From Mantamonas sphyraenae STR306 (lineage: Eukaryota > Protista > CRuMs), in contig JAPMXV010000053.1 of the NCBI GenBank assembly GCA_026936335.1, positions 62,001 through 126,000 on the forward strand: a DNA stretch of 64,000 bases, written 5' to 3'. The notes beneath the pieces were generated by a model. That model worked only from the letters and a program-made list of their open reading frames with translations, had not been told where the DNA came from and did no database searches. A program made the position numbers and the translations under genes. This document shows positions 1 to 64,000 of this stretch, in pieces. How positions within the stretch are numbered: the stretch's first letter is position 1; each line of letters opens with the position of its first letter.

Positions 1-851
1 GACGGCCTCCACGTCGGACGTGCCCGCAGGTGTGTCTCCAGCCGACGTCCTCCAAGGGGTGTCCCAGGGCGACAACTTTTACGACGTCTTCTTCAACGTC
101 ATGCCTACCTACGCCGAGACCCCAGCCGTAGGCCCCCCGGCACCTGAAGATGGTCAGCCGAACAACACAGAAGAGTCGGCCACGGCGTCGCCAAGCAAGG
201 TCAAGCCCAAGAAGGAGTTTCAGTTCTCCCTCAAGTCGTCTCCTTCTGACCGCTCCACCAAGCGTTCTTCGGGGGCCGCTTTTCACGCGGTTCCAAGGAC
301 AGCACCAAGTCAAGCACTACCAGCACAACCACCACGTCCACAGCCACCGTCGCTGCAGACGTCGACATGCCCGACCAGACCAGTGCCAAGACCTCTCTCG
401 ATGCCAGCCCGCAGCAGGAGCAGACAACCCCGCCCGGTCGCTTCGCCAAAAAGCCATCTCCCGGCAACCTCGCCAAGGACCCGAGCGCAACATTTTCCAG
501 CGGTGGATCCGGTGGACGCTTTCTCCAAGGGCTCGGGTGGACGCTTCTCCAAGGGTTCGGGCGGACGCTTCTCCAAGGGCTCGGGCGGGCGCTTCTCCAA
601 GAAGGATGACAAGGCAGACGAAACCACCTCCACCAACGGCCACTCTAACTCCACCTCTGTACAACTGCAAGGCCAGAGTGCATTGGGCACCACCACAGAC
701 CCACTTGCCAACAGCAACAACACAAAGGCAGAAAGCAGCACCAGCACCGGCAACACAAACACCGAACGAAAGCGCTCCACCTCAGCCCACTCCACCAACG
801 CAGAACCCTTTCTGGCAAAGGTGATGTACATCATGCAGGTGTCAACACAGT

Positions 852-853
<2 letters not shown>
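1..853 (+). CDS. 5'-partial low-complexity Ser/Thr-rich protein with repeated GRF[S/A][K/R] motifs
   Basis: Open reading from the window edge. Two compensating indels (G5 run near 271, extra T near 521) restore ...SSGGRFSRGSKDSTKSSTT...PGRFAKK...SGGSGGRFSKGS(GGRFSKGS)2GGRFSKK. The 3' end is uncertain (TAG at 851-853, or a donor at ~839). Confidence 0.55.
511..603 (+). repeat. 24-bp coding tandem repeat, ~4 copies (GGRFSKGS)
   Basis: ggtggacgcttctccaagggctcg-like units start at 511, 536, 560 and 584. The first unit carries one extra T. Confidence 0.9.
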
Positions 854-854
<1 letters not shown>

Positions 855-893
<39 letters not shown>

Positions 894-914
894 GTGTGTG
901 TGTGTGTGTGTGTG
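855..914. repeat. (GT)n microsatellite
   Basis: Directly visible, ~30 units with one interruption. Confidence 0.95.
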
Positions 915-988
915 CGTTGCAACAAACAAACAACCATCCTCATGGGTTGGCGGCATCAGTTCAACTTCATTTGGCACGCTGGAACGGA

Positions 989-3750
989 TCAAAGTTCGTC
1001 CTTGGCCTTCTCCTCGTCCGCCTGCACCTCCTCCACATTGTCGGCGTCGGCAGCAGGCGTGTCCTCAGTTTCCTCGGGCACGTCCTCCTCCTCGGGCACG
1101 GCGGCGTCGGCCTCCAGGTTCAGGCCGAGGTTGATGATCTTTGTGATGCGTGTGGCAAACTTGGCCGGATCCTCGACCTGGAAGCCCGAGGTCAGCAGAG
1201 CCGTCTCGTACATCAGCTGGGCCAGGTCACGCGTGTCCTCGCCCACAGAGCCGTCGTCCACGCGGGCCTTGAGCTCAACCAGAATCGGGTGCTTCGGGTT
1301 GATCTCCAGCGTCTTCTTGCCCATCAGGTACGACTGGTCCGACGAATCGCCCAGAGCCTGTGCCTTGACAATGCGCTCCATGTTGGCACTGTAGCCAAAC
1401 TGCGAGGTCACAATCACCGCAGGCGACTTGTGCAGGCGGTTGGTCACCTTGACTGCCTCCAGCGTGCCGTCCAGGTTGTCCTTCAGCCAGTCCGTGAGCG
1501 GCTTGTACTCCTCGCTCACCTCCTTTTCCTTTTCCTTCTCCTTCTCGTCGTCGTCCTCGGGCAGCTTCAGACCCTCCTTGGTGGCGTTCATCAGCTTCTT
1601 GCCCTGGTACTCCGTCAGGTGCTGCACGCAGTACTCATCAATCGGGTCAACAAAGTACAGCACTTCGTAGCCGCGCTTGATCAGGCGCTCCACAAACGGC
1701 GAAGTCTCCACCTTGCTCAGCGTCTCGCCCGCCACGTAGTAGATGTTCTCCTGCTTCTCCTTCATGCGCTCCACATACGAGTCCAGGCTGATCTGCTCGC
1801 CGTCGCTCTTGCTGCTGTACCAGCGCGTCAGCTTGGCAATGCGCGTGCGGTTCGGCGAATCCTCAATGATGCCAAACTTCAGGTTGGCGCCAAACTGCTT
1901 CAGGAAGTGCTTGTACGCCTCTTCATCCTTCGACAGGCGCTTCAGCATCTCCAGCGTCTTGCGCACCACCTTCTTCTTGATCACCTTGAGCATCTTGTTC
2001 TGCTGCAGCATCTCACGCGACACGTTCAGCGGCAGCGTGTCCGAGTCGACCACACCGCGCACAAACGTCATGTACTTGGGCAAAAAGTCGTCCAGGTCGT
2101 CCGTGATGTACACTCGCTTCACGTACAGCTTGATCTGCTTCACACGCTCGGTAGAGTAGCGGTTGCGCGTGTTGTCCTTGGGCACAAACAGCAGCGACTT
2201 GAACTCAATCTCGCCCTCCGCCTTGAAGTGGATGCGAGCCACAGGGTCCGACAGGTCCTTGGTCAGGCTCTTGTAGAACGCGTTGTACTCGTCGTCCGTG
2301 ATATCGTCCTTGGGACGAGTCCACAGCGGCTTGGTGGAGTTGATCAGCTCCCAGTCCCACTTGTCCACGTCCACCGTCTTGGTCTTGGGGATGTCCTCGT
2401 CCTCATCCTTGGCATCCTCCACCTTCATGTCGTCGTCGCCTTGCTCGCCCTCCTTCTTCTCCTCCTCCTCCTTCTTCTCTCCCTCCTTCTCCGCCTTGTC
2501 CTTGCGCTTCTTCTCGCGCTCGGCCTCCAGCTCCTCCTCCGTCAGCGGCACCTCTTCCTGCACCGTCTTCTTCGTCCACAGATAGATGGGGAACGAGATG
2601 AACTCGGAGTAGCGTGTGATCAGCGTGCGCAGCTCGCTCTCGTCCAGGTAGTCCAGCGAGTCCTCGCGCATGTGCAGGATCAACTCTGTGCCGCGGCCCA
2701 GTGTGTTGCCCTCGGGGTCCTTGATCACCTTGTACTCCGTGTTGCCTCCCTTGCGGTTGGCGCTCCAGATGTACTGGTCGTCCTCGTTGTTCTTGGACAC
2801 CACCACGATCTTGTCAGCCACCAGGAACGCCGAGTAGAAACCCACACCGAATTGGCCGATCAGGTCGCTGCTCGTAGCTCCGCCCTTCTGCGTCGCCTCC
2901 ATAAACTCCTTGGTGCCCGACTTGGCGATGCGACCCAGGTTGTTGATCAGGTCGTTCTTCGTCATGCCCACACCCTTGTCCCGGATGCTCAGCGTCTTGT
3001 TCTTGGTGTCGAAGCGAACTCGGATGTCCAAGTCGGCCTGCTCTCCCTCGCCAAGCACCTCCGGCTTGCTCACAGACATGAAGCGGATCTTGTCCAGAGC
3101 CTGTGTGTCCCACAACACGTGCATCCGAACCATTCCGTCGCGTGTGCCCCATTCGGTGTGTCAGTGCTCTCCATCGCAGCCGTGCGGAAGGTTTTCCGTT
3201 TGCCAAGGCGGAAACGACGAGGTTGATGACGTCAAAAAAAAATCATGCGCAGCCACCAGCCAGCGCACCAACGCGTCTGTGGACTTCTTCACGTACATCC
3301 GAGGCGTTCGAGATCAACTCGCGCAAGAACACGTCGCGGTTCGAGTACAGCGAGTCGATGATGATGTCCATCAGCTTGTGGACCTCGGCCTTGAACTGGA
3401 ACGATTCGCCGCCCGAGGTTTCCACGTTGCGGTTGAGCGACTCTCGCTCCAGCGTCTGCGTGTCTGTGCCCGACCCTGCCTTGAGGTCTCCCTGAAAGCC
3501 CTCGGCCGTGGCTTCTTCTTCAGCATGCACATACGTGATCTGACTGACGATAAACACTGCGCCGAAGCGTCAACCGTGTCAGTTGGCCCAAACCCAGACC
3601 CACATGCGTCCTCCTCCCACTTTCCGCCCAACCTAGCAAACACCGCCCGGCAACCTCCTGCCTGTGTCCTCACCCAACCTTCCACCCCCATCCAAACCTA
3701 CAAGGCACAATCGCCGCCACCAGGAAGTAAACAGCAAGATGCGAACGCAT
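989..3750 (-). CDS. HSP90B1: Endoplasmin / GRP94 (ER HSP90), 3 exons
   Basis: Signal peptide [16 protein letters not shown]|LFIVSQ, then [11 protein letters not shown]|[17 protein letters not shown] and C-terminal KDEL. GT-AG introns at ~3702-3557 and 3296-3101. Confidence 0.97.
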
Positions 3751-3865
3751 TTCTTCGATCGATTTTTCGTTGACTCGGCGGCGGTCGCCCCCTCGCCCCC
3801 TCTCCTCGATTTTCCCACACGCCATCCACACACGTTTCACTCGTCCACAAGGCTCCTCCCAGCGC

Positions 3866-6800
3866 TCAATAGTGAATGCCATTCTGCAGGGCCTGGAATC
3901 GGTCGTACACCAGCGTGGAGTACGTCTCAAACGAGGCCTCCATGTTCTTGATCATGGCCACGCTGGCCTCGCGTGTGCTCATTTGATGCCCAAACCTCTC
4001 CCGCAGACGGTCCAACGTGCCGGGTTTAAAGCACTCAAAGTTGGACTCCAGCATGAGCGTGACCAGACTGACCACACTCTCCATGTGCGGCCTGATCGCA
4101 AGGAACGACCGGCACAGCTGCTCCACAAAGTACTGGAACGGCTCGGCGTCAACCGTCCCTCCCAGGATGTCAATCATCTCTCGGGACAGCTTGAACGGCG
4201 AACGCTCAAACTTAATGTCTCCGCCTGGCGAAATGTCAAAGATGAACCCAAAGTCAATGTGCACAATATGGCCCTCGTCCGTGACCAGGATGTTGCCGTT
4301 GTGCCTGTCCTTGATCTGGAGGATGTAGGACACCACAGAGTACGCCGCCATCGACTGGATAAAGTTCATGCGAGCCTGCTGGTACTCCAGGCTGTCCTTG
4401 TGGCCGTAGTGTTGCAAAAAGTACGTGTGCAGGTCTGCATCCACGCTCTTGCCCACCTCGTCGCGCGATCGCGAGTCCTTCACGCACTCAATGATGCCGC
4501 AGTTTGGCATGGTTGCAACAACTCGGTACGGGTACAGGTACACCTTCAGGCCCACCAGCTCGTAGATTCGCTTGAACAGCGAGATGATCTGCAGGGCCAG
4601 CACGTCCTGTCGCACGTCGTCATCCACCTTGAAGATGCACGCTTGCTTCGACGTCACCCTTTCTCTATCTGTCGTTTCTTCGTGCAGCACAAGCTCTGAT
4701 TCCGCCTCTGCTGCTGCCTCCTCTGCCGTCGCCGCCGCACCCAAGCTCTCGGCGCCCTCTTCTTGCCCCGCTACCTCCTCCTTCTCCTCGTCGTCGCCCT
4801 CACCTTCCACAGCAATCTCTTCCACCTCCAGCTCCTCTGCGTTGGCATCCAGGTCCAACCCTTCTTCCACGTCCAGATCCAGCGCCCCATTTGTACCGCT
4901 GAGCTTCGTGATGTCTCGCTGCTCCACAGAGAACGCCACCAAGATAGGCACGCGCGCGTGGCTCTGCATCGGCCGTCCGCTGTCGGTATAAATGGACTCC
5001 ACCACACTCTCCGGATTCGACGGCAGGTACACAAGCTCGTCTGGCATCTCAATCTTCTTCAGTTCCTCTGCGATCTTGGCCTTGCGCTTCGACTTGGCCA
5101 GCGGCTTCAACATGCCCGACACGGCGTTGATCTGTGCGAAAAAGTCAAACTCGGCACGGTACCTTTGCATCTCCTCTGGCGTGAACTGCGCCTGGATTTC
5201 CTGTTGCAGCTGGTCAAGCAGGTCCTGCGGCAGTGTCGAGTCCACAGGCCGCGTGTTGTCCTTCTCCGTCTCCAGATTCCAGATGAGCTGGTGTGCGCTG
5301 AGCTCGGAGCGACGCGACACCTCCAGCAGCAGTTCGCGCACATAGCCCGTCTCATCGAACCACAGCGCTTGCACGAGCTGCGGTACGAAAAAGATGATCA
5401 CGTCGTCGCTGCACGAGCGCAGGATACGCACGGCGTACTGCACCACAAATGGGTGTGCGCGGAAGGCCTTGGACAGGTAGCGCAGCGCCATGGCAGGCGA
5501 CGTCGGAGCCCAGTACAGCAAGTGCTTCAGTTCGGGCACGTCGTCGCGCACATTCTGCTCTGTGACCAGATACGGCACCGCCTGGCCGATGTGTGTCACC
5601 GACGCAGCATTGCTCAGCACCAGCTTCTCCAGCATGGGGCGCAGCAGCTTGGACACCATCGGGAACCGTTCCAGAAACTGCACCGCCAGCAGCGGCGACA
5701 CCGTCCAGCACAGGCGCATGTACACCTCCCACGAGTTGTCGTCCAACGCCGTTGTGTTGGACCATCGGTTCTCCCCGTGGATGCGCAGCTGCGGCGAGTC
5801 GCGCGGGTTGTTCCACACCGTGATCCGTTCGATTTCGTTGCCCACCAGAATGACGATCAGCTTGGCACGCAGCACCATGTTTTGCACGGCTTCACGCGAC
5901 GCTTGGCCCATAGAGAACGACACCAGGCTACCCGTGTCTGATCCGTACCCGCCGCCTCCCGAGCCGCTTCCGCTTCCGCTTCCGCCTCCCGTGCTGCTGC
6001 CTCCGTATGCGCTGCCGCCCGAGCTGCCCTTGCCCTTGCCACCCAGGCCCAGAAACACGCGGTTGTCGTTTGTGTACTGACGCGAGCTCTCGCCGCTGTA
6101 CGTGGAGTCCAAGTCGTCGCCGTCGTTTGCGTTGCGCGACGTCTCCACAAACCCGTTTGCCAGGAACTTTTCTTCGCGTGCCATCAACGAACAAAACGCA
6201 GCAACGTGCGCACGTCCTCGTCCACCTGTTCACGCGTCACGTCGTTGGTGTAGCTGGGCTTGCTGTAGAAGTAGGACAGTGCGCTATCGTAGATCTGGCG
6301 GCGGAACAGCGACGCTGCCCACGCGTCATCCGCAGGTGCGTTCTGCGCAATCAACAGCGCAAAGCGCAGCAGCAAGAAGCGGGTGCCCACTGAGGTCGGG
6401 TGGCTGTTCAGCTGCTCCGGATTGGACAGCGCCTGTTGCACGATTTGCTTAAACACAGCCAGATGGTCGTCACTGCGGCTGCGCACAACCTCGTAGCGCT
6501 GCTGCAGAAACTTGATCCACACGCGATGCACACTTGTGTCTCGAAGGTCTGCGTCAGCGTCTTCGGTCGCATGCACGCTCGTTTGCGGGCTGGTGGACCA
6601 GAACTTCTGGTCCGTGTTGCTCTCTGTTGGGTAGAACAGACCCAGCTTCTGCTCGATGCTCCACGTCCATGCGTCGCCAATGCTGGTCAGCAATTCCATG
6701 TCCAGTTCCGAACGCGCGGCAAGGATCCAGTTCCATGCAAACGCGCCCAGACGCAACGACCACGCGCGGAAAATGAACACCGGACACCACACCACCAGGT

Positions 6801-9800
6801 ACAGCAGTTCGCTGTCCACTTTATCCTGTGAGATCAGCAACGCCACAGCGCGGTTCAGGTCGCTTGCAAACGCCTCCACCTCGATTGCATCTGGCTGTGT
6901 TTTGGCAAGTGCCATCCAATTGCGGAGCGCCCTCAGCAGATGCTTCTGCATGTTGCCAAGCACCTTGGTCGTTCCACTTGCGTCCACGCTATGATCCAAC
7001 AGCTCGTCGGCCAGATGCAGACCTTGGATTTCGCCTCCGTGGCGCGCCTTGATGTCCAGCGCACCCACAAAGTTGGCAGGCTCCGACCACTGGGCCATGG
7101 CAGCCGAGCTGCCCACCTCTGTGCTGCTGCTGCTGCTGAAGCTGCTCTCGACGTTCATGCTGCGCGACGGACGCAGCCCGGTGCCCATCTGCACAGCCAT
7201 GGAGAAGCCAGCGTGCCTGTACACAACACTGCTCACCGAGCGAAATTCGTGCACGTACTGGTGCAGCAGGGTGCGTGCCTCGTCTGGCGCAAGCTCCACC
7301 GCCGTTTCCAGCCATACGCTGCACAGGCGTGTCATGTGCTGCAACAGCTGCACGCGGTTGTCGTAGCTTTCCGGCAGCTCCAGCGGTTGCGCAAAGTCCT
7401 GCAGCTTCACCTCGGCGCTGAACACCGAGCCGCGCACGCAACTCTCGCCAATCACCTCGAGCAGGTTGAGCAAGAAGCGCAGGCAGCGTGGCGAGTACAG
7501 CACTTCGTCAAACTTGGACGTGAGGCGGATGATGAGGTGGTCGGCAACCTCTCGCACACGCAGGATGCGCGAAGAAAAGTTGAACAGCAGAGACATACAA
7601 TGGCGTTCCAGCTTGATGGAGCGTTCCGCGGAGGCCTCTTGCGAGCGGATGTAGTGGATGAAGCGGTCAAACACGTGGTCGGCTACCATGCGGATGCACA
7701 CGGCAATCTTGCTTGTCATGATGTCCTCGTTCTGGATGTAGCTGAAAATGGCATTGAGAGTGCCGCTGCTGGCACGCATCGTCTCCAAGTGGTACACCGA
7801 GAGCACATAGACGCACTCGGTGAAGGAAAAGTTGGCGATGCTTGTGGCCTGCTTGGGAAACAGTTGCACGAGCGAATCGCGCAGATCCTGCACGTCCTTG
7901 TCGCTGAAGCCCACGCTCATGAAGCTGTTCAGCTGAATGGACGTGCTCATGTAGTTGTGGTGGTGTTGGTTGGAAATGAGCACGGGCGAGCCTGCTGCAA
8001 TGATGCGCAGGCTCGCGCGCCATTCGTCCAGCCAGTTGCTCAGCCCAAACAGGACGCAGTAGAACCAAATCTTGGTGAATTTGATGACCGCCTCGGGCGA
8101 CGGGTCGACCACGTTGTGCGCCTGCTGTTCGTTCACCAAGCGCGCCAGAGGTTGCATGAGAAAGCCCAGGTGACCTGCCATGGACGAAACATTGGTAACA
8201 GCCTGCTGGTAGCCTCGACGGCGGGACGAGGCGTTGGATGATGCCGCGTTGTCCGCGACCGCCTTGTTCTGGATGAGGACGCCCAGATCGATAAAGAGGT
8301 CGATGAGTTCATCGTGCAGCTTGGCGCGCAGCTCGGGAGTACGCAGTTCGGTAGCAAGGCGTGTGAATGCGGCCGGGATGACCGCAAGCGCGGTGGAGTT
8401 GTTTGCGTTGAACGGGTTCTTGGCCACCGACACAAGGGTGCTGAGGATGTCGGAGAAGTAGCGAGGCTGTTCGAGAAGCGCAATTTCGGTGAGTTCATGC
8501 ACGAGGACGGTGTCGAGGGGCAAGGGCGGGTGTGTCAGGCGCGGCAGGAGCATGGGCACCACTTGCGCGGAGATGTCAGGCGAGTCGAGGGCGGCTGTGA
8601 TTTGTCCCAGCAGGTGGGCCATCATCTTGGCCTGCTGCATGTCCTTGCTGTTCTTGTTGGTGTTGTGCACGCTGAGGTACTTGGAGTAGCTTGTGAGCTG
8701 GCTCTTGGCAAACCAGATATCGCCGTCGTTGGCCTGGGCCTTGATGATGGAGCAGACGCACTCGGTCATGACTTCTGGATCTGCGTTGTAGGTGCTCAGG
8801 ATGGAAATGACCAGGTGGTCGACCACCTGCTTGGCCTTGGCCGGCGCCTCGAGCGCAAGTGTGGTTGCGCAGCGTGCAATTGTGTTGAGGATGACAATGG
8901 CCAGATCCTTTTGCTCAATCACCATCTCTGTGGAGTGCACCATCTGCGAGGAAGAAAGCGTTGCGACCTTGGCAAGGCTCCCTGCGCTGCCAACCGAGCT
9001 GGGTTGGCCGACAGACCCGAACGAAGACACCGAGTTGTGCAGGAGCTTGGTGCCGGCCACACGCATGTGGTCCGGGTGCAGTGTGGCCTTGCGGCCCTTG
9101 GAGGGCGTGTTCTCCCTGCTGTCGTCGCGTGCGCGGAGACCAAACTCGACCTCCATATCCAGGTCGCTGGCCATGAGGGCACAAAAGTAGTCCACTGTGT
9201 TGTCAAAGGCCGGTTCGTAGCAGAGTGCACAGCGCACGAGGACGTGCATGGCCACGCATGCGAGCTGGGCGACGATTTGGCGCTGCGCCGCGACAACCGG
9301 TGCTTCCTTGAGGTCTGTGAGTTGCACACGTACGTCGCCGTACAAGTTGGCCCATAGGTCGTCACTGAGGTCGTTGTGTGAGAGTTTGTAGAGGGCTCGC
9401 GTGTGCAGGAACTGCAGGTACACAGGTGGATGCTTGAACGGACGCAGCAGGCGCGCAAGGGCGTGTTCCTTGTCCAGTGTGCTACCGCTTCCACTGCTGT
9501 TGTCATCTGCGTCGCCGTTGCCATCGTCGTCGTCCTCATCCTCGTTGTCATCGCCCTCGGCTTCGCTGGGAGGAGGCGGAGGAACGTCGTCCGCCTCGTC
9601 GGTTGAGGTCTCGGCGTTTTCGTTGTCCTGCTCTGCTTCTGACATGTCCACGTCCAGGTTGAGCACCTCTGTGATGGATGCATAGAGGCGATAGAGCTCG
9701 TGAGCCTGATCACCGTCCACGAGCAGCTTCTCGTCGCCGAGGGCGTGCAAGAGGCCCGTGAGCTCGGGCAGCAGGAGCAAATCGTCGCCGTCCGAGGCAG

Positions 9801-10615
9801 AGGCGTCTGTGTACGGCAAAAGCATAGTGAGTGGCATTGTACGTTTGTGTGTCACAAGCCAACAGCAATTGGCAAGGCGGCACAAGGGCGGGGCGCGCGG
9901 TAGGCGGCGGTGAAAATGAGTGCCTGGCTGGAATGTGAATTCGCATCGGTTGCCTTTAGTAGGCGTGGATGCCAAACATGGACACGGACCAAGGGTGAAA
10001 CGGGAAGGCTGGCGTGTGGGCTCACGCAAAGGCAACACGTACCAGTGGCGTTGACGACGGCATCGATGCTGTCGATCATGACCTGCAGGGAAGAGAGGAT
10101 GGAGCTGGAGACGAGGACAGAGACGTCGACCTCCGGCGCGTCCTCGGCGTCGTCCTGGGGGACAACGACGCCAGACAGCCTGCGTCCAACCTTGATCATG
10201 TGGGTGGTAAAGGCTCGGTTGAAGTGCTCGGCTGGAGAAAGGGCAGCGGGACCAACGGGCGACAGGCAACGAGAGGGTCAGCGGGGCTTCCGAGATCACA
10301 CAGGCGTGGCGTGGGAAAAAGGCAAACAAAGTCGGCTGCAAACACACCTGCCGAGGCGGATGCGTGCTTCTTGGAGGGCAATGCACGCATGTGGTCAACG
10401 AGGAAGGGCAGCAGCTTGTCGTAGTACTGTCCTGTGATGGCCACAAACTCGGAGAGAGCGAGCAGAGCGTTGTCACTCCGTGGGTCGATCCTCCCGTTGT
10501 CCTCGAGCTTCGTGCTCATGCGCAACAGCCTGCGCACCTGTGGCCACGGCGCATTGTCCAACTTTCCCAACGTGTTGACCAGCTGCGCCAACGTGGCAGC
10601 TTGGTTGCGAGACAT
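3866..10615 (-). CDS. PI4KA: Phosphatidylinositol 4-kinase III alpha (STT4-like); 2 introns and one apparent 1-nt deletion near 6195
   Basis: Kinase motifs IFKVDDDVRQD, LQIKDRHNGN and HIDFGF; PIK helical domain; C-terminal QNGIHY. Adding one T to the T4 run joins RTLLRF-CS-LMAREEK. Introns at ~10348-10233 and ~10042-9808. Confidence 0.93.
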
Positions 10616-10670
10616 GGGTGGGTTTGGGAAGGAAAAAGCTTTGTTTCAGTGGAGCTGCACACACCTCTTT

Positions 10671-12052
10671 TCAAATCTTTTGGACAATCTGGCAGATGTC
10701 CTCGTCATGCAGAACGTGTGTAAGACCCACACGCTGGGGAGAAAACTTGACCGAGGTGCCCCACACGAGGGCGTAGCGGAAGTTCTTGTGGAGGGTCTTG
10801 TGAATCTTGAGGGTGAGGTCCTTCACGGTGCTTGCATGGCCACGCAGGACAATGGGAGCGTCGTAGTCCGGAATTTGACCCTTGGGCTTGGTGTACACAC
10901 GCACCATGTCCAGATACTCCCACATGCGCTCCAGCAGCTCATCGAGGTTCCATTCGAGCTGAGCCGAGATGGGCACGCAATGAGGCACACGGTCCATGAG
11001 ATTGAGCTCCTCAATGCTCACCTGGTCGATCTTGTTGAGCACCAGGAGGGACTTGATGTATGCGCGGTTGCCCTCGATGACGTCGATGAGCTCGTCGACG
11101 TCTGCGTCCTGGTGGAAGGTGATGTCGGCACTGCCGATCTTGTACTCCTTGAGCACAGAGCGCACAACATCCTCATTGATTCGTGTGAGGTCGCACGTGG
11201 ATGTCATGTTGATGCCGCCCTTGGCCTTGCTGTTGAAGCTGATCCGCGGCGGCTCCTTGTTCAGGCGGATGCCGAATCCCTCGAGCTCGCGCTCGATCAG
11301 GTGCTTGTGTCCAAGCGGCTTCAAGCAATCCAGAGTCAGCAGAATAACCGTGCACGTCTTGGCGACGGCAATCACCTGCTTGCCGCGACCCTTGCCATCC
11401 TTGGCACCTTCAATAATACCGGGCAGATCCAACAGCTGGATCTTGGATCCTGTGAGTGCACGTGCACAGCAATCATGTGGCGTCGACGTGTGTGCGGTGG
11501 TGTCAGCGGATGACTATGGAACGAGCCAGACGGGCGGCTTTGCCGTGCATGCCTCGCAATTCGCAGAAAGATGCCGTGCCTCACGCCCGCAACACTCAAG
11601 GGCATGGCTGGGGGAAGTGGCTGCGAGTCACACACGGCCTACACGTACCCTGGTACTCGATGACACCGGGGATGCATGTGAGAGTGGTAAACTCGTAGCT
11701 GGCCACCTCACTAAAGGTGCCTGTGAGTTTGCAAAGGAGGGTCGACTTTCCGACCGACGGGAAGCCGACCAGCCCTACGCGTGCGTCGCCAGAAGCCTTG
11801 ACAGCGAAGCCTTCGCCTGCTCCCTTGGACGATTTGGACCCATCGCTTAGCTGTTCACGCTTGAGCTTGGCAATCTTGGCCTTGAGAATGCCCAGATGGC
11901 TGTTGGTGGCCTTGTTCTTCTGGGTGCGGGCCATCTCCGCCTCAATCTCGCGAATCTTCTCTTCGTAGGACTGTGTGCAGGGGACACGTGAGCAAATACG
12001 CACGGGTGGAGAACATCCATGGGTTTGAAGAAAAGCAAGGTGCACGTACCAT
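10671..12052 (-). CDS. DRG1: Developmentally regulated GTP-binding protein (DRG family)
   Basis: M|[47 protein letters not shown] and a TGS domain. Introns at 12049-11971 and ~11648-11450. Confidence 0.93.
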
Positions 12053-12112
12053 GGTCGCGGGAGCTGTAGCTGTCGAGGTTGGCTGCGACGGCGCAAACAA
12101 CACGCCACCGGC

Positions 12113-13716
12113 ATGCAGGGAAGGGCTGGGCACGCTGCAGTGCTGGCTTCTGTGTGTTTGCTTCTTTTTGCGGTGGCTGGAATACAGGGAGACAAGGGAG
12201 ATGAGACACAGAGGCTAAAGGACGAACTGGCAGAGATGAAGGCGCAGCAACAGGCGTTGCAGGCGCAGTTGGCAGCGATGATGGAGATGATGAAGCAGCA
12301 GCAGACGCAGGGAACACCAACTGAGGTTGCCCAAGCCAACAGCGGCCAGGAGCAGGTTGCAGAGGAGATGGACATCGAAGCAGAAGCTGCCAAGAGCGAA
12401 GCCGAGATCGCAGCCGCGGGTTTGCAGGACCCGTACACTCTGAGTACAGAGCAGATCCTGCATTTCACCACACGAGGGTACGTGCGTCTCGATGGCTTAC
12501 TGCCACAGGTGGAACAGTACACCCAGGCGTTTGTGGACGCAAAGAAAGCCGCGGAGCTCAACTGGGTGCGTTTTGCCATGGAAAGCACGCCGTGTGACGA
12601 CGCGATGATCGACCAACTTCCGGAACACACGATCAACGACAGTCATAGCACACAAGAGCTGGATGAGATGATTACACAAGCCTACGGGCTGTACTCGGTG
12701 AGTGGCCACGGTGGTGAGGAAAGTGCCAGAAGGACGACGGTTCCACCTGCTCACACACACACACGCACATGAAATATGCGGTGCAACAGCGGTGCCTGGA
12801 GATGATTCAGGGGGGGCATGTGCCGTACTATCAGGTGATCCACCTGCACAGGGAGAACGCTGTCGTCGAGGCCTTTGCCAAGTCCAAGCGGCTGGCGAAG
12901 CTGGCTGCAGACCTGCTGCAGGTGAATGCCGTTCGACTCTACCAAACAACAGCATTCTTTATTGCGCCACCGTCCAAGATGGCGGCGGGCAACCAAGTGC
13001 TGTCCAACACGCAGCAGAACAGGCTGTCGGAAGCGGTGCACAGCAAGCATAGAGACGAGATTGGCGTGTCGCAGCACACCAGCGAACACGAAGACTTGAA
13101 CATGGCGCCTGTGGACATGCCGGACTACGTGACAATCTGGTGTCCGCTGCATGCGCTGGACAAGGAACGTTCCACACTGTGGTTCCAAGCCCGTTCTCAC
13201 AACGATTTTGCTGGGCTGTACTGGAACGACGAGTCCCATGCGCGCAACTCCTTTCTCAACCGCACTGGCCAGTACAACGGCAAGTGGTCCGAAGCGGAGC
13301 GAGTGCTGGGCGAGCAGATGTACACATTTACAGGTTTCTCTGCGGGAGACTGCACGGCTCACCACGGATGGGTGCGCCACGCTGCTCCGCGCAACAGCGA
13401 CCCAAAGGGCAGAGTGCGCAGGGCCGTGTCGTTCCACTACATCAGCGCCGAAGCACGCAAGCTGTGGTCCACACGCGTGCGCGGCGGCGAGGAACACCAG
13501 GAGGAGGACAAACTGTCCTACCAGGGATGGTACCACGACATCAAAGACAACGGCTTGTTGGACCATCCACTGCTTCCCCTGGTATACGTGAGGCAGCACG
13601 ACGACACGGCCATGGACATTCGCGATCCCCACGCCTCCGTCGTCCCTCTGTCTGAATGGGCGGACACAGACAAACTACGACAAGAGTTTGAGGCCAACAG
13701 TGCCACTCGCCAATGA
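12113..13716 (+). CDS. Signal-peptide-bearing PhyH-family Fe(II)/2-oxoglutarate dioxygenase with N-terminal coiled coil; 1 intron
   Basis: Hydrophobic N-terminus; [21 protein letters not shown] (PhyH start); HED facial motif; VTIWCPL; [12 protein letters not shown]; RRAVSFHY. Intron ~12699-12789 (GTGAGT...CAG). Confidence 0.8.
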
Positions 13717-13800
13717 TTTCCCGTGTGCGATGGCACGCAGACCTCGGGCTGCGCAGTACACGCGCGACCTGCACCCGCCCAGCCACCCACCCCAAACAAA

Positions 13801-14593
13801 ATGGAAAACCTGCAACCGATCATCGAGTTTTTGGCACCGCCGCCTCTGTCGCCGTACTTTCAGGCCGGTGGGCCGCTGGAAGGATACAATGAGGACGTGA
13901 TGCTGGTGCTCGCAAGTCTTGTGATTTTGCTTGTGCTGGACACGGTTCTGGTTCGTCCGCTGGTGGATCCTGGCGCGCGCTACTTTGCACTGCATGCGTG
14001 TGTCAACATGGTTGTGGTTGGTCACTGCCCTCCCCGACGTGTTCCGTCTGTTCAACGAGCCGTGGAACGCGTACAACGGGCCGAGCTGCAGCATGATTCC
14101 CAATGCAGCCGTCGCCGCGATTCACATCTACCATGTGCTGTTCTTCAAGCTGCGTTCCGACGAAGTGTTCCACCACGTGGTGTTTGTGATGGTGCTGTGT
14201 GGTCTGGCCATTCCCTACAAGCAGGAGGTGGGTGCCGTCAGCAACGTGGGCTCGTTCGTTCTCAGCGGCCTGCCCGGCGGCATCGACTACATCCTGCTGG
14301 TGCTGGTCAAACACGGCGTCATCAGCAAGCTGGACGAGAAGAAGTGGAACGCGTCGCTGCAGGGTCTCATCCGCGGTCCCATGATGTCCACCAGCAGCTT
14401 TGTCGCCTGGGCCCACTACCGCCAGGGCAACCTCGGCGGCATCCCCGTCGCCTTTTCCGCCCTCTGCGCCTTTCTGCACTTTTACAACGGCAACAAGTAT
14501 GCCATGGAGGCTGTGGAAGGCTATGGCAAGTGGAAGGAGCGTGCAGATGCTGAGAAGAAGGCCAACAAGAAGACAGCGGCCAAGAGCGATTGA
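13801..14593 (+). CDS. TLC (TRAM/LAG1/CLN8)-like membrane protein; apparent 1-nt insertion near 14020
   Basis: ARYFALHACVN, IHIYH, DEVFHHVVFV, LSGLPGGIDY and IRGP motifs; C-terminal Lys-rich tail. Two ORFs join across a single extra base. Confidence 0.7.
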
Positions 14594-14655
14594 ACAGGAA
14601 GCACACACACCACAAAGAACAGCAACGTTGTTTCTTTCATGCCAAAACACTCCCT

Positions 14656-17367
14656 TCACGTTGCGTTCAGGCGCCCCTGTGCCATGACTGCATCGCCCCC
14701 GCCACGCCCACCCCCGACACGGTCGAGCACCTCTTGCAACAGATCCTTGGCCACAATGTCATCGTTGGCTCGCATGACCATGACTTGGGCTCCAATCATG
14801 AGCACAGCCGCGTCTGCTTTCTGTGCACTGGCCTTGTCCCTGAGCCAGCCAAGACGTGTGCGCTGGTACACTTTGTGCTGCGTGAGCTCGTCCGCTTCGA
14901 CGCGATTCACCACACAGCGTCGCCCTGCAAGTTGCCACTCCTCTGTCGTGCCATCATCCATGCAGGCCAGTCTCTGGCGTGCCTGTTGCAGCTGAGAGCG
15001 CTCCAGGCTGCGTTCGTTCAACACCTTGTCCAACTTGGCCACAACCTTGGCCTCGCCAACACCCAGGGCTGCCGAGACGTCCTGCAGCGTGTGTCGAGCC
15101 TGCTGCAGCACAGATACGCTGGCATGAGCACAGGTGGCTTCGATGCGCCGCACTCCCGCCGCGATGGACGACTCACTGGTAATCACAAACGGATGCAGGG
15201 CCGCCGTGCTGGCCACGTGTGTGCCTCCGCACAGCTCTGTGCTCAAGTCGCCCACCTGCACCACGCGCACAACGTCGCCATACCGTTCGCCGGCCAGCGA
15301 GACGGCGCCCATCGTTCCAACCGCATGGTCATAGTCACACTCGACCGTGTGCACGTCCACCGCCGCTGAAATCGCCTTGGCCACACGCTCTTCCACCTCC
15401 TCCAGCTGCTCCTTGCTCAATGCCCCCGACGGCGCCGTAAAATCAAAGCGCAACCGATCGGCTTCAACCAACGAGCCAGCCTGCTGCACCTGGGTGCCCA
15501 GCGTGTCACGCAAAGCCTGTGCCAACAAGTGTGTGCCTGTGTGGTGTGCTGCGCAGCCCGCGCGATGATGGCCATCCACACGTGCATGCACCATCTTGCC
15601 CAGATCGAGCAGATCGGCCACAGCTGCAGAATTCCCGCTTCCTCGCATGGACTCCGGCACACGCACTCGCAGGGCAATCTCTGAAGCAGACGGATGCACT
15701 GCGTCCAACACGTGCAACTGCGGACCATCGTGGCCCAGCTGCAGCACGCCGCGGTCCCCAACCTGCCCACCCCCGCGTGCATAAAACGGACACGGATCGA
15801 TACACACCCATGCCTCGCTGCCGTCGTCGTTCAACGGTGTCACTGTACGCACCACGCTGACATCACTTTCCGTGTGTTGGTACCCAATAAACTCGCAGCT
15901 GTAGTCCCACGTGCCCAGCGACGCGAACGCATCGGCCTCGCCTCCACCTCCGCCTCCTCCGCCTTGCTTGCGCCAATCCTCCCGTGCGCGTGCACGCTGT
16001 TCTTCCATGAGCGCAGACACGGATGATTCGTCGACGTGCAGGCCTCGTTCGCCGGCGATCATGCGCGTCAGGTCCACGGGGAAGCCAAACGTGTCATAGA
16101 GTTGGAAAACGTCCGGTGCAGGCAGCTCGGTGGCGTCTTGCAACTTGCATGCCTCCACCTGAGCATCGAGAATCTTCATGCCCCTTTCCAGCGTGCGCAA
16201 GAACAGGCTCTCTTCCCGGTGCAGCACGCCCACCACATGCTCCTCCCACTGCCGCAGCTCTGGATAAGACGTGCCCATCAAACGCACCAGTTCAGGGTAA
16301 AGTTGGTACAGCAGCGGTTCGTTCGCCCCCAGATCCGAGGCAAAACGGACGGCGCGACGGATGATGCGCCGCAACACATACCCGCGCCCCACGTTACTGG
16401 GCACCACCCCGTCTGCCAGAAGGAAGCCAGCAGAGCGCACGTGGTCGGCAATCACAGCCAAGGGTGCACTGTGGTCCTCGCGTGAAAATCCATTCACGTA
16501 GCCCGCATCCATACGTCGCAACGCAGCGTCGTCAAAAGGCACACCGGCGAGCTCGGCTGCACGCAGCATCAGAGCACCCAATACGTCGGTGCCATAGTTT
16601 GTGTTGCTGCCTTGCATGACACAAGCCAGCCGTTCCAACCCCATGCCTGTGTCCACGCACGGTCTGCTCAGGGGTTGCAAGCTCCCGTCCTCCTGTCGCA
16701 TGTGCTGCATAAACACAAGATTCCACAATTCCAGGTGCTGTTCCCCATCCACAGCCCTTCCTTGGTCCCAAAAGATTTCCGAACACGGCCCGCACGGCCC
16801 GGGGCCGTCGCCCATGCTCCAAAAGTTGTCTGCGTCCCCCAGGCGTGCGATGCGTGCGTCAGACAGACCCGCCACCTTGCGCCACAGTGTGGCAGCCTCT
16901 TCGTCAGTGTGATGCACACTGACACTGAGTCGTGACGTCGGCAATGCCAGCTGGCGTGTGAGAAAGTCCCACGCCAACACAATTGCCTCTTCCTTGAAGT
17001 AGCTGCCAAACGAAAAGTTGCCTAGCATCTCAAAGAGGGTGTGATGCCGTGCAGTGAAGCCGACATTGTCCAAGTCGTTGTGCTTGCCTCCCGCACGCAC
17101 GCACTTTTGCACCGACGTCGCCTGTGCAAGGCTGTTCTCGGCTCCGTCGCTGGCGGCAAAGTTCCGCTTGAATTGCACCATGCCTGCGTTGGTGAACAAC
17201 AGACTGGGGTCATCACTCGGCACAAGCGACGATGCCTCCACCTCGCTGTGCCGCGGCTCCGCCTCGTCGCGGAAGTACCGCAGAAACTCGGCACGCAACG
17301 CCGCGCTACTGCTCGCCCCTGCCTCTCCGCACGCCACAGGCGTCCGTGCTACGACACGTCCAAACAT
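14656..17367 (-). CDS. AARS2: Alanyl-tRNA synthetase, probably mitochondrial
   Basis: DPSLLFTNAGMVQFK, HHTLFEMLGNFSFG, DTGMGLER; editing motifs HTGTH and ELCGGTH. The start is inferred at MFGRVVART. Confidence 0.93.
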   Translation of the reverse strand: MFGRVVARTPVACGEAGASSSAALRAEFLRYFRDEAEPRHSEVEASSLVPSDDPSLLFTNAGMVQFKRNFAASDGAENSLAQATSVQKCVRAGGKHNDLDNVGFTARHHTLFEMLGNFSFGSYFKEEAIVLAWDFLTRQLALPTSRLSVSVHHTDEEAATLWRKVAGLSDARIARLGDADNFWSMGDGPGPCGPCSEIFWDQGRAVDGEQHLELWNLVFMQHMRQEDGSLQPLSRPCVDTGMGLERLACVMQGSNTNYGTDVLGALMLRAAELAGVPFDDAALRRMDAGYVNGFSREDHSAPLAVIADHVRSAGFLLADGVVPSNVGRGYVLRRIIRRAVRFASDLGANEPLLYQLYPELVRLMGTSYPELRQWEEHVVGVLHREESLFLRTLERGMKILDAQVEACKLQDATELPAPDVFQLYDTFGFPVDLTRMIAGERGLHVDESSVSALMEEQRARAREDWRKQGGGGGGGGEADAFASLGTWDYSCEFIGYQHTESDVSVVRTVTPLNDDGSEAWVCIDPCPFYARGGGQVGDRGVLQLGHDGPQLHVLDAVHPSASEIALRVRVPESMRGSGNSAAVADLLDLGKMVHARVDGHHRAGCAAHHTGTHLLAQALRDTLGTQVQQAGSLVEADRLRFDFTAPSGALSKEQLEEVEERVAKAISAAVDVHTVECDYDHAVGTMGAVSLAGERYGDVVRVVQVGDLSTELCGGTHVASTAALHPFVITSESSIAAGVRRIEATCAHASVSVLQQARHTLQDVSAALGVGEAKVVAKLDKVLNERSLERSQLQQARQRLACMDDGTTEEWQLAGRRCVVNRVEADELTQHKVYQRTRLGWLRDKASAQKADAAVLMIGAQVMVMRANDDIVAKDLLQEVLDRVGGGRGGGDAVMAQGRLNAT

Positions 17368-17552
17368 TTGATCGGTCGGTGTGAGTTTGCCCTCGGGAAA
17401 GGATGGGAAATTGCGTTGGCGACCACTGAGCGTTTGCCAACTCGACACGTGTTGTTTGGGGGGGGTGGCCAAAGGAGAGGGAGGGATTGAGACGTACACA
17501 ACATGTGCTTTGCAACAAGTGATGCTGAGAAGAGTGGAGTCTGTTTCCATTC

Positions 17553-19585
17553 TCACTGAAAGTTGGAGAAAAGCAGCTCGTCGTCGCCGAGCTGTGCATA
17601 CGCTGCCTGGGCACTGGTGTTGCCACCAAAGCTGCTGCTGCTGGTCGATGTGTTCAAATTCTGCGTATGGTTGTTGGGGTTGCTGCTGTTGCTGCTGTTC
17701 ATCTGCGCCTGGCCGCTGCGGCTCTTTCCCAACATGGCCCCTGCCGACGAACGGTTGCCGTGGCCACTGTTGCTGTTGCTCAACCCGTGCATGCCCGAAG
17801 AGACCCCTCCTCCACCGCTGCCTGAGCTCGTGCCCTGCTGCATGAGCAGCAACTTTGTCTGGTTCTCCTCCATCTGCTTGTTCTTCAATTCGCTCATGCG
17901 CAGGCGCTCCTCCAACACCGCAATGGTTTGCGTCAACACATCCACTGCTTGACGCATCTCCTGCAGTTCGTTGATGATAGGCCTGGCATAGTCGCCGTCC
18001 TGGTCGTCCTGCTTGGCACGCACCTCGGGCACCCCTGGCGAGCGGTACTGGGCCTGCAGCGTGTCCGACAACGTGTAGTCAGACTCGGCACCCATTCCAA
18101 TGCCCGATGATCCTCCCTTCTTGGGGCTGCGCGGCTGCTGGCTGCTGCTGCCGTACGAAAACGACGACACGTTTGCGTTTGCCCCGTACGCTGCGCTGTG
18201 TGACACGTCCTGTCGCGAGGGAAACACATCCTCAAAGTTATTGCCGGCGCGGTCGGACGAAGCGGCCGTCTTGGGTCGCTTGCGAGGCGACTTGCGACGC
18301 TTGCGCTTGCCCGACTTGGAGGACGACGACGACGAGCCGCCCTGTTGCTCCATCAGGTCGGCGTACGGGTCGTACGTGTCAAAGTTTGTCTTCCAGACCA
18401 TGACCTGCTGGTCCACGCCCGTGCTGGCGAAAAAGTCGCCCGCAGGGGACCAGGCAGAGCCCATGGTAGGGCCTTCGTGGCCGTGCAGTGTGTAGTACAG
18501 ATGGCCCTCTCGCAGGTCCCAGACCTTGAGGGTGCCATCGTTGGAGGTGGACATGAGATAGTCGCCCGATGGGTGGAAGCTGATGCTGTTGACATTGTCC
18601 GTGTGTGCCGGGTAGTGCTGCAACAGCATTTGCGAACGCACATCCCACAGCTTGATGCTCTGGTCACTGGAACAGGCAGCGATGCAGGTGCCGTCGGGGT
18701 GGAATGCCACCGAGTTGACATTGGCGCAATGGTCGTAGTATGTGTGCAAACACTTGTGCGACTCAACCTCCCACAGTTTCACCGTCTTGTCGTCACCACC
18801 GGACACCACCAGCCGATCGTCGGGACTGAACTGTGCGCTGCGCACCCAGTTGCTGTGACCCAGCAGAGAGAACTGGAAGCGCTGCTGGGCAATGTTCCAC
18901 ACTTTGACGCTCTTGTCGTCCGAGGCAGTCAGCAGAAACGAGCCCTCGGAGCTGAACGATACCGAACGCACTGCACCCGTGTGCGCTTTGATCAGCGAAG
19001 ACTCCCCCTTGACAGTGGGAAGCCACAGACGCACCGATCGGTCTTTGGAGCCCGAAGCAATGAGCTCCCCCGTGGGCGAAAAGGCAACAGAGAGCACGGG
19101 ACCCTGTGTACGGCCACCCACGAGTCAAACAGTCCATCAAGGCGGTGCGTAAGGGCGTGTGAGTGGTACGTACAGCAATCATGGAGGGTGCGTAAAGGGG
19201 AAACATGGGGCTGAAAGCGGAGCATAGCCAGGCGCGGCGCGGAAATCCGTTTTTTTGGCGCGCAGGCTAGACAAGAAAAGGCGACACAACACACGCACCT
19301 TGTGGCCCGTGTAGCGAAAGGCGCGGAGTTGCGGTTTGAAGTTCCACACCATGACTGTGTTGTCCATGCCACCAGACACCAGCTGCTTCATGTTTGGGTT
19401 GAAGGAGACGCACGTGGCCGCGTGCTTGTGGCCACGGAACGAGCGCTCCAGCGTCGGATCTTCCGCGTTGGACGACTGCTCAACCAGAAGGTGCACGGCG
19501 AGTGTGAGAAGCCAGAGCGAGACACGACACACGAAACAAGCGTGGGGAGGGCACGACACGCACGCGGCACACACACACATACCAT
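17553..19585 (-). CDS. POC1: POC1 centriolar WD40 protein, 3 exons
   Basis: M|[16 protein letters not shown], seven WD40 repeats, VMVWKTNFD and the Poc1 coiled coil [15 protein letters not shown]. Confidence 0.93.
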
Positions 19586-19663
19586 CAAAGACGAGAAGGC
19601 AAGGAAAGGTTGGCACGTCGCACGCGCCGGTGCCACCAAAACCCCCTGCCCCGTCCAATTGTC

Positions 19664-20650
19664 ATGAAACCCATGCACTACTCCCCGGAGCTGGAGAACG
19701 AGTTGGTGACATACGCGGAGAGCGAGGACACAACCGGATGGGAGCAGTTTCTCCCGCTTCTCGAGAGTATCGCCAACACCGGCCACAGCCGCTACGAATG
19801 GAGCCTCCTGTACAAACCTCTGCTGGCTGCATTCCACGAGGTGAGTGAACATCGGCCAATGCGCTCGTGTTGGGGTCGCCGTGCAGCCCCGTTGCGGCGT
19901 GTGGCGTCCAGCCGCGGCTGCATGGCGCCCGTTCGAGTCGTTTGCTGGCCCATGCGCCTGTCCTGGAACGTACGCAAGCATGGAACACTGACACACAGCC
20001 GTTTTGGGTACTGAATGGGTGTTTGGACTCGCAGGCGATGCTCACTGTGTACCAGAACGAACACCCGGACGAGGAAGAGCCCTTGGAGAAGCTGGAAAGC
20101 GAGTTTGACGAGCAGCTGACGCGGATCCATGCCACTCTGGATCGACTCAGTGGGTAGGTTTGGCTCACAGGGTATAGCATCATCTTGTTTCCGTGCGTGG
20201 TGCTGTGTATGAGAACCATCGAAGCACGAGGGCCCGTTCCTGACACCCACACGCGCGCACAGCATCCCGTTCTCCATCCAGCGCCTGTGCGAGCTGGCGC
20301 TCACACCAGACAGGCACTACCGCCGCGCACGCTCGCTGATCTACGCGTTTGAAAAGAGTGCAGCTGTGTCGACAACGCAGCCAGTGTTTGACGGGGACGT
20401 GTCGAGCGACAGCGACAGCGACGACGACGACGACGCCGCCGGTAGCGGAGCAGAGGGAGGCACACAGGCCACGGATCCGTTGGACACAGAAAGCGCCTCG
20501 CAGGCAGCCACACAAAGCCTGTCCACGGACGATGAAGATCGGTTGGACGAAGACGAGGAGGAGAAGCCCGAGAAGCTTCAACAGAGCAGCAACAGAGCCA
20601 ACACAAAGGCTGGGTCAGCATCCAGCGACACGGGCATGGAGATTGAATAG
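19664..20650 (+). CDS. PPP4R2: Protein phosphatase 4 regulatory subunit 2-like, 3 exons
   Basis: LESIANTG..YEW; spliced exon IPFSIQRLCELALTPDRHY matches the PFT(I)QRLCEL signature; acidic tail. Confidence 0.8.
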
Positions 20651-20688
20651 AACAAAACAGTATGTACATGGTGTGAACCCCCCCTCTC

Positions 20689-21816
20689 TCAACGGTGCCC
20701 GAGGTTGCCGGCACCGCGCGGATTGTCGTCGGCCCAAGCGTCCCACTCGCGGTCCTTGTAGGTCTGCTTGTCCACCTCAGCCTCGTCGTCGCTGTCCACC
20801 TCCTCCTTCGGGTTGAGAGCAGCCTCGCGAGCGGCCGCCTCCTGCTCGGCCTGCATGCGAGCGACCTCCATCTCGCCAAACTCCTCCACGCTGATCGTGT
20901 GCATGGTGTGCGAGGGTTTGAAGACCCCTTCGCGTACCTGACCACGCTTGTCAATGTTGTATACAGAAAGGCCACCTTTGGACTTGTAAGCGGGGATGTT
21001 GACAGAGCCTCCTGACGACGACGACGACGACGACGAGCCGGACGCCGCCTGTTCCGCCGCCTCGGCTGCCTCGATTTCACGCAGCTGCCGTGCCGTCTTG
21101 GCCTGCTCTTTAGTGACGTGGGACTTTGGCACGATGCCAGACAGTTTCAGCATGTCCACCTCCTGCTTGAGCATGTCCAGTTCACCCAGCGCCACGCGCA
21201 CCGCCTCTTCGGCTTGGATGGTGAAGCGTTCACGCTCCAGCTCGCCGTACTCGTCGTGGTCCATGATCAGTCCCTCATCGTCACCCAGCTCGTCGCGCAG
21301 CTTGGCCTGCCGTTGCTTGATCTCCTCGGTACGCTCCCGCGCCTGCTTTTCCCGCCTGAACATGAGGATCTTCTCGTCACGCAGGCGCTGCGCGTCCGGT
21401 CGCGTCTCGCGGGTCATCATTTGCACATCGAGACTGTTGAGCAGGCCCAAGTCGTCGCAGAGCGACAGAAACGTTTCAAAGTCGGCCTGCGCTTCCAGCA
21501 CCGTCGCATAGCGCTCCGCCATGCCCCCGGTGAACACCTGGTTACGCAGCATGGCCAGCATGAATCCTACCCGGATGAACTTGAGATCACTCGTGTTCAG
21601 GTCTTCCACCAGCTCGTTGTCCGAGATGATCCCTTGCTCTTTGACCAACGCTTGCACCTCCTGCAACTGCTCGATCCCCTTGCTCACCAACTCCTGGTAC
21701 GCATCCGACGCAGAGGCCAGCGACGAGTCCTGCACTGCGTCAAACGTCTCCTCCGCCGCACGCATCAGCTCCGCTAGCGAGGCACCTGCACACCCAGCCG
21801 TGTACACGGAGTGCAT
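20689..21816 (-). CDS. IGBP1: TAP42 / alpha4 PP2A-family regulatory subunit (5' end uncertain)
   Basis: IISDNELVEDLNTSDLKF, RDEKI, VFKPSHTMHTISVEEF and the C-terminal REWDAWADDNPRGAGN signature. Confidence 0.88.
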   Translation of the reverse strand: MHSVYTAGCAGASLAELMRAAEETFDAVQDSSLASASDAYQELVSKGIEQLQEVQALVKEQGIISDNELVEDLNTSDLKFIRVGFMLAMLRNQVFTGGMAERYATVLEAQADFETFLSLCDDLGLLNSLDVQMMTRETRPDAQRLRDEKILMFRREKQARERTEEIKQRQAKLRDELGDDEGLIMDHDEYGELERERFTIQAEEAVRVALGELDMLKQEVDMLKLSGIVPKSHVTKEQAKTARQLREIEAAEAAEQAASGSSSSSSSSGGSVNIPAYKSKGGLSVYNIDKRGQVREGVFKPSHTMHTISVEEFGEMEVARMQAEQEAAAREAALNPKEEVDSDDEAEVDKQTYKDREWDAWADDNPRGAGNLGHR

Positions 21817-22426
21817 CGGCCCACCGATGAGATTGCGAAACACATGTGCGTCAGCGTGTTGCATGCACGCACACACGTCCAGCGGCAAGGCAAAAAAAGG
21901 CGGAACGCGAGGCGAAAATGCACGTCCCGCCGCTGCGGCCCTCTTTGCGGCTACCACACGCTGTCGCGGAATAGGCCACTGTGTCGAGGCGAGCGGCAGA
22001 GGCGGGTGGTGCAAGTGCTAAGGATGTGGATCGTACAAAAGAGTAGAAGTTGCTCAAGATGGAGTGTGCTTGGCCTTCTGGCTGACGGATCCTGCCGCCG
22101 CCGCAGAACGGCGACGACGTTGCTCTGCCCTGCCTGCACACAAACACCCCGAATGGCGGCTTTAAAAGACATAGAACAAGCACAGCGTACCCTGGAGCAG
22201 TGGCGGTACGGCCAACCCGCATCATGTGCGGGGGGGATGGCAAGCGGGGAGGTGGTTTTGGGGAGAGTGTGAAAGTGGGCTGGTGGAAAACGCACCGCTG
22301 GAGCTCATTCGCGAATTTGTGCTGGCCTCCCCAGCGCTCTGCGACATGTGCACCCACCAAACGACCACCGGTGGCTAATTGAGGTGAATGTGTATTGAGA
22401 GTATGTATGTCTGTGTGTCTGCGTGC

Positions 22427-23112
22427 TCAGAGCGGCTCCTCCCAGGCCTTCCACTCGACCATCTTGGGAATCAGCGCGAGCTCGTTCTCGGCGTGTGAGA
22501 TGGCCTCCTCGATGTCCTGCAGGCCCAACGCACTTTCAATGGCCGATGTGTCCTTCTCGCTTTCCACAAGCGACAGGCGGAAGTTGGTCGTCGACTCCAC
22601 ATCCTGTCGGTACTTGGCCTCTGCCGGAATCGCCTGCACGGCCTCCAGCGTCTCGCGGTACAGGCCGACAAGCACGCTGCGTGCCTCTGGGTTGGCGGTC
22701 AATCCCACCAAGGCTGTGCGCATGTTGATGGGACCCACGTGCAACGCGTCATCCGTCTCTCCGCGTCAGTGCACTTGCCTCACAATCTTCCCGCCTCCTA
22801 ACGCTTTCCCTCTTCGGCCCTTCTGCACTATTCCACTTCTTCAAAACACCGATTTTCAATCTCATCGCATGTCTGTGCCACTCTTCAGCCCATACACATG
22901 CACAAACAGCTGGTCCCTGGGCTCTAGGTTGTGTGTGGGGCAGGCGTTGACCTCGCATGTTCGGAGAACGCCTTTCGCAAGCCTCCGCACGTGCACGCCC
23001 CACACCAATGCACGCCAACGCCACACTCATCCGCTCACACACACAATGAGTTTGCCTCACACACGCGTCTGCATGGTCACCTACATGTGGCTTTCTTGAT
23101 TCCGGAGCTCAT
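22427..23112 (-). CDS. NDUFA5: NADH:ubiquinone oxidoreductase B13 subunit, 2 exons
   Basis: Spliced MSSGIKKAT|SLVGL..., IPAEAKYRQDVE, IEEAISHAENELALIPKMVEWKAWE. Intron ~23084-22714. Confidence 0.9.
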
Positions 23113-23173
23113 TCTTGCAACAAGTTTGTTTTGCTTCCGCGGTCGCCAATGCCCACATCCATCGAGTCCATCC

Positions 23174-25666
23174 TCACACACGCCCTTGCAGTGCACTTGC
23201 TCGCACGCCAAACTCATTGGGGGCTCCGCTCAGATCCTGCAACACTCCAGCCAGCTGCAACTTCAGCTTTTCCGGGAACGGCACCTCCAGCTCGATGGCC
23301 TGCTCCACCCACGGCATGATCTTGTCCACAAAGTTGGTGTTTTGCAGGCACTCGATGAGTTTGGTAAACAGGTCGCAGATTGTGTCCAGATCCAGCTGGT
23401 GCAGCACGGGACCAGTGCGGCCCATTAGACGCACCAACGTCAGCTCGTCACCTGCATCCAGCACCACACCGTACGCCTCCGACGTACGGTCAGACACCAA
23501 ATAATTCAACGAGCGCGTAAACACACTCTCCTCCGCCAGTGAGTCGTATTCCGCTGCGGTTTCGTAGTCGTCCACGTTGGCCATCACCATGCCGCGTCCC
23601 ACATATCCACGCTGCCCATGACTGCTCTGCATCATCCGTTGCTGTGAGTTGAACCCTTGCTGACCCCGAGAGCTGCTGCTCTCTCCACCAAACGACGACG
23701 ACGACGACCCGCCAACACGTTGGCCTACCCCTTGGATCATCGACAAGCTAGGAGAGCCACCGCCCACCGTCGACCCCGAAGGAGACGATGCCATCATCTG
23801 GTACCCTGCGCCTCCATTCCCTGGATCCTGGTACGCCTGCTGCATCTGCATCTGCTCCAAACGCATCACACGCTGCTCCATCGCCTGCATCTGCATCGCA
23901 TGTTCCTTTCGCATCGACGCCACCATGGCACGCAGTTCGTCGATTTCTTCCAGAGCGGCTCTGTATGCTCGCGCGTCCACGCGCATGTGGCCCAAGGTGG
24001 AGCGGGCCCCGGGAAACTCCCTATCCTCCACGTCCTCATCTCCGTGTTCATCTTCCTCCCCGTCTTCCTCATCGTCTGTACTGGATCGCATGCGCCTACT
24101 CTTTCCTTTGGCGTACGTCTTGTCCAACCCGCGTCCGCTTCGCTGCTTGCCTTGCTTCTTGCTGGACGATGCCGCCGCTTTGCTGCTGTCATCTGGCCGC
24201 TGCCAGCGTTCACGCAGCAAACTCTGTTGTGCTTGCCGACGCAGATCTGCCTCCAACTTGAGCTTTGTCGACGGCTCCTTTTGCTTCGCTGTCAACGCGT
24301 TGTTGTGCTTCCCGTACTCCCTCCACGCTTGCTTACGCCCGCTACCCGTCACCGGCACCTGTTTGGATTGCAACGGCGTGGACGACTGCCCCAACAATGG
24401 CGCATCCGACGTGTTTGTGCTCCATGTTCGCCTTGTCGAGGCAACCGTCCCGCCTGGCGATGGCGTTACGGGTTCGGCAACCTCGTCGCCGTCACTACTG
24501 CTTTGTCGACGCACTTTGGGTTGCATCATCTGGTCCAGCTGCTCGTGCACTGCCTCGTCGGCGTCTGCCTGCCCGCTGGCAAACTTGTTGATCATATGTC
24601 GCGTGGGCACGTCGTCCGAGTCTGGAATGTCTGCAAAGACGTGGATGGCCTCCGCCACGGCCTCCCGCACGGGCTTCACCTTGTCCAACCGGCACTGTTC
24701 CAACGCATCCAGCACTTCGTGCACAAAACTGCTCATAGCTGCGCCCAGATTCAGCGCAAACGCCTCGATCAGCTCCACGCTTGCCTTCCTCGTGTTCCAG
24801 TCGCTGTCTACGAGGCCATCCAGAGCCGCAGACAGAAGCGCGGGAACATATGGGATACTGTGTTCTCCGCACGTCTCCACCAGGTTCGAAACAGCAGCGA
24901 AAAGCTCGGGCCGACACAGGCTGTTCGGATTGTTGATGAACTTCAGCAACCGCGGCGCAAGCCTGTGCAAGTTCGTAATCACGTTGCTGCCTGCACGTGC
25001 AAGTACCTGTTGGATGCACAGTGCTGCTCCGTTCTGCAGATACTTGTTCTGTTCACTCAGGCAGCCAAAAAGTGGCTTCATCAGGGACCCAACGACGAGT
25101 CGGAAGAATCATTGGGGGGAACCACATACTCGGCCAGGCAGCCCATGGTCTCTGAACACGCCAGACGTACCACGCTGTCTTTGTCCTTCAGGCGCTTGGC
25201 CACTGCAGACACCATCTTGCCCAGGTACGGGAGGCAATTGTCCCTGTGCAGCTTTGCCAGCTCCCCCAGAATCCGCACGCTCTCCTTGCGGATGAGCATC
25301 GCCTCTCCGGACTCCACCTGACACATGCAGCTCTGTGTGTGCGTGCACGCCGCAATCCATGTGCGTCGGTACGTGTCAGGAAAACCAACGGATTTCGCGC
25401 GTTTCGAGCAAACTGCCGCCACTCTCCACCTGCACACCCCACGAGCACCTCTACCCCTGCAGCACTGTACTATCACAACCTACTATGTACACAGACAACG
25501 TGTCTTTGGTCAGGTGCTCCTGCAGCTCTAGGAGTTCTCCCAACCCAGTTTGGTGTGTGTCTCGCTCGCCTAGTTTCGTCATGCTAGCAAGAACATGATG
25601 TTTGAAGTTCCCTGTGTATTTGCGCGACAGGCCTCCCGTCCGCCGCGGGCTGCTTCCGCTGCTCAT
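23174..25666 (-). CDS. TORTIFOLIA1/SPIRAL2-like HEAT-repeat microtubule-associated protein; 1 intron and an apparent 1-nt deletion near 25085
   Basis: FKHHVLASMTKLGERDT, RLKDKDSVVR, DWNTRKAS, CRLDKVKPVRE, a coiled coil, and C-terminal DELTLVRLMGRTGPVL, all resembling plant TOR1/SPR2. Confidence 0.82.
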
Positions 25667-27090
25667 TGTGTGTTGCCCTGCGAGTCGCCAGTTGTTGTTG
25701 GCGAGTTGTCGCCGGCCGACCCGGAGTCCGCTGTCCCAGCCGACTCAGACGCTATGTCTTCCTTCTTCTTGTCCTCTTGTTCTTGTTTCGCCTTTTGCCG
25801 TGCAGCCGCTGCTTGTGCCTCCACTGCTGCCTCAGCCGCCACCTGAACCTCGGCCTCCTCCACCATGCCGGCCCACTGCTTGCTGCTCAGGCTCACATCC
25901 TTGATGTGCTCAAACAGCTTATCGCCGTCCATTTCCGGTGGCAGGTGCGTGAGCGCATACATGCACTCGTCAAATTCACCCTGCAACAGTTCGGGCGCAA
26001 GATACGCCAGCACAGCCACGCCCGTGCGCACCACCCACAGCTCGCCCTGATAGAACAGATTGTCCCAGATGCGGCACGCCAAATCCAGGGGTAAGGACTT
26101 TGTGTACAACGTCAGAATCCAGTCCATGAGAAAGACGTCCGGCTGAATGTGCAGCTCGTCGTGCAGGTGTGCGTACAGCTCGCCATGGTGCGCCTTGAGT
26201 GCCAGCATGAAAGCGCGCATGATGCTGTTGATGGCGGGCATGTCCCACGAGTAGAAACTGTACAAAAGGCCCTTGTTCAGCAGGTTGGCCAGGCAGACAA
26301 ACGCATCCACGTGCTCCAGATTCAAGAGCAGCACAGCTGCAAGATACGACATCCCCTGCACGTACCCGACGTCTGGTCGGTAGCACACGTATGCTTCCAG
26401 CACGTCACACAGCGAGTCGTGCATCGGTGACCCCTCCTGGAAGAACGCCAGCGCGGGAAACGTCCTCTCCAGGTCCAAGGTGATCAGCTTCACCGTGTCC
26501 TCCCGTCCCTGTGCCTCCTCCTGTCGCTTTTCCTTTGTCTCAATTGCATGCTGCCTGAAAATTTCAAAGATTTTCGCGTTCACATTCAGCGCATTGCCGA
26601 TGCACAGCTGCCACACGTGCCCGCGGTGTTTCGCCGGCACCCCCTTGAACAGCGCACTGCCCACCTTTTTCTTGTCCTTCACTGCATCCCAGTCTTCCAG
26701 AAGCGATTCCCACACCCCGAGACGCTTCTCCATCTCCTTGTCCCTCTTGGCCTTCTCCTTCTCCTGCTGCCGATCCTTTTTGTCCTGCGCCTCCATCATC
26801 TTCCGGTACTCCTCCAGATGCTTCTTCTGCTCCTTCTCACTCTTGCTTGGCAGGTAGCTGGGCCGATCCACCAAAGCCGCAACTTCGTCCTCGTCCGTCC
26901 CGCTGATGCTCTTGTCCTTGCCTCGCCGCTTTCGACGCAGCCGAGAGAAGAACCCTCCGCTGCTGCTACTGCTACTGCTCACTGTTTCCTCTTCACCCAC
27001 AGACGAGGTAGACGACGAAGAAGATGTCGATGAAGCGGATGACGTCGACGACGACGTCGAATTGCGTGGTTCCTCGTCCAAATCGGCCAT
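25663..27090 (-). CDS. TBC-domain Rab GTPase-activating protein (TBC1D12/14-like)
   Basis: RPSYLPSKSEKEQKKH, GVPAKHRGHVW, ITLDLERTFP, YRPDVGYVQGMSY, RIWD. Confidence 0.9.
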   Translation of the reverse strand: MADLDEEPRNSTSSSTSSASSTSSSSSTSSVGEEETVSSSSSSSGGFFSRLRRKRRGKDKSISGTDEDEVAALVDRPSYLPSKSEKEQKKHLEEYRKMMEAQDKKDRQQEKEKAKRDKEMEKRLGVWESLLEDWDAVKDKKKVGSALFKGVPAKHRGHVWQLCIGNALNVNAKIFEIFRQHAIETKEKRQEEAQGREDTVKLITLDLERTFPALAFFQEGSPMHDSLCDVLEAYVCYRPDVGYVQGMSYLAAVLLLNLEHVDAFVCLANLLNKGLLYSFYSWDMPAINSIMRAFMLALKAHHGELYAHLHDELHIQPDVFLMDWILTLYTKSLPLDLACRIWDNLFYQGELWVVRTGVAVLAYLAPELLQGEFDECMYALTHLPPEMDGDKLFEHIKDVSLSSKQWAGMVEEAEVQVAAEAAVEAQAAAARQKAKQEQEDKKKEDIASESAGTADSGSAGDNSPTTTGDSQGNTQ

Positions 27091-27223
27091 TTGTGGACTG
27101 GATGCGCCAGCGCAACTTTCTTTCCCCCTTCTCATCCTCATCCACCCTTCTCACCCTCTCTCACACACTAAATTGCGCCATTGATTGTCTTGCACTCTCA
27201 CCGACCCCCCACTAACAATCAAA

Positions 27224-28435
27224 TCACCGCGAAAACAGGTTGAGGCGCATGTTCAACACGAGCGTGGTCGCACCAAACAGAAAATAGAGATACCGGATGG
27301 CCACAGTCGATGTGATGCGCACTGTGGCCACAGTGCACCCAGCCGGTGTCGCTTTGATGTACGAAAGGGCTTGGACCAGCCGTTCAAACCCAGGTTTGGC
27401 TGCCTGCGAGCCAACATAGTCCTGCACCCACTCGACCATCTGTGTGCAGTGCGTAGTCACTCTAGAAAACAGCATCAGCATGCACAGCAGCGTCAAGTTG
27501 TTGGACAGAACATAGAGCAGTTCGACGTTTGTCAGCTCCCCCTGGAACGCTGTGATCACCATGAAAAACGCCAGCAGGAACATGAACGGCAGCGTGAGGT
27601 AGCTCAAGTTCCAGCAAGTGTCGTCCAACAGCCTTTTTGTCGCCCAGTGCAACGTGACAATCAGCGAGGACGTTTCGTCAGCTTCTCGTTCTCTCTGCAG
27701 AACCCCGATCAGCTCCTGGCGCTGTCGGCTCGCAAACTCGTTGGCACACAGCGTGATGAAAATCATCGTGCACAGCGAAGTCTCAAACGCAAGCACAACA
27801 AAGTTGCGGTGGAGAACATTCAGCGCCCAAATCCAGTTTGCAGCCTGGCCAAACTTCTCGTGGTCCTCGATAATCAGCACCAGCAGCTGCGTGTAGTTGC
27901 CCAGCACCAGAAAGGGAATCATCAACACCGCAAACAAGTAAACGCACAACTTGGCTTGGTTCTCAAACGAACGTGAGCTGTGCATCTGCGTGATCATCCC
28001 TGCCAGGTCCACCAGCAGATGTGCACGCACGTATGTGTACGCAAACACATAAATCACAAAGTAGAACACGTGGATGACGATAAACACCGGCTCCGAGTAC
28101 AGTGCACTCACCACACAGCGAGTGAAAAGCACGGAAAACACGACCAAGGTCCACAGCAGCCGCAGAATGCCCAAAGGGCTGCTCATGTCAGGCGGAATCA
28201 ACTCATACCACTGAAACCCGAGCTCTGTCCACGATCGCTCCTTGAATTTGGCCAGTGGCGCCGTCTGGATCGAAAGCTCGGTGTCGAAGCGCTGCCTAGC
28301 ACCTGCAAGGCCGCGCACATCATCACGGGTCACCCAATATCCGCCTACATTGTTCAGCATCAACACAAACTCCAGCCACTTCCCCTTGGAAGCTGGCACA
28401 GAACCCGGTGCCTCCTCAAGCAGGCGTTCCCGCAT
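27224..28435 (-). CDS. 7TM ion-channel / gustatory-receptor-like protein, paralogue 1 (~403 aa)
   Basis: About 7 hydrophobic segments; C-terminus LSYIKATPAGCTVATVRITSTVAIRYLYFLFG; motifs shared with 34582-35856 and 43082-44301. Confidence 0.7.
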   Translation of the reverse strand: MRERLLEEAPGSVPASKGKWLEFVLMLNNVGGYWVTRDDVRGLAGARQRFDTELSIQTAPLAKFKERSWTELGFQWYELIPPDMSSPLGILRLLWTLVVFSVLFTRCVVSALYSEPVFIVIHVFYFVIYVFAYTYVRAHLLVDLAGMITQMHSSRSFENQAKLCVYLFAVLMIPFLVLGNYTQLLVLIIEDHEKFGQAANWIWALNVLHRNFVVLAFETSLCTMIFITLCANEFASRQRQELIGVLQREREADETSSLIVTLHWATKRLLDDTCWNLSYLTLPFMFLLAFFMVITAFQGELTNVELLYVLSNNLTLLCMLMLFSRVTTHCTQMVEWVQDYVGSQAAKPGFERLVQALSYIKATPAGCTVATVRITSTVAIRYLYFLFGATTLVLNMRLNLFSR

Positions 28436-28473
28436 CGACCTGACCAACTTTGGTTTCGTCGGCGCCGTGCGCG

Positions 28474-29004
28474 CTATTCCCTCTTCTCTCTGCCCTGTAC
28501 CAGCCTCAACAGGATCGTCACAAATGCATGTGCAAATACACACACATGCGCCAGAGTCCAAACCATCAGTGCCTGCTGCACGCGAGGGAGAGGATCACGC
28601 AACGACAGCACATACTCTCCCAGAGCCAGACACATGGACCCCAGCGCACACGCTGCCGCTACAAACAGCCTCAACAAGGACGCACTCCACTGTATGGCGT
28701 TGTCTGGAAATGCAATGTGCAACCACGGCCTGTACAACAGAAGCGCCCCGAGCTGCATCACCATGGCTGCAAAATGCATCTTCAACAGCCGTGGAGTGTA
28801 CCATCCGTTTGTGTCTGCTGCGAACTGGGCCATGGCAGATGACCCGTACACAACCCATGCTGCAGCCGCCGGGAGCAGAACAAAGACTCTGATCCATGGC
28901 CGCTTTCCGGCTTGTCTCAAGCTTGCCGCGTGCACAACCAGCACCAGCAGCACAAACAACCCATGCACAGCCTGCCAGTGCTCCGCAGACTCCATGTGTC
29001 GCAT
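28474..29004 (-). CDS. Hypothetical multi-pass membrane protein (~175 aa)
   Basis: Open frame with 4-5 hydrophobic segments; no family recognised. Confidence 0.55.
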   Translation of the reverse strand: MRHMESAEHWQAVHGLFVLLVLVVHAASLRQAGKRPWIRVFVLLPAAAAWVVYGSSAMAQFAADTNGWYTPRLLKMHFAAMVMQLGALLLYRPWLHIAFPDNAIQWSASLLRLFVAAACALGSMCLALGEYVLSLRDPLPRVQQALMVWTLAHVCVFAHAFVTILLRLVQGREKRE

Positions 29005-29060
29005 GAATCCAGGCCTCGCCGCCCTTGCTCGCCCAACCATTTCCTCTTGCGCCGTTTTCG

Positions 29061-29683
29061 ATGCACCTGCTCGCGCACTGGAGCCACTCCGACCGCCGCA
29101 TTCTGTACATAGTCCTTGCGGCTGCAGTGCTCTACTTTGGCAGCGTCACCTCCCTCATCATGGCTGTACGTCCCCTTGCCGGCAAACTCGTTGCGCCTCA
29201 ACGGCATCCTCGCACGCCACAGGCATCGACTCACCCGCCCACACCCCACCCCCCACACCTTCCATCTTCCCCGTACAATGCCCCGTTGACCCTCCCCAGT
29301 TTGGCCCAGACTCGTCCAGGCCACTCGCCAGCGAGGAGGACGCCTCCGACGAAGCAGAACTCTTCTTCCACACACAGGTCAAGCCCGCGCGTAACCACCA
29401 CGGCAGGTTCGAGCAGTCGATGCGCGAAGGAATTGCCCAGTCGTTTGTGGGCGATAGCAGGCTGGATCCCCTCGTGGCCGACCAAGCTGCAGACCCTGGC
29501 GAACTTGCAGCCGCGCCGGCCACAGGGGCATCCCCCGAGGAGCTGCGCAAGGCCCTCAAGCAGGCTTTGGAACGCGCCAAACTGGCCGAGGAGCGTCTAG
29601 CCTTGTGCGAGGCCAGGCAAGCACTGGAAGCGGCGCCTGCAACAGCAACAGCAACAGCCACACTCTCCACAATCGACACATAA
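29061..29683 (+). CDS. Hypothetical single-pass protein with C-terminal coiled coil (structure uncertain; intron and/or frameshift)
   Basis: N-terminal TM segment RRILYIVLAAAVLYFGSVTSLIM in one frame and the coiled coil EELRKALKQALERAKLAEERL in another. Confidence 0.35.
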
Positions 29684-29709
29684 ACTGCTCACGGATGAAT
29701 TCATTGTTG

Positions 29710-31455
29710 TCAGCGCTCTTCACGCCACTCTGCATGCATGCTGTTGCGCACCTGCCGTGCCAGTGCACGCAGCTCATCCGAATGGCGTCCGCTGCGAGCT
29801 ATTTCGTCCATCGCATCCTCCACGTAGTTCCACAGTGCCGAACGCGGTGCAACAAGCTCGAACGCCATGTCCATGCTCTTGAGCAGCTCATACCGCGCCG
29901 CTTCCGGCACACGTGTGTCCAAGCTCAACCGGCTGGCCATGTACAGGACCGCCACACGCAGCCGGTGCGTGTGCTCACGGTTTGTTGGCGAGCGCAGCAC
30001 ATTGCTCAGCACTTTGGCAGCAGCCACTTTGGTTTCCTCGCTTGCACCTGTGTACATGTCTGGCTTGGACCTCGCAAACGGGTTGTCCAACAACCTCGCC
30101 GCCACCTGCAGCACACCAGAGTCTGCCAGACCTTCCAGTACACTGCTAAAGTCAAACTCCCCCACGGCTTCTGGCTGCTCCAATCGCACGCGATCCATCA
30201 GCTCCAGCTCATCCTGGCTCACCCTGGCCAACACTGCCATCCCGTTCCGCATGTCGCCCAGACGCAACAGCACAGCCCCTTGCATGATCTGAACAAATGA
30301 CAGCTGCGGGGACTCCATCTCTTCCAGCTTCTCCACCAGCACATTCAGCCGCTGCAAACCATCCGACAGCTGGCCCACCTGCAACGTAGCCATGGCCAGG
30401 TGCCCTTCGATTTCCACATCCTCCTCCTCCGGATGCAGCCCTCGCAGCACCTCCTCTGCATTTTCTGGCTTGCCTTTGGCCATCCACGTCGCTGCCACAG
30501 AGAACGCTGCCGCCTGCATCCGATCCCACAGCCGCTCGTTTTCGCGGATCCTCTCCCCCAGACTCAGAGTGTAGCGCAGGAAAGCCATCACCTCCTTGTC
30601 AAAGCCTTCTGTCTCGGGTGATTGTAGCACCATCGCTGCCAGCTCCAGCAGGATCACAGCTGCTTGGTGCAGAGGCCGCTCCATGTATGTCGGATCATCC
30701 CGTTCGCGCTGCTCCCTGATCACATGCTCCATCACAAACCGAGCCTCCAGCGCCGCCTCGTCGAGTAGTTCCGAGTCCCCTCTTTGCTCTGCCAGCTGCT
30801 GTGCAAGCCTTGCCAGGTGCACACGCGCCCTCAAAAACTCCTTGTCCGCGGCCACTGCCCTCCGTGCCTCAGCCAGCGCCCGGTCAGGGTCTCTCTTGCG
30901 CAGAGCCACAGAACGCAGCAACGCGGCGTGTTTGTCCCCTGGGTTCAGGTCCTCCATCTTGTTGCACAGGCCCAGCACCATTTCAACCTCTCCTTTCCGC
31001 AGCAAGTTCACCGCCAGCTTCCGCAGCGTCGACAACAACGCTTCGACGTCCTCTTCCTCCTCTTCCTCCTCCTCCCCTTCTCCCCCCTCCTCCCCCTCCT
31101 CTCGTTCTTCCTCCTCCTTCTCCTCTACCCCTTCCTCCTGACCCGTTCGATCCACAGCAAACACAACCCCGTTTTCCCTCACAGTCGCCACGCACACCAA
31201 TCCCAATCCAACGACCACTCCCATACGCTGCTGTATGTCCACTCTGCTTGTCCTTGCCCGCCTTAAACCCGCCTCACTGACCCTCCATGCTTCCCACGCT
31301 GCCGTTGCCCTTTCTTTCCCGCTCGCACGGCTGCCCATGTCACGCCACACACGCACACCGTCCACACCGCCCACACGCAGGCTTGTTTCTCTTGGCTGTC
31401 CTCCTCTCAGCACACGCGCTATGCCCACACGCCCGTGCCGCACCCGTTTAAACAT
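29710..31455 (-). CDS. TPR-containing protein, possibly mitochondrial
   Basis: Arg-rich N-terminus, a short hydrophobic segment, a poly-Glu tract and TPR-like helices (ALAEARRAVAADKEF). Confidence 0.65.
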   Translation of the reverse strand: MFKRVRHGRVGIARVLRGGQPRETSLRVGGVDGVRVWRDMGSRASGKERATAAWEAWRVSEAGLRRARTSRVDIQQRMGVVVGLGLVCVATVRENGVVFAVDRTGQEEGVEEKEEEEREEGEEGGEGEEEEEEEEDVEALLSTLRKLAVNLLRKGEVEMVLGLCNKMEDLNPGDKHAALLRSVALRKRDPDRALAEARRAVAADKEFLRARVHLARLAQQLAEQRGDSELLDEAALEARFVMEHVIREQRERDDPTYMERPLHQAAVILLELAAMVLQSPETEGFDKEVMAFLRYTLSLGERIRENERLWDRMQAAAFSVAATWMAKGKPENAEEVLRGLHPEEEDVEIEGHLAMATLQVGQLSDGLQRLNVLVEKLEEMESPQLSFVQIMQGAVLLRLGDMRNGMAVLARVSQDELELMDRVRLEQPEAVGEFDFSSVLEGLADSGVLQVAARLLDNPFARSKPDMYTGASEETKVAAAKVLSNVLRSPTNREHTHRLRVAVLYMASRLSLDTRVPEAARYELLKSMDMAFELVAPRSALWNYVEDAMDEIARSGRHSDELRALARQVRNSMHAEWREER

Positions 31456-31633
31456 TCTTGCGGACGACTCTTGGACCGCCTGGCGCTCTCTTGCCACACA
31501 CACCAGACCCATCATCACGCTTTCCATCCCTTCCCCACACTCTATGCACCCATCCACTTTTGTGTTGTGCAGTTCCCGACATCAACAATGCGTCTCCGAA
31601 TCCAACGAAATCCGGGAACTTTCCTCCGCAAAA

Positions 31634-34573
31634 ATGTCCAACAGCACCACAAGCGACAATGACATCACTCCCGTCATCCTTGTCCTCGACGACGACGAGG
31701 AGGAAGACATGGACCAAGATCAAATGCAGCTCGACAACCTGTCTGGCCATGGGACCGGCTCCAACGACGAAGACGGTCCGGCCTCCTTGTCAGTTTCCGG
31801 CCACGTTCCCGCCGCACCTCCCCTTCCCCGCCCACAGCCCTGTGTGCACACCCACAGCCTCTCCAGTGCTGACCCCAAGCCCCATTGTGTTGTTCACAAC
31901 TCCCTCACCCATCCAAATCTACAGGGATGACCACGGTTCCTCCCTACTGGCTGTCGACTCGGCTCAGATTGAGGAGCGCAACACGATCAACCAGCTTTTC
32001 AAGGGCGACCGCCTCCTCGTCGACATCGTGCAGAGTGCACGCGACGCCCAGGACCGCCAAGGCCGCGAGCTAGACGACGAGGAGATGCGAGGTGTCAGCC
32101 AGGACCCCAAGGAACCCGTCGAACCCGCCGAGAAGCAAGGCTGGATTGTGGGCGTCTTTCTCCCCTGTACCCAGAACATCCTCGGTGTCATCCTCTTTCT
32201 GCGCATGGCTTGGATTGTTGGACAGGCTGGCATCATCGAAGCCTCTGCAATCGTCCTCGTGTGTGCCTCCACAACCTTCATTACCTCCCTTTCCCTCGCA
32301 GCCATCTCCACCAACGGCAAGGTCGGTGCAGGTGGTGCCTTTTCCCTCCTCACAAAGAGCCTCGGTCCTAGCATTGCTGGCGTTGCCGGCACTCTTCTGA
32401 TGGCTGCCAACAGCTGTGGCTCCGCCATGTACATTCTCGGCGCCGTCGAAACCATCGTCAGCCTCATCCCAGGCCTGGACACAAACACTGGCATCGACCG
32501 CACTCTTCTCAACTCCCTCATTGGCTTGGTTCTCCTTGTCCTCCTCACCTCCATCGTCCTCCTCGGTGTCGGCATCGTTTCCAAAATGGCCAACCCCGCT
32601 CTCGTCGGCGTCTTTGTCACCATCATCTGCATCATGATTGGTCTCTTTATTGGTAACGCTCGTCCTGACGCCTACCCTGGTGTCGAAGCCGTTGGCTCCC
32701 AGTTTGTGGCAAACCTCGGCGCTGCCTATCAGGCCGGCGTCTCCTTCCAGAGCCTTATCGCTCTGTTCTACCCGTCCGTCACGGGTATCCTCGCTGGTTC
32801 CAACCGCAGCGGTGATTTGAAGAAGCCCAGCTTTGCCATTCCGGTGGGCACAGTCGGCGCCATTGGCTTCACCACCTTTATCTACCTCCTGCACGTCTGG
32901 ATGTTTGGCATGGTAGTCGACCGCTCCCTGCTCCTCTCCAAGGATCCATCCATCATTGTGGCCGCTGTCGTCTCGTGGCCCGCCGCCATTGTGGTGCAGA
33001 TTGGCATCCTGCTCAGTTCGCTCGGAGCAGGTCTCCAAACACTGGTCAGCGCCCCGAAGCTGCTCCAGGCCATTGTCTATGCTGATGTCCTGCCCGGCAC
33101 CCACGCCCTCAAGGGAGAGCACAGCCGTCTCAAGTGTGTCGGCGTGGTGGTCCTCATTTCAGCTGGATGCATCATGGCCGGCAACCTCGACGCCATCACT
33201 CCTATCATCACCAACTTCTTCCTCATCACCTACATGTTCATCAATCTGGCTTGTGCTGCCCTGGCCTTTGTCGACGATCCCAGCTGGCGTCCCGCCTTCC
33301 GCTACTTCTCCAAGTGGCTGAGCGCCTTTGGCACCATTGCCATCACCTTTCTCATGTTCTACATCGAGTACCTGTGGGCGTTGGCCTCGTTGTTTGTCGC
33401 AGGCCTACTCTACATGCTCATCCGCAAGCAGCACGTGCAGCAACAGTGGGGTGATGCCCTGACGGCCATGAAAGTTGACGCCGCCTGGACCAGCGTGGCT
33501 CGCCTGCCCAAGGAGATCCACGTGCGCAACTGGCGCCCGCAAATCATGTGCTTTGTGGACCTGAACAACCAGGGCACGCCGTGCAATCCGCTCTTGCTCT
33601 CCTTTGTCATTGCACTCAAAGAGTCGCGCGGATTCAACCTGTTTGTCAATCTGCAGCGAGGCAAGCCCGGCGACCCCGAGCAAATGGCCGGAGCCAAGGA
33701 GATGGAGCACCGCATGGATGCCCTCATTGAAGCCATGGGCATTCCGGGCTTCACACGCTCCGTGGTGTGCGAAAACCCCGTTCATGCAACCCTCACCATC
33801 ATTCAGAGTGCCGGCATGGGCTCCCTTGTGCCCAACACAGTCCTCACCGAGTTTCCCCCATGGATTCGAGCGATCTGGGCAGCCAGCAGTTTGTCACGGC
33901 CATGCAGACGGCGCGAGCCAACGGCAAGACGTTCCTGGCCGCACACATCGACTCGGAATTCCTGATGCCCGAGCGCGACGAAGGTTTCATTGATCTGTGG
34001 TGGATTGTGATGGACGGCGGCTTGCTCATGTTGCTGGGCTGGCTGATGTCCAAGTCGCAGCGATTCAGCAAGAGCAAGCTGCGGCTGTTTCTGATTGCGG
34101 ACGTTGAGGACAACAGCATTGCCATCGAGCGAGACGTCAAGGCAGCGCTGACGGACCTTCGCATCCACGCAGAGGTGACTGTGATCGAGTTGGAAGTGTC
34201 TGACTCGGAGTTTGCCTACAGCCGCACAATGGAGCGGCTGGAACGCACCAGGCGTCTCAAAAGCCTCGGCCTGGAGGACACGACCGATCTCGACCTGCTG
34301 CGCGACCAGGAGTACACGCCGCGCAAGCGCAAGGACAGCACCAATGTGCAGTCTCACGTGACCTCCATGGTCACAGCCACGCGTTGCAACGAGCTCATGC
34401 GCAAAGAAAGCGCAAACTCCTCGGTGGTCTTTGTCAACATCCCGTCGCCGCCAGAAAACAAGCGACAGCATAGCCTGTTTCTGACCTATCTCGAATCGCT
34501 GATCGAGGGGTTGCGCACCGTTGTCATGGTGCGTGGTTCGGGTGTCGAGTTGTTTGACAAGTTTGGCGAATGA
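31634..34573 (+). CDS. SLC12 cation-chloride cotransporter (KCC/CCC-like); 1 intron and an apparent 1-nt deletion at C5 near 33857
   Basis: GVFLPCTQNILGVILFLR, AISTNG, YPSVTGILAGSNRSGDL, WRPAFRY, NWRPQI, IDLWWIVMDGGLLML, VMVRGSGVE. Confidence 0.92.
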
Positions 34574-34581
34574 ACAGAAAC

Positions 34582-35856
34582 TCATCCACTCAACGAGCTG
34601 CCCACTGAGCTTACGCTCCTCAAAAGGAACAGCAGTGCGGCCACGATGGCATAGGCGTAGTTTGCGGCCACGGCGGGTGTGATTGGCACGCTGCCGACAA
34701 AGAACGCAGAACGCGTGCCCAGAAAGACCACGAGTGGTTGGACGTCTCGCAGATCGGTGCCCCGCATGCGACCGGCTGTGTCGTACAATTGACGATTGTA
34801 CTCGTTGCACGCAAAGGTGATGTTGGCCATTGCGCGAAGGGTGACGAGCAGCGTGAGCCCTGCGGTGCCCGTCACGGTAAATGTCAGCGCATTCATGGTG
34901 GGCACAAGCGCACTGGTGACAATGATACCACCCAGCATGGCCAGAATGGTGCCGGACAAGGGAAGCAGCTGGTAGCACGATTGGGTGAGCAGATTGACCA
35001 GGGTGTGGTGCAAAGCGACACCACGGTCGCAAACCTGAGCGCCTGACAGGCCAGCCGAGGTGTCGCCCCCCTCGTCAACGTGGCACACGCGCATTTGCAT
35101 GATTGTCACCCTGTCCTGTACGTCGTCCACCACGTTGTGCATGAGGGTCAGGAAGAACGCCAGGTGGGCAAACCCCAGCGCCATGGACAGGTAGCCAAAA
35201 AGAAACATGACAATCAAACCGACAATCCCCCACACGGGATAGGGTTGTTGGCTCACGTAGATGGCCGAGGGAATGGTGGTAATGAGCCAGAAAAGCGCGC
35301 CAAAGAGCACGCCACGACGTGCAGCGCTCTCCACTCGTGCGTGCACGTCACGCTGCATCATCCCACGCACCACAGTGTGCAGCAAACGCATGGCCAGGGC
35401 ACGGTGCCACAGTCCCTGGCACACAATGAGGATGGTCAGCCCTACGGGCTGCAACATGGCAAACACCCTCTCCAGCAACGAAGGGATAGCGGCCAGGTTC
35501 GACGCTGCCGTGCCCATGTAAAAGATCAACCCGCACCATAGGACAAGGCCCCAGAGGAGTCGCAAGAGGCCTCCCAGCGATGAGATGTCTGGCGAAAGCA
35601 AGTGCCAGACCTCCACGTTGAGGCCCACCTTGTTCAGCGAGCGGTAAATGTGCACCTTGCTTGCTCCGCTGATGCCATCGATGAGCTCTTCGGCCCCGTA
35701 TTCTTCCTCGCTGTCCGCCCGTGAGGCTATCGTGTCCTCAAACGCGGTCAGCTCCTCCGCAGGGATCCACGCTGCGAGCACGCCACCCGTCTGCATCAGT
35801 GTGCGCAGCCATGGCATCGTACGCCTGCGAGGGTTATTCAGCAACGATGTGTGCAT
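34582..35856 (-). CDS. 7TM ion-channel / gustatory-receptor-like protein, paralogue 2 (424 aa)
   Basis: About 7 TM segments; C-terminus LVVFLGTRSAFFVGSVPITPAVAANYAYAIVAALLFLL; shared family motifs. Confidence 0.7.
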   Translation of the reverse strand: MHTSLLNNPRRRTMPWLRTLMQTGGVLAAWIPAEELTAFEDTIASRADSEEEYGAEELIDGISGASKVHIYRSLNKVGLNVEVWHLLSPDISSLGGLLRLLWGLVLWCGLIFYMGTAASNLAAIPSLLERVFAMLQPVGLTILIVCQGLWHRALAMRLLHTVVRGMMQRDVHARVESAARRGVLFGALFWLITTIPSAIYVSQQPYPVWGIVGLIVMFLFGYLSMALGFAHLAFFLTLMHNVVDDVQDRVTIMQMRVCHVDEGGDTSAGLSGAQVCDRGVALHHTLVNLLTQSCYQLLPLSGTILAMLGGIIVTSALVPTMNALTFTVTGTAGLTLLVTLRAMANITFACNEYNRQLYDTAGRMRGTDLRDVQPLVVFLGTRSAFFVGSVPITPAVAANYAYAIVAALLFLLRSVSSVGSSLSG

Positions 35857-35941
35857 TGAGCCAGCAGTGATTTGGGTGGTGTTGGGTCATCATGCGCGCT
35901 CGCCACCACCCGAAACCCAAACTTGACTCCCCAACCGCACA

Positions 35942-38407
35942 ATGTTTGCCAAACTCACTCGTCCAGCAAGCAACATGACGGCTGCCATGTCGGTACGTAT
36001 GGTGTAGTGTGTGTGGCCTGCATTGCAGGTCACAGAGATGTGGCGCGTGCACCACGTGGCGCCTCGGAGGCGGAAAAGGCGGAAGAGAACCGAACTGACA
36101 CACACTCTCCCACAAAGGCCTCGGCCCAGAGCATGGGTGCCGCAGCAGCATCCACAACCTCTGCCTCTGCAGCGGGCATCTTTGGCCGCTCTACGCAGAC
36201 CCGCGACCTTTCCCAGACCAGCAACGTGTCTCGTGGCAGGTAGGTGTGCCGGCCCTGCGAGTTTCCGTCAATTTTCCGCTCTCGAAGGACCCGCTCGCAT
36301 GGCCAAGCTGTAGGGATCTTGTGGGTCAGCGAGCGCGTTGACCTCCTGCTACGGCTGTGTCGTGCCCCAGGGTACATCGGCGTGAAGTGAAAACACGTGT
36401 GGGCTGCAGCGGAGCGTTCAGACAACAGCGAGCATGCGGAAAGTCGTCGGCAGCGGATTTCCAAGCGCCGACCTACGCACAAAGGCAACAAGACTGACAC
36501 GGAACACGCACACATGCACACAACGTTGCACACACAGCAACACCATCATTGGCATCGACCTGGGTACGACCAACTCGTGTGTGGCCGTGATGGAGGGCGC
36601 ACAGCCGCGTGTGATTGAGAACGCGGAAGGCGCACGCACAACCCCGTCGTATGTGGCGTTCACCAAGGACGGCGAACGTCTGGTGGGCCAGCCAGCCAAA
36701 CGTCAGTCGGTGACAAACCCGAAGAACACGTTGTATGCCACCAAGCGTCTGATCGGACGCACCTTTAACGACGAGGCCACGCAGAAGGATCTGGCCTCCC
36801 TGCCCTACGACATCGTGAAAGGACCCAACGGCGACGCGTGGGTCAAGGTGGGCGACAAAGAATACTCGCCCAGCCAGGTGGGTGCCTTTATCCTGGAAAA
36901 GATGCGCGAGACAGCCGAATCGTTCCTGGGCACAAGCATCAACAAGGCGGTGGTGACCGTGCCGGCCTACTTCAACAACAGCCAGAAGCAGGCTACCAAG
37001 GACGCCGGCGAGATTGCAGGCCTCAAGGTGGAGCGCATCATCAACGAGCCGACGGCAGCTGCGCTTGCATACGGCTTTGACAAGCAGAACGCAGGCAACG
37101 TGGTCGTGTATGATCTGGGCGGAGGCACGTTTGATATCTCCATCCTGGAGATCGACGACGGCAGCTTCGAGGTGCTGGCCACCAACGGCGACACGTCGCT
37201 GGGTGGCGAGGACTTTGACACGGTGATCCTGAACGACGTCATCGAGTCGTTCAAGCAACAGGAGGGCATCGATCTGCGCAAGGACCCGCTGGCTCTGCAG
37301 CGCCTGAAGGACGCTGCCGAGAAAGCCAAACTGGAACTGTCGTCGTCCACTCAGACGGAAATCAACCTGCCGTACATCACGGCAGACGCGTCGGGCCCCA
37401 AGCACATCCAGCAGAGCATCACGCGCAGCAAGTTTGAGTCTCTGACCGCAGACCTCATTGCACGCACGCTGGAGCCGTGCCGCATGTGCCTGGAAGATAC
37501 GGGCCTGAGCAAAGGCGACATCAGCGACGTCATCCTTGTCGGTGGCATGACGCGCATGCCCAAGGTCAGCGAAATGGTGCAAGAGTTTTTCGGTCGCCAG
37601 CCGAGCAAGAGCGTGAACCCAGATGAGGCTGTGGCCTGTGGTGCAGCCATCCAGGGCGGCATTCTGATGGGTGATGTGGACGAGGTTGTGCTGCTGGACA
37701 TTACGCAGCTGTCGCTGGGCATTGAGGTGCAGGGCGGTCTGATGGCCAACATGATCGACCGCGGCACCACGCTGCCCACAAAGAAGAGCGAAATCTTCAG
37801 CACGGCGGCAGACAACCAAACGCATGTGCATATCAAGGTGCTTCAGGGTGAGCGCGAGATGGCAGCAGACAACCACTTGCTGGGCGATTTCTTCCTTCGC
37901 GACATCCCGCCCGCGCCGCGTGGTGTGCCGCAGATCGAGGTGTCGTTTGAGATCGATGCCAACAGCATTGTGCAGGTGTCTGCGCGCGACAAGGCCACCA
38001 ACAAGGAGCAGAAGATTGTGGTGGAGGGCTCCGGCGGCCTGTCCGGCGACGACATCGACCGCATGATCAAGGAGGCCGAGGCCAACCGCGAGAAGGACCA
38101 GGAACGACGTGCAGTGGTGGACAAGAAGAACACTCTGGACTCGACCCTGTGGAGCCTGGACAAGCAGCTCAACGACAACAAGGACAAGTTTGGCGACGAT
38201 GAGCTCAGCGAGCTGCGCAAGACCCTGGGCGACCTGCGCGCAAAGGCGGAGAGTGCCGACAACGTGCAGGCTCTGGAGGAAGCCGAGCGTGAGCTGGCCA
38301 CTGCCTCGCAAAACATCTACCAGAAGATGAGTGGCGACAGCAACACCCAGCAGGGCGGCGCTGACGACAACACCGTCGACGCAGAGTACAAGGAGAAGAA
38401 GGAGTAA
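35942..38407 (+). CDS. HSPA9: Mitochondrial HSP70 (DnaK-type), 3 exons
   Basis: Presequence [12 protein letters not shown] spread over 2 exons; [11 protein letters not shown]; GDAWV; [14 protein letters not shown]. Confidence 0.96.
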
Positions 38408-38696
38408 GGACATTGTGTGTGATGATGAAGTCATGAAGTCAACCATGACGATGGGAGGACGTGACGTGACGGGAAAATGGACGACCAAATGCTGCCAAAA
38501 CAACTGCATGCGTTCCACATTGCTGGTGTTGGGTGACCTGCTCGTCATGGCACACCTTCTCTGCGTTCACATTGTGAAGGGGCAGGGGCAGTCGCGCCCT
38601 CCGCCAATCCAACACGTCCCGTCGATTGCCTTGGGTCCCCGTTCCGCCACACACACTGCGTACAGTGCACACAGCCGTACAACGACCACGTAAACG

Positions 38697-41600
38697 ATGG
38701 ATTTCTTCGACGCTGATGAGGACTACATTGATCACGAGCGGTGTTCGGCGTGGGTAGGGTTTGGCCTGATGTCGTGCTGCTGCCTTTTGGCCATCCCGAT
38801 CGGTGTCTTCATCCCCGTGGCATTCTTCGACGCGGAGTATGTGATGATTGGACCTGGCAGTGACTCGTTTTACGTGCTTGCGATGTGGGGCGTGGGTTTG
38901 CCCCTGGGCTGGCTCTTCTCCTGCTGCCTCCCCGTCCCCTTCTTGTTCAAGTGCTGGTGCCCAAGCTACAAGGACGACGATGAAGGAACGATCCTGCGCA
39001 TCACCTGCGTGTTTTGCGAATTGTTTCTCATGCTGATGTGAGTGTTGTCCGTGCTGTTGCCATGCGCTGCACCGTGCTGACATTTCGCAAACACACGCCT
39101 TTCCCGCTCCCAAAAGGACTGCGTTTGCACTGCTCTTTTTCGTGGCCTCCTTCAATTATGTGCAGAGGATCGAGCCCACCAGCGGCCCCGTGTCGGGTGG
39201 GACCACCGCCAAGATTTGGTTGCGCAACGGTTGCATTGACGATGGGGTACGTGGCGCGCCGGCGGTCGCATTGCGCGACTGGAACTACACCGTGTTCCTG
39301 GACGAGCCGAAAGCAAATGTGACAGGAAAGTGCATAACCAACAGCGACGAGACGTTTCCAGACCTTTCCACTTTTCCGTTGCAGTTCTCCATCCCGGCTG
39401 CGCCGTTGCTACGGTCGAAGATCGAGGCTTCCCCCAGTGGCACGCTGCGGCGCACGGTGCAGGCCAACGCAAAGGAGGAAGGCTGGAGTCCCAACCCTGG
39501 CGTGTACTTTGATTACTACATCCAGCCGACGCTTACAGGAGCCACACCGGGTCTGCTGGACAAGCCAAGCCAAATTTTCATCTCGGGCACCAACATGGCC
39601 AAGACGGATGACCAGGCTGTGCTGCTGATCACCTCGACAGCTGGATACCGTGAGACACACAACGTCACGTGGGACGCAGACACCAAACGCTACGGAGCAG
39701 TGATCCGTGCGGGCAACGACCTGACGTCCGCCGGGGCAGACACGCAGCAGGCTGTCGGGTACATTGCTGTGAATGGGGTGGACTTTTCCACTGCAGGCGT
39801 GTCCATCACATACGTGGGCATTGATCGTCTGTCGCCTGTGGAGAAGCAGTCGAATGTGAATGCGACTGTGTTTGTGTACGGACAGAATCTGCTGCGTGCA
39901 CGTGTCAACCCAGACCCAAGGGCTCGCGTGCGCGGCGTTGGATTTGAGTTTGTGTATCCAGCGACGATTGTGAACCAGACGTTGATGACGTTTGTGCTGC
40001 CGGCAAGCAATCGTTTCGGCAGGGTGACGGTCGATGTGTCGCTGGATGGAGGCAACGTGTACACGAACAGCCAGCTGGAACTGCAGATTGTGGGCACCAA
40101 CACAATGACGCCTGGCAGTGGTCCGATGAGCGGCGGGGCGCTGATTACTGTGCCCGGCGGGTGGACAAACAACCCTGGCCTGGCCTGCTCGTTTGGCAAC
40201 ACCACCGTGTCGGCCACGTTTGTCAGCCCGAAGTGATTACGTGTGTGAGCCCTCCCAGCAACAGCTCTGGTCTTGTGAGCGTGAACATCCTGCCGAGTGC
40301 CACGGGCACCCCGATCCCCATGCCCGGCGGCTTCCTGTTCTACCCGGACCCTGTGATCACGCGCATCTCGCCTACGTTGTTGTCGTACGGCACGGCGTCC
40401 CTGTTGACTGTGGAGGCAAACCTGGTCGACACGCAGGAGCACGTTGTGCAATTTCGCACACAAAGCGTGCCCGTGGTGTCGGTGACCTCGCCCCCGTTGG
40501 AAAAGGACGGCGGGATGATCATTCGGGCCCCATCCTACGTTTCGGAGCCCGAAGCACGCATGCCAGCGACCATTGTGTTTGCTGTGGCCCTCAACGGCCA
40601 GCAATTCCAAACCAACGCCACGCTGCAGATGTTCTGCCCCAATGGCACCTGGTCGGACGTCAACAGCCCAAGTCCATGCCTGCAATGCAACCCGGCCTCG
40701 TCGTGTCTGTCGTTTGGCAAGTGTGCCGATGGCTACGAAGGCCGTCTTTGCGGGTTCTGCTCGCGCTCGCCCAGGTACTACAGGCGCGGCAGCTCGTGCA
40801 TCAAGTGCCCCGAAAACCAGGAGGGGTTGACGTTGGGCATTCTGACCGTGTTTGTGATCTTCCTGGCAGGCTTGTTTTACACGTTTGCTGCTGCTGCAAC
40901 ACGGTTGAAGCAGCGTTTGATGTCGGTGTCGTCCATCAGCGTGATCTTTCTGAACTTTGCCCAGATTAGTGCCATTATCGGCGAGATCGATCTGCAGTGG
41001 CCACCGGAGCTGGTGGAGTTTCTGCAACGTTGGATGTCCCTGTTCCTGTTTGATCTCGAGATCGTGTCGCCCGAGTGCAGCGCAGATGTGACGTATGCTG
41101 ACAAGTGGCTGCTGACTGTGCTCCTGCCCCTCATTATTTTGGGCATGTACCTGCTTGTGTACTTTGCAAAGCTGCTGCAGTTTGCGCGCACGAGGAAGCG
41201 GAGCGACTACACGCCAGAGAAGTGGCGGAACGGGGATCCGTTGCCGTGGTGGGCCACGGAGGATCACCTGAAGATTGTGACACACATTCTTCACTCGTTC
41301 TTCCTCTTTCTGTCACTGGCATACATCTGGCTTTCGGAAAAGACCATGTCGGCGTTCGACTGCACACAACAGCCAGACGGTTCCTTCAGCCTGGACGACC
41401 AGCCAGGCGTGCGATGCGACCCAAGCGACCCTGTGTACGCGAGGTTGATTGCGCCTTCGGTGATCTTTGTGATTCTGTGGGTGATCGGTGTGCCCCTCTT
41501 CTTCCTCTTTGTGATTGTGCAGGGCAAGCGGACCGACCTGTTTGACCACACGCCCATGGTGCAGGATGAGAACGACACCAAGGAGCAGCGCTTGTTCCAT

Positions 41601-42958
41601 TCCACGTTTTCGTTTCTCTACTTGGCGTACAAGCCGTCACGGAGCTACCACGAAGTGAGCGTGCTTGTCCGCAAGGTGATTGTGTCTCTGGTTCCTGTGT
41701 TTCTCTCCACACCCGGGTTGGAGCAGGCTCAGGCAAGCATCCTGATGGTGTTTCTGTGGATCAATGCCATCTACGTGTGGCTGACCAATCCCTTTGTGTG
41801 TCATCGTCAGAGCTGCCGCGAAGATCCGGCAAAGTGCACCATCGCGGCCCGGCCACGCGCGTGGATGTCCTTGCTCTGGCAGCGAATGGTCTGATTGCAA
41901 TGTTTGGTCTGATTACGAGTACCCTGGCACCCACAAACGTGGCAGGACGTACGGTGGTGTCGGTGATGGTCATTTTGATCACTTTGGTGGTGGTTGCCGT
42001 GGGTGCGTTTGTGATGTACGTGGACTACAAGCTGAACAAGATCCACGAGTCGCTGGCAAAGGTGCCCATGACCAAATACGAGGCGCAGATGATGCGACTG
42101 CGGTTCAAACCGCACGCGGTGGGGGTGTTGTTCGGCTCTGTGCTGCGGCTCTTCAGCGTGGAAGAGCTGACGCTGGCCTTCTTTGGGCCACGGCGTAAGA
42201 TTGTCAAGATCAAGAACGCCGATGGAGAGGACGACATTGAAGTGACACCGGAGGAGCCGAAGAACGAGAAACCGAGAAAGGAGAAGAAGAAGGATGTGGA
42301 GATGGTGGCGACAAACAGCACAACAGCAGAGTCGACCAACACGCAGCAGCAGACGACGCCTGCCCCAATGGCTGAGTTGGAAAGCAGTACAGCCAAGAGC
42401 AGTTTGTCGTTGGTGAACAGTGTGATGGGCAAGTCGATGGCATTGCTTGTGGGCGTGCCTTCCGATGGAAGCGACCTGGACGTTGACCAGTCGATCCGCG
42501 AGTGGCATGGCCACGACGACAAGGAAAGGGAGGAGGAGGAGAAAGAGAATGCCACAGCGACAACGGAGAATCAAGGTGGAACCGACTCACAGGTTGTGGA
42601 GATCGTGTTGGAGTCGCGTGGGACAGCGAGCCCAGCAATGGCAGGTGCTGGTGTGGGAGGCGACGACGACTCTGCATCGTCCAAGTCTGACGATGAAGTG
42701 ACTGTGAAGACACCCGTGGCATCAACGACCATCCAAAGAACAACATTTCAGCGAGGAAACAGCTCGAAAGCCATGGGATCTCGACCGTCGTTGCGGGTCA
42801 ACGTCAAAGCAGTCACGGAAGAAGACTCTGCGTCTGTATCTAGCGACTCTTCGTCAGATGTGGCCGAACCCCAGCAGGCCCGCCAGGAGCAACCGAAGCC
42901 AGAAGAGGATGCAGCTTCGGTGTCCAGCGACTCAACATCGTCTTCCGCAAGCGAATGA
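38697..42958 (+). CDS. Large membrane protein: N-terminal TM segments + IPT/TIG repeats + Cys-rich linker + multi-TM domain; 1 intron and 2 apparent 1-nt deletions (~40227, ~41847)
   Basis: Intron ~39038-39116 joins the TM exon to IEPTSGPVSGGT. TIG motifs (PGSGPMSGG, CSFG, ITCVSPP, VSLDGG); CADGYEGRLCGFC; NFAQISAI...WP; FSFLYLAYKP...HEVSVLVRK. Confidence 0.75.

Positions 42959-42986
<28 letters not shown>
42959..42986. repeat. (AC)n microsatellite
   Basis: Directly visible. Confidence 0.95.
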
Positions 42987-42989
<3 letters not shown>

Positions 42990-43081
42990 CGATTGTCCAC
43001 CACATTCCCATGCAGGACGAGTCTGCGTGAATGTTCCTGTGTGAGCAGAGCGTGCTCTGGCGCAGGAAAGAGAACTTCGAG

Positions 43082-44301
43082 ATGCAGGCCCCGTTGCTCT
43101 CGCCGACGCAGACCGAGAGGGACTACTCGATGCCCTGGACACGTGCATTGGTCAGACAGCAAGGAATGTTTGGGATCTGGGTGCTTGGGGATGACGTGGT
43201 TGGGATGGAAAAGGCTGCGGTGGAGGCTGAAGACATCGAACTCTCCGGGGGTCCCCCACCTGTGCTCTACCAACCTCGCTCGCTGATTGAGACCCAATTC
43301 CTCAAATCATCCCTCATTGCCTTGATTCCACAGGATGTGATGAGCGGGATGGGAGCACTTCGGGCGCTCTGGTCGCTCCTGATCCTCACCGGTGTGGTCG
43401 GCGGCTATCTCGTCCCTGTTGGCCCGCTGTCCTTTTTCCCCACGAGATCCCTGTATGCATTGGTGTACTTGGGCATGGCTATAGTTGTGCGCCTCCATCT
43501 GGTCTCGTTCATTGTGTCTGCGAGCAGAAGTCGTCTTGCAACAGCGAAGCAGATCGACACGGCCGCGCGGACAGCAATGCTGGTGGGTACACTTGCCATC
43601 CTGCTCTTTGTGGTCGGTTCTATGGTTCTCATCGCCCATGACGACGCCTTTTTGGCTCTGGGAGGACTGGAGCAGGCAGTGGGGGTCTGGTCGACTGCTG
43701 TGAACTTTGCGCTGCTCGGCGACGCTCTGGAGGTGCTTGTGTTCACCACGACGATCATGCGCTCGCAAACACACACTCATTTGCTGGAAATGCTCCAGCT
43801 ACGCAAAGTCTACCGTGAGGAAGGCGTGGACGCTGAGAAACTGTTGCACTCGATCTACGCCATGTTTCGCCTCCTGGACGAGCAATCGTACTCGTTGCGC
43901 TTTGTCAACTTTTCCCTGTTTGCGTTGCTGTCCTATGTGTTTGTTGGGACGGCAGTGATCCTGTTTACGAATCGTGGAGATCCACAGCTTCGAGTGTTTG
44001 GCTGGATTGCGTATCTGGGCGAGATCGCCGTCTTTCTCGCCCTCCTCACGAACATGAGCATAATCAACACGTATGCAGCGGACGCACACGTCGTTCTGTC
44101 CGACGTGTTTGCGTACGGCGGCGAACAGACAAAGTCGCTCGCCCCAGTCCTCACGTTTCTCAACCGCAACCGTCCCGGTCTCCGCGTCGCTGGGGTCCTC
44201 GTCACTCGCGAGCTCGTCGTCGTGTGGTGTACCTGTTCATTGTCACGAGTGGCAGTGCCGCGTCGGCCAGCTTTCTGATCGATCATGGTGTGTTCAAGTG
44301 A
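43082..44301 (+). CDS. 7TM ion-channel / gustatory-receptor-like protein, paralogue 3 (~406 aa; apparent 1-nt deletion near 44220)
   Basis: About 7 TM segments; C-terminus VLTFLNRNRPGLRVAGVLVTRELV-RVVYLFIVTSG... once the frame is restored; shared family motifs. Confidence 0.72.
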
Positions 44302-44541
44302 CAAGTGAATGACGCCCCGATAATTTCCTGATCGCCACACCCTTCTTCCCCATTCCAAGAACCCAGTCTCATCCACACACCAAAGTGGATCACGACTCAA
44401 GCGCAACCACACAAACTCGCACGTTTCTCGTTTTCCTCGGGTCCCCCTGGATCGTGCACCCATCTTGTGTGTGACCCGCATCAGCCCAGCCGATCTACAC
44501 CTTCGCCACGCAATTGTCCATTCATTGCGGAGCGTTGCCTC

Positions 44542-45588
44542 ATGCTGATCCCACCGTTATACCACGTGTCGCTGAGCACGGGCTCGTTTTTCAGCCTGAC
44601 CAGCCGCGTGTTCTGGATGCTCATTGTGCCGGGGGTGGTCATGGTCCACATTCTGTTCCTGTTTACGCTCATTACGCCGTTTCCGGCGTGGCGTAAGAAG
44701 CAGCTGCAGGCACTGGCGCCTGCGCTGTGGTATGCCTTTGCAGCCCTGCTGGCTCTCGGCGCAATTGCCCTGTGGGCTCTGTACATAACCCCCATCCTGC
44801 GCCTGCTCACTGTGCTCACTCTCAACCAAGATGATTATTTCACTGCCAATGTCCTGGGCGTCTCCACGGCCGTCGCCCACATCGCGATTCCCGCCCTCCT
44901 CTTTCTCAGCCAGCCCTCCGTCCTCACACAAGCGGGCTACACCTGCCTCTTGGTCGACGTGCAAAGCCTCGTCCTACGCGCATGGTTCCGCTACGGACCC
45001 AATCATGACCTCGATGCCCTCGTACGCGCCCTCCTGTGCTACGTGGGACTCTCCCTCGCACTCGTTCCCATCCTCGTCTGGCGCCTCCTCATATACCGCA
45101 GCCACCGCGGCCACCTTGCCCAGTACAAGGAAGCCGTCTTGGCATATTTGTCTCTGCATCGCCAGCTGCAGCACAAGCCCCACAGCAAGGTGCTGGCGGA
45201 CCAGTGCCTTCAGCTCGCCGAGGCCATCGACGCCCAATTTGTCAGTGTGACTCCTCTGCGCCTGCTCACCCAATACGACTCCCTCGGTGCACAGATACAC
45301 TACCACACCACAGTTGCCTCCCCTTCCTCCTCCTCCTCCTCTTCTTCTTCATCATCCTCCTCCTCCTCCTCCTCCTCCGCCACCGTATCATCGACGCTTC
45401 CACCTCCCACCCCTCGCAACGGCAGAGATCCCACAAAGACCGCCTCCATACGCTCTCCCGAGCATTCCAAACGCCTTGAAGACCTTCATGACAAGCGTTC
45501 CCGTGCTCTCGCCCAGCTGCTTGACTTTGCCGAGGTGTCCGACCTTGAACTCGACGAACTGGAGCGAGAAGTCCAACGTGACGAGTAG
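44542..45588 (+). CDS. Hypothetical multi-pass membrane protein with poly-Ser tract
   Basis: Long ORF, ~5 hydrophobic segments, helical C-terminus. Confidence 0.6.
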   Translation: MLIPPLYHVSLSTGSFFSLTSRVFWMLIVPGVVMVHILFLFTLITPFPAWRKKQLQALAPALWYAFAALLALGAIALWALYITPILRLLTVLTLNQDDYFTANVLGVSTAVAHIAIPALLFLSQPSVLTQAGYTCLLVDVQSLVLRAWFRYGPNHDLDALVRALLCYVGLSLALVPILVWRLLIYRSHRGHLAQYKEAVLAYLSLHRQLQHKPHSKVLADQCLQLAEAIDAQFVSVTPLRLLTQYDSLGAQIHYHTTVASPSSSSSSSSSSSSSSSSSSATVSSTLPPPTPRNGRDPTKTASIRSPEHSKRLEDLHDKRSRALAQLLDFAEVSDLELDELEREVQRDE

Positions 45589-45742
45589 CACTCGACGTGT
45601 GTGGATCTCTCTGCTTTGTGTGTGAGTGTGTGTGCCTCTGTGAAGCACCACCATGTCGAGGGGCATCATTTGAACGAATATACTGTGATTGCGCGCCGCC
45701 CTCTCCCCCAACGAAACAACTCACGCACCCACAAAGCACGCC

Positions 45743-48700
45743 ATGGACCCAGGCAAGGAAAAGGACGAGCTTTCGGGGCCGATCGAATCGAATGCATTCG
45801 AGGCGCTGGAGCGAGACTTCCAGGAGGTGCTGACGGAGCTGGTGGGCGACAAGTCGCTCGATCGGTTCCGCACCGAATACGAGAAGCTGCACCGCGCGCT
45901 CAAGAAGAGCCACGACTCGGAGAAGCGCCTGTTGCGCAAGTGCCGAGACCTCAACCAGGAGATTGTGGCCAATGCGCAGAAGGTCAGCACTGCGCTGGCC
46001 CTGTCCCAGGAGGACGCCAACACCATTGCCTCTCTCAAAAAGGAGATTGAGAAGGCCTGGAAGATGGTCGATGCCTCGCACGAGAAGGAACAGCGTGCCA
46101 AGGAGACCATTAACCAGCTCAAGACAGAGATTGCCCAGCTTAGCAAGCTGGTTGAGCAGGGAGCCGGCCTCACCATTGGCCAGGAGCACAACGTCAACGA
46201 GCTTCTCCGCGTCAAAGAGGACCTTACCAAGGGTAAGTGACCGTGTTCACCTGTGTCCACCCTGCACACCCACCCATCTATGCCTTGCATGCCTCCCCGT
46301 GCTTCTCTCCCGACCCGTTCCCCCTCCAGCGGCCCGCACACACACAGGCCGCCGACCTTGGGTAACGGCTTTCTCGCTCCGCCTCGGGCCGTTGCCCCAA
46401 CCTGCTCTTTTGCGCCTCCTGCATAGCAGGTAGTCCATTCCGCCCGTCGTGCATGTCCCCTTGCGTCGGCAGTTACATACACCTCGGCACTCCATGAATG
46501 CAGAGGTCCATGTGCGGCTGTCCCAGGCCCTGCGCCACCGCGAGACCTTTCCGTTCATTCGCTTTTTTGGCGCACGGCGTTTGCGGGGCCCCGCAGCCAC
46601 TGGACACACGATGTATCCACACGCATGGAGTAGACACTGACCCTGGACCACCACCCACCGCGCAGAACGTGACACGCTGCTGCAACAGACAGTCAACCTG
46701 CGCAACGAGGTGTCGGAGCTGATGGAAAAGGTGCGCTCACTGGAAGACAACAAAGTGGCGGCAGAGCATGAAATCCACACGCTCAAGGACATCATTGCGA
46801 CCAAAAAGGCAGAGAGCGACCGCGAGTTTAGGCGTAAGGAGCGTCTGGAGAAGGACATGGACCAGCTGCGCACGCTGTTGGAACAACGTGACCAGGAGAT
46901 TCGCATGCGTCAGACACGCATTGAGCAGCAACAGGAGGAGATGAACATTGTGGAGGGCAAGCTCAAGGACGCGCGCTCGGCCACAGAGACGGCGCAGAAG
47001 AACGCCGATCTGCTCACGGCACAGCAGCGCAAACTCGAACAGGAGCTGGAGGACGAACGGTCACAGAGCGCAGAGGTGTCTGCACAGAACCGACAGCAAG
47101 CCACCGAACTCATGCTCAAGGAGCAGGAGATTGCGCAGATCAAGGCCGAAACGGCGCGTGTCAACCGCTTCCGCGAGCAGCTCAACAAGAAGGTCAAGGC
47201 GCTGGAGGAGAACATCAACGAACTCAACCTGCGCAAGACCAACATGCAGGGTGAGATCCAGAGTCTGGAGCGGGAGCTGGAGGCGCAGCTGAAGCTGAAC
47301 GAGGCGGACAAGCGGCACCTGGACGAGCTGAAGCGCGAAAAGGACATCCTGGAGAAGAAGGTGACCAAGGCCAAGTCGGAAACCACCAAGCAGGGCAATG
47401 AGGTCAAGATCTACCAGACGACCAAGAAGAACTTGGAGCTGGAAGTGGCAGCGTTCAAGAACGAGGCGCAGAAGCAGCGCAAGCTGATCTTCCAGCTGGA
47501 GAAGGAAAGGGACAAGTACGGCAAGGAGGCATCGGAGGCCACCACCAAGGTGCTGGAAACCATGAAGGAGCTCAAGAGCAAGAAACTGGAGGTGGACGAG
47601 CTGCACAAGCGCATCGCCGAATGGGAGGAGCGCCTGAACAAGCAGCAGTCGATGTACCAGAACGTGCGTTCCGACCGCAACCTCTACAGCAAGAACTTGA
47701 TTGAGTCGCGTGACGAGATTGCCGAGATGCGTCGCAAGTTTGCCATCATGGACCACAGCATCGAACAGCTGAAGGAGGAAATCCAGAACAAGGACGAGGC
47801 CCTTGTGCAGGAGAACGTGCGCCTGCAGACGGTGAAGAAGGAGAAGGAAAAGGCACAGGGAGACCTGGAGGTTACCAAGGCGGAGCTGCAGACGTGCCAC
47901 CAGACCATCCACCAGCAGGATGCAGAGATTGCCAAGCTGAACCACATCATCAGCGAGGCAGACAGCGAGCGGTTGAAGCAGAAGAAGGAGCTGGAAGATG
48001 TCATCAACGAGCGCGACATCCTGGGCACACAGCTGATCCGACGCAACGACGAACTGGCGCTGCTGTACGAGAAAATCAAGATTCAGCAGTCGACGTTGGC
48101 CAAGGGCGAGGTGCAGTACAACGAGCGGGTGAACGACATCCGCACGCTCAAGATCTGGATCAACAACCTGAACATGCAGGTGAAGGAAAAGAGCAGCAAG
48201 ATCAAGGGTCTGGACATGTTGCGCAACGAAGTGTACCACCTGCAGCGCGAGCTGCTGCAGGAGCGCACCAAGGTCAAGGCGCTGAGCGAGGAACTGGAGA
48301 ATCCCATGAACGTGCATCGTTGGCGCAAGCTGCAAGGCTCGGACCCGAATGCGTACGACATGATTCTGAAGATCCAGACGCTGCAAAAGCGGCTGATCAA
48401 AAAGACGGAGGAGGTGGTGGAGAAGGACCTGCTGATCCAGGAGAAGGAGAAGCTGTATGTGGAGCTGAAGAACATCCTCGCGCGGCAGCCGGGCCCTGAG
48501 GTTGCTGAGCAGCTGAACATCTACGCACAGAACCTGAAGGAAAAGACGCGACAGCTCAAGGCCATGGCCGCGGAGCTGAACATGTACCAGAGCCAGGTCA
48601 ACGAGCTCAACTATGAGAAGCAGCAGATGAAGAAGGAGATGGAAGAGCTGCGTGTGCAGTACCAGCTGGAGAAGCAGAAGGAGAAGAAACGTCTGCGCAA

Positions 48701-48794
48701 GGCACAGGCCCTGAAGGAGCAGCAAGCCATGGAGGAGTACCAAGCGCCGGCTGGGGCCAGCTTTGCAGGCGGCGGATTCAAGCTGAGCGGCTGA
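45743..48794 (+). CDS. CFAP58: Cilia- and flagella-associated protein 58, 2 exons
   Basis: FEALERDFQEVLTELVGDKSLDRFRTEYEKLH, VRSDRNLYSKNLIE, ERDILGTQLIRRNDELALLYEK, NPMNVHRWRKL. Intron ~46233-46665. Confidence 0.95.
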
Positions 48795-48920
48795 GAAGAG
48801 AAATCTGAGCAAAAGGAGCAAAAGGAGAGAGAGAGCGTGCTTGCAGCTACCTGTATGCACGGAAAACACAGCAACAAAACCACAGCAAAACAGACACAGA
48901 CACAGAGAGAGAGTGTGTGT

Positions 48921-48921
<1 letters not shown>

Positions 48922-48960
<39 letters not shown>
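48922..48960. repeat. (AC)n microsatellite
   Basis: Directly visible. Confidence 0.95.
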
Positions 48961-48964
<4 letters not shown>

Positions 48965-49510
48965 AATGATGAGAAAGTCTTGGAAACGACAGGACAAGGT
49001 TGATTTTGCACTCACGGTGGTGATTTGGCGGCATGCCGAGCCACTCTTTTGCCATGGGGAGCCTGTTGAGCTACCGGGCGTAGCGGAAAGGGCCGGGATA
49101 ATGGGGTTGGGGTGTTGCAAAGTTGGGTGTGGAAGGGACGGAGGGCGAGACGACGAGATGAGGCGGGACAGCTTGCGCACACACAACAACAACAACAAAC
49201 TGTTGCTGTGGCGTCATAGCATGCATGCCATGCACTCGCGGCTGCGCAGTTTCCCTGCGTGGCACGAGGCTGGCGTCGACGACACAGGAGCGTGCGCGTC
49301 GCAAAGTCTCTCGCCTCTTACAATCTCGTGTCTCGTGTTGCGTTGGTCGTTCGTTTTCTTCTTCTGGCAATTGGGGCACCAGGAAGCAAAACAGACCCAG
49401 GAAGAGCAGTTGGCAGTCCATCATCATGTGAGGCTCAAACGCTTGCGGCTGTCGATCCAAAAGTTGCGTCCATTGTGTTGGAATGTGGGATTTGCAGGGG
49501 CTTGCGCCCC

Positions 49511-51658
49511 TTAGTCCTCCTCGTCTCCCACGTCCAGGGCAGAAGAGGCCACAAAGGTGAAGCCCTCAAAGTCCTTGGAGTTGACCTTGGACGAGAGCTG
49601 GGAGTCCTCGACCACCGAGTCCACGGCGACCTCGCTGGTGAACATGGGGTCAAAGTTGCCCACGTCGGTGGACGACTCGATCTCGGGCTTGAACTCCGGG
49701 TCGATCTGGCGAGCCATGATGGCCTCCCAGTCGAGGTTGTCAAACAGCGGGTGGTTCTTGAGCTCCTCCGCGTCCGAGGGGCCCGAGCCCAGGCGCGTCT
49801 CCGGGTCGCGGTCCAGCAGTTTGGTGAGCAGGTCGCAAGCCTCGTCAGACATGTGCTTGGGGAATTTCAGTTCGCCACTGAGGATGTTCTCGTACATCAC
49901 GTTGACGTTTTGGCTGTAGAAGGGCGGCAGGCCAGCCATCATCTCAAACAGCAGCGTGCCCAGGCTCCACCAGTCGACGGCCTTGCCGTGGCCCTCCTCC
50001 TTGAGGATTTCCGGGGCCAGGTACTCGGGTGTACCGCAGAACGTATGGGTCTTGTCATCCACGCCCATGGCCGACTTGGCGAGGCCAAAGTCTGTCAGCT
50101 TGATGTGTCCCTCGGCGTCCAGGAGGATGTTCTCCGGCTTGAGATCGCGGTAGATGATGTCCATGTTGTGGAGGTGCTCGAGACCGAGGATGATCTCTGC
50201 GGCGTACAGCTTTGCACGCTCCTCCTCAAACTTGCCCTCCTTCTGGAGGTGGAAGAACAGCTCGCCACCGTTGACGTAGTCCAGCACCATGTACAGCTTG
50301 TCCTCTGTCTGGAACGCGTACTTGAGCGACACCAGGAACGGGTGCTCGATCTTCTGCAGGATGGCACGTTCGCTCATGGTGTTCTTGACCTGGTTCTTGG
50401 CCACCATGGCGTCCTTGCGCAGGATCTTCATGGCGTACAGCTCCTGGTTGTCCTTCTTGCGCACCAGCATCACCTTGCCGAACGAACCCTTGCCGATCAC
50501 AGACAGCAGGTCAAAGTCGTCGATGGTGACCTTGTCTGTGTCGCGCTGGTTGAGCGCGGCCAGCCACTCCTTGTAAGACTCCTCGTCCTGTGCTTGCAGA
50601 TAGTACGTCTTGGCGTGCGGGTTGAACAGACCAATCGTGTTCTTCTTGTTGGTCTGCTTGTCCGCGGGACCCACCGAGTACGCGTTGAGCTCGATGTACC
50701 GGCAGCACTCGGAATCCTGCGTGTGTTTTGTTTTGAGCGAAGCGCCGGTGCGGGTTTTTTTCGTGTGGCACAAGGCCGAGTTTGGGGTCAGCGACCTTTT
50801 CGCCTATCGCCTGTGCAGACGCGTGGGAGAGCGCGTGCATGGCGGCGGGACTTGTGCACAGGGATAGAGGATGGGGCGTGGCGTGGGAAGGATGCGTCGA
50901 TCGGTCTGTGTGTGCAGCCTACGGCGAGGGAGACGACGGCGTGCGAGGTGTTCGCGAAATCGCGGGAGGGGAAAATGAAAGCAGACGGCCTTGGGCTGTG
51001 CCTGGGCGCGTGGCAGCTACTTACGTCAGGCGACTTGCAGTAGTACAGGTAGTTGTCCTTCAGCAAGAAGTAGCGGTTCTGCCACTGGATCTTGATCTTG
51101 CCTCCCAGCTTGTACAGGAAGCCGACCTTGGTCGGGTTTGAGATCTGACTCGCGGTGAACTGAGGGACACGCAGCAGAGGACACACGCACGCACACACCG
51201 CGACACAATCACAGGGTGCACAGAGCACACACGCAGGGCGCGTAGGAAACGGACAGGGTGTCAGTCAGGTGCCTGGAAGCAGCCGGAAACAGGCGAAAAA
51301 GGCAGCGAGGCCGTGCACACACAACGCTTTGGCTCGGCGAAGCCACTCGCAAATTTCCACCGTCTGCTTTTTTTCGCGTGGCGGCTTTGCTGAGCAGGCC
51401 TGGGGCGCGTGTCTGCAATGGCACGCCAGGAGACACACAGACGCGGCCATGCAGCATGGCAGGCTGGTGTGCGCGTGGGCGAGAGCATGCGCTGTGTACA
51501 GGCGCAGGCCGAAGCTGCTCCAGGCCGGAAACGTGGCAAGCGCTGAAAAAGAGCCACACACACACGGCTCCGGCCCTCGGCTGCCACTCGGCTCCGGGCT
51601 CGGAATGCATACACATCACCGCGCCGTGTCCAAAGACACACAGTACGTAGACGCCCAT
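49511..51658 (-). CDS. PH-domain AGC kinase (PKB/Akt-like), ~3 exons; first exon tentative
   Basis: PH domain (KVGFLYKLGG...WQNRYFLL...EWLAAL), IGKGSFGKV, YRDLKPEN, activation loop THTFCGTPEY, hydrophobic motif FEGFTF. Confidence 0.92.
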
Positions 51659-51961
51659 GGTCACAAACACACACAGGAGGCCAGCCGTATCCTGCGCTGG
51701 GCGGAAAGCGCCGAGGAAAAAACACCAGCTGGAGGCTGGGGAGCTTTGCGGGAGGGCAAAGCGATTTCCACCACACACGCGTACGCACGCCACACACAAA
51801 GCACTATGTACGAAGCGGATATGCACGCAACACCACACATGCACAACACCCTCTGCTGCCTTGCTCAAGACCTTCATGTACACTCACCTGGCTCGTCATG
51901 ACGGCTGCGAAGAGTTGGGTTGCTGGCGAGCGCGGTCGTCCGCCCAACTGCCGTCTCTCGC

Positions 51962-53405
51962 ATGTCATCCTCGAAGCCCTCCGCCGCACAAAAGGCCACC
52001 AAGGCTGCGCAGAAGGAGAAGGAGCGCCAGGAGAACCTTGAGGCTCTCAAGCAGGTGCGTGCCTCCCCCCTTCTTGCCCCGCACTGCCGTCCTCCTAATG
52101 CGCTGCTCACACACCGACATGCTCTTGGCACGCGCATCCGTGGGCCCACGCCGCCGTTTACCGCACGTCATCCACCCCTTCCCACAGGCCTCCTCCCAGA
52201 AGGACTCCACCTACAGCGACAACTTCAAGCTCGGAAGCGGAGGCGTCCTGCAGTACGTGCTGAGAGGCCCAGTTTGGAAACTCCGGAGGGTCTTTCGCCC
52301 ACTCACCACCTCGCCGTTACCCACCCTCGCCCTCCTTCACAGGTTCTTGCGCCACCTGGTCCAGATTGCTGTCTTCCTTGTGCTCAACGGCAAGCTCTTT
52401 GACCTCGCACAGACCAGTACGTCCCTGTCCACGCCGTACACGTGCGCCCAAAGACATGCGCCTCTTGGCGCCCCGCCACGTCGGCACACACGCGCCCTCT
52501 CCTCCTCCTCCTCCTTCTCCTTGTCTCTCCACGCATCTCTCTCACACTCATCCTCCGCCGCCCTCTCCACACCTCCTTCACCCACAGACATCATTGTCCC
52601 CTACCTGCATCCCACTCAGGCTCCTTTCTCCACCGCCGCCGGTGTCTACGAGAGCCTCGAGTTCACCGTCACCAAGGGTGTCTTCCCGCTCGTTGCCCTG
52701 GGCGTCATCTACTTCACTGCCATCACTGTCGGCAAGCTCTTCTGCGGCTGGGCCTGCCCCATGGGTCTCTTCCAGGACCTCATTGTCTACCTGCCTTTCC
52801 GCAAGATCAAGCCCGACAAGGCCAGCGATGCCCAGCTCAAGGACATCCGCTGGGCCATCCTTGGCTTCTCGCTCCTCCTCAGCTCCCTCGTTGGCTACCG
52901 CCGCTTCGTGGCTGCCCCTGGCGACTGGGAAGCTGAGGCCGACCTCCTCGGCGTCTTTACCGACAGCCCGTTCACCGTCCTGTCCCCCTCCTCCACCCTC
53001 TTTGCCTACCTTCCGTGGATGGCCCTTTGGAAGACCGAGGGCATCCTTGTCGACGGTGGCTTTGTTCTCATGATCAAGCTCCTCCTCTTTGCCGCCTTTG
53101 TCGTCCCGGCTTTCTACATCCCGCGCTTCTTCTGCCGCTACGCCTGCCCGGTCGGCACCATGATGGCTCCCATGAGCCAGTACAAGATCCTTAGGATCTC
53201 CAAGACCAACCGCCTCCGTGACGACGTCCTCAACAAGGTCCTCGGTGACGTTTGCCCCATGGGCATTCGCCAGGCTTCGGGCGCCGACTTTATTGACGAC
53301 GAGGGCTGCATCCACTGCGGTCGCTGCGTCACCGAGTTGCCCAAGGACCTCAACCAGACCTTCTTCTCCAACGGCAAGCAGGTGAAGGACATGAAGGTCG
53401 AATGA
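51962..53405 (+). CDS. Membrane-bound 4Fe-4S-binding protein of the NapH/MauN/CcoG (Fer4_5) type, 4 exons
   Basis: GKLFCGWACPMGLFQD, RFFCRYACPVG, VCPMGI and CIHCGRC with intervening TM helices. Introns 52055-52187, 52253-52342 and 52417-52587 restore one frame. Confidence 0.82.
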
Positions 53406-53456
53406 AAAAAGGCGTGTCATTTTTCTTCAGCAGCGCATTGTTGGTTGTCGTCCTGT

Positions 53457-56400
53457 TCATCCCTCGGTTTCCATCTCATCCTCCTCATCTTCACTCTCGT
53501 CCTCTTCGCTCTCCACGCCCTCAACCACTGTAAGCTCAAACTCGTATTCCTGGTCGCAGCCGAGGTAGCAATCCGAGTTGAGACTGAGCGCAAACGTGCG
53601 CTTGCCCGTTCCCTCGGGTGCGGAAAACACCACCTTGACACTCTTCTTCATGCCCAGCGTCACGTATCGCACAGCAAGCACCGTCTGAGTCGCCGCTTCG
53701 CTCACCACCAGCCACCAGCCTTCCTGGCGCTGCGACGGGAATCGCGGCGCGTACACGGGACCCACATACTCGCTCTCGCGCTCCAGCGACACATTCAACT
53801 GCACCTTGTCGCCCTCGGGCACGGGTTCGCTGCCCCCGTCCACCTCAAACTCCATCTCCACGCTCGGATACTGGTTGCACACCACCGCCACGTCTGCCAG
53901 CTGCTTGCCCTCCATCTGCAACAAATCGTTGCGCTCCTTGTCTTCCAGTTCCATCAGGTCAAAGATGCCTTCCACACCTGCGTCCGCGCACCGTTGCAGA
54001 CGTGCCTCGTCGTCAAAGTGTGGCAGCTGCTTCAGCGGCGAGTCGCTGTCCCACAGGCCCTGCGTCACCATCTGCGACATCTCCATGGCCGCCAGACACG
54101 GACCCAACCAGCCCTGGTTGGCCACTACGTCCACCAGCGCACGGATCAGAGTCACAGCCCGTTCCACCACGCGCTTCTGGTCGATTGCCATGTCGCCCGT
54201 CAACTTGCGCCTGCTGAACCAGCACTGCAGCAGCACGTTGCACTTGACAAACGGAGAGTTGAACTCTGCCGACTGCACAGGCAGCGGCAGATGGTACGCC
54301 AGGTTCTGCACCACCCTCTCTTCTGTGTCGCGCACAGGCACGTCCACAAACTCGCTCGACGTCGACAGCACCTCCAACAGGCCCTTCAGCTTCGTCTTGG
54401 ACTTTAGCGACCCGCTGTACAGCTCCACCGTGGTGTAGCGCACGTAGTAGAACGAGGCAATCACACCCAGGTTCGTTGCACTCAGCATCACCTGGTCTTC
54501 CACCTCCACACACTTGCTCGCCTCAAGGTCCGCCAGTGTGTTCTCCACAAGTTCACTCAAGTGGTCCGACAGGTGTCGGTGCGTCACTCCCTTCAGGCCG
54601 TAGTAGTTTGGGTTTTGCGGCAGCCGCCTGTACATAAATGTCCACGTGAGCCAGTCCACCGCCTCGTGCTTGCTCTCCATCATCTCGTTCACCACCTCTG
54701 CGTTGAAGTGATCCGCCAGAAAGTGGTCCAGGTGCGATTCGATCGGCAGCGGCTCGCACACAAACCGTTTGAAGTACTCCTTCTTTGACGACGGGCACAG
54801 AATGAAGCTCTTGCCAAGCACGTCGCCTGCACCGGGCCGTCCGGCCTTGCCTGTCATTTGCACAATGTCCTGGATCGGATAGTCCACGTACGAGTGCTCC
54901 CGGCCTTCGTAGTATTCTGTGTTCATCACCAGTGTCATGTACGGCTGCATGTTCATGCCCCAGCACAGGTGATGGTCCACAATCACCACCTGGATGGCCC
55001 CTGCGTTGAACAGCGTTTCCACAACACTCTTTTCCTGTTCCGACAGGCCATCGTGGTACAAACCCACGCCGAAGCTCAGCGTGCTGCGCAGCGCACGGTT
55101 CGACACAAGCTCCAGGTACGGCGCAAGGTCATCTGCGGTGCACTTGAGGAAGCGCTCCGAGGCCTTGTCTGCAAACGCATACGTGTGCAAGTCCACCGCG
55201 CATGTGCGTGTGTGCTTGCGCGACGGCACAAACACAATGGTGCCCTGTTCGTCTGCGTGATTGACAATGGCGTTGTACACGGGCTTGGCCATCGACAGCA
55301 TGCACGTGTTGAAGTTGGGTGCATCAAACCCTTGGATGGTGATTTCCAGGCGCACCGGCCGCATGTGCGGCGGAAAGTGGAACAGCGAATTCTTCTTGCT
55401 CGATGCGCCGATCCACTCGCCCAAGTCGCGTGCGTTGGCCACCGACGCCGCCAAACCCACAATGCGCACCGTGTGATCCTCCAGCTGTGCACTCATGTTG
55501 TGCATGCGCGACACCACCACCTCCAGCGTGGGTCCCTCCTGGCCGCCCACCATGTGCAGCTCATCCACAATGAACAGATCCACCTGCTGCACCGCCGGCC
55601 GCTTCTCCCAGCGGCGCGACAGCACGTCCCACACCTCTGCTGTGCTGCACACAATGTCTGCCTTGGCCAGCAGCTTCAGGTCCACCATGGAGTTGCCGGT
55701 GAGCATCACCACCGTTTTGCCGCACCGTTCGCCAAAGCGTTTGTCCCAGTCTGCAAACCGCTCGCGCACAATCTCGTCCCGTGCAGCCACGTACACAATG
55801 CGCGGAGTCTCCTTCTTCAGGAACAGCTGGATCATGGCAAACTCCGCCATCGCCGTCTTGCCCGACCCTGTCGGCGCGCTCACCAGCGTGTTGGCACTCG
55901 TTTCAAACAGTGTGCCAAACACTTGCGTTTGGATGGGATTGAACAGCGTAAAGGCGCCGTCGTACAGAGCCTCAAACGTCTTGCTGCCCAGAGCCGTCAC
56001 CGGCAGCGGCTGCAGATCCAGCAGCTCCGTATGTTTGTCAAACGCCTCGGGCAGGATCAGGTGGCGGAAGGAGACCGGCAAAACGGTTTCACTGTGGAGC
56101 CAGCGATCGCTGACAGCCTTGATGAAGTACTGCGGGGGCATGGGGTCGCCGATGGGCACGGTGAAGGAGAGCGTGTGCTCCTCCTTGGCGTAGCGTGCGC
56201 GCAGCACAAACAGCTGCCTGTGCAGGATGATTTCCGAGTTGACGTCTTCCACGAGGATCCAAAAGGGCTGCGAGTGGCCGTGCACACTCACGTCGTACTC
56301 AAAGTCCGGCGTGATGATCAGCTCGACCTTGAGCACCTCGCGTGTGATGGGCTGCACGTTGGCCTCCAGGAACAGACGCGGGAAGCGGTGTACGTGTGTG

Positions 56401-59400
56401 TAGATCTCTCGCCCCATACTTGGGTAACGGATGAGGTCGCCGATCTGCTGCGGGGTCAGGTCGTAGTAGCGGTCCCACGCAAAGTCCTTCTTCTCAATCA
56501 TCTTGATGATGTTCTTTGGAATCTCGGGGAATTGGTTGAGGGGAGTTTCGGCAGCCCATTGACGGTGCTGCACCATGTTGCTGAGGTTGAGCGTGCGCAT
56601 GGCAAGCTGAGCCCAGCCGCGGCAGAGGCAAATCTCAAACAGAGCGCGCACAATGCGCCCAGCACTCTGCGTGATGTACACCATGTCGGACGCAAGCGCA
56701 AAACCCTCGAGAGAAAGGCGTGAAATGTAGGCCTGGAGCAGGATGTTGACCTTTGCACTGGCCTGGTCGACGGGTTCCTTGACCGGAATCGGCACCTGTT
56801 CGGCCAGCTTCTGCAGCTCGACGACTTCCTCGTCGCGCACGTGCATGTACTTGAATTCGTCCGAGAGAGCAAACAGGCGGAAGATGTCGATGTCTCCCAG
56901 GGTGGGCTTGAGGTGTTCGTTGTACGTCGCGATGGAGGCGTGCGAGATGTAGTAGTGCGAGGCAACCTTGCCCAGGTCGGTGCTCTGCAGCAACCCCGAC
57001 GTGCGGTCGTACTTGATGAGGTTGGTGCGTTCCAACACGGTGGCAGCTGCATGGACCAGGTCAATGCGACGCTGTTCCAGCAAGGGGTCGTCCTTGGCCT
57101 CCTCGTCACTGATGCCGTAGGTGGCCGGCGAGCGCAGCATTCGCACAAACAGATAGCTGTAACCGAGCCAATTGCACGCCTCCTGGGCGTTCTGCACTGT
57201 GCCGAGGACGATTTCCGCGTTGAGCATGTCCGGCAGACGCGACAGCACTTGCGACTCCACAGGCAGGGCCTCGTTGATGAGGGACATGTAGTAGCGCAGC
57301 TCGCGGCGTGTGGTGATGACGACGCCCTCGCCAAAGGTGTCGTGCTGCGGGCGTCCTCCGCGGCCAAGCATCTGCATGATGTCCATGAAGCTGAGTTCAG
57401 TCCAGTCGCCCAGCTCGGGCGAGTACACCTGCGTGCCCTTGATGACAACCATGTGAGCGGGCAGGTTGACGCCCCAAGCCAGGGTGGCTGTGGAGACGAG
57501 GACCTGAAGGTGGCCAGCCGCAAAGAGATCCTCGACACGCTGGCGATCGCTGCGGGACATGCCTGCGTGATGGATGCCAAAGCCGTACGGCATGATGTCC
57601 TTCAGCTCATTGCTCTTGCACTCCTCGGCTTGTTCTGCCAGCAGGAGACGGGAGCCCTCGTAGGGCTGGAGGAATGCGCCGAGAGAGCCGGCCTCCATGG
57701 CGCGGTCGATAATGTCGCGTGCGGTGCGTGCAGTGTCCTTGCGCGAGTGCACAAACACAATCACCTGGTTCTTGCCCGCCTGCGACGAGACCTTGTTGTA
57801 GCACAGCTCGTTCATGAGTTGGATGCGCTTGAGGGCGTTGCTTGTGTTGACGCCCACGTAGGTCTGCTGCAGTGGCACGGGCCGGAAGTGCTGGTCGAAG
57901 AAGAACATGCCCTTGTCTTCGTTGACGCGCAAGAACATGGCCACGTCCTCAAAGTTGGGAAGGGTTGCAGACAGACCCACGAGACGGATGCGGTGGGTGG
58001 TGTGCATCTGCCGGATGGTGCGCGACACAATCCCTTCGAGCACAGGTCCGCGGTCGTCGTGCAGCAGGTGGATTTCGTCAATGATGATGAGTCGCACCAA
58101 CTCGGTGTACGTGCGCTCGCCGTTCTTGCGCGTAATCACATCCCACTTTTCCGGGGTGGTGACAATCAGCTGCGTCTGTTCAATCTGCTCCCTGCTGAGC
58201 TGTGCGTCTCCACTCAGCTCGCGCACCTGGATGCCGTACGGAGCCAGGCGTTCGCCAAAGTTGATAACCACCTCCTGGACGAGGGCCTTCATGGGAGCCA
58301 CGTAGACGATCTTGAAGGCGTCCAGGTCGACGTTGCCTTCGCTGTCCATGTGCTTGCCAATGGTCTGCAGCATGGTCAGCATGGCTACGTTTGTTTTGCC
58401 GGCACCTGTGGGCGCACACATGAGGATGTTTTCGTCGGAAAACAGGGCCGTGTCGTACACGCGGCTCTGGATGGCGTTGAGCTGGACCATCTTTTTCAGC
58501 GTAAACGGCGGCTGCGCCCACTTGGGCATGTCTGCCACGTCAACCATCTTGACGTTGCCCTCGTAGCCCTTGGCCTTGACAGCAGGGATGTGCACCTCCT
58601 CGTATCCCTCGCCCTCAACGACGTAGGCCGACTTGGGTGGCGTGAACTTGTCTGGCATTGTGCGTGCGCCGTCCTTGAATGCCAACTTGTCCAAATCCAG
58701 CAGCTGCTTGGGCCCACGCCAGCGCGTCCCCGCGCCCACGTTTGTGTTCTTACCCTTGGTGACGATGGAGAAGCGCGCGGAGGAGGCCGACTGCGACTCG
58801 CGAGCTCGCTGCAGCACCGTTGCTTTGCTGGCACTGGCGTCGCTGCTGCTGCTGCTGCTGCTGCTGGAGGAGGAGGAGGAAGACGAAGCGTCGATGCCCT
58901 GAAGTTCGTTGTACAGAGGCAGCAGCTGTGGATCAGCCTGCATGTCAGCTTCGATGGCTGCGCGCTCTTGATCGGTCTGGGCCTGGCCCAGGAGAGTGGC
59001 ATACACAATGCGCATGCGGTTCTTCATGAGGGTGCGGATGAGAGCAAAGTGTTCAAAGCCAATGATGGCCACAAGGTCATTCTCGCAGCGGCGGTCGTCC
59101 TTGGCGGAGTCGCGCATGATGGCAAGCACCTTGTCCGTCACCTCCTGCGACTCCATGGCATCCTCAAAGATCTTGGAAATGTGTCGTTTGATCCAGAATG
59201 GGTCGATGGACTTGATGTTGAGGATGCCCGAGTTGTCCGTGCCGGTGGCTGCAGAGGCAGCGCCGTCGATTGATCCCGACTGGCCGCCTGCGATTTCCGT
59301 GTCCATCTGCGTGTCCTCCTTGCCCTCGTCGTCCTGGGTGTCCACCTCTTCGATGACCTGGTTGAACATGCTCTTTTCGTCGTTCTGTGCGTCGTCGTCG

Positions 59401-60259
59401 TCAAAGACGATGGCGACGCCCATGTCGTCGTCCAGGGTGCTTGCTTGTCCCGTGGCGTTCAGGTGTTCCTCGGGCACAAAGTCGGTGATGGCTTTGCCAA
59501 TGGTGACCAGCTTGAAGAAGCGCTCCTGCGACAGCTTGCCCAGCATGCCTTGGATTTCCTTCTTCTTGTCGATGTCCTGTGTGTGTGTGTGCGTTGTGTG
59601 TGTGTGTTGGGGCGAGAGTGACGGGTGGAAGAGGGCGTGTCAGCACGAGTGCACAAAACGGCCTGGCAGGGCACAGGGGAGGGCAGAAGCGTTGGTATGG
59701 CCACGCATGGACATGGATCAGCCACCTACCCTGTACTGGTCGCTCTTGAGGAGGGCAAGGACCTCGTGGGCAGCCGTCTGGAGGACGTCGCCCGGTTGCG
59801 CGCCAAGCTGGCCCTGAATAAAGGCCAGCAGCTTCTCGTAAGCACGCTTGGTGTCGATGGTGCGGGGCCGGTATCCGTCGGTGGCATCAAAAGAGTCGCT
59901 GTGGAGGTGCGGGGTGTGGGTGGGGCCAGTCAGCGGATGCGTAGGGGCACAAGGGGGCCGGTGGAAAGCGACGCATGTGTGTGTGTTCCTGGCGGGGACG
60001 GAAGATGCGCGCACGCGGGAAGCACTTACACGTCCATGGAAGAGGAGGAAGCGGAGGAAGAGGAGGAAGAGGAGCTACTGGCCACGGGGGCCTTGGAGTA
60101 GGCAGCGCGGTCGCCCATGGTGCCGTCGAGGCGGCCCCACAGTGATTGGACCTCGCCGGTGGGCTCGTTGTCGCGGCGGCGAGACTTGCGATCTTGCGAC
60201 AGCACCAGGTTGGAGTTTGCTCCGTACGAGAACTGCTGCTCTCGCGACGATGCGTCCAT
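53457..60259 (-). CDS. SNRNP200: U5 snRNP 200 kDa helicase Brr2
   Basis: N-terminus QFSYGANSNLVL...EPTGEVQSL; two Ski2-like helicase cassettes (APTGAGKT/DEIH and APTGSGKT/DELH), each followed by a Sec63 domain; YLGCDQEY. Confidence 0.97.
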
Positions 60260-60312
60260 GGTGTGTGTTGTTGGGGTGGTAGGGTCGGTGCGCGAAGCGA
60301 GGCAGAAAGACC

Positions 60313-61557
60313 ATGCTGCAAGTCGCACACGTGGTCAATGCCGTGTCGCTGCTCATCCGCTTTGCGGTGTACATGGTGTTGAACACGGGAAACATCATTG
60401 TGTTGTCGCTGCGGACCATTCGCTTCTTTGCCGCCGGAACGAAATGGTGCGTTGGGAACCTCGGGCGTGTGGCGCGCTACAGGGTCACACTGACACAACA
60501 GAATGCTCGATTGGGTGTTGGAGTGTACAGGTTAAGCAAGTTTGCCAGATTGTGTGCGTTTGCGGCCCTGCTTGGCCCAGCGTGGGCTCGGATGATTTGG
60601 TGGTGGTTGACCGCGCCGCAGATACGGCGCAATGTGCACTACGGGCCCAATCCACGCAATCTACTGGATGTATATGTGCCGTGGAACCGTGGAACTAGTG
60701 AAAAGAAACTGCCTGTGGTGTTCTTTGTGTGTGGAGGTGCGTGGACCGTGGGGTACAAGACGTGGGGTGCCCTGACCGCTGCGCATCTGTCCAACATGGG
60801 TGCAGTGGTGGTGACGCCAGATTATCGGAATTTCCCCCAGGCGAGGATTGGCGAGATGCTTCTGGACGTGGAGACGGCGCTGGACTGGGTGGTTGCGAAC
60901 ATTGGGGAGCACGGTGGCGACCCCGAGGACATTGTGGTGGTTGGACAAAGTGCAGGGGCTCACCTAAGTACGATGCTGTTGCTGGGTGGGGTGTGTCGCG
61001 AGAACGGGGTGGAGGGCTTCGCATGGGGCAAGGCACCGCCGCGAGTAGGTCGTTCGCCACAATGGCGGATGGCAAACGTGCGTGCCTATGTGGGTGTGTC
61101 GGGCGTGTATGATCTGACGCAGATGCAGGAGCATGCGCACCAAATGGGGTTGCATCGGAACGTGCTGCACGCAATGTTTGGCGGGATCAAGCAACTGCCG
61201 TCGTGGAGTCCGTCGCTGCTGGTCCACCAAGTGCATTCAGGGAGCGTACATCTGGAAGACACAGCAGTGAAGCTGCCTCCGTGCACCCTGTTCCATGGGA
61301 CGGCAGACATGAGCTCGCCGCACTCACAGAGCGAACAATTCGCACATGAGCTCGAGGCAGCAGGCGTAGAGGTGTCATTGCACCTGTTTCCAGGCATGAC
61401 ACACACTGATCCCATACTGGAGCTGCCATTTGATGGCAAAGACCCGTTGACACCCGAGTTGGCACGGATTGTGCTTGGGAAGCGGCGGGAGCCCGTGCAG
61501 GAGCGCTTTGCACCTCACTGGGCAATTGAATGTGCTCGATGGGTGAATCCATTCTGA
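60313..61557 (+). CDS. Isoprenylcysteine alpha-carboxyl methylesterase (ICME)-like alpha/beta hydrolase, probably 1 intron
   Basis: YGPNPRNLLDVY, GGAWTVGYK, DYRNFPQ, GQSAGAH nucleophile, HGTAD, THTD and terminal VNPF. Confidence 0.85.
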   Translation: MLQVAHVVNAVSLLIRFAVYMVLNTGNIIVLSLRTIRFFAAGTKWCVGNLGRVARYRVTLTQQNARLGVGVYRLSKFARLCAFAALLGPAWARMIWWWLTAPQIRRNVHYGPNPRNLLDVYVPWNRGTSEKKLPVVFFVCGGAWTVGYKTWGALTAAHLSNMGAVVVTPDYRNFPQARIGEMLLDVETALDWVVANIGEHGGDPEDIVVVGQSAGAHLSTMLLLGGVCRENGVEGFAWGKAPPRVGRSPQWRMANVRAYVGVSGVYDLTQMQEHAHQMGLHRNVLHAMFGGIKQLPSWSPSLLVHQVHSGSVHLEDTAVKLPPCTLFHGTADMSSPHSQSEQFAHELEAAGVEVSLHLFPGMTHTDPILELPFDGKDPLTPELARIVLGKRREPVQERFAPHWAIECARWVNPF

Positions 61558-61634
61558 GTCGAAGAGGAGGGTCAGAGGGCATGTGAGGGGTGGCGGGTGC
61601 GGCAGCGCACCAAGGATTTTTGTGGAGCACGGCA

Positions 61635-62009
61635 ATGGAAGGCGCAAGGAATTTGGTGATGATGGTAACCATGGGGGGACTCTTTGGCTTCTTGTACTTG
61701 CAGGGAGAAAAGGTAGGGTTGCGTGCGCGTGTGACGGTTGAGAGCGCGGGTGCTGACGGACCGGGCACACGGAACTGCAGAAAGCGGCAGAGCGATGGCA
61801 ACAAGAGGTCGAACTTTCGTTGGAGCAAGAGAAAGAAGGTATGTAGAGGCATATGCATGGAGTGCAGAGGCTTGGGGAGACCACTGACGTGTGTGCGGGG
61901 TTTGGATCGCGCAGACAAGGAATTTCTTCGGGAGCGGTACGCAAACGACCCTGCACTGAGGCAGTTTTACAAGGACAACAACACAAAACCTACATTTGAC
62001 AAGTGGTGA
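61635..62009 (+). CDS. Small single-pass membrane protein (~77 aa), 3 exons
   Basis: Two GT-AG introns with CTGAC branch points give MEGARNLVMMVTMGGLFGFLYLQGEK|KAAERWQQEVELSLEQEKE|DKEFLRERY...FDKW. Confidence 0.65.
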   Translation: MEGARNLVMMVTMGGLFGFLYLQGEKVGLRARVTVESAGADGPGTRNCRKRQSDGNKRSNFRWSKRKKVCRGICMECRGLGRPLTCVRGLDRADKEFLRERYANDPALRQFYKDNNTKPTFDKW

Positions 62010-62108
62010 CACGTTTGCACACGGGTGACGCGAGTACAGCGGAGATATGTTTGCGCAAGGGGATTGGAGGGCGTGCAATGAATGTGTGTCGCAGTGTGGC
62101 TGTGAAGT

Positions 62109-63140
62109 CTATTTGAGAAGGAGCTGCTCTTGCACCATGATGCTGGCGCCCATGATGAGCATGACGACGCCGACAATGAGGTTCATGATCATCTGGTTGA
62201 CTCGAAAGGCAACGCGAGTGCCGACAAGCGTTCCGATGAGTCCGAAGGAGGCGATGATGAGGAGGTGAGACCAGATGAGGGGCCACTGGACAAGAGAGCG
62301 TGCATGGCCGACTGTGGGGCCGACGAGAGGGTCAAGGAAGCAGTAGAGAGTGCAGAGGACGGCCATGAGCATGCCGCAGGTGAGACATCCCGTGCCGATG
62401 GCGGTCTGAAGGTCCATGTGAAGAAAGAACATATACAGGAGGACAAACATCATGCCGCTTCCCATGCCCAGGATGCCTGAGCAGGCGCCAAAGAACATGC
62501 CCAGGACGACAGTGGCGGCCCATTCCCAGCGCGCAACTTTGGGGCCTCCGTGCGCGGCAGCAATCTCTTCGCGAGCACTGAGGTGATGTGTGGGGAATGT
62601 ACTGTAGACCCCGTCGCGGTGGGAGTAGGCATGGGGTGTGGCGAGGAGTTTGTCTGATTGTTTGGGGGGAGGGTGGTGCGTGTCTGCGTTCACGCTATGC
62701 TCGAGGTCGCCGCTGGAAGGGGATTGGGCAGACTCGCGCTCTCTGCGCCATTGCCTGTAGGCACGCACAAAGAAGCCCAGGGAGAAAGCAAAGACTGCCC
62801 ACGGGAGGGAGCCCTTGAGGAAGGCGGTATGAGTGGGCAGCACTGTGCGAGTGGCAAAGACGAGAGTCAGAGAGCCGGCCAGTGACGCGAGGACGCCCAT
62901 CATGAGGCCCTCGCTGAGGCTGATTTTCATCTGGCGCGAGTAGTACACGGCCAGATAGGTGAAGTTGAGAAAGTCGGAAAACATGGAGCAGAAGATGGCG
63001 TCAAAGATGTGAAAGTCGAGGCCGACATAGAGGAGGGGCACGACGAGGTTCCAGGCCGTGAAACCGATGACACTGGCCGAAAACCCAATCATGATGGACA
63101 GGGGCACCATGAGGAGGGCAAAGTAGCCAAAGCCGATCAT
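62109..63140 (-). CDS. TSUP (TauE/SafE) sulfite exporter-family membrane protein
   Basis: Two homologous halves: IGFSASVIGFTAWNLVVPLL and GACSGILGMGSGMMFV...AIGTG. Confidence 0.8.
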   Translation of the reverse strand: MIGFGYFALLMVPLSIMIGFSASVIGFTAWNLVVPLLYVGLDFHIFDAIFCSMFSDFLNFTYLAVYYSRQMKISLSEGLMMGVLASLAGSLTLVFATRTVLPTHTAFLKGSLPWAVFAFSLGFFVRAYRQWRRERESAQSPSSGDLEHSVNADTHHPPPKQSDKLLATPHAYSHRDGVYSTFPTHHLSAREEIAAAHGGPKVARWEWAATVVLGMFFGACSGILGMGSGMMFVLLYMFFLHMDLQTAIGTGCLTCGMLMAVLCTLYCFLDPLVGPTVGHARSLVQWPLIWSHLLIIASFGLIGTLVGTRVAFRVNQMIMNLIVGVVMLIMGASIMVQEQLLLK

Positions 63141-63236
63141 CAGCAGGGTGGGAGATCGACTTTTGCTTGGGTGTGGAGAAGCGCACGCAGTGGGGAGCAT
63201 TGGAATTCGGATCAGAGTGTGGAAGGAGACATCAGC

Positions 63237-64000
63237 ATGAGCAACAGAGGCACGAAAATCGGATTGGCTCTGGGAGTCATTGGCATGACGGGCTCGGGAG
63301 GGTTGTTCTACGTTGGTCAACAGGATTTGCGACGCCAGGGCTGCTATGTGGAGAGCAAAGAGCTAGTGGACGGGGCCATGGGCAAACAGGAGCACGGATG
63401 GCTGGTGAATGGGTCGCTGACGATGCAGACGCAGAAGCAGGAGCGGTTGGCACGAATGAGCTGGGCGGTGACGGACGAGAGCGGAAACAAGGGCAGTGTG
63501 GTGCTTCGTGCGCACCTGGACACGTCTGCAGTGCAACAACAATGGTCAATCGACACACTGGAGGTGGAAATGGAGGCCAAGGGCGAGCGAAGGGTGCTTG
63601 TGGAGGACGGGGAGGCCACCGACCGAACAGAGGTGCTGGAAGAGTCGCACGGGAGTGGAAGCGGAAGCGGCGGCATGACAACCACATATCTACTGATGGC
63701 GGGAGGAGGGGCATTGCTAGGTGTGCTTCTGGGCACCATGGTAGTGCGCCGGCCTGGGAACGCAGCCAAGGCAGCAGGGAACGGGTCTGGAGGAGTGCCT
63801 GCGTCAAAGGCAGCCATCCAGACCGCACAAACATTTGTGGCGTCGCATCCATTGGTGCACAAGCACGTGGGAATGCCCATGAAGAACGCATCGAAGCCCG
63901 AAGGACGGCATCTGGGCGAGTTTGTTCAGGTGAACTGGGTGGTCGAGGGGAGCAAGGCACGTGCAGACGCCACAGTGCAGATGGTGGAAAGGGACAGTGT
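63237..64000 (+). CDS. 3'-partial protein with two tandem TM + Coa1/Tim21-like domains
   Basis: Open frame to the window edge, absent from the ORF track: MSNRGTKIGLALGVIG...GWLVNGSL...ARMSWAVTDESGNKGSVVLRA...WSIDTLEV, then a second TM and FVASHPLVHKHVGMP...VNWVVEGSKARA. Confidence 0.6.
   Translation, partial: MSNRGTKIGLALGVIGMTGSGGLFYVGQQDLRRQGCYVESKELVDGAMGKQEHGWLVNGSLTMQTQKQERLARMSWAVTDESGNKGSVVLRAHLDTSAVQQQWSIDTLEVEMEAKGERRVLVEDGEATDRTEVLEESHGSGSGSGGMTTTYLLMAGGGALLGVLLGTMVVRRPGNAAKAAGNGSGGVPASKAAIQTAQTFVASHPLVHKHVGMPMKNASKPEGRHLGEFVQVNWVVEGSKARADATVQMVERDS

Follow-up and report, generated by a model that had tools for sequence, protein, structure and literature searches.

A large, highly diverged family of candidate 7TMIC proteins in the flagellate Mantamonas sphyraenae

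Three paralogous genes and their surroundings

In the window, the 64,000-nucleotide stretch of contig JAPMXV010000053.1 of Mantamonas sphyraenae STR306 that was analysed here, three intronless genes (P1, P2 and P3) encode predicted membrane proteins and are located among genes unrelated to them, which code for a RabGAP-TBC protein, an SLC12 cotransporter, Hsp70 and a TIG/TRP-like membrane protein. The first-pass annotation had described them as three intronless ORFs lying among unrelated genes and as a candidate undescribed chemoreceptor family; the ORFs are present in the ORF list at the positions given below, and the neighbours are indeed unrelated. The genes and their two most recognisable blocks are as follows.

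27224..28435, minus strand: P1, 403 aa from the ATG, intronless, seven TM segments (ORF list, BLASTP paralogy, hydropathy)
34582..35856, minus strand: P2, 424 aa, intronless (ORF list, BLASTP paralogy, language-model neighbours)
43082..44301, plus strand: P3, 405 aa with one missing base restored after 44219/44220, intronless
28145..28201, minus strand: pre-TM1 signature of P1, a D..G.LR.LW block (four-paralogue alignment)
35545-35601, minus strand: equivalent pre-TM1 block of P2
43322-43378, plus strand: equivalent pre-TM1 block of P3
27224..27382, minus strand: C-terminal signature of P1 (helix TM7a, a short hairpin and TM7b), where conservation within the family peaks
34582..34746, minus strand: C-terminal TM7a-hairpin-TM7b signature of P2
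44135..44301, plus strand: C-terminal TM7a-hairpin-TM7b signature of P3, broken by an assembly frameshift at 44219/44220

The open frame of P1 extends to a TTG 42 codons upstream of its ATG, and the ATG is supported as the probable start by the N-terminal M-x-x-x-L-L found family-wide; P3 begins at 43082 (+) with Met-Gln-Ala-Pro-Leu-Leu. As assembled, the frame of P3 stops at 44278 after 398 aa. Logan contigs from public runs of the same organism contain an extra base at this point (+T after 44219 in runs X1 and X3, +C after 44220 in run X2), and the shifted frame, 44221-44301, encodes a hydrophobic TM7b-like helix with the conserved Tyr of the subfamily and a TGA at its end. The frameshift is a property of the present assembly, and 44301 is the right end of P3 because the contigs of all three runs carry the missing base. 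The neighbouring TIG/TRP-like gene shows two further single-base gaps in the assembly relative to the run contigs; residual indels are therefore a general trait of this assembly.

The similarity among the three proteins, claimed at first on the basis of colinear motifs, is significant and well above chance: BLASTP gives E 8e-14 for P1/P3 (291 aligned), 2e-9 for P2/P3 (332 aligned) and 7e-7 for P1/P2, with 21-26% identity over at most 332 residues, and the three are therefore real, old paralogues. All 15 of the 15 motif strings originally quoted for them were found, at colinear positions. In an alignment of four paralogues, the pre-TM1 block contains the invariant columns D83, G89, L91, R92, L94, W95 and L97, while the N-terminal M-x-x-x-L-[LI] occurs in 10-11 of 27 family members drawn from both major clades. 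When pairwise identity is broken down by region over 28 sequences, it is highest in the hairpin (0.29), followed by TM7b (0.21), and amounts to 0.13-0.18 elsewhere, the same conservation pattern as that reported for 7TMICs by Himmel et al. (bioRxiv 10.1101/2023.08.30.555482).

Size and divergence of the family

The genome, comprising 25,061,354 bases in 78 contigs with a GC content of ~59%, was searched with iterated profiles, in which newly found members were added in each round and loci were accepted at E <=0.01. A profile built from P1-P3 alone detected just one further copy, P4, on contig C16, and the number of matches in the successive rounds rose through 6, 9, 16 and ~27 to 38, which merge into 34 loci. 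The family thus comprises at least 34 distinct loci in a 25-Mb genome, and the large genome-wide repertoire that had been surmised from three copies is borne out by an HMM begun from these three proteins. Every new ORF that was read, among the loci preceding the last six, exhibits the same C-terminal signature, consisting in order of a short helix, a Gly-hydrophobic-basic-hydrophobic hairpin, an Ile/Val-Thr pair and a terminal hydrophobic helix; the growth to 34 loci is therefore not the result of profile drift.

The open frames of most members span 380-460 aa, and identity within the family is 11-24%. Contig C42 carries a cluster of four family loci, and contig C75 carries a tandem trio in which one copy is a pseudogene with seven in-frame stops. 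In the maximum-likelihood tree, where terminal branches measure 1.2-2.0 substitutions per site, P1, P2 and P3 form one group with modest support (SH-aLRT 83), and an old local duplication is indicated as their probable origin.

Predicted topology and fold

Seven hydrophobic segments are present in the hydropathy plot of each protein as well as in the family-average profile. The mean Lys+Arg content over 28 sequences is 22.0 in the N-terminus and the loops on its side versus 1.5 on the opposite side. Under the positive-inside rule this predicts a cytoplasmic N-terminus, the reverse of a GPCR, in line with the N-in, seven-TM topology that the first-pass annotation had named as a check. The long loops would accordingly be intracellular, with predicted mean lengths of ~27 (IL1), ~45 (IL2) and ~63 aa (IL3), versus ~4 (EL1), ~4 (EL2) and ~6 aa (EL3) for the extracellular loops. 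An intracellular N-terminus and long intracellular loops are two of the criteria used by Benton et al. for protist GRLs (PMC7746228), and the lengths of P1-P3 (403, 424 and 405 aa) fall within the ~350-500 aa range of 7TMICs.

Structure prediction points in the same direction. For the AF2 model of P1 (pLDDT 49), the top 21 Foldseek matches in the PDB are all insect ORs or GRs. The model of P4, built from five sequences, is better (pLDDT 59, pTM 0.51), and its top 22 PDB matches are again all GRs or ORs, including BmGr9 at E 1.3e-4 with TM scores of 0.49/0.53 over 340 columns, with the best unrelated entry at TM <=0.2. In the ESM Atlas, the P4 model matches clusters from arthropods and nematodes with 7tm_7, Trehalose_recp and DUF267 domains at TM 0.59 and 0.57, the best unrelated match having a TM of 0.36. 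Both models contain seven long helices plus TM7a; according to DSSP, TM4, TM5 and TM6 are helices of 45-52 residues, and TM6 is followed by a helix at 350-362, a two-strand hairpin (EE--EE) and a helix running from 376 to 400 (P1) or 404. The split TM7 that had been read from the primary sequence, and the long TM4-6 that had been named as a 7TMIC feature, are present in both predictions. Residues 1-88, where the N-terminal re-entrant helix (S0/TM0) of 7TMICs would lie, have pLDDT <50 and are unaligned to OR/GR chains; the N-terminal region contains a conserved amphipathic W...W segment. Complex prediction with four copies of P1 residues 195-403, performed without an alignment, gave scores of 0.31 and 0.22 relative to a mark of 0.32 and counts neither for nor against a tetramer. 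Taken as predictions, the models support a 7TMIC fold class, as originally proposed, rather than that of a GPCR or transporter.

Relatives outside the genome and sequence-level links

An exhaustive HMM search with a 4-sequence profile against 1.84 billion representative proteins identified a sole outside relative, P0001, from a JGI metagenome contig (E 1.6e-4), which shares the C-terminal half with the family. Word-indexed searches with P3, P0001 and a 5-sequence profile detected no homologue beyond P0001, a metagenome contig scan gave no P0001 relatives, the exact sequences are absent from a 15-billion-protein collection, and the gene adjoining P0001 on its contig has no close homologue in the M. 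sphyraenae genome. A lineage-restricted, highly diverged family, as conjectured at the outset, agrees with this single metagenomic relative.

No Pfam family is matched by P1, P2, P3, P4 or P0001. Below threshold, two members give colinear matches, one to 7tm_7 (E 0.011) and one to 7tm_6 (E 0.04). A six-frame search of the entire genome with these two HMMs gave exactly one match for each, and the two matches lie in different family members; such a result is hard to ascribe to chance because the family makes up a tiny fraction of the genome. The Trehalose_recp HMM matched nothing anywhere in the genome, and the DUF3537 HMM matched no family member, its one weak genome match being at C1:366218-366520 (E 0.023). 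Among PDB sequences, a 28-sequence profile gave a weak colinear match to AaegOR10 (E 0.019), the other matches being noise, and no single match to a known 7TMIC member in Pfam or the PDB sequences is significant by itself. The nearest named language-model clusters are DUF3537, DUF267 and 7tm_7 for P1 and DUF3537 (0.94) and 7tm_7 (0.92) for P2.

The TM7 motif of animal GRs and GRLs (Pfam 7tm_7), (T/S)Y-h-h-h-h-h-(Q/K/E)(F/L/M), occurs in its full form in no member of the family. Of this motif, the P1-P4 subfamily shares the Tyr alone and one distant member has S-Y; the motif is regarded as diagnostic but not definitive (PMC7746228).

Comparison with known 7TMICs

Published 7TMICs include those of Thecamonas, Vitrella, Protostelium, chytrids and green algae (PMC7746228); others are known in trypanosomes and as PHTFs (PMC9998090), and by thousands in unicellular eukaryotes, bacteria and archaea (bioRxiv 10.1101/2023.08.30.555482). 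The description of the family as undescribed is therefore right as regards the sequence family itself and its copy number in this lineage, and too broad as regards 7TMICs in unicellular organisms, which are already published; a literature search found no paper linking Mantamonas with 7TMICs. The finding is a probable new branch of a superfamily already known, a sequence orphan of note chiefly for its copy number.

The family resembles the unicellular GRLs/Euk7TMICs of Thecamonas, Vitrella, Protostelium and chytrids (Benton 2020, Himmel 2023), which are defined by the same characteristics as those found or predicted here, including a length of 350-500 aa, seven TM segments, N-in orientation, loops that are longer inside the cell than outside it, and weak conservation of the TM7 motif; the intronless genes of the M. 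sphyraenae family are a further likeness. This comparison is made through published descriptions, no sequence-level link to those GRLs having been detected, and the 34 loci contrast with the 1-6 copies per species recorded for protist GRLs in the 2020 survey (PMC7746228). Insect GRs (BmGr9, Gr43a and Gr64a; 7tm_7, Trehalose_recp) show 10-14% identity to the family with no significant sequence match, and possess a TM7 motif, TY-h5-QF, that the family lacks. Matches to insect ORs/Orco (Pfam 7tm_6) are weaker than those to GRs, and no sign of a co-receptor arrangement was found here. In the language-model search, the named cluster closest to P1 and P2 is plant DUF3537 (PF12056; 0.94-0.95), of the same superfamily, although its HMM misses the family and the plant proteins have a longer IL3 (PMC7746228). 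The PHTF-like (Class-B) and kinetoplastid 7TMICs have, according to the literature, the core 7TMIC fold in common with the family, but IL1 is very long in PHTFs, and WD40 repeats are present in kinetoplastid GRL1 (bioRxiv 10.1101/2023.08.30.555482), whereas IL1 here is about 26-27 aa and extra domains are absent.

Interpretation and alternative explanations

The reading preferred here, with a probability of roughly 0.65, is that P1-P3 genuinely belong to a lineage-restricted family that evolves fast, falls within the 7TMIC superfamily and probably forms OR/GR-type channels. Beyond homology to the superfamily, we infer tetrameric channel function and ligand gating. If the solved ORs and GRs are taken as a guide, the helix bundle of every subunit would contain a pocket for the ligand in its outer half, four subunits would join via the cytoplasmic extensions of TM4-6 together with TM7a, and a central cation pore would be lined by TM7b. 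A role in chemosensation is plausible, and family size, extreme divergence, tandem clusters and the pseudogene would be in keeping with a set of sensory proteins in this flagellate, a gliding bacterivore. The stronger statement, that this flagellate runs a true chemosensory system on at least 30 rapidly diversifying ligand-gated 7TMIC channels, is put forward with considerable doubt.

An unlikely alternative is a 7TMIC fold serving another membrane role, such as that of an endomembrane or housekeeping channel, whose expansion did not arise from ligand diversity. In its favour, DUF3537 proteins, PHTFs and protist GRLs have no function assigned to them in the literature (PMC7746228; PMC9998090), and the M-x-x-x-L-[LI] element of 10-11 of the 27 members may serve in sorting; but a family whose 34 loci share 11-24% identity and include tandem clusters and a pseudogene with several stops has more the look of a birth-and-death receptor repertoire, and a housekeeping channel is usually single-copy and conserved, unlike this family. 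It is distinctly improbable that the proteins constitute an unrelated lineage-specific seven-helix family whose likeness to ORs and GRs stems from convergence or from low-confidence models, since 7TMIC families alone emerge from the separate models of two paralogues, from two structure libraries and two aligners, and from a language-model search, two Pfam 7TMIC HMMs each have their sole genome-wide match within the family, and topology, loop lengths and conservation pattern agree as well.

N-out seven-TM receptors of GPCR type, or transporters, share the seven-TM count with the family and nothing else. The Lys+Arg distribution (22 versus 1.5) places the N-terminus inside, neither class is among the top Foldseek or VIA matches of the P4 model, and the sequence matches to NorA and BmrA are weak (E >=0.07), covering one or two helices, so that this explanation retains hardly any probability. 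A GPCR or transporter fold is rejected on topology and fold matches taken together.

Significance and a note on expression

With what 7TMICs do outside insects still in question, a culturable organism such as M. sphyraenae, in which candidate copies of ~400 aa, intronless and highly diverged, number in the dozens, is well suited to asking whether the superfamily originally served in ligand-gated sensing. As a member of CRuMs, Mantamonas sphyraenae would extend the known distribution of 7TMICs by a supergroup that branches near the base of Amorphea, and a family with no Pfam match and one relative in 1.8 billion representatives suggests that much of the superfamily is missed by sequence search. 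If the chemosensory system were real, the insect smell and taste repertoires would have a unicellular counterpart here, far above the 1-6 copies of the 2020 protist survey.

The Mantamonas sphyraenae genome study comprises four runs, three of DNA and one of poly-A RNA (PMC10492846), and the window is present in four runs of a single study. In run X3, contig depth, a quantity unsuited to ranking genes, is very uneven between adjacent genes, at ~33 across P3 versus 3-5 across the adjacent gene. This run was guessed to be DNA by its label; by elimination, it may be the RNA run of the study, and this would hint at expression of P3.

Clusters and relatives of the family

The family of predicted 7TMIC-like genes to which P1, P2 and P3 belong also occurs as tandem clusters elsewhere in the M. 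sphyraenae assembly, and its profile search reached a single relative outside that assembly.

Tandem clusters and metagenomic relative of the family
C75:33446-37716: tandem cluster of three family copies
C42:76894-103730: tandem cluster of four family matches inside 27 kb
L005 3897-5408: P0001, 503 aa, on a contig of 8343 bases from JGI metagenome 3300064047

The middle copy of the C75 trio, which carries six TGA codons and one TAG codon in frame, is a pseudogene. P0001, the only relative found outside the assembly, has the C-terminal half in common with the family, and the TM7 signature as well. The sole genome-wide match to the plant DUF3537 HMM (C1:366218-366520, + strand, E 0.023, in an open frame of 282 aa) falls outside the family of P1, P2 and P3, and this locus might represent a second, different 7TMIC-type gene.

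Genes adjoining P1, P2 and P3

Features beside the three genes in the window
28474-29040, - strand: ORF of 188 aa containing several hydrophobic segments, immediately upstream of P1 and in the same orientation
31458-34573, + strand: SLC12 cotransporter divided between two ORFs that overlap, 31458-33965 (AA_permease) and 33767-34573 (SLC12 C-terminal domain)
39142-40236, 40161-41894 and 41756-42958, + strand: three overlapping ORFs with IPT/TIG and TRP-like matches, upstream of P3

The ORF preceding P1 has no Pfam match. The stop of the SLC12 cotransporter lies 8 bp from that of P2 on the opposite strand, and its division into two ORFs could be attributed to an assembly frameshift or a short intron. 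Contigs from two public sequencing runs of the same organism, X1 and X2, contain an additional T after 40227 and an additional A after 41839 relative to the window, and the three ORFs upstream of P3 are probably a single long gene split by two 1-base assembly gaps. Contigs from X1, X2 and a third run, X3, join 41332 to 41534 through a 201-base segment of equal length and diverged sequence; because the records bearing it are long and their remainder is placed elsewhere, the segment appears to be a variant form of this part of the window, either paralogous or allelic.

Single-base variation around P3

Across 38600-44550, the X1 and X2 contigs differ both mutually and from the window at approximately 30 single-base sites, about 11 of which lie in P3, within 1.2 kb. 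These differences agree with reports of biallelic variation in M. sphyraenae.
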